Assembly (NCBI GenBank): GCA_942493105.1
Contig: OW818668.1
Span: 1,950,001-1,982,000, forward strand
DNA length: 32,000 nucleotides
Direction: 5' to 3'
From: an uncultured Erysipelotrichaceae bacterium
GTDB lineage: Bacteria > Bacillota_I > Bacilli_A > Erysipelotrichales > Erysipelotrichaceae
How positions within the stretch are numbered: the stretch's first letter is position 1; each line of letters opens with the position of its first letter. The notes below the pieces were generated by a model that worked only from the letters and a program-made list of their open reading frames with translations, had not been told where the DNA came from and did not search any database. Positions 1-32,000 of the stretch are shown piece by piece. The translations under genes and the position numbers were made by a program.

Positions 1-326
1 AACATTGCCAGTCCGGCATTGTTGTTGACAAAGACCGCAGTTCCAATCACAAAAAACACCAAGGTTAAGCGTAATAAGCCGCTTTTTGAAGGACGAAGCA
101 CACTGGTCAACGCCATGAAAACTGGAATCATTACGATTGACGTGATCATGTTTAGGGTATCCAGATAATACAATCCCAAAAGTGGTTGAGATTGAAGCTG
201 ATGGAATCGCTCTGCTGCGGTTTTTGGTATTTCATTCATATCACCGCCCAGCATCGTCCCAATCACGATATCCGCAAGGGTCAATGCAATCACGATGATC
301 GAACAGATGGCTCCCCATCGAGTCAT
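1..326 (-). CDS. Integral membrane protein, N-terminal part only (ORF runs off the left edge of the window)
   Basis: Manual minus-strand translation from the ATG at 326..324 (MTRWGAICSIIVIALTLADIVIGTMLGG...LVFFVIGTAVFVNNNAGLAM) stays open to base 1. An AAAGGA motif lies upstream and the protein has hydrophobic helices. It is absent from the ORF track because it is truncated. Confidence 0.5.
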   Translation of the reverse strand, partial: MTRWGAICSIIVIALTLADIVIGTMLGGDMNEIPKTAAERFHQLQSQPLLGLYYLDTLNMITSIVMIPVFMALTSVLRPSKSGLLRLTLVFFVIGTAVFVNNNAGLAM

Positions 327-348
327 GTTTCTACTAATCCTTTGTTGT

Positions 349-849
349 TCACCCATTTTGAAGCTCCTTTTTTATCGATAGATTGCGTGTCTTGATATAC
401 ACAAGGATCCCAATCACAAGCATGATCAGTTCTAGGGCTGTCGCAATCAGCATGCCTGAATTGAGTTGGATCGCATTGAAATCAAAACCGATCTTCGCAT
501 ACAGACCCAAACCCACCAGTGGTGTTTTCCCAAACGCCAAGGGCAGATTGTCCCAGACGATAAAATCCAAGACCCAGTGACTCAAGACAACAGCCCCCAT
601 CACTAAGCCTTCCGCTTTGCTTTTCATCAGCACTGCGGTAAGCAGTCCCGCGCAGATCGTATACACCAAAGCCATCAGTAGACTGTGAGAAAACGGATTA
701 TTGCCGAAACTTTCAATTCCCAGCACTAGCAACACTAAATAAACCAAATCGATCAGATAAGATCCGACAAGTAGCCCCATAAGCGGGATCTTCGTTTTCA
801 ACTTTCCTTTGGATACAAATCCGATCGCAAGATGTCCTGTCGGTGACAT
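349..849 (-). CDS. Small polytopic membrane protein, resembles membrane-bound metal-dependent hydrolases (DUF457/YdjM-like)
   Basis: 166-aa ORF with AGGAGGAAACC directly before the ATG. It has several hydrophobic helices with conserved-looking His residues (GHLAIG, FSHSL, LSHWVLD). Family assignment is from memory of motif style only. Confidence 0.55.
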   Translation of the reverse strand: MSPTGHLAIGFVSKGKLKTKIPLMGLLVGSYLIDLVYLVLLVLGIESFGNNPFSHSLLMALVYTICAGLLTAVLMKSKAEGLVMGAVVLSHWVLDFIVWDNLPLAFGKTPLVGLGLYAKIGFDFNAIQLNSGMLIATALELIMLVIGILVYIKTRNLSIKKELQNG

Positions 850-868
850 GGTTTCCTCCTTGTGGGTC

Positions 869-1711
869 TCACGTATTCACACTGATGTAGTATTCAATCA
901 ACTTTTCTTTGTTTTTCTCGACAAAGTCATGGTAGTACGCCTTGATCTTGGGCATCGGGTAGTCTTTTGGCAGATGCTTGAGTGGAATCGGTGGCTCACC
1001 GACTTCGCACACACTCCAGTAAATGGCCCCAAAATACAACAAGCGTCGTCCTAGTTCAAGCGCACTGAGACCCGATTCTCCCAGAAAGCCCACCATGTGA
1101 TCATAAAATTGATCCAGTGCTTTACGTCGTGTCTCCACATCAAACAAAGCCAGTATCTTTTTGATTAAGTCAGGGTCATCGAGTTCCGGACACTGAAACA
1201 AATAAATGTTTTTATCCACCCCAAACGCTTTCATCGAGCTCATCAGGTTCTTGGTGTCGATCCGTCCATTGATGTAGGTATTTTGAGCCAAACGTTTGAA
1301 ACCACAATTCTTGAGGGTGTCTCTGACCATGGCGCGCTCCGTTTCCGCATCCTTAGTAAATGAAAACACAGCCAACGTAAACCCTTCTTCGTTTTGACCA
1401 CGGGCCAGGGTATCCAGTCCCATTTCGAAGGTTGACGCTGCGATATGATAACGGGATTTTCCCAGCTCATCTTTGCGCTCCTGGATCGAACCCTCAGCTT
1501 TGGCTCTGGATAAGGCTGTTCGTATCGCACTATCTGAAATCCCCGCAAACTGCGCCATATCGCGGATTCCGTTAAGGGAAGGGTAAGGAACCGACTCTGG
1601 CATTTGAAGCCCTGCGCGATAAATGATGGGCGTATACAAGGCTTCTTTGGCTGCATACGGATACGCTTTTAGAAAGCTTAAACTTTGATTTGTTACAGTT
1701 ATTTCGTACAT
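869..1711 (-). CDS. PaaX-like winged-helix transcriptional regulator
   Basis: 280-aa ORF. The N-terminal segment (IRDMAQFAGISDSAIRTALSRAKAEGSIQERKDELGKSRY) looks like the PaaX N-terminal wHTH, followed by a C-terminal domain of PaaX-like length. There is no SD before the ATG, but a TTGACA...TACATT promoter-like pair lies immediately upstream. Confidence 0.5.
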   Translation of the reverse strand: MYEITVTNQSLSFLKAYPYAAKEALYTPIIYRAGLQMPESVPYPSLNGIRDMAQFAGISDSAIRTALSRAKAEGSIQERKDELGKSRYHIAASTFEMGLDTLARGQNEEGFTLAVFSFTKDAETERAMVRDTLKNCGFKRLAQNTYINGRIDTKNLMSSMKAFGVDKNIYLFQCPELDDPDLIKKILALFDVETRRKALDQFYDHMVGFLGESGLSALELGRRLLYFGAIYWSVCEVGEPPIPLKHLPKDYPMPKIKAYYHDFVEKNKEKLIEYYISVNT

Positions 1712-1761
1712 ATGTATTTAATGTAACACAAAAAAGACTATTGTCAACCCTTTTTTTACAA

Positions 1762-1796
1762 TAAAAAAACGCCTTAATCATCAATAATTAAGGCGT
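1762..1796 (-). terminator. Intrinsic terminator downstream of the 1827..2702 gene (nearly bidirectional)
   Basis: Perfect 10-bp stem ACGCCTTAAT (1769-1778) / ATTAAGGCGT (1787-1796). The A-run at 1763-1769 becomes a U-run on the minus-strand transcript. Confidence 0.65.
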
Positions 1797-1826
1797 TGTC
1801 ATTTTTTGATCAAGCCTTTCAGCCAA

Positions 1827-2702
1827 TCAGCGATCTTGGAGTGTTTCCGGCTTCTTGATTTGGGTCAACAAGCGCCATAAGGCATAAACGCCAAACAAAT
1901 CCAAGAACGCAAAGATACCGATTTCGACAAACGACGTTGTAACTCCAGCCAACATCATGTTGATCGCCATGGCGGTGATACTACTCAAAAGCGCTATGCC
2001 TTTGATGAGTATGATTGAACTTAACAGATAGCCCAACGGCCGACGCCCTGCAAGACTTAGGGCACTAATCAAGGCTGTTGGGATAATGAAACCCAGATCC
2101 AAGGCCTGTATGACAAGGGTCGTATAATGTTCCAACCCTTGCGGAGGACCTGAACTCACCCAGGTTGGAGCCAGCTTGCTTAGCCATAACAGGCCCACCA
2201 TGATGATCACAAGCCATTGAAATCCCAAAATGCTTTTGGCTTTAAAAGGCGCTTTGAAATGCGTCTTGAAGCTCGATAAATCAAAGGACGTCATCTTGAT
2301 CACAAAGGCAAAGAAACTTAAGCTCATGATCGACACATAGACGATAAACAAGTCATTATAGTTCCATAAAAACGCATAAGAGGCATAGGTATACAAAAAG
2401 TATCCCAACATCCCCGTTAAGACCAAGTCCGCTTTAAACGATTTCTTAAGGCTAAAAAATAAAGCCAAAAAAGTTACCGGGACAGCCACAAACAAGGTGA
2501 TCACATCCGACGCCAGCCCTTGAGCCACCATCGATACGGAATCGTGGGCATAGAGCCCGCTCCCATAGATGGATACTTTCTCTCCGGTCACCGCAATAAA
2601 CTCAAGTGGTACTGAACCGGTAGAAGTCAGGATACCTGCTAAAGTACACAATACAGACAAACTTAACAACACTAAAGTCAGCAATAAAACCTTACTTTTC
2701 AT
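1827..2702 (-). CDS. Polytopic membrane protein of unknown function (paralog of 2711..3574)
   Basis: Start re-assigned to ATG 2702 (MKSKVLLLTLVLL...), which is preceded by AAGGAGAACC. The track ORF extension to 2870 would overlap the upstream gene. Shared motifs with the neighbour: YAHDS, LKK, YxYASxAF, PTWxSSG, YTT, DxGxIxP. Confidence 0.7.
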   Translation of the reverse strand: MKSKVLLLTLVLLSLSVLCTLAGILTSTGSVPLEFIAVTGEKVSIYGSGLYAHDSVSMVAQGLASDVITLFVAVPVTFLALFFSLKKSFKADLVLTGMLGYFLYTYASYAFLWNYNDLFIVYVSIMSLSFFAFVIKMTSFDLSSFKTHFKAPFKAKSILGFQWLVIIMVGLLWLSKLAPTWVSSGPPQGLEHYTTLVIQALDLGFIIPTALISALSLAGRRPLGYLLSSIILIKGIALLSSITAMAINMMLAGVTTSFVEIGIFAFLDLFGVYALWRLLTQIKKPETLQDR

Positions 2703-2710
2703 GGTTCTCC

Positions 2711-3574
2711 TTATTGATTGGAATAGATTTTTGAACTGAAGTAAGCGGCAAACAGCGCCAAGACCATAAATACCCCAACTTTGATCACCAACACAGGAAT
2801 CGGGATGATGATCCCGGCCAACAATTGAAAGGCGGTCTGAATGGGCAACATCACACCCATCACAACACACAGAGTCAAGGTGATCGCAATGATCACATCG
2901 CCCAAACCATCTTGTCTCTTGATCAAATGAAGGGCAACAAAAATCATGGGACTGATCAAGCCCATATCGATCACATATGTGATTTCTGTGGTATAGGTTT
3001 CAATCAGAGCTAATGATGAACCACTGAACCAAGTCGGGATGATGTCCATCAGCCAGATCCCAAACAAGGCGATCCCGGTGATGATCAGAAAAACCCGTAA
3101 GCCTTTAACTGAAGGCGCGTGGCTGCGAAGGGCTTTCAGATCCAGACTACGAATCAGTATGATCAGCGTAAACAAGGACACTGTAAACAAGGCAATATAG
3201 ACCAGACACAACACATTGTAGGTGATCCCAAACGCAATGCTTGAAGCATAATATAAGACTGTCGCCACCAAGGAGATCAAGATCAGTTTGGATTGGTTGG
3301 TCTGCTTTTTTAGATCATGAAACAAAGCCCAAATCAGTAAAGGCAAGACTACAAACAACATCGTGGCATCACTTCCGATAAAGATCGGTGCCTTGAAGAA
3401 AGAATCATGCGCATAGATGCCAAAACCAAACATTTTGACAGTGTCCCCGTATTGATTGACCGTCGTAAAATCATAGCCTAAACGAAACGACAGCAAGCCC
3501 ACCCCCGTAATAATTACCAACAAAAAAGCAAGAACCCAGATGAGACGATGCTCGATCTTCAATGATTTATTCAT
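2711..3574 (-). CDS. Polytopic membrane protein of unknown function (paralog of 1827..2702)
   Basis: 287-aa ORF with AAGGAGGACATC before the ATG. It has multiple TM helices and is collinear in similarity to the downstream gene. Confidence 0.75.
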   Translation of the reverse strand: MNKSLKIEHRLIWVLAFLLVIITGVGLLSFRLGYDFTTVNQYGDTVKMFGFGIYAHDSFFKAPIFIGSDATMLFVVLPLLIWALFHDLKKQTNQSKLILISLVATVLYYASSIAFGITYNVLCLVYIALFTVSLFTLIILIRSLDLKALRSHAPSVKGLRVFLIITGIALFGIWLMDIIPTWFSGSSLALIETYTTEITYVIDMGLISPMIFVALHLIKRQDGLGDVIIAITLTLCVVMGVMLPIQTAFQLLAGIIIPIPVLVIKVGVFMVLALFAAYFSSKIYSNQ

Positions 3575-3619
3575 GATGTCCTCCTTGACTCAGCAATTAA
3601 AATCATACACTATTTTACT

Positions 3620-3635
3620 ATCTTGAAGTCAAGAT
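3620..3635. promoter_or_regulatory. Candidate operator palindrome in the promoter region of the paralog pair
   Basis: ATCTTGA-AG-TCAAGAT is a perfect 7-bp inverted repeat. On the minus strand it overlaps a TTGACT -35-like hexamer upstream of the 2711..3574 gene. Confidence 0.3.
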
Positions 3636-3687
3636 TGATTAAAAATCTTGTGATTTATTCTAGTTTTTTATCAAAATTGTGCTTCCA

Positions 3688-3714
3688 ATAAAAAAGGCCA
3701 TTATTTCGGCCTTT
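3688..3714 (-). terminator. Intrinsic terminator overlapping the TetR gene stop codon
   Basis: Stem AAAGGCC (3693-3699) / GGCCTTT (3708-3714), followed on the minus-strand transcript by a U-run (the A-run at 3689-3695 on plus). Confidence 0.5.
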
Positions 3715-4318
3715 CATCGGTTGGTTTATTTTTTTCGATGAAATGAGTCAGGTGCTGTTTCAACAGTCTTTCTGCCTCCTCATTGAGCTCATCATAGCGA
3801 CACATCAGTAAGAAAATCGGGGCATAAAATTCATAGGCCATGGCGCTGGGATCACTTCTTTTGAGCGCTTTGCGCTCAACCAAAAATTGAAATAAACGAG
3901 TTTGAAACTGGATCGGCTGATCAATGAACAGATCCCGATAGATCAATGAAACAGACGAGGTCCTAAACTGCTCGATGGTCAACAAACGCCGATAGCGCAG
4001 CATGATGTCATCAGACACATAGAACTTGAAATGGTCCAAGGCGATTTGCGTCAATTGATCTGCCGGGATACCATCGTAGATCTCGAAGTCCCCGCGCAGG
4101 GTCTGATCCAATTGGAGTGCTTCATAATGCTTCATCATATGGGTTTGGCACAAAGCCATGATCCCGTCAAAGATGGCTTGCTTATTCAAAAAATGATTGT
4201 AGATTGAGCTTTCCTTAATGCCAACTTGCTTGGCAATGTCTCGTATTGATACGGCATCATAGCCTTGTATGGAAAATAAAGTCAAGGCAACATCAAGGAT
4301 CTTTTCTTTGGTGGTCAT
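3701..4318 (-). CDS. TetR/AcrR family transcriptional regulator
   Basis: 205-aa ORF with a classic TetR N-terminal HTH (KEKILDVALTLFSIQGYDAVSIRDIAKQVGIKESSIYNHFLNKQAIF). Confidence 0.85.
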   Translation of the reverse strand: MTTKEKILDVALTLFSIQGYDAVSIRDIAKQVGIKESSIYNHFLNKQAIFDGIMALCQTHMMKHYEALQLDQTLRGDFEIYDGIPADQLTQIALDHFKFYVSDDIMLRYRRLLTIEQFRTSSVSLIYRDLFIDQPIQFQTRLFQFLVERKALKRSDPSAMAYEFYAPIFLLMCRYDELNEEAERLLKQHLTHFIEKNKPTDERPK

Positions 4319-4348
4319 GGTTGGTTCTCTGACTCTATTTTAACATGC

Positions 4349-5074
4349 CTAGGCAAATCGCCGCCACGGCTTTTTCCCATCCAGGAACCCCGACTCTTTC
4401 CAATAGGCATGATCGAGTTCATTCCATTCCGGATGACCTTTTTTAGAGAGACCCATGATTTTGAAAAGCAATCGGGTGATCAGTTTGGGTTGTCGCGATT
4501 GACTTAGGAGCGCTTTAGAGAGTGATCTTGCGACTGTGCTGGTTTTGCGATCGATCTGTTTCAGGATTTTTGGGGAGATATCACCATAGGAGGACGCCAT
4601 GACGGCGTGAGTAAAACTAAAGGACTGTTTGATTCCCCACCAGCGCAGGTTGGTCAAAATGGTTTTGGAAGTCGGTTTCATCCCGGCCCCAGCCCCAGTC
4701 ACCACACTAAGACCCAGTGTCCTAAACATAGAGGCTTCAGGGCGGTGAGACATCCACTGATAGCCGAAATGATCAAACAAAGCCTTCAGTTGACCCGAGA
4801 CGTCAAACGCGTAAACCGGTGATCCGATCACTATCAGATCGGCAGCTTTCATCGCTTGCCGTATTGGGTCAACGGATAAGGCATGAGGACACTTCTCTTC
4901 GCCCTTATAGATGCAGTTATAACACCCCACACAGAAATGAGGCATGTCTTTAGGCAAGAAGAATTCGGTTACGGTCTTATCGATCTTTGGATCCAGTTTA
5001 TCCAGGATCTGATGGATGATGTGGTAGGTGGAACCCTTACGCTGGGTCCCGTTAATGATCAGGATGTTCATCAT
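4349..5074 (-). CDS. Flavodoxin-like NAD(P)H-dependent FMN reductase / iron-sulfur flavoprotein family
   Basis: NILIINGTQRKGSTY is a flavodoxin-fold N-terminus, and there is a Cys cluster (CVGCYNCIYKGEEKCPH). The track start at 5083 is a TTG. ATG 5074/5071 after GAGG is more plausible. Confidence 0.7.
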   Translation of the reverse strand: MMNILIINGTQRKGSTYHIIHQILDKLDPKIDKTVTEFFLPKDMPHFCVGCYNCIYKGEEKCPHALSVDPIRQAMKAADLIVIGSPVYAFDVSGQLKALFDHFGYQWMSHRPEASMFRTLGLSVVTGAGAGMKPTSKTILTNLRWWGIKQSFSFTHAVMASSYGDISPKILKQIDRKTSTVARSLSKALLSQSRQPKLITRLLFKIMGLSKKGHPEWNELDHAYWKESGFLDGKKPWRRFA

Positions 5075-5079
5075 TGACC

Positions 5080-5448
5080 TCAAGCCAAGAAGCGAATGGC
5101 TTCCATGATAATCAGCTTCGCTACGAAAACCAATGATACAATCAGAAAGGCCTTTTGACGAAAGACTTGGTTCTTGTTTATCAGTGCAAACAACGTAAGC
5201 CCTGTCATGGCCAAGCCCAAACTACTCAACAGCTTCGCCGAAAAGCCGGTAAACGACAACACTGCAGACTCGCCAAACCCATAGCCATCACGCAGTGCAG
5301 CCAACAGGCAAATCAACAAGCCGATCACCCAAACGATCGCCAAGGAAGTACCCCATTTCTGCGGCTTTCTTTGAATCGTCAAGGCAATATAAACCACCAA
5401 CACAGCACTCAATACGATTGGACTCCAAAATAAGATTTGATTAAACAT
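5080..5448 (-). CDS. Small membrane protein (four predicted helices), first gene of the TetR-linked operon
   Basis: Start re-assigned to ATG 5448 (MFNQILFWSPIV...), preceded by GGAGGGAACG. The track start at 5460 is a TTG inside the RBS. Confidence 0.65.
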   Translation of the reverse strand: MFNQILFWSPIVLSAVLVVYIALTIQRKPQKWGTSLAIVWVIGLLICLLAALRDGYGFGESAVLSFTGFSAKLLSSLGLAMTGLTLFALINKNQVFRQKAFLIVSLVFVAKLIIMEAIRFLA

Positions 5449-5460
5449 CGTTCCCTCCAA

Positions 5461-5514
5461 ACTAACACTCGTTAGTATGACACTACTATAAACTAACAGT
5501 TGTTAGTTTGTCAA
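5461..5514 (-). promoter_or_regulatory. Promoter with two palindromic operators, probably TetR binding sites
   Basis: On the minus strand, TTGACA (5509-5514) is followed by 18 nt and then TATAGT (5485-5490). Palindrome AAACTAAC-AGTT-GTTAGTTT (5490-5509) fills the spacer. A second palindrome, ACTAAC-ACTC-GTTAGT (5461-5476), sits just downstream of -10. Confidence 0.6.
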
Positions 5515-5571
5515 GCCTTTTTTGTAAAAAAAAAACATTTTTTCATCGATGGTTCGAAATCTAATTATTAA

Positions 5572-5754
5572 TCAGGCTCGGTAGACTGAACTAACGGTGA
5601 TTCTGATTTTCGGGAGTGCCGGGTTGAAGACATTGATGATGGTCTTGTTTTTGGCTTGATCGATCAGGATGTCGACGACTTCTTTGAGATTGATTGGGCT
5701 GTTCACAAAGTGAATGTTTAAACCAAGGTTTTGACCTTGCCTTTTTCGAAGCAA
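5572..5754 (-). pseudogene. Possible 3' remnant of a truncated gene at the edge of the AT-rich block
   Basis: 60-codon ORF with a TTG start and no RBS. The frame is open a further 19 codons upstream to 5811 without any start codon. Its composition resembles the GC-richer left block. Product not recognised. Confidence 0.25.
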
Positions 5755-6002
5755 AACGACATAAATAAAAGTGGAAATGTCATTAGGAAAAGCAATAAAG
5801 AGACAGCCTACTCAAAATGAGTAAGTAGTAATAGTCAGATTATTGCTCTGAAGATGAATTTGCATAAAATACTGTTAATCATATGAAAAATGTCCGAATA
5901 ATTCGATTTTGCGGAATTATAATTTATAGCCATATATACAACGATCGAACCATCCATATTTTTGTGAATAGAAGAGATTGGGTATAAAATTGGGTACAAT
6001 TT

Positions 6003-6090
6003 GAGAAACAAATAGAAACGATTAGAAACGATTAGAAAGCATAAACCCTGATTTTATATGGATTAGAACGAGTTAGAAACGATTAGAAAC
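6003..6090 (+). repeat. Seven 10-bp phased GATTAGAAAC-type direct repeats in two clusters (4 + 3)
   Basis: Copies are GAGAAAC 6003, TAGAAAC 6013, GATTAGAAAC 6020, GATTAGAAAG 6030, then a 21-nt gap, then GATTAGAAC 6061, GAGTTAGAAAC 6070 and GATTAGAAAC 6081. The gap contains AAACCCTGAT, which is half of the T1 stem. Confidence 0.8.
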
Positions 6091-6129
6091 ATTATTGAGA
6101 GTATCTCATGTCCTCCGCCATAAGTACGT

Positions 6130-6156
6130 AAAACCCTGATAGAATCAGGGTTTTTT
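6130..6156 (+). terminator. Hairpin T1 of module A (plus-strand intrinsic terminator)
   Basis: Perfect 11-bp stem AAAACCCTGAT / ATCAGGGTTTT with an AGA loop, running into TTTTTT. Confidence 0.7.
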
Positions 6157-6225
6157 GTATGTTTACGTTTAATTTTGCGTTTAATTTTAAACTTAATCTT
6201 AAACTTAATGATTTTAAACCATAGG

Positions 6226-6250
6226 AAAACCCTTAGTTTATAAGGGTTTT
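6226..6250 (-). terminator. Hairpin T2 of module A (minus-strand terminator, nearest one downstream of the XRE gene)
   Basis: 10-bp stem AAAACCCTTA / TAAGGGTTTT with a GTTTA loop. On the minus strand the stem is followed by TTTTCC. Confidence 0.55.
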
Positions 6251-6434
6251 GACGAATATGGCGAAGGACACTTTATACTCTCTAAATCGATACAATGAAG
6301 CAAGTAATATAACTTTACTTATCAAATAGAAATCTAATTCATATCAATGAAACATAATGATAAAGTCTAATGAACTAAAAACTGATAACCAGCGAAGTCA
6401 TGTCGAAGTATGAATTTAGAATTATAGTTTATGA

Positions 6435-7352
6435 TCAGTGATTATTCAATCGATCCAAGATTATCTGTATTTCTACTTCTACATCACTGTATGTCATAAG
6501 AATACCCTGTTGATCAGTAAAAAGTACGAAATCTGTTTCAGGAATATTTCCATCCATAAGTGGGGCTGCGATATAGATCCTCACGATTTTTCTTGCCTCA
6601 TAATCAACGACCAGATTCCCAAGATTTTTCAGTGATGATGATATGTACCCCATAAGTAGTGTCCCTTTTGTGTTTATATCTCCAGAGAAATAAGTGACAG
6701 AGCCATAAAAATCAAATCCAAGTTTCTTAAGTAGAACAAAAAGCGTGTCAATCTCACCCGTTGATAAAGTCGAGTTAATCATAAGTTGACCTAAATTATG
6801 TCTTGAGAACTTCTCTGATGCTTCTGAGTTTAAGACTTTCATTTCCGCGTAATGACTTGAACCATAATATTTTCCAATAAAATCACCAGTTACATTAGCA
6901 ACGGTATACCAGTCCTCACGATCAACGGCGTCAAGGATCGTTGCATATAACTTCTTAGAGGCTTGATCTTGGTACCAGTTCAACGCTGGTTTTGCACAGA
7001 TTCCCAAGACGATGAAAACAACAAGCAGAACCTGCCATAATCGAATTGAACGATGAGACTTCCTGATGATTCTAGACTCCACTTCCTTAGAGTAATTAAG
7101 CGTATCCAAGACTGCTTCATTGACTTTCTGATCAGGTTCTTGATTTTCAGCTTTTAAAAGTTCCATGATGGAGATCTCTAGTGTTTCTGACAAACGTTCG
7201 ACGATCGCAATATCCGGGAAGTTAATCCCTCGTTCCCATTTCGAAACAGCACCATCTGAAACATGGAGTTTATACGCAAGTTGGCTTTGAGTCATTCCAA
7301 GTTCCTTACGTCTGCTTGCTATGTATTGTCCAATCAATTTACTGTTCATCAT
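6435..7352 (-). CDS. XRE-family HTH regulator with a single TM helix and a C-terminal extracytoplasmic domain
   Basis: The N-terminus (IGQYIASRRKELGMTQSQLAYKLHVSDGAVSKWERGINFPDIAIVERLSETLEISIMELL) is a Cro/C1-type HTH. A TM segment (LWQVLLVVFIVLGICAKPAL) is followed by roughly 180 aa that I do not recognise. Confidence 0.8.
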   Translation of the reverse strand: MMNSKLIGQYIASRRKELGMTQSQLAYKLHVSDGAVSKWERGINFPDIAIVERLSETLEISIMELLKAENQEPDQKVNEAVLDTLNYSKEVESRIIRKSHRSIRLWQVLLVVFIVLGICAKPALNWYQDQASKKLYATILDAVDREDWYTVANVTGDFIGKYYGSSHYAEMKVLNSEASEKFSRHNLGQLMINSTLSTGEIDTLFVLLKKLGFDFYGSVTYFSGDINTKGTLLMGYISSSLKNLGNLVVDYEARKIVRIYIAAPLMDGNIPETDFVLFTDQQGILMTYSDVEVEIQIILDRLNNH

Positions 7353-7718
7353 GATCCAACTTTCTACGACTTCATAATGAGTCCAACTTGTGTGATTTTC
7401 AATGGATTAAAAGTAGAATAGGTCTTATTTTGTAATTGATTCCAAAATTAATGATCAATTTACATGATTCTAAATTCAGTTTCTGAATATCCTCATAGAC
7501 TAGATCATCTACTGTAGTTGACTTTTGAGAAATTCATCCAGTAAAGTCGGCAGGAACTAAATAAATCCAATGAGTATACAATTGTATAAATTAACCATAG
7601 AATAATTAAATCATTATTTTTAGCTTAATACTATATCAAATCAAAGTAGTTTAATCGTTTGGTCTGCAAATTCAAAATTAATAACTTAATAAGTAATGAC
7701 TTTATGCATATTAGTCTT

Positions 7719-7953
7719 AATCAATGTTCAAATCAATGTTTATGTTAAGTTTAATTTTAAGTTTAAATGGACGAATATTCAGAAATATCTAGAAAGAAAT
7801 AGAAATCAAAATCCTGATAGAATAAGGGAAAAGAAGAGATGGAAAGTTTAAGAAACCATTTAGGACCTCTCTCATGTCCTCCGACATAGTGAATAAAACC
7901 CTGATTCTATAAGGGTTTTTTGATGGTTTGTGACCATAGAATGACCATACAAA
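7719..7953. repeat. Composite repeat module B (type 2)
   Basis: Order of parts: doublet AATCAATGTTCA/AATCAATGTTTA (7719-7742); TTAAGTTTAATT/TTAAGTTTAAA (7745-7767, reverse complement of the module A/C AAACTTAAT doublet); GACGAATAT (7770-7778); TAGAAA repeats; decayed T1 copy (7808-7828); core CTCATGTCCTCCGACATA (7871-7888); hairpin (7895-7921); GATGGTTT; doublet TGACCATAGAA/TGACCATACAAA (7931-7953). It is collinear with module D. Confidence 0.85.
7895..7921. terminator. Hairpin of module B (bidirectional terminator candidate)
   Basis: Stem AAAACCCT / AGGGTTTT with a 9-nt loop. The plus strand has a T-run and the minus strand a TTTTA tail. It lies downstream of the 8179..9243 ORF and its extension. 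Confidence 0.6.
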
Positions 7954-7965
7954 TCGCAGAAAATA

Positions 7966-8178
7966 CTAACGGTATACCTTACCTTTCGTTTTTCGCGAAA
8001 TCATTTTCCATTTTATTCTTGTATTTAGGTAATTTTCATAAGTAAACTTTCCTAGACCACCGACACCTTGGGATTTTGTATCATCAATACAAAACAACTT
8101 TAAATTCTCTCTATAGACGTTATCTTCGAAAAGATTCTCGTTATTTAGATGTTTTGAAAGATAATTGACGAACTCGTC
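7966..8178 (-). other. 70 open codons in the same frame immediately after the TAG stop of the 354-aa ORF
   Basis: Manual translation after the TAG at 8181..8179 gives DEFVNYLSKHLNNENLFEDNVYRENLKLFCIDDTKSQGVGGLGKFTYENYLNTRIKWKMISRKTKGKVYR, then TAG at 7968..7966. There is no plausible independent start or RBS. Confidence 0.4.
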
Positions 8179-9243
8179 CTAATGATCCTCCATGATAACC
8201 GCTACACTACCCAACGCATTTTGCCTACTTTCAGCTTCAGGTAATGCTGATAGATCTTTGTTGTATGACAATGCAATATAAATCAATCTATCAAAATCTA
8301 AAGCAGGTAATCGTTCGAATCCCCTCGGTTGACCATACCCGGTATTGTAAAGGAGTCTTTCTCTCCATCTTGAACCATCTGAGACTCTTATATATTCTGA
8401 ATCCTCGTTTGATCTCACTAACCCCAGTTGTTCAGTGCTTATCAGATCTTGGTTAAGGGGCATAAAGAAAAAGTTCTCATCTAAATCTACGATTCTCCCG
8501 AATAACTCAAGCTTGATTATTTCTCTTTGTGCTTTTTGTTTAAGAGAATTCAAGTAGTATCGCTCAAAAGACTTAGAGTACTTGAAACGTCTCATAAATA
8601 ATTCGTAACCGATAAATCCCTTGAGCTTTGGGAAACCATTGTGTCTGTAATTACAATCCCAATAACTCACCATATGGCAATATTCCAAATGAACAAAACC
8701 TTTATTTTCGTCGATGAACTCTTGGAACTTATCAAAATCAACGAGTTCAAAATTCTCATTGATCGAATGCAGGATCTCTATGATATATTCACCACCTAAT
8801 TTAACAATATATGGATAAACCCACACTGGGATATCTTCAAGTTGTAAGAGTTTCTCAACATATTCTTGACGGATATAGCCGTTATAGGACCTGGTAAAAA
8901 CACAATAAAGAATGATCTTTTGAATTACAGATAATTTTGCTATTTTGTCATCTGAAACTTTCTGTGCATAAAACCGCGAAGGGATAACCAAATCTTCTTG
9001 TTTATAATGGACAATACATTCACCTTTATAAAAGAAGTTCGAACCGTCTCTTCTGTCTCTCAACACTTCCATAACAGTGGCAACATCATTGTGCAAATCT
9101 TTAGGGAATGTGAGAAAAAGGAAATCTAGTTCAGATGGCTTGCTTAATTCTGGGCTTTCGATCTTCTTTAGTCTTTTCTTAAAAAACACAGAGTTCCCTT
9201 CCTTCTGAACTGTCTCACTTTTTGCGACAGTTCGGAGATACAC
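8179..9243 (-). CDS. Hypothetical protein, no family recognised (possibly a nonsense-interrupted longer gene)
   Basis: 354-codon ORF. The 9243 start is a GTG with no RBS. An internal GTG at 9189 follows GAAGGAAGGG and is a better start. The sequence is Tyr/Phe/Glu-rich with no TM segment or motif I can name. Confidence 0.6.
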   Translation of the reverse strand: MYLRTVAKSETVQKEGNSVFFKKRLKKIESPELSKPSELDFLFLTFPKDLHNDVATVMEVLRDRRDGSNFFYKGECIVHYKQEDLVIPSRFYAQKVSDDKIAKLSVIQKIILYCVFTRSYNGYIRQEYVEKLLQLEDIPVWVYPYIVKLGGEYIIEILHSINENFELVDFDKFQEFIDENKGFVHLEYCHMVSYWDCNYRHNGFPKLKGFIGYELFMRRFKYSKSFERYYLNSLKQKAQREIIKLELFGRIVDLDENFFFMPLNQDLISTEQLGLVRSNEDSEYIRVSDGSRWRERLLYNTGYGQPRGFERLPALDFDRLIYIALSYNKDLSALPEAESRQNALGSVAVIMEDH

Positions 9244-9603
9244 TCATCATTTTATACTTTACATAGATAATCCAAACAGTTATGTGCATTTTTTACACAG
9301 AAGTGATTTTCACACTAACACTTGAGTTAATTATGAACCAAAGTTAAATATTCATCAATACGAATCCTTATTTTGTATGTCAAAAAGATACTCGTAATAT
9401 TGGGTTCCTGCTATCTCGATACAATAGACAAGTCTAGAAGATCATATTTAAAACTCAAACTTAGTGACCATACAAATGACCATACAAAATGTAAACCACG
9501 GGAAACAATGGGAAAGGAATTGCTTAAATGTTCTTGAAATATCGGCTTTTGAAGGCCTGGGAAAGCCTTAATTCTCATCTCATGTCCTCCGCCATAAGTA
9601 CGC

Positions 9604-9630
9604 AAAGCCCTGATAGAATCAGGGCTTTTT
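9604..9630 (+). terminator. Hairpin T1 of module C
   Basis: Stem AAAGCCCTGAT / ATCAGGGCTTT with an AGA loop and T-run. Relative to module A, the A-to-G change in the left arm is compensated by a T-to-C change in the right arm. Confidence 0.7.
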
Positions 9631-9699
9631 GTATGTTTGCGTTTAATTTTGCGTTTATATTTAAACTTAATCTTAAACTTAACGATTTTAAACCATAAG

Positions 9700-9724
9700 A
9701 AAACCCTTTGTTTATAAGGGTTTT
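9700..9724 (-). terminator. Hairpin T2 of module C (terminator of the lipoprotein/blaR1/blaI operon)
   Basis: Stem AAAACCCTT / AAGGGTTTT, 50 nt downstream of the lipoprotein stop (9774). On the minus strand it is followed by TTTTCTT. Confidence 0.65.
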
Positions 9725-9773
9725 GACGAATATGGCGGAGGATATTATTTACTTGCTTGATAGATAATCAACT

Positions 9774-10229
9774 TTAATTAGGCTCACTTAGATAACCAAG
9801 AAAAGCATCAATGTCTGCTTTTTGAATTTGGTATAGACTATACTCCTGCTTACTTTGATCAAATAAGTCTAGTGAGGAAATATAAACATTATCTCCCTCG
9901 ATCAAGATGTATAGTTGACTTACCATTAATGAGTTTCCATTAAATCTGATTTGATATGTAAAAGTTCCCGGTCCACCCATAAGTTCACCAGCTTCTCTTT
10001 TTTTATTAATACTCATTGAGTGATTGATGATTGTGGATAACTCGGTTATTTCTACAGACTTGTCGATGATACGTATTGGCTCAGGTAAATAACTCGAATA
10101 GATCGGCATATACTGAAATACACCAATTTCAGTGATTACATCTGATTTTCCAAATGCATTAAATAGCTTCTGTGACGAACACGAAGCCAATGCTATTACT
10201 GCGATTAAAGTCAACATTAGTTTTTTCAT
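9774..10229 (-). CDS. Lipoprotein of unknown function
   Basis: Start re-assigned to ATG 10229 (MKKLMLTLIAVIALASCSSQ), which gives a signal peptide plus lipobox LASC. It is preceded by CGGAGAATGTC. The track extension to 10325 overlaps the blaR1-like gene. Confidence 0.75.
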   Translation of the reverse strand: MKKLMLTLIAVIALASCSSQKLFNAFGKSDVITEIGVFQYMPIYSSYLPEPIRIIDKSVEITELSTIINHSMSINKKREAGELMGGPGTFTYQIRFNGNSLMVSQLYILIEGDNVYISSLDLFDQSKQEYSLYQIQKADIDAFLGYLSEPN

Positions 10230-10270
10230 GACATTCTCCGTACGATATTTTACTATCTCTATATCTATCG

Positions 10271-10286
10271 TACTATTGTAATAGTA
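10271..10286. promoter_or_regulatory. BlaI-type operator palindrome inside an internal promoter for the lipoprotein gene
   Basis: TACTATT-GT-AATAGTA has the same half-site (TACTAT) as the palindrome upstream of blaI. On the minus strand it lies in the 17-nt spacer between TTGACA and TACGAT. Confidence 0.5.
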
Positions 10287-10302
10287 TATTGTCAAATAAC
10301 AT

Positions 10303-11229
10303 CTATAAATTCGCAAGAAGAACAAAGTAAGATATGAAAATAACTATAATCAGTGCCCAAACTGTGTACATCCTATTTGGCTTGTACTCTAATTGAGTCT
10401 TGATCCGACGGATTAAGGGATGTTCAGAGAATCCCGAGCCTAACTGTATGCCCCTGTTCTGGTTGAAAAGAACGACTGTCTCAAGATATTTCTTTTGATT
10501 TACCTTACCTATCCAACGTATCGCTTCTCGATCGGCTTCGATCTCCAGGTCTTCACTAAAGCGATTAAAACACATCCAAACCAAAGGATTGAACCAATGA
10601 ATCGAACATACCACCAATCCGAATAATCTCTTCAGATTATCAAAGTTAACCTGATGTGCCTTTTCATGGTGAATTATATAATCAAAATAGTCCATTTCGA
10701 AATGAACCGGGAGAAGTACACTTGGTCTGAATATTCCAAACAAGAAAGGACCGGATATGTCAACATTCTCATACACCTTGATATCATGAAATACCCCAAG
10801 AAATTTTGAATGCTTAATTAATTTACGATGGTTGATCGTTGACATAATGAATGAGTCTAAAATAGCAATTACTCCTAAAATCCAAAGAATTGAGATGATC
10901 TGAAAGAACATGAGAATCAGATTCGATTTAAATGTTATTGGGTGATAATTGACAGCTTGACTAATGATGTTTGAAAAGTAAAATGGATTCAATCCTTGTG
11001 TTGAGGTGATATTGATACCAAGCAATTTGTAAAACCTGACAATGCTGAATGAGGTCACATAGGAAGCCGGTATTACTAGTCTGATAGAAAGGATCAACCA
11101 CAATATTGCATTGATGATTGGATTATATCGGGCAAACTTTCGATACAGCAAAATCAAAAGCGCAACAAGGCTGCTTATAAGTGAAATATTGATTGTCCAA
11201 TAACTCCATTCAATCAACACTGGAAACAT
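10303..11229 (-). CDS. BlaR1/MecR1-like M56 family membrane metalloprotease lacking a C-terminal penicillin-binding sensor domain
   Basis: 308 aa with N-terminal TM helices and an HExxH zinc motif (IIHHEKAHQ) in the position typical of peptidase M56. It ends after one more TM helix. Its start abuts the blaI stop. Confidence 0.75.
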   Translation of the reverse strand: MFPVLIEWSYWTINISLISSLVALLILLYRKFARYNPIINAILWLILSIRLVIPASYVTSFSIVRFYKLLGINITSTQGLNPFYFSNIISQAVNYHPITFKSNLILMFFQIISILWILGVIAILDSFIMSTINHRKLIKHSKFLGVFHDIKVYENVDISGPFLFGIFRPSVLLPVHFEMDYFDYIIHHEKAHQVNFDNLKRLFGLVVCSIHWFNPLVWMCFNRFSEDLEIEADREAIRWIGKVNQKKYLETVVLFNQNRGIQLGSGFSEHPLIRRIKTQLEYKPNRMYTVWALIIVIFISYFVLLANL

Positions 11230-11231
11230 CG

Positions 11232-11594
11232 TTAGTCCTTAGAATCTTTTATTGTATTGAGAATTTTATCGATCTCTTCTTGACTGAGTTTTTGATTGCT
11301 CACGAAATGAGAAAAGAAAGTTGAAACTGAACCTTTATATAAACGATCGATCAAGGATTGAGTCGCATCCACTTGTTCTTGATCTTTGGCAACCATCGCC
11401 GAGCAAAAGAACTTAGGATCTGTTCTTCTAATATATTGTTTTTCGATTAATTTCTTAATGACTGTATAGGTTGTGTTTTTATTCCAACCATACATCTCCA
11501 TAGCTTTCTTAGCAAGCTCTGAGGCATATGCGTCTCCATAGGTCCAAAGCAAATCCATTACTTTTAGTTCGCTTTCATATAGCATTGTGTTCAC
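11232..11594 (-). CDS. blaI: BlaI/MecI/CopY family winged-helix repressor
   Basis: 120 aa. ESELKVMDLLWTYGDAYASELAKK...WNKNTTYTVIKKLIEKQYIRR is typical of penicillinase-repressor family proteins, and the gene is paired with an M56 protease gene. Confidence 0.8.
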   Translation of the reverse strand: MNTMLYESELKVMDLLWTYGDAYASELAKKAMEMYGWNKNTTYTVIKKLIEKQYIRRTDPKFFCSAMVAKDQEQVDATQSLIDRLYKGSVSTFFSHFVSNQKLSQEEIDKILNTIKDSKD

Positions 11595-11601
11595 CTAAAT
11601 C

Positions 11602-11621
11602 TATACTATCACGATAGTATA
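11602..11621. promoter_or_regulatory. Operator palindrome within the blaI promoter
   Basis: TATACTATC-AC-GATAGTATA is a perfect 9-bp inverted repeat. On the minus strand it sits in the 17-nt spacer between TTGTTG and TATAGA, about 25 nt upstream of the AGGTGA RBS. Confidence 0.6.
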
Positions 11622-11725
11622 TCAACAACAAGAGAAAGCTTTTGTATAATTTACATCTTTAGATTATTTAAGGCGCTTTCATTTATATAATTGAATAATT
11701 CAATTCAAGATTTTTGGATTAAAAG

Positions 11726-11943
11726 TTAAGTTTAATTTTAAGTTTAAATGGACGAATAATCAGAAAGATATAGAAATAGTTAGAAATCAAAACCTTGATA
11801 GAATAAGGAAAAAGAAGAGATGGAAAGGTTAAGAAACCATTTGGGTCCTCTCTCATGTCCTCCGCCATAGTACTCAAAACCCGCTAAATCAGCGGGTTTT
11901 TTGATGGTTTCTATCGCTTGTGACCATACAATGAACATACAAA
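11726..11943. repeat. Composite repeat module D (type 2, same architecture as module B)
   Basis: Order of parts: TTAAGTTTAATT/TTAAGTTTAAA (11726-11748); GACGAATAA (11751-11759); TAGAAA repeats; decayed T1 copy; core CTCATGTCCTCCGCCATA (11852-11869); hairpin (11876-11902); GATGGTTT; doublet TGACCATACAA/TGAACATACAAA (11921-11943). Confidence 0.85.
11876..11902. terminator. Hairpin of module D
   Basis: Stem AAAACCCGCT / AGCGGGTTTT with an AAATC loop and TT. The stem sequence differs from A, B and C but pairing is preserved. Confidence 0.65.
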
Positions 11944-12248
11944 TTTATTTTAACTAAATGAAGTCAAGTTAAACTCCCAAAACAATTCCAAAACTCTAAA
12001 TTTGTACTCTACATATTCTGGTTGAACTCATTTGGTCGAATGGTTCAGCTTAGTACATATACAGATTCAAATTTGTGGCTCTACAAAAGTCGACCTATTC
12101 CAGTTTTCATAACGTCTTTTTTTACATACAAAATTCATGAATTATGGTTAAGTTTAATTGTATATTTTGAATATGGGGACCAATCTCCCTTTTTAAAATG
12201 GATTTATAGTCAAAGTTATTCAAATGTCATATACGTTAAATTAATTCT

Positions 12249-15200
12249 TCAGTCTTGATTAAATTTGAATCCTTTTTGTTTGAATAACTTCACACATGTA
12301 TCTACCACATCGGCATCGAACTTTGTCCCTTTATGTCTTAAAATCTCATCTAGTGCAGCATCAATACCCAAAGCAGCACGATATGGACGATCTGAACTCA
12401 TGGCTTCAACGCTATCTGCTACCGCAACGATTCTACTTTCTAAGCGAATTTGATCCCCTACCAATTTATTTGGATAACCTGAACCATCCAGTCGTTCATG
12501 ATGTTGACATACAATGTCCGATACTTCAATTGGGAAATTGATATCTTCAATGATTTCGTGCCCTTGAGTAACATGCGTTTGTAGAATGGTAAATTCCAAT
12601 TCGCTAAGTTTTCCTGGCTTATTGAGATAATCAGCTGGAATCATGATTTTCCCAATATCGTGGATCAAAGATCCAAAATTTATATTCGTAATCCGATCTT
12701 GAGATAATCCCATTTCCGAAGCGATTGCACAAGATAATTGTTGTACTCGTCTTTGGTGTCCTGCGGTATACACATCTCTCATTTCACCAATTCTTGATAA
12801 GACATTGATCGATTCATTCAACATTTTGGTCAACTTTAAGTTACGCTCTTCTTTTCTATCTGAGATCAATTTAAAGATCATGAATAAAATGATAAAACCA
12901 ATGAATATATAGATGGCATATGCACCTGTTGTAAGCCACCAAGGAGGAGAAATAATAAGGCTTATAGATAACCCTTCTTCATTCCAAATTCCGTCTGAAT
13001 TGGTTCCTTTGATCTTAAGTGTGTAATTTCCAATCGGTAAATTCGAATAGTCCAGGAAATTTCGCGACCCAATTAATATCCAATCCTGATCAACACCTTC
13101 CAACTTATAAGCATATTGATTTCGATTGGGGATGGTATAATCCAATGATGCGAATTCAACATGGATATTCTTTTGCTTATAATTCAATGATATTTTTCCC
13201 TGATTAAATAATTCATTTCGATAATCAATCGTTTGATTCATTACTTTGAATCCAGTAATGACCATAGGAGGCAAATAGGTACTCTTACTAACTTTGGAAG
13301 GATCTATGACATCAAATCCATTGGGACCACCAAACAGCAAAATCCCATTCTTGGTGATCGTAGAAGCATTATTATTGTATCCGTTACCTTGCATACCATC
13401 CAAAAGGTCATAATTGGTGAAGATTGTTCTGTCAACATTCAAAGTAGAAATACCTTTGTTGGTACTGATCCACAATAGACCCGATGAATCCACTTGAATT
13501 GATCTAATGGTGTTGTTAGGCAAACCATCTTCAGTTGTATAAAGTTTAAATAATCCAGTTTCAATGTCGAATTGATTCAGCCCATATTGAGTGCCAATCC
13601 ACAAATGATGATCTGCATCTTCAGTGATACTGTGAATGATATTATCGCTTATGCTGTTATCTCCACTTGTTTGGTAAAGATAACGTGTAACTTTACCATT
13701 CAATCGGTTCATTTTATTTAATCCACTGTTCGTGCCAATCCACAAATTGCCTTCATGGTCTTCAAATAAGACATTGATCGTATCAGAACTTAACGTTTCC
13801 TTATTTTTAGGATCTGAATAATATCGGATGAAACGATCATTTTGAGCATCATACAGATTAAGTCCTTGTAAAGTCCCTACCCATAATTGTCCATCATGAT
13901 CTTTCAAAACGGATAATACTGTGTTATGACTTAGAGAATCTTCACGCTCGTCATTTTTATAGGTAATCCATTCATTGGTTACCTTATTGATTTTATTTAA
14001 TCCTCCAAGACTTCCGACCCAAATCGAGTTTCCATCTTCAACAATGGCAGAAAGATCACGATTTTCCTCTTTGGTGATATCAGACAAAAGATAGGTTTGA
14101 GTCTTGAGTTGAAGATCGATCTTATTAAGACCTCCGTTATTGGTACCCAACCAAATAACTCCTTGTGAATCTTCCATCATCGAGAAAATATTGGCATCAC
14201 TTAATGTATACCAAACATTAGAGGTGCTGCGATAGGATTCAAATTTACGCGGTTTGATGTTGATTTTACTGACTCCGCCTCCTCGCGTCCCAACCCATAA
14301 GTTACCAGATTGATCTTCAAAGATGACGCGAACGTCATTATTTCCAATACTACCATCATCATTATCATCATGAACCATCAATGTAAACAAACCTGTTTTT
14401 TTATCAAAAATATTCAGTCCACCAGAACTGCCTACCCAAAAATTACCCACACTGTCTTCATAAATACTAGTAATAACATCTTCTGTAGATTGACCATTGG
14501 TATGATAATAACATTGCGTTTCAGAAGTAACGGGATCAAGCGAACAAAGCCCCTTTTGAGTACCCAACCATAAAACACCATCCTTATCCCAATAAAGGGT
14601 CCTTACTCGATTTTGGATCGTATTAAAATGAGTAAAGGTCTCTGTAAGTGGATCAAAAAGATCCAATCCTTTATTAGTGGCTAGAAGTAATTTTCCATCT
14701 TGGGTTTCACTGATCCACCAAACACGATTATCACTTATACTGTTTGTATTGTCATCATGTAGAAATGATTTAAAAGTTTCTGTTTTTTTGTCAAATTTAT
14801 TTAAGCCTTTTGTATAAGTACCAAACCAAAAGGTACCACTTTTATCTTGATAGATACTATGAACACTGTTATCACTGATGCTGCTAGAATCCTCATCATT
14901 ATGAACATATGATTTAACAAGACCAGTTGTTGGATTAAGGACTTGTATCCCACCACCCCAAGAAGCAATCCATAAATTATTGTTTTCATCAACATATATA
15001 ACAGAACAATTTGCATTACCAATGGAACTGCTGGTTTGACCTCCACGATAAACTTCAATATGATATCCGTCATATTTATTTAGTCCATCTTCAGTTCCAA
15101 ACCATAAAAAACCCAATTTATCTTGGGTAATTGAATAAACCGTATCATGAGATAATCCTTCAAGAGATGTTATTTGTTCAAATTCAAGGTGATCATTGAA

Positions 15201-15293
15201 AGCTATTGTGTTAAAAGTCGGAATCTGTATAAAATTAACGCTTAAAAACATGATAACTATAATTTTCCATGCTTTGTTCGTACTGTGCCTCAT
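12249..15293 (-). CDS. Sensor protein: signal/TM, tandem beta-propeller (two-component regulator propeller repeats), Y_Y_Y Ig-like domain, TM, then cytoplasmic HD-GYP domain (putative c-di-GMP phosphodiesterase)
   Basis: There are many repeats of the type D..G.LW(I/V)GT..GL..(F/Y)D. After the TM segment (AYAIYIFIGFIILFMIF) come HD-GYP signatures (LIHDIGK, HHERLDGSGYP). The start is chosen at ATG 15293 after AAAGGGAG. The track start at 15329 has no RBS. Confidence 0.8.
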   Translation of the reverse strand: MRHSTNKAWKIIVIMFLSVNFIQIPTFNTIAFNDHLEFEQITSLEGLSHDTVYSITQDKLGFLWFGTEDGLNKYDGYHIEVYRGGQTSSSIGNANCSVIYVDENNNLWIASWGGGIQVLNPTTGLVKSYVHNDEDSSSISDNSVHSIYQDKSGTFWFGTYTKGLNKFDKKTETFKSFLHDDNTNSISDNRVWWISETQDGKLLLATNKGLDLFDPLTETFTHFNTIQNRVRTLYWDKDGVLWLGTQKGLCSLDPVTSETQCYYHTNGQSTEDVITSIYEDSVGNFWVGSSGGLNIFDKKTGLFTLMVHDDNDDGSIGNNDVRVIFEDQSGNLWVGTRGGGVSKINIKPRKFESYRSTSNVWYTLSDANIFSMMEDSQGVIWLGTNNGGLNKIDLQLKTQTYLLSDITKEENRDLSAIVEDGNSIWVGSLGGLNKINKVTNEWITYKNDEREDSLSHNTVLSVLKDHDGQLWVGTLQGLNLYDAQNDRFIRYYSDPKNKETLSSDTINVLFEDHEGNLWIGTNSGLNKMNRLNGKVTRYLYQTSGDNSISDNIIHSITEDADHHLWIGTQYGLNQFDIETGLFKLYTTEDGLPNNTIRSIQVDSSGLLWISTNKGISTLNVDRTIFTNYDLLDGMQGNGYNNNASTITKNGILLFGGPNGFDVIDPSKVSKSTYLPPMVITGFKVMNQTIDYRNELFNQGKISLNYKQKNIHVEFASLDYTIPNRNQYAYKLEGVDQDWILIGSRNFLDYSNLPIGNYTLKIKGTNSDGIWNEEGLSISLIISPPWWLTTGAYAIYIFIGFIILFMIFKLISDRKEERNLKLTKMLNESINVLSRIGEMRDVYTAGHQRRVQQLSCAIASEMGLSQDRITNINFGSLIHDIGKIMIPADYLNKPGKLSELEFTILQTHVTQGHEIIEDINFPIEVSDIVCQHHERLDGSGYPNKLVGDQIRLESRIVAVADSVEAMSSDRPYRAALGIDAALDEILRHKGTKFDADVVDTCVKLFKQKGFKFNQD

Positions 15294-15343
15294 TGGTGCT
15301 CCCTTTGTACTAATTTCTTCATTTATCATTTGGTTATGAATTC

Positions 15344-16288
15344 TTAAAGTAAAGTTCTATTTGGAGTACTGATTAACACAATCCCATGTCCATTTAGGAT
15401 TATGCTTCTTGAGTTATGGGTAATGATCGCATGTTCGCCTTTAGTAAAGCAGATATCATTGATGGTCAGTTCGCCTTCTATACAACCGATAAGTGAAAAC
15501 TCACCTTCAAGATCATAATTCAATAAACCACGATTTTCAATCTTTGTAAGTGAGAAATATTTACTGTTGACTAAGGTTGTTATTGTGGCAGAAGGAAGAT
15601 GATTGATGAGTGGCACAGGTTTGATTTGAGTTGAGTTCGATTTGATCACGTCCAAGCCTTTTTCCAAATGAAGTTGACGAGGGTTTCCTTGTTTGTCCAC
15701 TCGTCCATAATCATATAAACGATAGGTCACATCTGAATTCTGTTGGACTTCATACAAAAGAGTATTGGCACAAATCGCATGAACTGTACCTGCTGGGATA
15801 TAAAAGAAGTCCCCTTTTTGTATCTCAACAACATTTAATTGATCTATTATCGTTCCATTATGTGCCGCATCAACCAATGTTTGATGGCTTGAAGCATGAT
15901 GATCAATGATCAAAGGAGTTTTTGGCGGGCAATCTAAGATATACCAGCATTCTGTTTTTCCGTAGGATTGTTCATGAAGCAAAGCATATTCATCATCAGG
16001 GTGAACTTGAATACTTAAATTTTGATTGGCGTCGATGATCTTGACCAATAAGGGAAATTTCTTATTGTCTCCTTGACCAAAAATATGGCGATGTTGGGCA
16101 TAGACTTGAGATAATGCTTGTCCTGTATATTCACCAGTTGTAAATAAACAATCTCCGTTTTGATGGGCACTGATGACCCAAGCCTCTCCTATTTGATTAG
16201 AGGTAAACGAAAAATCAAATTCTGTTTTAAGTTTATTCCCTCCCCAAATCATTTCTTTGAATACTGGAGCTAATTTATAGATTGCCAT
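15344..16288 (-). CDS. manA: Mannose-6-phosphate isomerase, class I (Firmicute type)
   Basis: Start at ATG 16288 (MAIYKLAPVFKEMIWGGNKLK) after AAGGAGGAACT. The cupin motifs QVHPDD and ECWYIL are typical of type I PMI. Confidence 0.8.
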   Translation of the reverse strand: MAIYKLAPVFKEMIWGGNKLKTEFDFSFTSNQIGEAWVISAHQNGDCLFTTGEYTGQALSQVYAQHRHIFGQGDNKKFPLLVKIIDANQNLSIQVHPDDEYALLHEQSYGKTECWYILDCPPKTPLIIDHHASSHQTLVDAAHNGTIIDQLNVVEIQKGDFFYIPAGTVHAICANTLLYEVQQNSDVTYRLYDYGRVDKQGNPRQLHLEKGLDVIKSNSTQIKPVPLINHLPSATITTLVNSKYFSLTKIENRGLLNYDLEGEFSLIGCIEGELTINDICFTKGEHAIITHNSRSIILNGHGIVLISTPNRTLL

Positions 16289-16490
16289 AGTTCCTCCTTG
16301 ATGCAACTTTATCGTGCCTAACAAATCCAGTTAAGACAGTTGTTTCCGTCATCAAAATTATAACATGCTAGACATTTGAAACTTAATTAAGTTGAGTATA
16401 CATGTTTGTGTTCAATGAACAACACTTACAGTCATTTTACTTGGTGAATCCTTGTTTATCGCCTAAACTAATCTTAAAGGAGGCTTATTT

Positions 16491-17300
16491 ATGAACTATA
16501 TAACTCTAAATACTGGTATTAAGATCCCTTTGGTCGGATCAGGAACCAACACTTTTGGTAAAGAAAACTATGATTTTAAAGGTGCCATCAACAATGATAC
16601 GAAAGAAATCGAAAGTGCACTGCGCATTGGTTATACTTTGCTAGATACCGCTGTTTCATATCGAAACGAAAGCGTCATAGGATTAGCAGTCAAAAGATCA
16701 GGTTTGGATCGCTCGAAAGTATTTCTGACTTCAAAAATCCCAGGATCAGCTGAATACACAGAAACGAATCAAAAAGTCGAAGAAACCATCCTTGCTAGTC
16801 TAAAAGCACTGGATACAGATTATATCGACCTCTATTTGATTCATCATCCTTGGGATAATTATGAAGACATTGGTAGAGTTTGGAAGGTACTAGAAAGCTA
16901 TGTTGATAAAGGGTTACTAAAAGCCATAGGTGTATCCAATTTCAAAGTTGAGCCACTAGCTTATCTTTTAGAACACAGTCGCATCAAACCAGCCATCAAT
17001 CAAATTGAATCTCATCCAAGTTTATGGCAAGATGACTTGATTGAATTCTGTCAAAAAAATAACGTCGTTGTACAAGCATGGAGTCCAATTAAAAAGGTAT
17101 CTGAAGAAGCAAAGGCCAAACTTGAACTTATCGGTTCAAAGTATAACAAAACTTGGGCACAGATTGTGTTGGCTTATCAGGTCCAAAGAAATGTCGTGGT
17201 GATTCCAAAGTCTACTGATCCTGTTAGGCAAAAACAAAATCTAGAACTCTTTGATTTCACATTAAGTGATGCAGATAAAGAAATCATCAAAGCATTATAA
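16491..17300 (+). CDS. Aldo/keto reductase (2,5-diketo-D-gluconate reductase-like)
   Basis: 269 aa with AKR motifs (LDTAVSYRNE, DLYLIHHP, IGVSNF, NQIESHP, VVIPKS). AAAGGAGG RBS. Confidence 0.85.
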   Translation: MNYITLNTGIKIPLVGSGTNTFGKENYDFKGAINNDTKEIESALRIGYTLLDTAVSYRNESVIGLAVKRSGLDRSKVFLTSKIPGSAEYTETNQKVEETILASLKALDTDYIDLYLIHHPWDNYEDIGRVWKVLESYVDKGLLKAIGVSNFKVEPLAYLLEHSRIKPAINQIESHPSLWQDDLIEFCQKNNVVVQAWSPIKKVSEEAKAKLELIGSKYNKTWAQIVLAYQVQRNVVVIPKSTDPVRQKQNLELFDFTLSDADKEIIKAL

Positions 17301-17420
17301 ACATATCTGATTTTGTAAATAAGACCCCCTGCACGACACCAAGTGGTATAGTATAAGGAGGTCTTGTTTTATTGATATACTATTTGTAGTGAATATATTT
17401 CACTAAAATTAAGGAGCATT

Positions 17421-17771
17421 ATGGAAACATTAAAAGTATTATTTCATGTGGATGAGATGAATAAATGGAAGCTTACGCTTGCCAACATCAGTAACTTATT
17501 GGTTGCTTTGAATGATCGAAACCTAGTTGTCGAAGTAGTAGCAAATTCTGAAGCAGTTCTGCTTTATGTCGATAAATCAGAAAACCTTGAGCCTAAAGAG
17601 AAGATCAGTCAATTGATTCAGCAAGGTGTTCGCTTCGTCGCATGCAATAATGCTTTGACTGCATATCAGATCGATCCTAAGTCCATCTTCTCAAATATAG
17701 ACATCGTCAAAGCCGGAGTTGCAGAATTGGTGCTTCGCCAATACGAAGGATTTGCTTACTTAAAACCTTAG
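17421..17771 (+). CDS. DsrE/DsrF-like family small protein
   Basis: 116 aa. The pattern KVLFHVDE...VVANSEAV...FVACNNAL resembles DsrE-like/COG1416 proteins. AAGGAG RBS. Confidence 0.45.
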   Translation: METLKVLFHVDEMNKWKLTLANISNLLVALNDRNLVVEVVANSEAVLLYVDKSENLEPKEKISQLIQQGVRFVACNNALTAYQIDPKSIFSNIDIVKAGVAELVLRQYEGFAYLKP

Positions 17772-17779
17772 AATTCTAT

Positions 17780-17806
17780 GAGAAACATTGTGTTTCTCTT
17801 TTTTTA
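17780..17806 (+). terminator. Intrinsic terminator
   Basis: GAGAAACA-TTG-TGTTTCTC is a perfect 8-bp stem followed by TTTTTTT. Confidence 0.7.
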
Positions 17807-17913
17807 TTTTATCCGTAAATTTTGTTTAAAAATCAATCGATGTAAATTATTTCATAATGATGAAAATTTTTCTTTACATCTTGTAAGTGTTTTGATAAAC
17901 TAGCAATTAAGAT

Positions 17914-18075
17914 TGATAGAGGCGCGTTTGAGATGAGTAGTTAAGGGAGAGGTCACTCTAAGAACTTAACGAAAGGCAAGAATGCCGAAACCATTGGATT
18001 GAAACCCAATGAGTTGGTGCTTGAAGGAATACTTCAAGGACTCCTGTTCCAAAAGAACAGAGGAGCTATTGATGT
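17914..18075 (+). promoter_or_regulatory. Lysine riboswitch (L-box) aptamer
   Basis: The conserved L-box blocks appear in order: AGAGGCGCG...GAGATGAGTAG, GAAAGGC, GCCGAAA, TGG, ACTCCTGT and GGAGCTAT. Paired helices are visible between them (CCATTGGATT/AACCCAATGAG, CTTGAAGG/ACTTCAAGG, CTGTTC/GAACAG). Confidence 0.8.
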
Positions 18076-18094
18076 GGACCTTGTTTAAAATGGG

Positions 18095-18121
18095 TTGCAT
18101 CGGTAGATGCAATCTTTTATT
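18095..18121 (+). terminator. Riboswitch expression-platform terminator
   Basis: TTGCATC-GGTA-GATGCAA followed by TCTTTTATTT, 20 nt before the permease RBS. Confidence 0.65.
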
Positions 18122-18141
18122 TACTCAAGGAGGACCTAACA

Positions 18142-19518
18142 ATGAGTAATCAAAATCGGCATCTTCAGGAATTAAGCAGTACAGAAACCCCTTTAGCCAG
18201 AGAAATCAGTTTATTTGGAGGGGTCAGTATCCTTGTGGGAATCATGGTTGGCTCAGGTATTTTCTATTTAGGGTCGTATGTGTTTATTTATGCAGGAAAT
18301 TCTCAAGGGTTGGCTTTGTTGGCGTGGGTCGTTGGAGGTGCTGTGACTTTGATTTCAGGTTTATGTTATGCTGAATTAGGAGCCATGATGCCTAGAGCTG
18401 GTGGCAGTTATGTTTACCTGCGTGAAGCCTATGGTAAAGCTGTAGCCTTTATGAGCGGCTTCAGTGGATTCATCTTGGGTAGTTCAGGTTCGATTGCTGC
18501 TTTGGCTCTTGCTTTTGCGACAATTCTCAGTAATTTTATAGCCATTGATGCAACGATTCAAAAAGTTGTTGCAGTAAGTTTGATTGTCTTATTGACACTC
18601 ATCAACTATTATGGAGTTAAGTTTGGATCTTGGGTTCAAAATCTATTTACGGTTGCGAAACTTATTCCAATCTTGATCATCTTAGGTTTTGGATTGATTC
18701 TAGGAACTCAAACTCCAGATTTATCATTAGGTGATTTAAGTTTAGGCAATATTTCAGCAGTTATATCCATGGTTGCGATGGGTGTTGTGGCAACCTTATG
18801 GGCTTATGAAGGTTGGACCAATCTGAATACGGTATCCGAAGAATTAAAGAATCCAAAAAGAAACTTGCCTTTAGCTTTGATCATTGCGATTGCGTGCGTA
18901 ACTGCATTATATGTCTTGTTTAATTTTGCGATCTATCGCGTCCTAAGTCTTCAAGAAATCATAACTTTAATTGAAAATGGTGACTTCTTCTTAGGAACAG
19001 CCGTAGCTCAAAATGTATTGGGCAGTTTAGGATCAATCTTGGTTGGTTTAGGGATGTTGATTTCGGTGTTTGGGGCGACCAATGGTTGTGTCATGGTGTT
19101 TCCAAGAAGTTACTATGCCATGGCAAAAGATGGTTTATTCTTCAAAAGCATCGGCTATATCAATCCAAAAACAAAGACACCAACCAATGCGATCTTATTA
19201 TCAGCAATCGTATCCATCATCCTTGTCTTCTTCCGTAATTTAAATCAGTTGACTTCACTGGTTGTTCTACAAGGTTTGATTTTCAATGGTTTGATCTTCT
19301 TATCTGTCATTATTTTTAGAAAGAAATTTCCTACTTTGGAAAGACCTTATCGTGTATGGGGTTATCCTGTGGTTCCGATTTTAGCAGCCTTGGTCATGGT
19401 TGGCTTATTGGCAAATACCTTGTTGACCAGTGATTTCAACAATACCGTCATTTCCTTAGCGATCCCTGCCTTGGCTTATGTGATTTATCTTTTCATCCCC
19501 AAAACAAAAACCCAATAG
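18142..19518 (+). CDS. APC-superfamily amino acid permease (probably lysine-related, given the L-box)
   Basis: 458 aa, about 12 TM helices. The N-terminal motif (GVSILVGIMVGSGIFYLGS) and the segment WAYEGW are typical of APC/LAT-type transporters. Confidence 0.8.
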   Translation: MSNQNRHLQELSSTETPLAREISLFGGVSILVGIMVGSGIFYLGSYVFIYAGNSQGLALLAWVVGGAVTLISGLCYAELGAMMPRAGGSYVYLREAYGKAVAFMSGFSGFILGSSGSIAALALAFATILSNFIAIDATIQKVVAVSLIVLLTLINYYGVKFGSWVQNLFTVAKLIPILIILGFGLILGTQTPDLSLGDLSLGNISAVISMVAMGVVATLWAYEGWTNLNTVSEELKNPKRNLPLALIIAIACVTALYVLFNFAIYRVLSLQEIITLIENGDFFLGTAVAQNVLGSLGSILVGLGMLISVFGATNGCVMVFPRSYYAMAKDGLFFKSIGYINPKTKTPTNAILLSAIVSIILVFFRNLNQLTSLVVLQGLIFNGLIFLSVIIFRKKFPTLERPYRVWGYPVVPILAALVMVGLLANTLLTSDFNNTVISLAIPALAYVIYLFIPKTKTQ

Positions 19519-19526
19519 GAGGTTCT

Positions 19527-21131
19527 ATGAGACAATTGCTTTATAACGGTCACATTTATCAACAACGTGGCCAATTCACTTCTGCACTATTGATTGAAGA
19601 CGGCTACATCTTAAAGTGTGGTTCGGATGAAGAACTTTTAGCGCATAAGGATCAAGAAATAACATTGATCGATCTGCAAGGCAAAACTGTATTGCCTGGA
19701 TTCAATGATTCTCATCTGCATTTCTACATGAGTTCAGTGGCTTTTCAAACCGTTGAACTTTATGGGGCAACTTCCATTGATATGATCATTGAGCGTGCCA
19801 AAGAATATTTGCGCATTCATCCAGAAGCTCAAGGAAAAGCCTTGTTTGGCAGAGGCTGGAATCAAGATTATTTTGAGACAGAACAACGTTTGATCAACAG
19901 ACATGATCTTGATCGTATCAGCACAGACTTCCCTGTTGTTTTCTCAAGAGCTTGCGGGCATGTCGTGTCTGTCAACTCAAAAGCACTTGAGGTCTTAGGC
20001 ATCAATGGCTTTACCCCTCAGGTTGATGGTGGACAGTTTGATTTGGATGATGAGAATCAACCCAATGGTGTCTTTAGAGAAAACGCAATTGGCTTACTGG
20101 CTTCTTTGCGTGCTCCTTTATCCAGTCAAGATCGTTTAGATTTACTCCACAGCATCAGTAAAATCGCCAATCAATACGGGATCACTTCTGTACAAACCAA
20201 CGATATCACTGTGGGAACAGATGAAGGCACGGCCATAGAAGAAACTTATCGGCACTATGCAGCACTCAATCCAACTGTTCGCATTTATCATCAGCTTTGT
20301 TTCACTGATATTGAAACCTTACAAACAAGAATCCAAAATGGTTATCATCAAGGTGAAAATCAATTCAATCGATATGGCCCACTTAAAATATTCGTGGATG
20401 GTTCTTTAGGGGCAAGGACAGCTAAAATGCGTCAGCCTTATCACGATGATCCAAGTACCCAAGGTATAGAATGCATGACTTCAAGTGTCCTAGATGAATT
20501 CGTCAATTGTGCAGATTCAAACAACATCCAAGTTGCGATCCATGCGATAGGTGATGGAGCCATGACTCAAGTCCTAAATGCTTATCAAAAAGTCATACAA
20601 ACAGAAAACAAAAATAGACATGGTATTATTCATTGTCAAATCACAGATATGCCTATTTTAAATCGATTTAAAGCCCTTGATATCTTAGCTTATGTTCAAC
20701 CCATCTTCCTTCATTACGACATGCATATCGTAGAAGATCGCGTAGGGCAAGGTCTTGCGTCTACCTCCTATGCGTTTGGAACCATGGAAAAACTAGGGTT
20801 GCATGTTGCATATGGAACAGATTCTCCTGTAGAAGGTCTCAATGTCTTCCACAATATACATTGCGCCATTAATAGACAAGATTTAAAATCTTTCCCTGAA
20901 AATGGATTTTATCCCCAAGAAAAAGTCGATTTAGAAACAGCGATCGATAACTTGACTCTAGGTGGTGCTTATGCAAGCTTTGAAGAAAATCATAAAGGAA
21001 GACTGCTTCCTGGTTATATGGCTGATTTGATCGTACTCGATCAACCACTCTTCCAATTAGACCATCATCAAGTTAAGGATGTTGAAGTGACGATGACCAT
21101 GGTCAATGGACAAATCGTCTATTCTCGATAA
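19527..21131 (+). CDS. Amidohydrolase family protein (YtcJ-like metal-dependent hydrolase)
   Basis: 534 aa with PGFNDSHLHF (HxH metal site), AIHAIGD, GTDSPVE and a C-terminal ADLIVLD. It is translationally coupled to the permease (8-nt gap, AGGAGG RBS). Confidence 0.8.
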   Translation: MRQLLYNGHIYQQRGQFTSALLIEDGYILKCGSDEELLAHKDQEITLIDLQGKTVLPGFNDSHLHFYMSSVAFQTVELYGATSIDMIIERAKEYLRIHPEAQGKALFGRGWNQDYFETEQRLINRHDLDRISTDFPVVFSRACGHVVSVNSKALEVLGINGFTPQVDGGQFDLDDENQPNGVFRENAIGLLASLRAPLSSQDRLDLLHSISKIANQYGITSVQTNDITVGTDEGTAIEETYRHYAALNPTVRIYHQLCFTDIETLQTRIQNGYHQGENQFNRYGPLKIFVDGSLGARTAKMRQPYHDDPSTQGIECMTSSVLDEFVNCADSNNIQVAIHAIGDGAMTQVLNAYQKVIQTENKNRHGIIHCQITDMPILNRFKALDILAYVQPIFLHYDMHIVEDRVGQGLASTSYAFGTMEKLGLHVAYGTDSPVEGLNVFHNIHCAINRQDLKSFPENGFYPQEKVDLETAIDNLTLGGAYASFEENHKGRLLPGYMADLIVLDQPLFQLDHHQVKDVEVTMTMVNGQIVYSR

Positions 21132-21147
21132 ATTTATCTCAAACTAG

Positions 21148-21177
21148 CCCAGATCAGTGATTGATTTGGGTTTTTTA
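21148..21177 (+). terminator. Intrinsic terminator of the permease/amidohydrolase operon
   Basis: CCCAGATCA / TGATTTGGG stem (one G-U pair) followed by TTTTTT. Confidence 0.6.
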
Positions 21178-21259
21178 TTAAACGTGTGAATAGTGTTATC
21201 TATCCAATTTGGGTTAAAGTTAAATCAGTGTTAAAATGGAAGTGCAAAGAAGGAGAAAC

Positions 21260-22468
21260 ATGAAATTTATCACGAAAGTTATTGTTGTCTTGATTGTTTT
21301 GACTTTGACAATCGGAGCAACAGCCTATTACGAAATCCAACATATCATTAAAAGTGATCCACAAACTCAAATCTTTAGTTTCAATAATGCAGGTATTACG
21401 TATAAAACAGCCACGATAAAATATCGTATTCTTGGAGGTTTGATCCCCTTTGATCATACTTTTACCCAAGCTAATGTGGCTACTCTTTATACGGATCAAA
21501 TTCTTAACACATTGGTTGTCAATGATGATACTCAGGTAAAAATCACAACGCCTGATCAAAAGATCATTTCATCTCTAGGGAGTCAAACACTTGCTTTTGA
21601 AGAAGATGGCAGATACAAAATTGAATTGCGACATCAACAAGATGAGTCCCTTTCATATTATGAATTCTTGGTAGATGTTGAAATTATACCCAACATTTCA
21701 ATCAGTAACCTTAATCCTTCTCAAGGAGAAATATTGATCATCGATATAAAAAACATTAGACAAAATAGTACCATAGAAATACAGAATCAATTCAGTCCAT
21801 CCGCGATATCACAAGGCTCTCATATGGCTCGGTTTTATTTGCCTATGGAATTTAAAACTGCAGCCAATACCTATCCCCTTACGATTACCATCAATGGAAA
21901 GGCATACGAGTTTAATCTTGATGTCAAAGCCTATGAATTTAATAAACAGTATTTCTCGATTGATGCAGACATCATCAAAAATACATCAGGTAACCCTATC
22001 GCTGTCAATGAATTCAAAGCTACGATCCATCCTTTGTATGAAACAGCCGAACCTGTAGAATACTGGCAAGGCAATTTCATTATCCCGGTGAATAACGCCC
22101 GAATCTCTTCTAATTTTGGAGACATGCGTTACATCAATGGTTCCAAAACCCCATCAAGACATGGTGGTATCGATTATGCGATCAGTTGTGGTACTGATGT
22201 TTCTGCCAGTAATTTTGGCAAAGTTGATTATGCAGGGTTCTTGATCTTAACTGGAAACACAGTGGTGATCGATCATGGACTAGGACTTAAAACTCATTAT
22301 TTGCATATGAAAGATCTTACTGTAAAAACCGGAGATCTCGTTGATAAGGGACAAATCATTGGACATGTGGGAACAACAGGTGTTTCTACTGGCTGCCATT
22401 TACATTTTCAAGCCATGATCAAGACTCAGCAGTTTAACCCAACTTTTCTCTATAAAATTGAACAGTAA
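21260..22468 (+). CDS. M23 family (LytM-type) peptidase with N-terminal membrane anchor
   Basis: Start at ATG 21260 (MKFITKVIVVLIVL) after AAGGAGAAAC. The C-terminal region has the M23 motifs HGGIDYA, DHGLGLKTHYLHM and GCHLHF. Confidence 0.85.
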   Translation: MKFITKVIVVLIVLTLTIGATAYYEIQHIIKSDPQTQIFSFNNAGITYKTATIKYRILGGLIPFDHTFTQANVATLYTDQILNTLVVNDDTQVKITTPDQKIISSLGSQTLAFEEDGRYKIELRHQQDESLSYYEFLVDVEIIPNISISNLNPSQGEILIIDIKNIRQNSTIEIQNQFSPSAISQGSHMARFYLPMEFKTAANTYPLTITINGKAYEFNLDVKAYEFNKQYFSIDADIIKNTSGNPIAVNEFKATIHPLYETAEPVEYWQGNFIIPVNNARISSNFGDMRYINGSKTPSRHGGIDYAISCGTDVSASNFGKVDYAGFLILTGNTVVIDHGLGLKTHYLHMKDLTVKTGDLVDKGQIIGHVGTTGVSTGCHLHFQAMIKTQQFNPTFLYKIEQ

Positions 22469-22507
22469 AGACTGATATGATTCAAAAACTTTAAGCGTTT
22501 CCCTTTT

Positions 22508-22789
22508 TTAGAAAAATCTTGAAGTGATATAAACTCCTAACCAAAATATATTGATGATGATCATCACCGGAACGCCTTGATTAAATAAGATTTTTTTGGT
22601 TTTATGATGAAAATGCATCATCCCCAAATAAACACCGATACTTCCTCCAAACAAGGCAATAAGTAAAAGCGTCTTTTCAGATATTCTATAAGACTGCTTT
22701 TGAGCATAACTTTTATCCATACCCATTAAGGTAAACCCTAACCCATTGATTAAAACGATGATCCCAAAGATCAAAATGAAGTCTTGCAT
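22508..22789 (-). CDS. DUF1294 family small membrane protein
   Basis: Start at ATG 22789 (MQDFILIFGI...). YRISEKTLLLIALFGGSIGVYLGMMHFHHKTKK matches the DUF1294 signature as I remember it. The longer track ORF overlaps the upstream gene. Confidence 0.65.
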   Translation of the reverse strand: MQDFILIFGIIVLINGLGFTLMGMDKSYAQKQSYRISEKTLLLIALFGGSIGVYLGMMHFHHKTKKILFNQGVPVMIIINIFWLGVYITSRFF

Positions 22790-22793
22790 AGGA

Positions 22794-24068
22794 TTACCTT
22801 CCAAAAATACACTTCCAGAAATCTTCAATTCTTCCATATCTTTTTGCGAGTTCGAGAGCAGCTTGATTATCCCCTTCAATATACCTTATCATCCAATATC
22901 CTTCTTCTTCACACAGTGAATCATGAAGTGGAAAGACCTCGCGCTCAAGATACAAAGTGTACATTACCAATTCAAAAGGTCCTACAGGTCTGCATGATTC
23001 ATTGGGGATGTTTTCTACCGCAACACTATTACATGACTTGATGGCATCGATCACATCCTCTCGTTGATTGGATTTCGCAAATACGACGGTATAAAACCAA
23101 CCAAACAGTTCATTGAAACACCCATGAGCGTCAGAAACCCCAACGATGGGGACTGATTTCCCTTTGGATCTTTCTTCATGATAACGAGCAATTTGAATGG
23201 TGTTTGATGCTTCTTCATAAGGACGATACCCACCAATCACTTCTAGGGCATCATAGGGTTGATGGTTCATCATATACGTGTTAACTTCTTCAGATATATA
23301 ATAGCCTGAATCAATTTGCCAATATGGATGACAGAAAATAGCTAAGCCATGTCCCTCCCGTATCTTTTCAAATATTACTTCACTGCAAGCACCCTCAAAG
23401 CGAGACTTTTCATCGTTGACTTCAAAGTTTTTCGCCATCTTGGTTTCTATCATTTTATTAAGTGTATCTTGGTTATCCGCCATCCACTCATTGACACTAA
23501 AGTCTCCTCCAAAATTGATGATATGAACTGAATTATTTCGGCCATGAACTTCTTCACCAGTTTCAATCGACATATTTAGATTCAAATCTTTAAAAGCGGT
23601 TTGAGCTTCTAAAGAAGGTGCATATTGGCCATGATCAGTGATGGCCATGAAATCAAGGCCGATCTTGCGACACATCGCTGTCACAAAAACTGGCTCCTCG
23701 CGTCCATCTGAACGTGATGTATGCATATGTAAGTCACCTTTATAGGGATTAAGTTTCCACAGGTCTTCAAAAACTGAATACAATCTAAATTCTATGGTTT
23801 CATGATTTGGTATGGTCATTTCAATTTTATGTTCTTGTTGACCTTTAAATAGTAGTGTAAATGAAAGCCGTCCAAAGATTGGATACACCATCTGATCAAG
23901 TGCAGCTTCATAAGCGCCTAAATGTGATTGTCTTCTTAGCGGAGTATGTCGAATCAAGATCAACTGATCATCATTAAAGATAAAGTCCTTACTGATCGAT
24001 GTAATGGTAATGGTGGCCGATGTATCACTTAGGATAATTTTCGGTAAGATTTCAAAACGTTGATCCAT
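22794..24068 (-). CDS. PHP-domain metal-dependent phosphoesterase with an N-terminal extra domain
   Basis: 424 aa with GDLHMHTSRSDG and AITDHGQ (PHP motifs I/II), a later HIINFGG and SDAHG. GAGGT RBS. Confidence 0.65.
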   Translation of the reverse strand: MDQRFEILPKIILSDTSATITITSISKDFIFNDDQLILIRHTPLRRQSHLGAYEAALDQMVYPIFGRLSFTLLFKGQQEHKIEMTIPNHETIEFRLYSVFEDLWKLNPYKGDLHMHTSRSDGREEPVFVTAMCRKIGLDFMAITDHGQYAPSLEAQTAFKDLNLNMSIETGEEVHGRNNSVHIINFGGDFSVNEWMADNQDTLNKMIETKMAKNFEVNDEKSRFEGACSEVIFEKIREGHGLAIFCHPYWQIDSGYYISEEVNTYMMNHQPYDALEVIGGYRPYEEASNTIQIARYHEERSKGKSVPIVGVSDAHGCFNELFGWFYTVVFAKSNQREDVIDAIKSCNSVAVENIPNESCRPVGPFELVMYTLYLEREVFPLHDSLCEEEGYWMIRYIEGDNQAALELAKRYGRIEDFWKCIFGR

Positions 24069-24176
24069 ACTTGTACCTCATAAATTTGTCATTATTATAC
24101 CATGAGCTTCATCCTTCATTTGTCGCTTACTGTCTTAAATGCTATAATCGAAAAGGACAAACACAAGGAAAATCGT

Positions 24177-25031
24177 ATGAATGAACCACACTATCTGACT
24201 CCTGCAGAAATCACAGAGACTACCATTCAAATCGGCATAAAAAAGACCAAGTATTCTACATTAAATTTATTCCTATTGGGCATATTAGCTGGTGTATTCA
24301 TTGCTTTTGCATCAGAAGGTTCTAATATGGCTGCTTTTAATTTGTTTGCTAAACCTGAAACATATGGCTTAGGTAAAGCTTTAGCTGGGGCAATATTTGG
24401 GACAGGATTGATGCTGGTTGTAATCGCAGGTGGAGAACTCTTTACAGGAAATACTTTGATTTTTACAGGTGTTTTAGCCAAACGTATTTCATTGAAAGCA
24501 ATGTTAAGAAACTGGTTTTATGTTTATCTAGGTAACTTTGTAGGTTCAGTTTTGATAGCGTATATGATGAATGAATCTGGTTTATTTGGTAGTGGTGCTA
24601 ATGTTTTAGGAGCCGTCACGATTAAAATTGCTGTCTATAAAGTAGGTTTAAGTTTTTCTCAAGCGTTTTATTTGGGCATCATGTGTAATTGGTTGGTCTG
24701 TTTAGCAGTGTGGATGGCAACTGGAGCTAAAGATATCTCTGGTAAGATCTGGGCCATCTTCTTTCCCATTTGGTTATTTATCACCTCTGGCTTTGAACAC
24801 AGTATCGCCAACATGTATTATATCCCTGCCGGTATCTTAGCTAAAGGAAACCCACAATGGGCTCAAGCCGCAATGGAACTTGGGGTAAGTGCTGATAAAC
24901 TGGCTGCTTTGAATTGGAATTCGTTTTTAATTCAGAATTTATTGCCTGTAACTTTAGGAAACATCGTAGGTGGTGCAGTGTTTGTTGGTGGACTATATTG
25001 GTTCATATATCTAAGAAATTCAAATAAATAG
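24177..25031 (+). CDS. Formate/nitrite transporter (FNT) family channel
   Basis: Start at ATG 24177 (MNEPHYLTPAEI). The motifs GGELFTGN, CNWLVCLAVW and SGFEHSIANMY are FNT hallmarks. Confidence 0.85.
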   Translation: MNEPHYLTPAEITETTIQIGIKKTKYSTLNLFLLGILAGVFIAFASEGSNMAAFNLFAKPETYGLGKALAGAIFGTGLMLVVIAGGELFTGNTLIFTGVLAKRISLKAMLRNWFYVYLGNFVGSVLIAYMMNESGLFGSGANVLGAVTIKIAVYKVGLSFSQAFYLGIMCNWLVCLAVWMATGAKDISGKIWAIFFPIWLFITSGFEHSIANMYYIPAGILAKGNPQWAQAAMELGVSADKLAALNWNSFLIQNLLPVTLGNIVGGAVFVGGLYWFIYLRNSNK

Positions 25032-25042
25032 GATTAACTTGA

Positions 25043-25067
25043 CCCTTCAGAAATCTGAAGGGTTTTT
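25043..25067 (+). terminator. Intrinsic terminator
   Basis: CCCTTCAG-AAAT-CTGAAGGG followed by TTTTT. Confidence 0.7.
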
Positions 25068-25147
25068 ATAAGTTTATTTCAATATCACAGTCTTATTTAG
25101 ATAAGTGTTAAAATAGAAATAGAAAGAAGTTATCCGGAGGCAAAACA

Positions 25148-26005
25148 ATGAGAACAAGTGGAAGAGCCACAAGTAGGAATGTTCAAACCAGAGGAAGTTC
25201 TGGTGGGATGGTAGCGGGAGGCGGCTTAGGTTTGGTCGTTGTCTTAATCATCACTTTTTTAACTGGCGATCCAACCATCCTGCTAAACAGTTTATTGGGT
25301 GGACAAGGTCAAGCAAGTTCACTCAGTAAAGAACGTGTTGCTGAACTCACTGAATTTGTTTCAGTGGTCATGGCAGATACCGAGACTGTTTGGAATGAAA
25401 TCTTTGATGCCTATGGTGAAGATTATAAAGAACCAACCTTAGTCATCTATAGCGGTTCAGTTCAATCAGCCTGTGGTAATGCAACTTCTGATGTGGGTCC
25501 GTTTTATTGTTCAGAAGATGAATCGGTATATATTGATTTGATCTTCTTTGATGAATTGGGACTTAGATTCAAAGCCCCGGGAGATTTTGCGATGGCTTAT
25601 GTCATTGCACATGAAGTCGGTCATCATGTTCAAAATCAATTGGGCATCTTAGAAGAAGTTCATACTTTACAATCTAAAGTGAGTAAGACTGAAGCCAATG
25701 AATTATCCGTAAAATTAGAATTACAAGCTGATTATTTAGCAGGTGTATGGGCACATTATGTTCAAGGATATGGATATTTGGAAGCTGGTGATGTTGAAGA
25801 AGCCCTCGCAGCCGCTGCTGCCATCGGTGATGATCGTTTGCAACAGCAAGGCCAAGGTTATGTCAATCCAGATACATTTACCCATGGTACATCAGCTCAA
25901 CGCTCAAAATGGTTTAAATTAGGATTGACCTATGGTGATCTTGAACATGGCGATACGTTTGATGCTGCAACATTATTCATCCCAGTTGATATCTTTGGAT
26001 CTTAA
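25148..26005 (+). CDS. YpfJ-like putative neutral zinc metallopeptidase
   Basis: 285 aa with an N-terminal TM segment, GPFYC...D..VY(I)DL and the HEVGHHVQ zinc motif characteristic of the YpfJ family. Confidence 0.75.
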   Translation: MRTSGRATSRNVQTRGSSGGMVAGGGLGLVVVLIITFLTGDPTILLNSLLGGQGQASSLSKERVAELTEFVSVVMADTETVWNEIFDAYGEDYKEPTLVIYSGSVQSACGNATSDVGPFYCSEDESVYIDLIFFDELGLRFKAPGDFAMAYVIAHEVGHHVQNQLGILEEVHTLQSKVSKTEANELSVKLELQADYLAGVWAHYVQGYGYLEAGDVEEALAAAAAIGDDRLQQQGQGYVNPDTFTHGTSAQRSKWFKLGLTYGDLEHGDTFDAATLFIPVDIFGS

Positions 26006-26019
26006 ATAAAGGAGCTTTC

Positions 26020-26874
26020 ATGAAGAAAATCACATGGATTGGAACAGGAGTCATGGGCCATGCGATGGTCACACATTTGATCAATGCTGGTTATCCAATC
26101 ACCATTTATACCCGCAGTAAACAAAAAGCTCTGGATTTAGCCAACAGAGCAAAAGTCGTTGATTCGATTGAAGAAGCCGTTAAAGAAGCAGATGTTGTGA
26201 TCATGATGGTGGGTTATCCAAGTGATGTAGAATCAGTAAGCCAACAAGTCTTTAAGTTTGCTCCAAAAGGCGCACTTTTAATCGACATGACCACATCTTC
26301 TCCATCTTTAGCGATATCGTTATATCAGCAAGCTAAAGCCTTTGGAATCAGAATGCTTGATGCACCTGTTTCCGGAGGTGACATTGGGGCTAAAAATGCC
26401 TCATTGACGATAATGGTTGGAGGCGATGAATCTGACTTCAATGAAGCCTCGGATATCTTTAAACATCTAGGTAAATCGCTCAATTATATTGGAACAACTG
26501 GTTTTGGTCAACATTGCAAGATGGCAAATCAAATCGTGGTAGCAGGCAATACCATTGCGATCAGTGAAGCCATTCATTATATGTTGTCTACAGGGCTAGA
26601 TCCACAAAAAACATTGAATGCCTTAGGTGGTGGTGCAGCCAGTTCTTGGCAACTCCTCAACAATGGACCAAAAATGATCAACAGGAATTTTGAGCCAGGA
26701 TTTTATGTTCACCATTTTGTAAAGGATTTAAAACTCATTGAAGAAGAAGCACGTCAAGCAAATATAAATCTACCTATGGTTCATCAAGTGCTAAATCTAT
26801 ATCAACATCTTATGGATGATGGTGATCGAGAACTAGGAACTCAAGCTCTCATACGTGCATATCGAAAAGACTAA
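26020..26874 (+). CDS. NAD(P)-dependent beta-hydroxyacid dehydrogenase (3-hydroxyisobutyrate / 2-hydroxy-3-oxopropionate reductase family)
   Basis: 284 aa. The N-terminal Rossmann motif is WIGTGVMGHAM, with DAPVSGG and a catalytic-region KMANQ typical of the family. Confidence 0.8.
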   Translation: MKKITWIGTGVMGHAMVTHLINAGYPITIYTRSKQKALDLANRAKVVDSIEEAVKEADVVIMMVGYPSDVESVSQQVFKFAPKGALLIDMTTSSPSLAISLYQQAKAFGIRMLDAPVSGGDIGAKNASLTIMVGGDESDFNEASDIFKHLGKSLNYIGTTGFGQHCKMANQIVVAGNTIAISEAIHYMLSTGLDPQKTLNALGGGAASSWQLLNNGPKMINRNFEPGFYVHHFVKDLKLIEEEARQANINLPMVHQVLNLYQHLMDDGDRELGTQALIRAYRKD

Positions 26875-26974
26875 AGAAGCCATTGTGAAGTTGTACATTA
26901 AAAGTAGACAGATCAAATAAAAAACATTTGAACACTGTCTACTTTTTTCATATCCTTTAGGAAAGGAGAAACGA

Positions 26975-27352
26975 ATGGGAAGAAACAAAGGCGGCACAAA
27001 CAAAAGGTACAGTTTTGAAGAGAAGTTAAGAGTGTGTAAACGGTATTACGAAGAACATTGGTCCACCCACGATTTATCAAAATTGGAAGAAGTCCCTTGG
27101 GGAACAGTGTGTAGATGGGTGATTGAATACCGAGATCAAGGGGAAGAAGGGCTGAGACCCAAGAAAAAAGGAAGACCTAAGCCGGTAAAACCTAGACAAG
27201 GGATGAGTGAACTTGAGCAAGTAAAGTTAGAGAATCTAGCCCTTAAAGTGGAGGTTGAGCGCTTAAAAAAAGGTTACACCGTGAAAGGAGTTGGTTCAAG
27301 GAAGGTGTACGTCACTTTAGACGGCAAGATTATCAAATCGTCGATAAATTAA
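26975..27352 (+). CDS. IS3-family transposase OrfA (HTH plus leucine zipper)
   Basis: 125 aa with a helix-turn-helix-like N-terminus and a coiled-coil (LEQVKLENLALKVEVERLKK) ending at the frameshift window. Confidence 0.85.
   Translation: MGRNKGGTNKRYSFEEKLRVCKRYYEEHWSTHDLSKLEEVPWGTVCRWVIEYRDQGEEGLRPKKKGRPKPVKPRQGMSELEQVKLENLALKVEVERLKKGYTVKGVGSRKVYVTLDGKIIKSSIN
27265..27272 (+). promoter_or_regulatory. Programmed -1 ribosomal frameshift site of the IS
   Basis: AAAAAAAG in the orfA frame TTA AAA AAA GGT. The -1 frame is open from 27271 straight into orfB (RLHRERSWFKEGVRHFRRQDYQIVDKLKKVYGTT...). Confidence 0.7.
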
Positions 27353-27357
27353 AGAAA

Positions 27358-28191
27358 GTGTATGGGACGACGTTCGTTTTGAGGTATCTCGGATTAAATC
27401 GATCCGGTTATTATAAGTGGGTGAAACGAAAGGACATTAAAACTCAGTATGAACTAGATCGAATTGACCTGACCAAACTTCTCAAACAAGCCCACCATAA
27501 GCATAAAACCTACGGATATCATAGTTTAGCCAAAATGATCCGAAATCAAACCGGGTGGGTCTTCTCAGATCATCTCGCACATGTGTGTGCGAAAGCAGCA
27601 GGAATCCGGTCTAAAGCAAGAAGATCAAGTAGTATCAAGAGTGGCACGGAGCACAAAGTACTCAAGAATGAAGTTCAAGGTTTCTGGAACGCCAGGAAAC
27701 CTCTAGAGATCGTGGTCTCCGACATGACTGTTTTGAGAAACAGAGGTATCAATTGGGAGTGGACCTATATTCTGGATACCTTCAATAACGAGATCATCGC
27801 TTCCTCCTTATCTTCTAAAAGAGGCGATATAAAGCCTTACTTCGAGACACTTGAGCAACTCAAGACCAAAATAAAAGGAGCAGAACATCCCGTCATCCTT
27901 CACACAGACCAAGGGACTGTCTACTCCAGCCGAGCTTATCAACAAGCTCATTTGAATTATAACATAACCCAATCGATGAGCCGAAGCGGTACGCCGACAG
28001 ATAATCCAATCATCGAGGCGATCAATGGGTGGATCAAGGATGAACTTTATTACGATCATCATTATCATAAAGCGGATGATTTGCCTAAACTTATTACAGA
28101 GTACATTATCTATTTCAACACCGAACGACCTGCCTACGCCTTGAATTACAAAACCCCAGTCCAATTTAAACAAGATCTGGGGTTTGAATGA
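27358..28191 (+). CDS. IS3-family transposase OrfB (DDE/RNase H-fold catalytic domain). Expressed as an OrfAB fusion, with the -1 frame open from 27271
   Basis: The DDE triad context is visible (VSDMT, HTDQGTVYSS, NPIIEAINGWIKDE). The annotated GTG at 27358 is only the first start codon in this frame. Confidence 0.85.
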   Translation: MYGTTFVLRYLGLNRSGYYKWVKRKDIKTQYELDRIDLTKLLKQAHHKHKTYGYHSLAKMIRNQTGWVFSDHLAHVCAKAAGIRSKARRSSSIKSGTEHKVLKNEVQGFWNARKPLEIVVSDMTVLRNRGINWEWTYILDTFNNEIIASSLSSKRGDIKPYFETLEQLKTKIKGAEHPVILHTDQGTVYSSRAYQQAHLNYNITQSMSRSGTPTDNPIIEAINGWIKDELYYDHHYHKADDLPKLITEYIIYFNTERPAYALNYKTPVQFKQDLGFE

Positions 28192-28245
28192 ATATTTTCT
28201 ATTAATATGTCTACTTTGGCTTTACAACTTCAAATTGCTTCTTTT

Positions 28246-29322
28246 TTAATTTTCATGTTTTATCGAAGTTATGCCACTCAGCATGACCCATTTTCTTAAA
28301 TGTAAATGATACATGAACGGTAGTTTCATAAGTTTCAAAGCGATAGAAAAACGCAGTTTCATACATTTAAGGTCATAAATCTTAAGTGCTTTTTCTGTCG
28401 CCCCATATCGGTTAAGGCAATCTGATAAGGTTCTGGCACTTCTAAATGCATAGCTAAAGCCTTCAGCGGAAGTTGGACTTATGGTTCCCGATGCTTCCCC
28501 AATCAATGCAGCTTGGCCACAATGATAATTTAGTTCTTTGATCGATCTAGGTCGTAATACAATGGCTGCTTCAGTTGATTTTAGTTCATTCAGTTCTAGA
28601 TCAGTATCACACAAAAGTTTGTTTCTAAACGTTTCAAAGTTTTGATGAACTTGTTGATCTATGCGCATAGCTGATCCAATAATGATCGTTTTGTCTTTTT
28701 GAAGTGCCCAAGAATAATAATCGGTAATCGATTGATCAAAGATCCCGTAATAAGATGTTTGAACTTTTGAAGTTAAATAGTGTTCTTGCATACAGATATA
28801 ACGTTGAGCTTGCTTACGTTTACTAAACAAAGTTCTTGATACAATTGAATCTGCACCATCTGCGCCAACCAATATCTTACATTCTAAGCTTGACTTTTGC
28901 TTGTTATGGATCAGTTCCAATTGAAAACCTTGCGGTGTTTCAGTTATGGATAAAACCCGTGTTGAATAGAGTAAAGATACATTATTGGGGATCAGACTGA
29001 TCAACCAGTTCTCGAATTTTATACGATCCATATTAATGTAGGATCTTGGATAAAAGCGATGTAGGTGATTACTGAAATCATAGGTATTAACCTTATTTAG
29101 TTGAGGTTCAACTTTAAGTTCATCAGGAATAGTTATGCCTTCTTGTCTCAATGCTTTTTGGGCGTGGCTCGATAAAAGTCCACCACAAGCTTTATGGGTT
29201 CGTTTAAGAGCACTAAAATCTCGAGCATCAATAACAGCGACTTTCAGTTTATTTTGTAGACCCAGACGTTTTGCGCAATGTGCACCAGAAGGTCCAGATC
29301 CAATAATGATCACATCAAACAT
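28246..29322 (-). CDS. FAD-dependent oxidoreductase (geranylgeranyl reductase / flavin monooxygenase-like)
   Basis: 358 aa with the N-terminal dinucleotide-binding motif DVIIIGSGPSGAHCA and GADGADS (GD motif). GGAGA RBS. Confidence 0.7.
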   Translation of the reverse strand: MFDVIIIGSGPSGAHCAKRLGLQNKLKVAVIDARDFSALKRTHKACGGLLSSHAQKALRQEGITIPDELKVEPQLNKVNTYDFSNHLHRFYPRSYINMDRIKFENWLISLIPNNVSLLYSTRVLSITETPQGFQLELIHNKQKSSLECKILVGADGADSIVSRTLFSKRKQAQRYICMQEHYLTSKVQTSYYGIFDQSITDYYSWALQKDKTIIIGSAMRIDQQVHQNFETFRNKLLCDTDLELNELKSTEAAIVLRPRSIKELNYHCGQAALIGEASGTISPTSAEGFSYAFRSARTLSDCLNRYGATEKALKIYDLKCMKLRFSIALKLMKLPFMYHLHLRKWVMLSGITSIKHEN

Positions 29323-29413
29323 AGATTCTCCAAGGCCAATCAGCCTGTGACCATTATCCCATACCCTAAGATTCTATGCACCTATTTATGGCTGAATCTC
29401 AGAAAAGTAAACG

Positions 29414-29436
29414 AATAAAAAGCCCATTGAAGGGCT
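29414..29436 (-). terminator. Intrinsic terminator overlapping the GGDEF gene stop
   Basis: AGCCC-ATTGAA-GGGCT stem. On the minus strand it is followed by TTTTTATT. Confidence 0.45.
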
Positions 29437-30310
29437 AGATTTCACTAGATGTCTGTATCTTTCGACTTCGTTTCTTCTCATAAAGATGTTTATCTGCCGC
29501 AACCAAAATCTTTTCAAAGTTTTCTTCGTGCTCAAGTTGAGTGATCCCAAAACTTGCTGAAACCAAGATGGCTTGTTTTTCAAATACGAGTTTAAGATCT
29601 TTTATGGCTTTATCGATTCGATTGACTAAATTTAATGCATTCTCTTTTGATGTATTGGGCATCATAATGACAAACTCATCCCCACCAAAGCGAGCTAAAA
29701 TATCAAATTCTCTGACATTATTAGACAGTACAGCCGCTACTTCTTTTAAAACATAATCTCCAGCAATATGACCATAGGTATCATTGATGTTTTTAAAATC
29801 ATCGATGTCGATCATGACCAAACTTAAATCCGTACCAAAACGTCTGGCTCTTTGAAATTCAGTATGACCTAATCGTTCAAAATGCTGACGATTATAAACT
29901 TTAGTCAATCCGTCTTTTTCAGCCCATTCACGCAGTCTTTGGCCTTCGATTTTATCGGTCACATCAATACAGCTTCCAATATAGCCTGCAAACACATTGT
30001 CATCCAGAAATACTGGTGATCCAAGATCATTGATCCAACGATATTCACCATCATGACGTTTTAATCGATATTCCATTTCAAAAGGTACCCTAAGCGCAAA
30101 AGCATCCAGGTATATTTTTAAACAACGCTCAAAATCATCTGGATGTACACCTGTAGCCCAACCATTACCCATTTCTTCGGATATTGATCGACCTGTAAAT
30201 TTAAGCCACGTCGCATTAAAATAGTTACACAAGGCATCGGTTCCAGCTCTCCAAATCATATTTGGAGAGGCTTCTACGATGATTTCGTATTCACTGGTAC
30301 TTAGATTCAT
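29435..30310 (-). CDS. PAS-domain diguanylate cyclase (GGDEF)
   Basis: 291 aa with an N-terminal PAS-like region (IWRAGTDALCNYFNATWLKFTGRS...) and a C-terminal GGDEF domain with an intact RFGGDEF active site. AAGGAGGATC RBS. Confidence 0.85.
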   Translation of the reverse strand: MNLSTSEYEIIVEASPNMIWRAGTDALCNYFNATWLKFTGRSISEEMGNGWATGVHPDDFERCLKIYLDAFALRVPFEMEYRLKRHDGEYRWINDLGSPVFLDDNVFAGYIGSCIDVTDKIEGQRLREWAEKDGLTKVYNRQHFERLGHTEFQRARRFGTDLSLVMIDIDDFKNINDTYGHIAGDYVLKEVAAVLSNNVREFDILARFGGDEFVIMMPNTSKENALNLVNRIDKAIKDLKLVFEKQAILVSASFGITQLEHEENFEKILVAADKHLYEKKRSRKIQTSSEI

Positions 30311-30473
30311 GATCCTCCTTTTGTTAAGAGAACGTCAACATTCACATTATAACACTCCTTTTTTCTAAATTATATCAAATATTAATCTTGTCTTTTAAAT
30401 ATAGTATGAGCACATCAACTGAACTTTCCAGTACTTCTACGTATACTGTGTTTGAAAAGAAAAGAGGACCAAT

Positions 30474-30857
30474 ATGCTACAAGAATATGTTAGAGCGACA
30501 ACAAAATCGTATGAATCAACATTATCTGATCTCAAAAACAAACTCCTTGAAAGAAGGTTTGGTGTTTTAGCATCCATTTCATTATCAGATAAAATCAAAG
30601 ATAAGGGTATCGAATACTTAGGACAGTTGACCATCTTAGAGGTCTGTAATCCTTTTGAAGCTGCAGCTGCGCTTGAAATCAATTCTGCAGCTGCATATTT
30701 CTTACCATGCAAAATTTTAGTCAGAGAAGTTAATGGTTGTGCTTTGATCGAAATGGCGAAACCATCATCTTTGGTCGAAATCTTGGGTGACGCAAAATTA
30801 AGTGTTTTTGCTAAAAAAATAGAAAATCTTTTGATTGAAGCAGCTGAAGCAGTTTAA
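30474..30857 (+). CDS. DUF302 domain protein
   Basis: 127 aa. The pattern FGVLASISLSDKIKDKG...LTILEVCNP...A...LPCKILV matches the DUF302 family as I recall it. Confidence 0.6.
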   Translation: MLQEYVRATTKSYESTLSDLKNKLLERRFGVLASISLSDKIKDKGIEYLGQLTILEVCNPFEAAAALEINSAAAYFLPCKILVREVNGCALIEMAKPSSLVEILGDAKLSVFAKKIENLLIEAAEAV

Positions 30858-30946
30858 TCTTTGGTTTCATATACATATGTGTCTCAAAATCCTTTCTCAA
30901 TAGTATAATGAAATCAAAGAGAATGCTTTCATTAAAGGAGGACCTT

Positions 30947-31411
30947 ATGGGATATGAAATCAAACCCGCCTATGACCGACTCGATGAAGTCATAACTTTG
31001 TTTAGAGAGTACCATAAGATGTTAGGGGTCGATCTAAACTTTCAAGACTTTGAAAAAGAATTAAAAACTTTGCCTGGAAAATACACAACTCCTGATGGAC
31101 GACTTTATGTGATTTACTTAGAAGGTAAACTTGCTGGGTGTATTGCACTTAGACGCTATGATGAAACACGCTGTGAAATGAAACGCCTCTTTGTTAGACC
31201 TCAGTTTAGAGGTTTACGTTTAGGTCAAATTCTCGCTGAAAAGATTATTCAAGATGCCAAAGGTATTGGCTATGAAGAAATGATATTGGATACTTTAGCC
31301 TCTCTTGAAAGTGCAGTTTATATGTATCGTAAGATGGGATTTGAAGAAGTTGAACCTTATTATGATAATCCTTTAGATGATGTCATTTATTTTAAACTTA
31401 AACTTAAATAG
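30947..31411 (+). CDS. GNAT family N-acetyltransferase
   Basis: Start at ATG 30947 (MGYEIKPAY) after AAAGGAGGACCTT. The acetyl-CoA binding motif is RLFVRPQFRGLRLGQILAEK. Confidence 0.8.
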   Translation: MGYEIKPAYDRLDEVITLFREYHKMLGVDLNFQDFEKELKTLPGKYTTPDGRLYVIYLEGKLAGCIALRRYDETRCEMKRLFVRPQFRGLRLGQILAEKIIQDAKGIGYEEMILDTLASLESAVYMYRKMGFEEVEPYYDNPLDDVIYFKLKLK

Positions 31412-31426
31412 ACAAATACACTTAAT

Positions 31427-31463
31427 AAAGATGCCCGATATTGTTTGAAAGCATCTTTTTTAT
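31427..31463 (+). terminator. Intrinsic terminator
   Basis: AAAGATGC (31427-31434) / GCATCTTT (31451-31458) with a 16-nt loop, followed by a T-run. Confidence 0.45.
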
Positions 31464-31572
31464 ATGGTTATAGAATGATGTGTAGATCTTCAATTTATAA
31501 GTTTCATCAAATTCACACTTACCCTAACTAGATTAACGCTATCTTTAATCTATACTTAACTTAGGAGATCTT

Positions 31573-31986
31573 ATGAAAAAAGCCATATACATCCTTATCG
31601 TGACTTTTTTATCTTTTTGGTTAATCAATTATGGGATAACTCTTGAACAAGAACCCTCTTTAATTAATGGGATCTATGTCTTGGAGTATGTCATTCCGGG
31701 ATTTGCGATCCTTGTCACCAATATTTTTGCGTTGATGTTTGAAAAAGAAAATCAACCTTGGATCATCTTCATGATCAGTATCGCTGTTTGCTTGATCGGA
31801 GAATTGATTGCCTTGAGTTATTATCAATACAATGATCAATTTTTAACGCTGACCCTGAAATTGATGAGTTTGGCTTTAATTGTCAGTATCATCAACATTA
31901 CATTATTAAGCTGTCTAAAATGGTGGATCAAAGGATTACCAAAACCATCTCATAGCATCAATAAAAATGTATCTAGTAAAAGTTAA
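31573..31986 (+). CDS. Small membrane protein (four hydrophobic helices), unknown function
   Basis: 137-aa ORF with a TAGGAGATCTT RBS and strongly hydrophobic segments. Confidence 0.6.
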   Translation: MKKAIYILIVTFLSFWLINYGITLEQEPSLINGIYVLEYVIPGFAILVTNIFALMFEKENQPWIIFMISIAVCLIGELIALSYYQYNDQFLTLTLKLMSLALIVSIINITLLSCLKWWIKGLPKPSHSINKNVSSKS

Positions 31987-32000
31987 GCCACTAAAAAGCA

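Follow-up and report, generated by a model that had tools for sequence, protein, structure and literature searches.

Lambda Int is a heterobivalent tyrosine integrase whose N-terminal domain binds the arm-type sites (P1/P2 and P′1–P′3) of attP, attL, and attR. Integrons are characterized by IntI, attI, and Pc, together with attC hairpins that have GTTRRRY cores. The ends of genomic islands are marked by partial tRNA copies, and successive integrations displace older elements outwards (PMC4383910; 10.1101/2020.12.28.424599; PMC5704250). Tandem accretion and cis-mobilizable elements (CIMEs) are described for the ICESt1/ICESt3 family of Streptococcus thermophilus and for streptococcal IMEs (PMC5704250; refs 79–80 therein). 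Islander, which requires an own integrase in each member of a tandem, lists 125 tandems of at least two members and only 4 of at least three (PMC4383910). An array without integrases would be filtered out.

The region 5865–11944 of the window (the whole 32-kb stretch of DNA that was analysed) is very probably a tandem row of small integrative elements that built up through site-specific recombination where a tRNA-Ser(GGA) gene ends (its 3′ end). On this reading, the mini-elements are CIME-like and lack integrases, and their tandem stacking at a tRNA hotspot represents an established kind of island building. As in CIMEs (PMC5704250), attL and attR are retained and the integration and transfer genes are absent, the units form a tandem row with other elements at the target gene's 3′ end, and site-specific integration is repeated into an att site that holds the gene end. 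In contrast to CIMEs, there are at least four units in a row, each of just 1.7–2.3 kb with one operon, and three arm families on one core. Conjugation genes are absent from the vicinity, and the integrase-bearing relatives look phage-like. An origin by decay of a larger element is only a possibility here. The locus also resembles the tycheposon-shaped islands of Prochlorococcus (10.1101/2020.12.28.424599), in which tyrosine-recombinase elements target tRNA genes, older elements are displaced outwards, and partial tRNAs and remnants are spread through the variable island. Unlike tycheposons, it involves another phylum and another integrase family, its units, although without an integrase, have retained complete arms on both sides, with arm-type boxes, and a replication module is absent. 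In Islander/TIGER-type tDNA islands (PMC4383910), similarly, a tRNA gene and a displaced 3′ fragment delimit the island, the crossover lies in the T-stem/3′ region, and tandem arrays are recognized.

The 18-nt core CTCATGTCCTCCGCCATA occurs four times in the window, always on the plus strand (0.01 chance matches expected). Exact copies start at 6105 (T_A, 6105–6122), 9579 (T_C, 9579–9596), and 11852 (T_D, 11852–11869). The copy at 7871 (T_B, 7871–7888) has a single mismatch, C>A; of the invariant, uniformly oriented core described in the sequence-only reading, the four copies and the single orientation hold but strict invariance does not. The core is the 3′ end of tRNA-Ser(GGA): it consists of the final 16 nt of this tRNA plus TA, and in 12 Erysipelotrichaceae loci the tRNA-Ser(GGA) body (gene called by ARAGORN) lies directly before it. 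In every copy, the tRNA identity ends abruptly at the T-loop/T-stem boundary. The identity block would comprise 19 nt, that is, T plus the 18-nt core, covering the 3′ strands of the T-stem and acceptor stem, the discriminator, CCA, and TA. Because a search of the whole 32-kb window revealed no tRNA gene and the left end of the first element (E0) lies outside it, we only infer that the tRNA-Ser of the source genome lies left of the window and adjoins the array. On contigs of 1.2–2 Mb from related Erysipelotrichaceae, the core is confined to the tRNA-Ser(GGA) locus; a complete 2.04-Mb genome has it in the tRNA alone, and just two exact copies are present on each of two further contigs (1.24 and 1.66 Mb). 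The core is clustered at this locus and not dispersed, and we did not find the scatter of modules through ordinary intergenic regions that the earlier reading had set against its own proposal.

The cores lie in four non-coding modules (A–D) of 210–290 bp, and repeats of this type are confined to about 5865–11944 within the 32-kb window. Identity between A and C is 90% across 190 nt (6103–6292 and 9577–9766); between B and D it is 89% across 158 nt and 83% across 222 nt. These values bear out the earlier description of repeated modules with a shared core. The likeness of A and C is limited to the core and the part to its right, and their left parts differ. Both are partly palindromic, with an additional degenerate inverted core and hairpin at 6216–6270 and 9690–9748, and all four modules contain tandem 11–12-bp boxes. 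A hairpin follows each core on the plus strand (H_A, 6130–6154; H_B, 7895–7919; H_C, 9604–9628; H_D, 11876–11900). H_A is an element-borne intrinsic terminator of the tRNA type, and both H_A and H_C are supported by the terminator scan, in which the hairpins are good bidirectional terminators, and by covariation. Among 28 hairpin copies compared, compensatory changes occur in six of the nine pairs and pairing is kept, and such changes also separate H_C from its counterpart in locus L013; the hairpin is conserved through its structure. The inverted unit (T′-H′) always closes the cargo operon. These inverted core-plus-hairpin copies were not foreseen by a simple integration model. In relatives, a distinct TIR-bounded element is inserted in hairpin loops.

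We propose that the attP of each element once consisted of a P arm, the identity block, the terminator hairpin, and a P′ arm, and that the hairpin would replace the terminator of the tRNA itself. Integration into the tRNA, or into the core copy of an earlier element, would regenerate the core on both sides, so that cores and elements would alternate with all cores in the tRNA orientation. Each module would then be composed of the P arm of the left element, the core, and the P′ arm of the right element, and three arm specificities (K, K′, and K3) would share the single core. From left to right, the window would contain a K′ element of which only the right end is in view (E0), a K3 element with an XRE gene (E1), a K element (E2), a K3 element with a blaI operon (E3), and a terminal K-type flank. 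The box families indeed follow the order K′, K3, K, K3, K, and what had been described as two module architectures (type 1 and type 2) are not two kinds of module but alternating element families.

The box consensus sequences are TGACCATACAA (K), TGGGTATAAGAA (K′), and GTTTAATTTT (K3). Across dozens of junctions, the P-arm boxes lie at −114 from the core in K and at −122 to −126 in K3 and K′, some single-box or decayed copies being closer (−102 to −116), and the P′-arm boxes lie at +38 to +53. Boxes in the window are far above chance and mainly or wholly in the modules: there are eight K matches (0.9 expected; six inside modules), five K3 matches (0.03 expected), and the K′ pair as sole match (0 expected). 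Of 13 fully bounded cassettes, 11 have the same family at both ends, among them all three in the window (binomial P ~0.004, assuming a chance match rate of 0.45); the two unmatched cassettes are L013 2445 to 5326 and the one spanning L056 to L062. From domain content and position alone, the boxes are predicted to be arm-type binding sites of a heterobivalent (lambda-type) tyrosine integrase. As in lambda, the core lies between arms of ~50–130 bp bearing short direct-repeat sites, the integrase of homologous arrays has an Arm-DNA-bind_4 domain, and A-rich phased repeats of the P arm fit putative bending or excisionase sites. Unlike in lambda, many arms have an inverted core and hairpin copy past the boxes; the box sequences are unrelated, and the boxes here are predicted sites.

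The right (P) arm of E0 (Pa, 5865–6104, plus strand; repeat family D4) contains a pair of K′ boxes (TGGGTATAAAATTGGGTACAA, 5979–5999, plus strand, about −126 from the core), which recur at the same offset in L060, L046, L066, L079, L096, and L099, and 10-bp-phased TAGAAAC repeats at 6004–6039 and 6065–6090. Pa is 80–92% identical to the core-upstream sequence in L046, L053, L066, L060, L013, and L099, with a different left cargo each time. Beyond T_A and H_A, E1 opens with K3 boxes (GTTTAATTTTGCGTTTAATT, 6167–6186, plus strand, +44 from the core). They are followed by an inverted unit (6186–6270, minus strand; K3-like boxes 6186–6208, hairpin H′ 6226–6250, degenerate inverted core T′ 6257–6270), which is the terminator of the E1 gene. 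This gene (6435–7352, minus strand) encodes an XRE-type HTH protein of 305 aa with a C-terminal membrane part (Pfam HTH_3, E = 1e-11; NCBIfam repressor families). The right arm of E1 (Pb, 7744–7870, plus strand) has K3 boxes at 7749–7768 and phased TAGAAA repeats at 7781–7806, and is 94% identical to L060 2337–2540.

E2 opens with K boxes (TGACCATAGAATGACCATACAA, 7931–7952, plus strand, +42 from T_B). Its full gene has 407 codons (7966–9189, minus strand) and is interrupted in frame by a TAG at 8179–8181, a position read through in all four full-length homologues; the supposed orphan ORF of 354 aa (8179–9243) is actually this gene. The product has no match in Pfam, NCBIfam, or PADLOC. The right arm of E2 (9465–9578, plus strand) consists of K boxes (9465–9487, at −114) and Pc, a layout repeated beside the integrase-bearing elements of L091, L092, and L097. 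In E3, K3 boxes (9641–9660, plus strand) precede an inverted unit (9659–9748, minus strand; K3-like boxes 9659–9683, H′ 9700–9724, T′ 9731–9748), the terminator of the E3 operon (9774–11594, minus strand). The operon comprises a BlaI-like repressor (11232–11594), an M56/BlaR1-like membrane protease without the sensor domain (10303–11229), and a small putative lipoprotein (9774 to about 10231; the listed ORF extends to 10325), whose label, ATG start at ~10231, ribosome-binding site, and lipobox were read by eye. Pfam and NCBIfam confirm the HTH_3, BlaI, and M56/BlaR1-like assignments within the three gene units first described. The right arm of E3 (Pb, 11725–11851, plus strand) has K3 boxes at 11730–11749. 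Compared with L099, the boxes of E2 are 100% and its Pc arm 91% identical, versus 70% for the gene; compared with L013, the Pb arm of E3 is 93% identical where aligned, versus 71–81% for the genes. The arms are more conserved than the cargo.

Neither a tyrosine or serine recombinase nor an integrase or integrase remnant was found in the 32-kb window, and the portions of E0–E3 within it contain no integrase gene. The earlier observation that no recombinase is in view therefore stands for a cognate enzyme; an unrelated IS3-family transposase lies at 26975–28191. Integrases are present in homologous arrays. L091, L092, and L097 encode a 343-aa tyrosine integrase (Pfam Phage_integrase and Arm-DNA-bind_4), 1.2–3.3 kb upstream of a junction with the order K boxes, arm, core, hairpin, K boxes, and these relatives are phage-like in appearance, with an S24 repressor and replication genes. 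The enzyme class in homologous arrays is that of lambda-type tyrosine integrases, which have an arm-binding domain, and not that of IS200/RAYT-type HUH enzymes, one of the options that had been suggested. None of the best 120 homologues of the K-family integrase is on the source contig (2,032,407 nt), and searches for an integrase of the K3 or K′ family found none anywhere. The units would be CIME-like, with attL and attR kept and the recombinase lost or never present, and the cassettes could move only if another element supplied the cognate integrase in trans. A paralogous layout of tRNA, hairpin, tandem boxes, and integrase is found at tRNA-Leu (L056), tRNA-Gly(TCC) (L098), and tRNA-Gly(GCC) (L102), each with an individual box sequence, and K boxes are also present downstream of tRNA-Trp, at a prophage end.

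In relatives, the array layout is seen at the tRNA itself. L060 (cores at 950, 2481, and 4349) and L082 each contain an array starting from the intact tRNA within a single locus, and L056 followed by L062, and L049 followed by L019, would show the same pattern if these 8-kb blocks adjoin. Cassette content varies between genomes. In L099, a K′-type Pa arm and core are directly followed by E2, whereas E1 lies in between in the window; the E3 operon is placed elsewhere, in other contexts, in L099 (75.5% nt identity) and L013 (74%). In these comparisons, cassettes are gained or lost exactly at the cores. The locus is not invariant among relatives, as gene content between modules varies while the modules stay, in line with the comparison proposed in the sequence-only reading.

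The locus could be a working, integron-like cassette platform built from lambda-type att sites, in which integrase-less single-operon cassettes would stay competent and would routinely be excised, re-ordered, and exported in trans by integrases that arrive with phage-like elements; the tRNA-Ser locus would then be a shared cassette reservoir and not a graveyard of decayed elements. We regard this as rather unlikely, although several observations suit it: all 13 fully bounded cassettes are small and without an integrase (1.3–3.7 kb, 1–3 genes), the arms on both sides are complete and better conserved than the cargo, a given cargo occurs in different positions and arm families across genomes, and cargo genes are almost always oriented against the tRNA. 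Whether or not it is such a platform, the array resembles integrons in that promoter-poor or single-operon cassettes stand in rows in one orientation, each is bounded by a recombination site, and the recombinase is encoded outside them. It differs from them in that IntI, attI, and Pc are absent, each site has a tRNA end as its core and arm sites that are double-stranded, not an attC hairpin with a GTTRRRY core, and the anchor is a tRNA gene. The view that this is no integron, CRISPR array, or known IS is supported. Against the platform reading, neither circles nor empty sites nor polymorphism within a population were seen (the two loci from one sample, L078 and L082, do not come from close strains), a cognate integrase of the source genome was not detected, the premature stop in the E2 gene suggests decay, and gene conversion among copies could instead yield the conservation of the arms.

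A role of the repeats in expression, with no part for recombination, is very unlikely; they would then be conserved as terminators, small RNAs, or tRNA-like 3′ ends because they are transcribed or regulate adjacent genes. The covarying bidirectional terminators, the constant T′-H′ at the cargo operon end, and the strong conservation of 9190–9464 and the P arms would fit, but the repeats have no Rfam match and no enrichment of promoter-like sites, and the tRNA-end core, fixed box geometry, matched arms, and integrases in homologous arrays would be unexplained; an expression role of the hairpins alone can be compatible with att sites. Scarcely plausible, and already largely refuted, is the idea that the modules are small MITE- or REP-like elements inserted between pre-existing genes. 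Their non-coding nature, their size, and the palindromic parts of A and C recall such elements, and another TIR-bounded element does enter hairpin loops. Against this, the core is a tRNA end at which arrays begin, copies in large contigs are confined to the locus, no target-site duplications flank the modules, and left and right module halves assort independently while cassette ends match, the reverse of what mobile modules predict. Of the earlier proposal, a cassette array formed by recombination and not by common descent of the loci is retained, and mobile non-coding elements seeding a hotspot are rejected: a module is a right arm, a duplicated tRNA-Ser(GGA) 3′ end, and the next left arm. 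Local tandem duplication of the tRNA region, with decay to pseudogene remnants and capture of unrelated genes in between, can hardly be correct; the repeated unit does include the tRNA end and terminator, but the sharp identity boundary in every copy refutes it, and the sequences upstream of the core are four conserved arm families, none of them tRNA.

At the right end of the proposed array of integrative elements, K boxes lie beyond the last core (11921–11942, plus strand); they belong either to a K-type P′ arm or to the fixed flank found after tRNA-Ser in most related genomes, and the stretch that resembles the sequence following the tRNA in L003 extends to 12102. The GC content falls from 40–47% at 1–6 kb to 33–35% at 6–12 kb and stays low to ~18 kb, past the end of the array.

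The repeat modules A-D of the array region are genuine composite repeats: A and C share 90% identity over 190 nt (6103-6292 and 9577-9766), and B and D show 89% identity over 158 nt and 83% over 222 nt. Self-comparison of the 32 kb confined the module repeats to approximately 5865 to 11944. Within each module, the order is a P arm, the 18-nt core, 6-7 nt, a terminator hairpin (H), and a P' arm. The pairing of hairpin H is conserved: among 28 different copies, six of its nine base pairs have changed on both sides yet are still paired. This conservation is consistent with an element that has to bring a new terminator to the tRNA gene it rebuilds. Both arms contain a tandem pair of 11-12-bp boxes belonging to three families, designated K (TGACCATACAA), K' (TGGGTATAAGAA), and K3 (GTTTAATTTT). 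In the window, the boxes are restricted to the modules and greatly exceed chance expectation (eight K boxes versus 0.9 expected, five K3 pairs versus 0.03, and one K' pair versus 0). When approximately 60 junctions of all loci are compared, boxes of the P arm are located at -114 (K) or -122 to -126 (K3 and K') relative to the core, with a few single-box or decayed copies nearer to it (-102 to -116), and the P'-arm boxes at +38 to +53. A-rich TAGAAA(C/T) repeats with a 10-bp phase lie between the P-arm boxes and the core.

The core is the 18-mer CTCATGTCCTCCGCCATA, which occurs on the + strand exactly at 6105, 9579, and 11852 and with one mismatch at 7871 (chance expectation, 0.01 matches); a weaker inverted copy is located at 9731-9748. 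The sequence-only reading, which had described an invariant core always in the same orientation, therefore holds for the four direct copies but not for their strict invariance. A scan of 185,579 species genomes with the 18-mer yielded 69 loci, all in Erysipelotrichaceae barring coding-sequence coincidences in Thermoleophilia and other high-GC bacteria. In twelve Erysipelotrichaceae loci, the tRNA-body sequence GTGAGTTCGAAT is found directly 5' of the core, and ARAGORN identified tRNA-Ser(GGA) in ten. The core corresponds to the final 16 nt (positions 73-88) of tRNA-Ser(GGA), comprising the 3' strands of the T-stem and acceptor stem, the discriminator, and CCA, plus TA. The identity to the tRNA ends at the boundary of the T-loop and T-stem in every non-tRNA core copy. 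Islands integrated site-specifically are classically recognised by a displaced tRNA 3' fragment that keeps the orientation of the gene (PMC4383910). The four direct copies, apart from the mismatch at 7871, repeat the 3' end of the tRNA identically and in its orientation. No tRNA gene was found within the 32-kb window, and E0, the K' element to the left of module A, extends past its left edge.

The P and P' arms carry K' and K3 boxes in module A, K3 and K in B, K and K3 in C, and K3 and K in D. Consequently, cassettes E1 (XRE regulator, 6105-7871) and E3 (blaI operon, 9579-11852) have K3 boxes at both ends, and E2 (one gene of unknown function, 7871-9579) has K boxes at both ends; the right end of E0 stands to the left of E1. 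The alternation of two module types proposed from the sequence is a real pattern, but what defined "type 1" is a right half formed by the K3 left arm, and what defined "type 2" is a left half formed by the K3 right arm. Under the att-junction model, matching boxes are expected at both ends of a cassette but not required in both halves of a module. The arm family is the same at both ends in 11 of the 13 fully bounded cassettes from all loci (binomial P of approximately 0.004 if chance matches are assumed to occur at a rate of 0.45). The unmatched ones are 2445-5326 in L013, a locus of a relative, and the one running from locus L056 to L062, the latter with a nested insertion. The boxes, which are present on both sides of the core and match at the two ends of an element, can be designated putative arm-type sites.

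As the sequence-only reading had stated, no tyrosine or serine recombinase is in view within the 32-kb window. The cognate tyrosine integrase gene of the element is absent from it, tblastn with the L056 and L091 integrases detected no integrase remnants, and no remnants of integrase or transfer genes were found in the window units. In the related loci L091 and L092, a 343-aa protein with the Pfam domains Phage_integrase and Arm-DNA-bind_4 is encoded 1.2-3.3 kb upstream of a junction consisting of K boxes, arm, core, hairpin, and K boxes. An 83%-identical integrase is located on a 2.27-Mb MAG contig (L097) at the end of a phage-like element that has an S24 repressor, a DnaA/IstB-like ATPase, and a ParB-methylase. 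After this integrase come two K-armed cores with a one-gene cassette between them. Paralogous layouts, in which a tRNA gene is followed by a hairpin, a box present twice, and an integrase, occur at tRNA-Leu(CAA) (L056, ATTGCCTGGA), tRNA-Gly(TCC) (L098, TGACTATACA), and tRNA-Gly(GCC) (L102, TTGGCAYTACA), and the box sequence differs for each. K boxes are also present after tRNA-Trp(CCA) and a hairpin at one prophage end in a viral contig (L072, 1-160) and after a partial tRNA-Trp copy in another with identical phage genes (L073, 60-140), indicating that at least two tRNA cores are combined with the same arm specificity.

In the lambda paradigm, an integrase with an arm-binding domain adjoins tandem repeats whose distance to the core is fixed. 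Because the arm-binding-domain integrase and the fixed-distance repeats resemble this arrangement, we read the boxes as arm-type sites that the integrase would bind. A K3 or K' integrase was not found, and scans of viral contigs with the box strings gave nothing or chance matches inside genes. A search for relatives with the L056 integrase gave no result, none of the best 120 homologues of the K integrase lies on the 2,032,407-nt source contig, and no gene adjoining the tRNA or the Pa arm (the P arm of E0) in other loci is an integrase.

Similar arrays are present in relatives. In L060, cores at 2481 and 4349 come after an intact tRNA (878-965), with one gene or a pair of genes in each interval, and in L082 the tRNA is followed by one further core. 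The pairs L056 to L062 and L049 to L019 would match the same pattern if the respective 8-kb blocks adjoin. Runs of cores without a tRNA were observed in L013, L035/L092, L096, L097, and L099. All 13 fully bounded cassettes are 1.3-3.7 kb in size and lack an integrase. The expectation that gene content varies while the modules stay was borne out by comparison with L099, in which the K'-Pa arm and core are directly followed by the hairpin, K boxes, and E2; in the window, E1 is located exactly between those parts. In L099, the E3 operon is part of a K-armed element of 7.4 kb and lies 4 kb further along; in L013, it forms a cassette of its own. Elsewhere, the first cargo after tRNA-Ser or a core copy is of the defence type, with type I restriction-modification, a PIN-domain protein, a DNA methylase, and an IS256-family transposase (L071, 200-5400; L070, 6066-9758); no integrase is present in these two core-bearing viral contigs. 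L078 and L082, compared within one metagenome as occupied versus empty site, are not close strains. The nearest accessible relatives identified through the neighbouring 1026-aa gene (59-60% identity; L074 and L075) have neither core nor boxes, and the TetR/FMN-reductase pair of L075 is just 39-43% identical to that of the window.

The arms are better conserved than the cargo. Between E2 and its counterpart in L099, the identities are 100% for the K boxes, 91% for Pc (the P arm of E2), and 92% for Pa, versus 70% for the gene. Similarly, between E3 and L013, Pb (the P arm of E1 and E3) is 93% identical, versus 71-81% for the genes and 65% for the promoter region. These differences point to selection on the arms or homogenisation among copies. 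The 275 nt upstream of the E2 gene (9190-9464) are also 91% identical to L099; they may belong to an extended P arm or function as a regulatory region or small RNA. The earlier description of the three gene units stands, except that the "orphan ORF" of E2 is part of a 407-codon gene (7966-9189, - strand) with an in-frame TAG at 8179-8181, after codon 336. Four full-length homologues (P0242-P0245; 408-412 aa, 58-74% identity) read through this position for 71 further residues, and the window sequence downstream of the TAG can still be aligned with them in frame. The E2 gene is probably a pseudogene. Only six members of its family, which has no known domain, occur among 5.8 billion proteins.

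In many left arms, an inverted core (T') and hairpin (H') lie beyond the boxes; in the window, they are located at 6216-6270 and 9690-9748 (both - strand). Further copies were found in L060 (1102, 2632, and 4499), L082 (9553), L087 (1291), and L099 (5967-6038 and 6795-6851 in reverse-complement coordinates). The inverted copy always forms the 3' end of the cargo operon and moves with the cargo between arm families. In the integrase-bearing elements, a weaker core-like motif, also inverted, lies on the outer side of the K boxes of the P arm. The inverted copy may be a mere second terminator derived from an inverted duplication, or it could be an extra integrase site or a site for cargo swaps.

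Tandem integration at the tRNA-Ser 3' end is the best explanation of this region, and the array would be in contact with its own tRNA gene. Repeated site-specific integration at this end, or into cores that the array had already acquired, would produce a row of elements with hybrid junctions between them. The same accretion process has been described for CIMEs and ICEs (PMC5704250) and for tycheposon islands (10.1101/2020.12.28.424599). The earlier interpretation of a cassette array made by recombination is thus retained, but the modules appear to be att junctions at a tRNA hotspot and not mobile non-coding elements. In a complete 2.04-Mb Erysipelothrix genome, the core is found solely in the tRNA, and contigs of 1.24 and 1.66 Mb contain just two exact copies each. 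Therefore, the core is not dispersed, which rules out a MITE- or REP-like repeat; further arguments against one are the clustering of the copies at a single locus and the independent assortment of the halves of a module. The scattering that the sequence-only reading had named as evidence against itself was not observed in the large contigs, where the core is confined to the tRNA-Ser locus. Duplication of a tRNA pseudogene was rejected because the identity to the tRNA breaks off sharply at the T-stem. A small-RNA or promoter reading of the modules was also rejected, as promoter-like sites are not enriched. An Rfam search of 5400-12400 gave nothing at the gathering threshold (the best match, Trp_leader, scored 27 bits against a threshold of 41) and only weak chance matches in the modules at permissive thresholds.

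The units of the window appear to fit the definition of a CIME, in which the att sites are kept and the recombinase is absent. E1, E2, and E3 each retain core, hairpin, and boxes at both ends (attL and attR), and their cargo (an XRE regulator, an unknown gene, and the blaI operon) includes no integration or transfer genes. The defining features of a classical integron or a CRISPR array were not found, in agreement with the sequence-only reading. In contrast to integrons, there is no intI with attI and Pc, nor any tyrosine recombinase in the 32 kb, and the sites are tRNA-end cores with arm boxes instead of attC (imperfect palindromes with RYYYAAC/GTTRRRY core sites); modules B and D have no palindromic second half. 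The intact arms argue for cassettes that are still mobile, whereas the stop codon in E2, the lack of a detectable cognate integrase, and the fact that neither circles nor empty sites were seen argue against this. A more far-reaching reading, which we consider unlikely, is that the tRNA-Ser locus of this Erysipelotrichaceae lineage is a working cassette exchange platform of lambda-type att sites. On this reading, selection would maintain both arms of the miniature integrase-less cassettes, which have three arm specificities on one tRNA-end core; the cassettes would be excised, shuffled, and exported in trans by the arm-binding integrases of visiting phage-like elements, and the inverted core and hairpin ending each operon would serve as a second recombination site for cargo swaps between arm families. 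Tandem accretion, CIMEs, and tRNA islands are already known; this family and its miniature-cassette form with three specificities appear to be undescribed in the searched literature.

With tandem integration as the explanation, the puzzling "composite repeat modules" become ordinary, readable anatomy, and similar arrays can be sought by finding the tRNA end and then the matched arm boxes. The loci document a tRNA-Ser(GGA) integration hotspot in Erysipelotrichaceae, where described mobile elements are few. The very small integrase-less units stacked there carry regulators, membrane-stress operons, restriction systems, and unknown genes. Because island finders that require an integrase per island miss such arrays, the arrays are probably more frequent than estimated. 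Should the cassettes turn out to be mobilised in trans, the locus would represent a natural integron-like cassette platform, but with lambda-type sites.

Several relatives have a 1.3-kb unit (L056, 6517-7844; L079, approximately 1320-2640; L096, from approximately 2560 onwards; L067, approximately 6663) that is absent from the window. It is bounded by inverted repeats of approximately 35 bp (TTGAGTCTGTTC...GTGACAGATAAATAAAAGG), encodes a PadR/BlaI-like gene and a gene of approximately 290 aa without a transposase, and is inserted inside the loop of terminator hairpin H or H', with TTTAT duplicated in L056. The unit looks like a hairpin-targeting mobile insertion cassette.

Outside the array, the 60-codon "gene remnant" (5572-5754, - strand) between the GC-richer block and the Pa arm has no Pfam match. 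A pair of operator-like 19-nt inverted repeats (CAAACTAACACTCGTTAGT and ACTAACAGTTGTTAGTTTG, 5458-5510) with an 11/12 promoter match stands in front of a row of genes for a 126-aa protein, an FMN reductase, and a TetR regulator. The reported AT-rich block does begin at approximately 6 kb, where the GC content falls from 40-47% to 33-35%, but the low GC content persists to approximately 18 kb. A lysine riboswitch is located at 17909-18076 on the + strand (Rfam RF00168, 81.9 bits); the gene directly downstream of it (18142-19518) encodes an amino-acid permease. The sole recombinase-type gene of the window belongs to an IS3-family insertion sequence (26873-28244), unrelated to the att modules, which has ORFs at 26975-27352 (HTH_Tnp_1) and 27358-28191 (rve integrase core) and terminal inverted repeats at 26873-26928 and 28191-28244.
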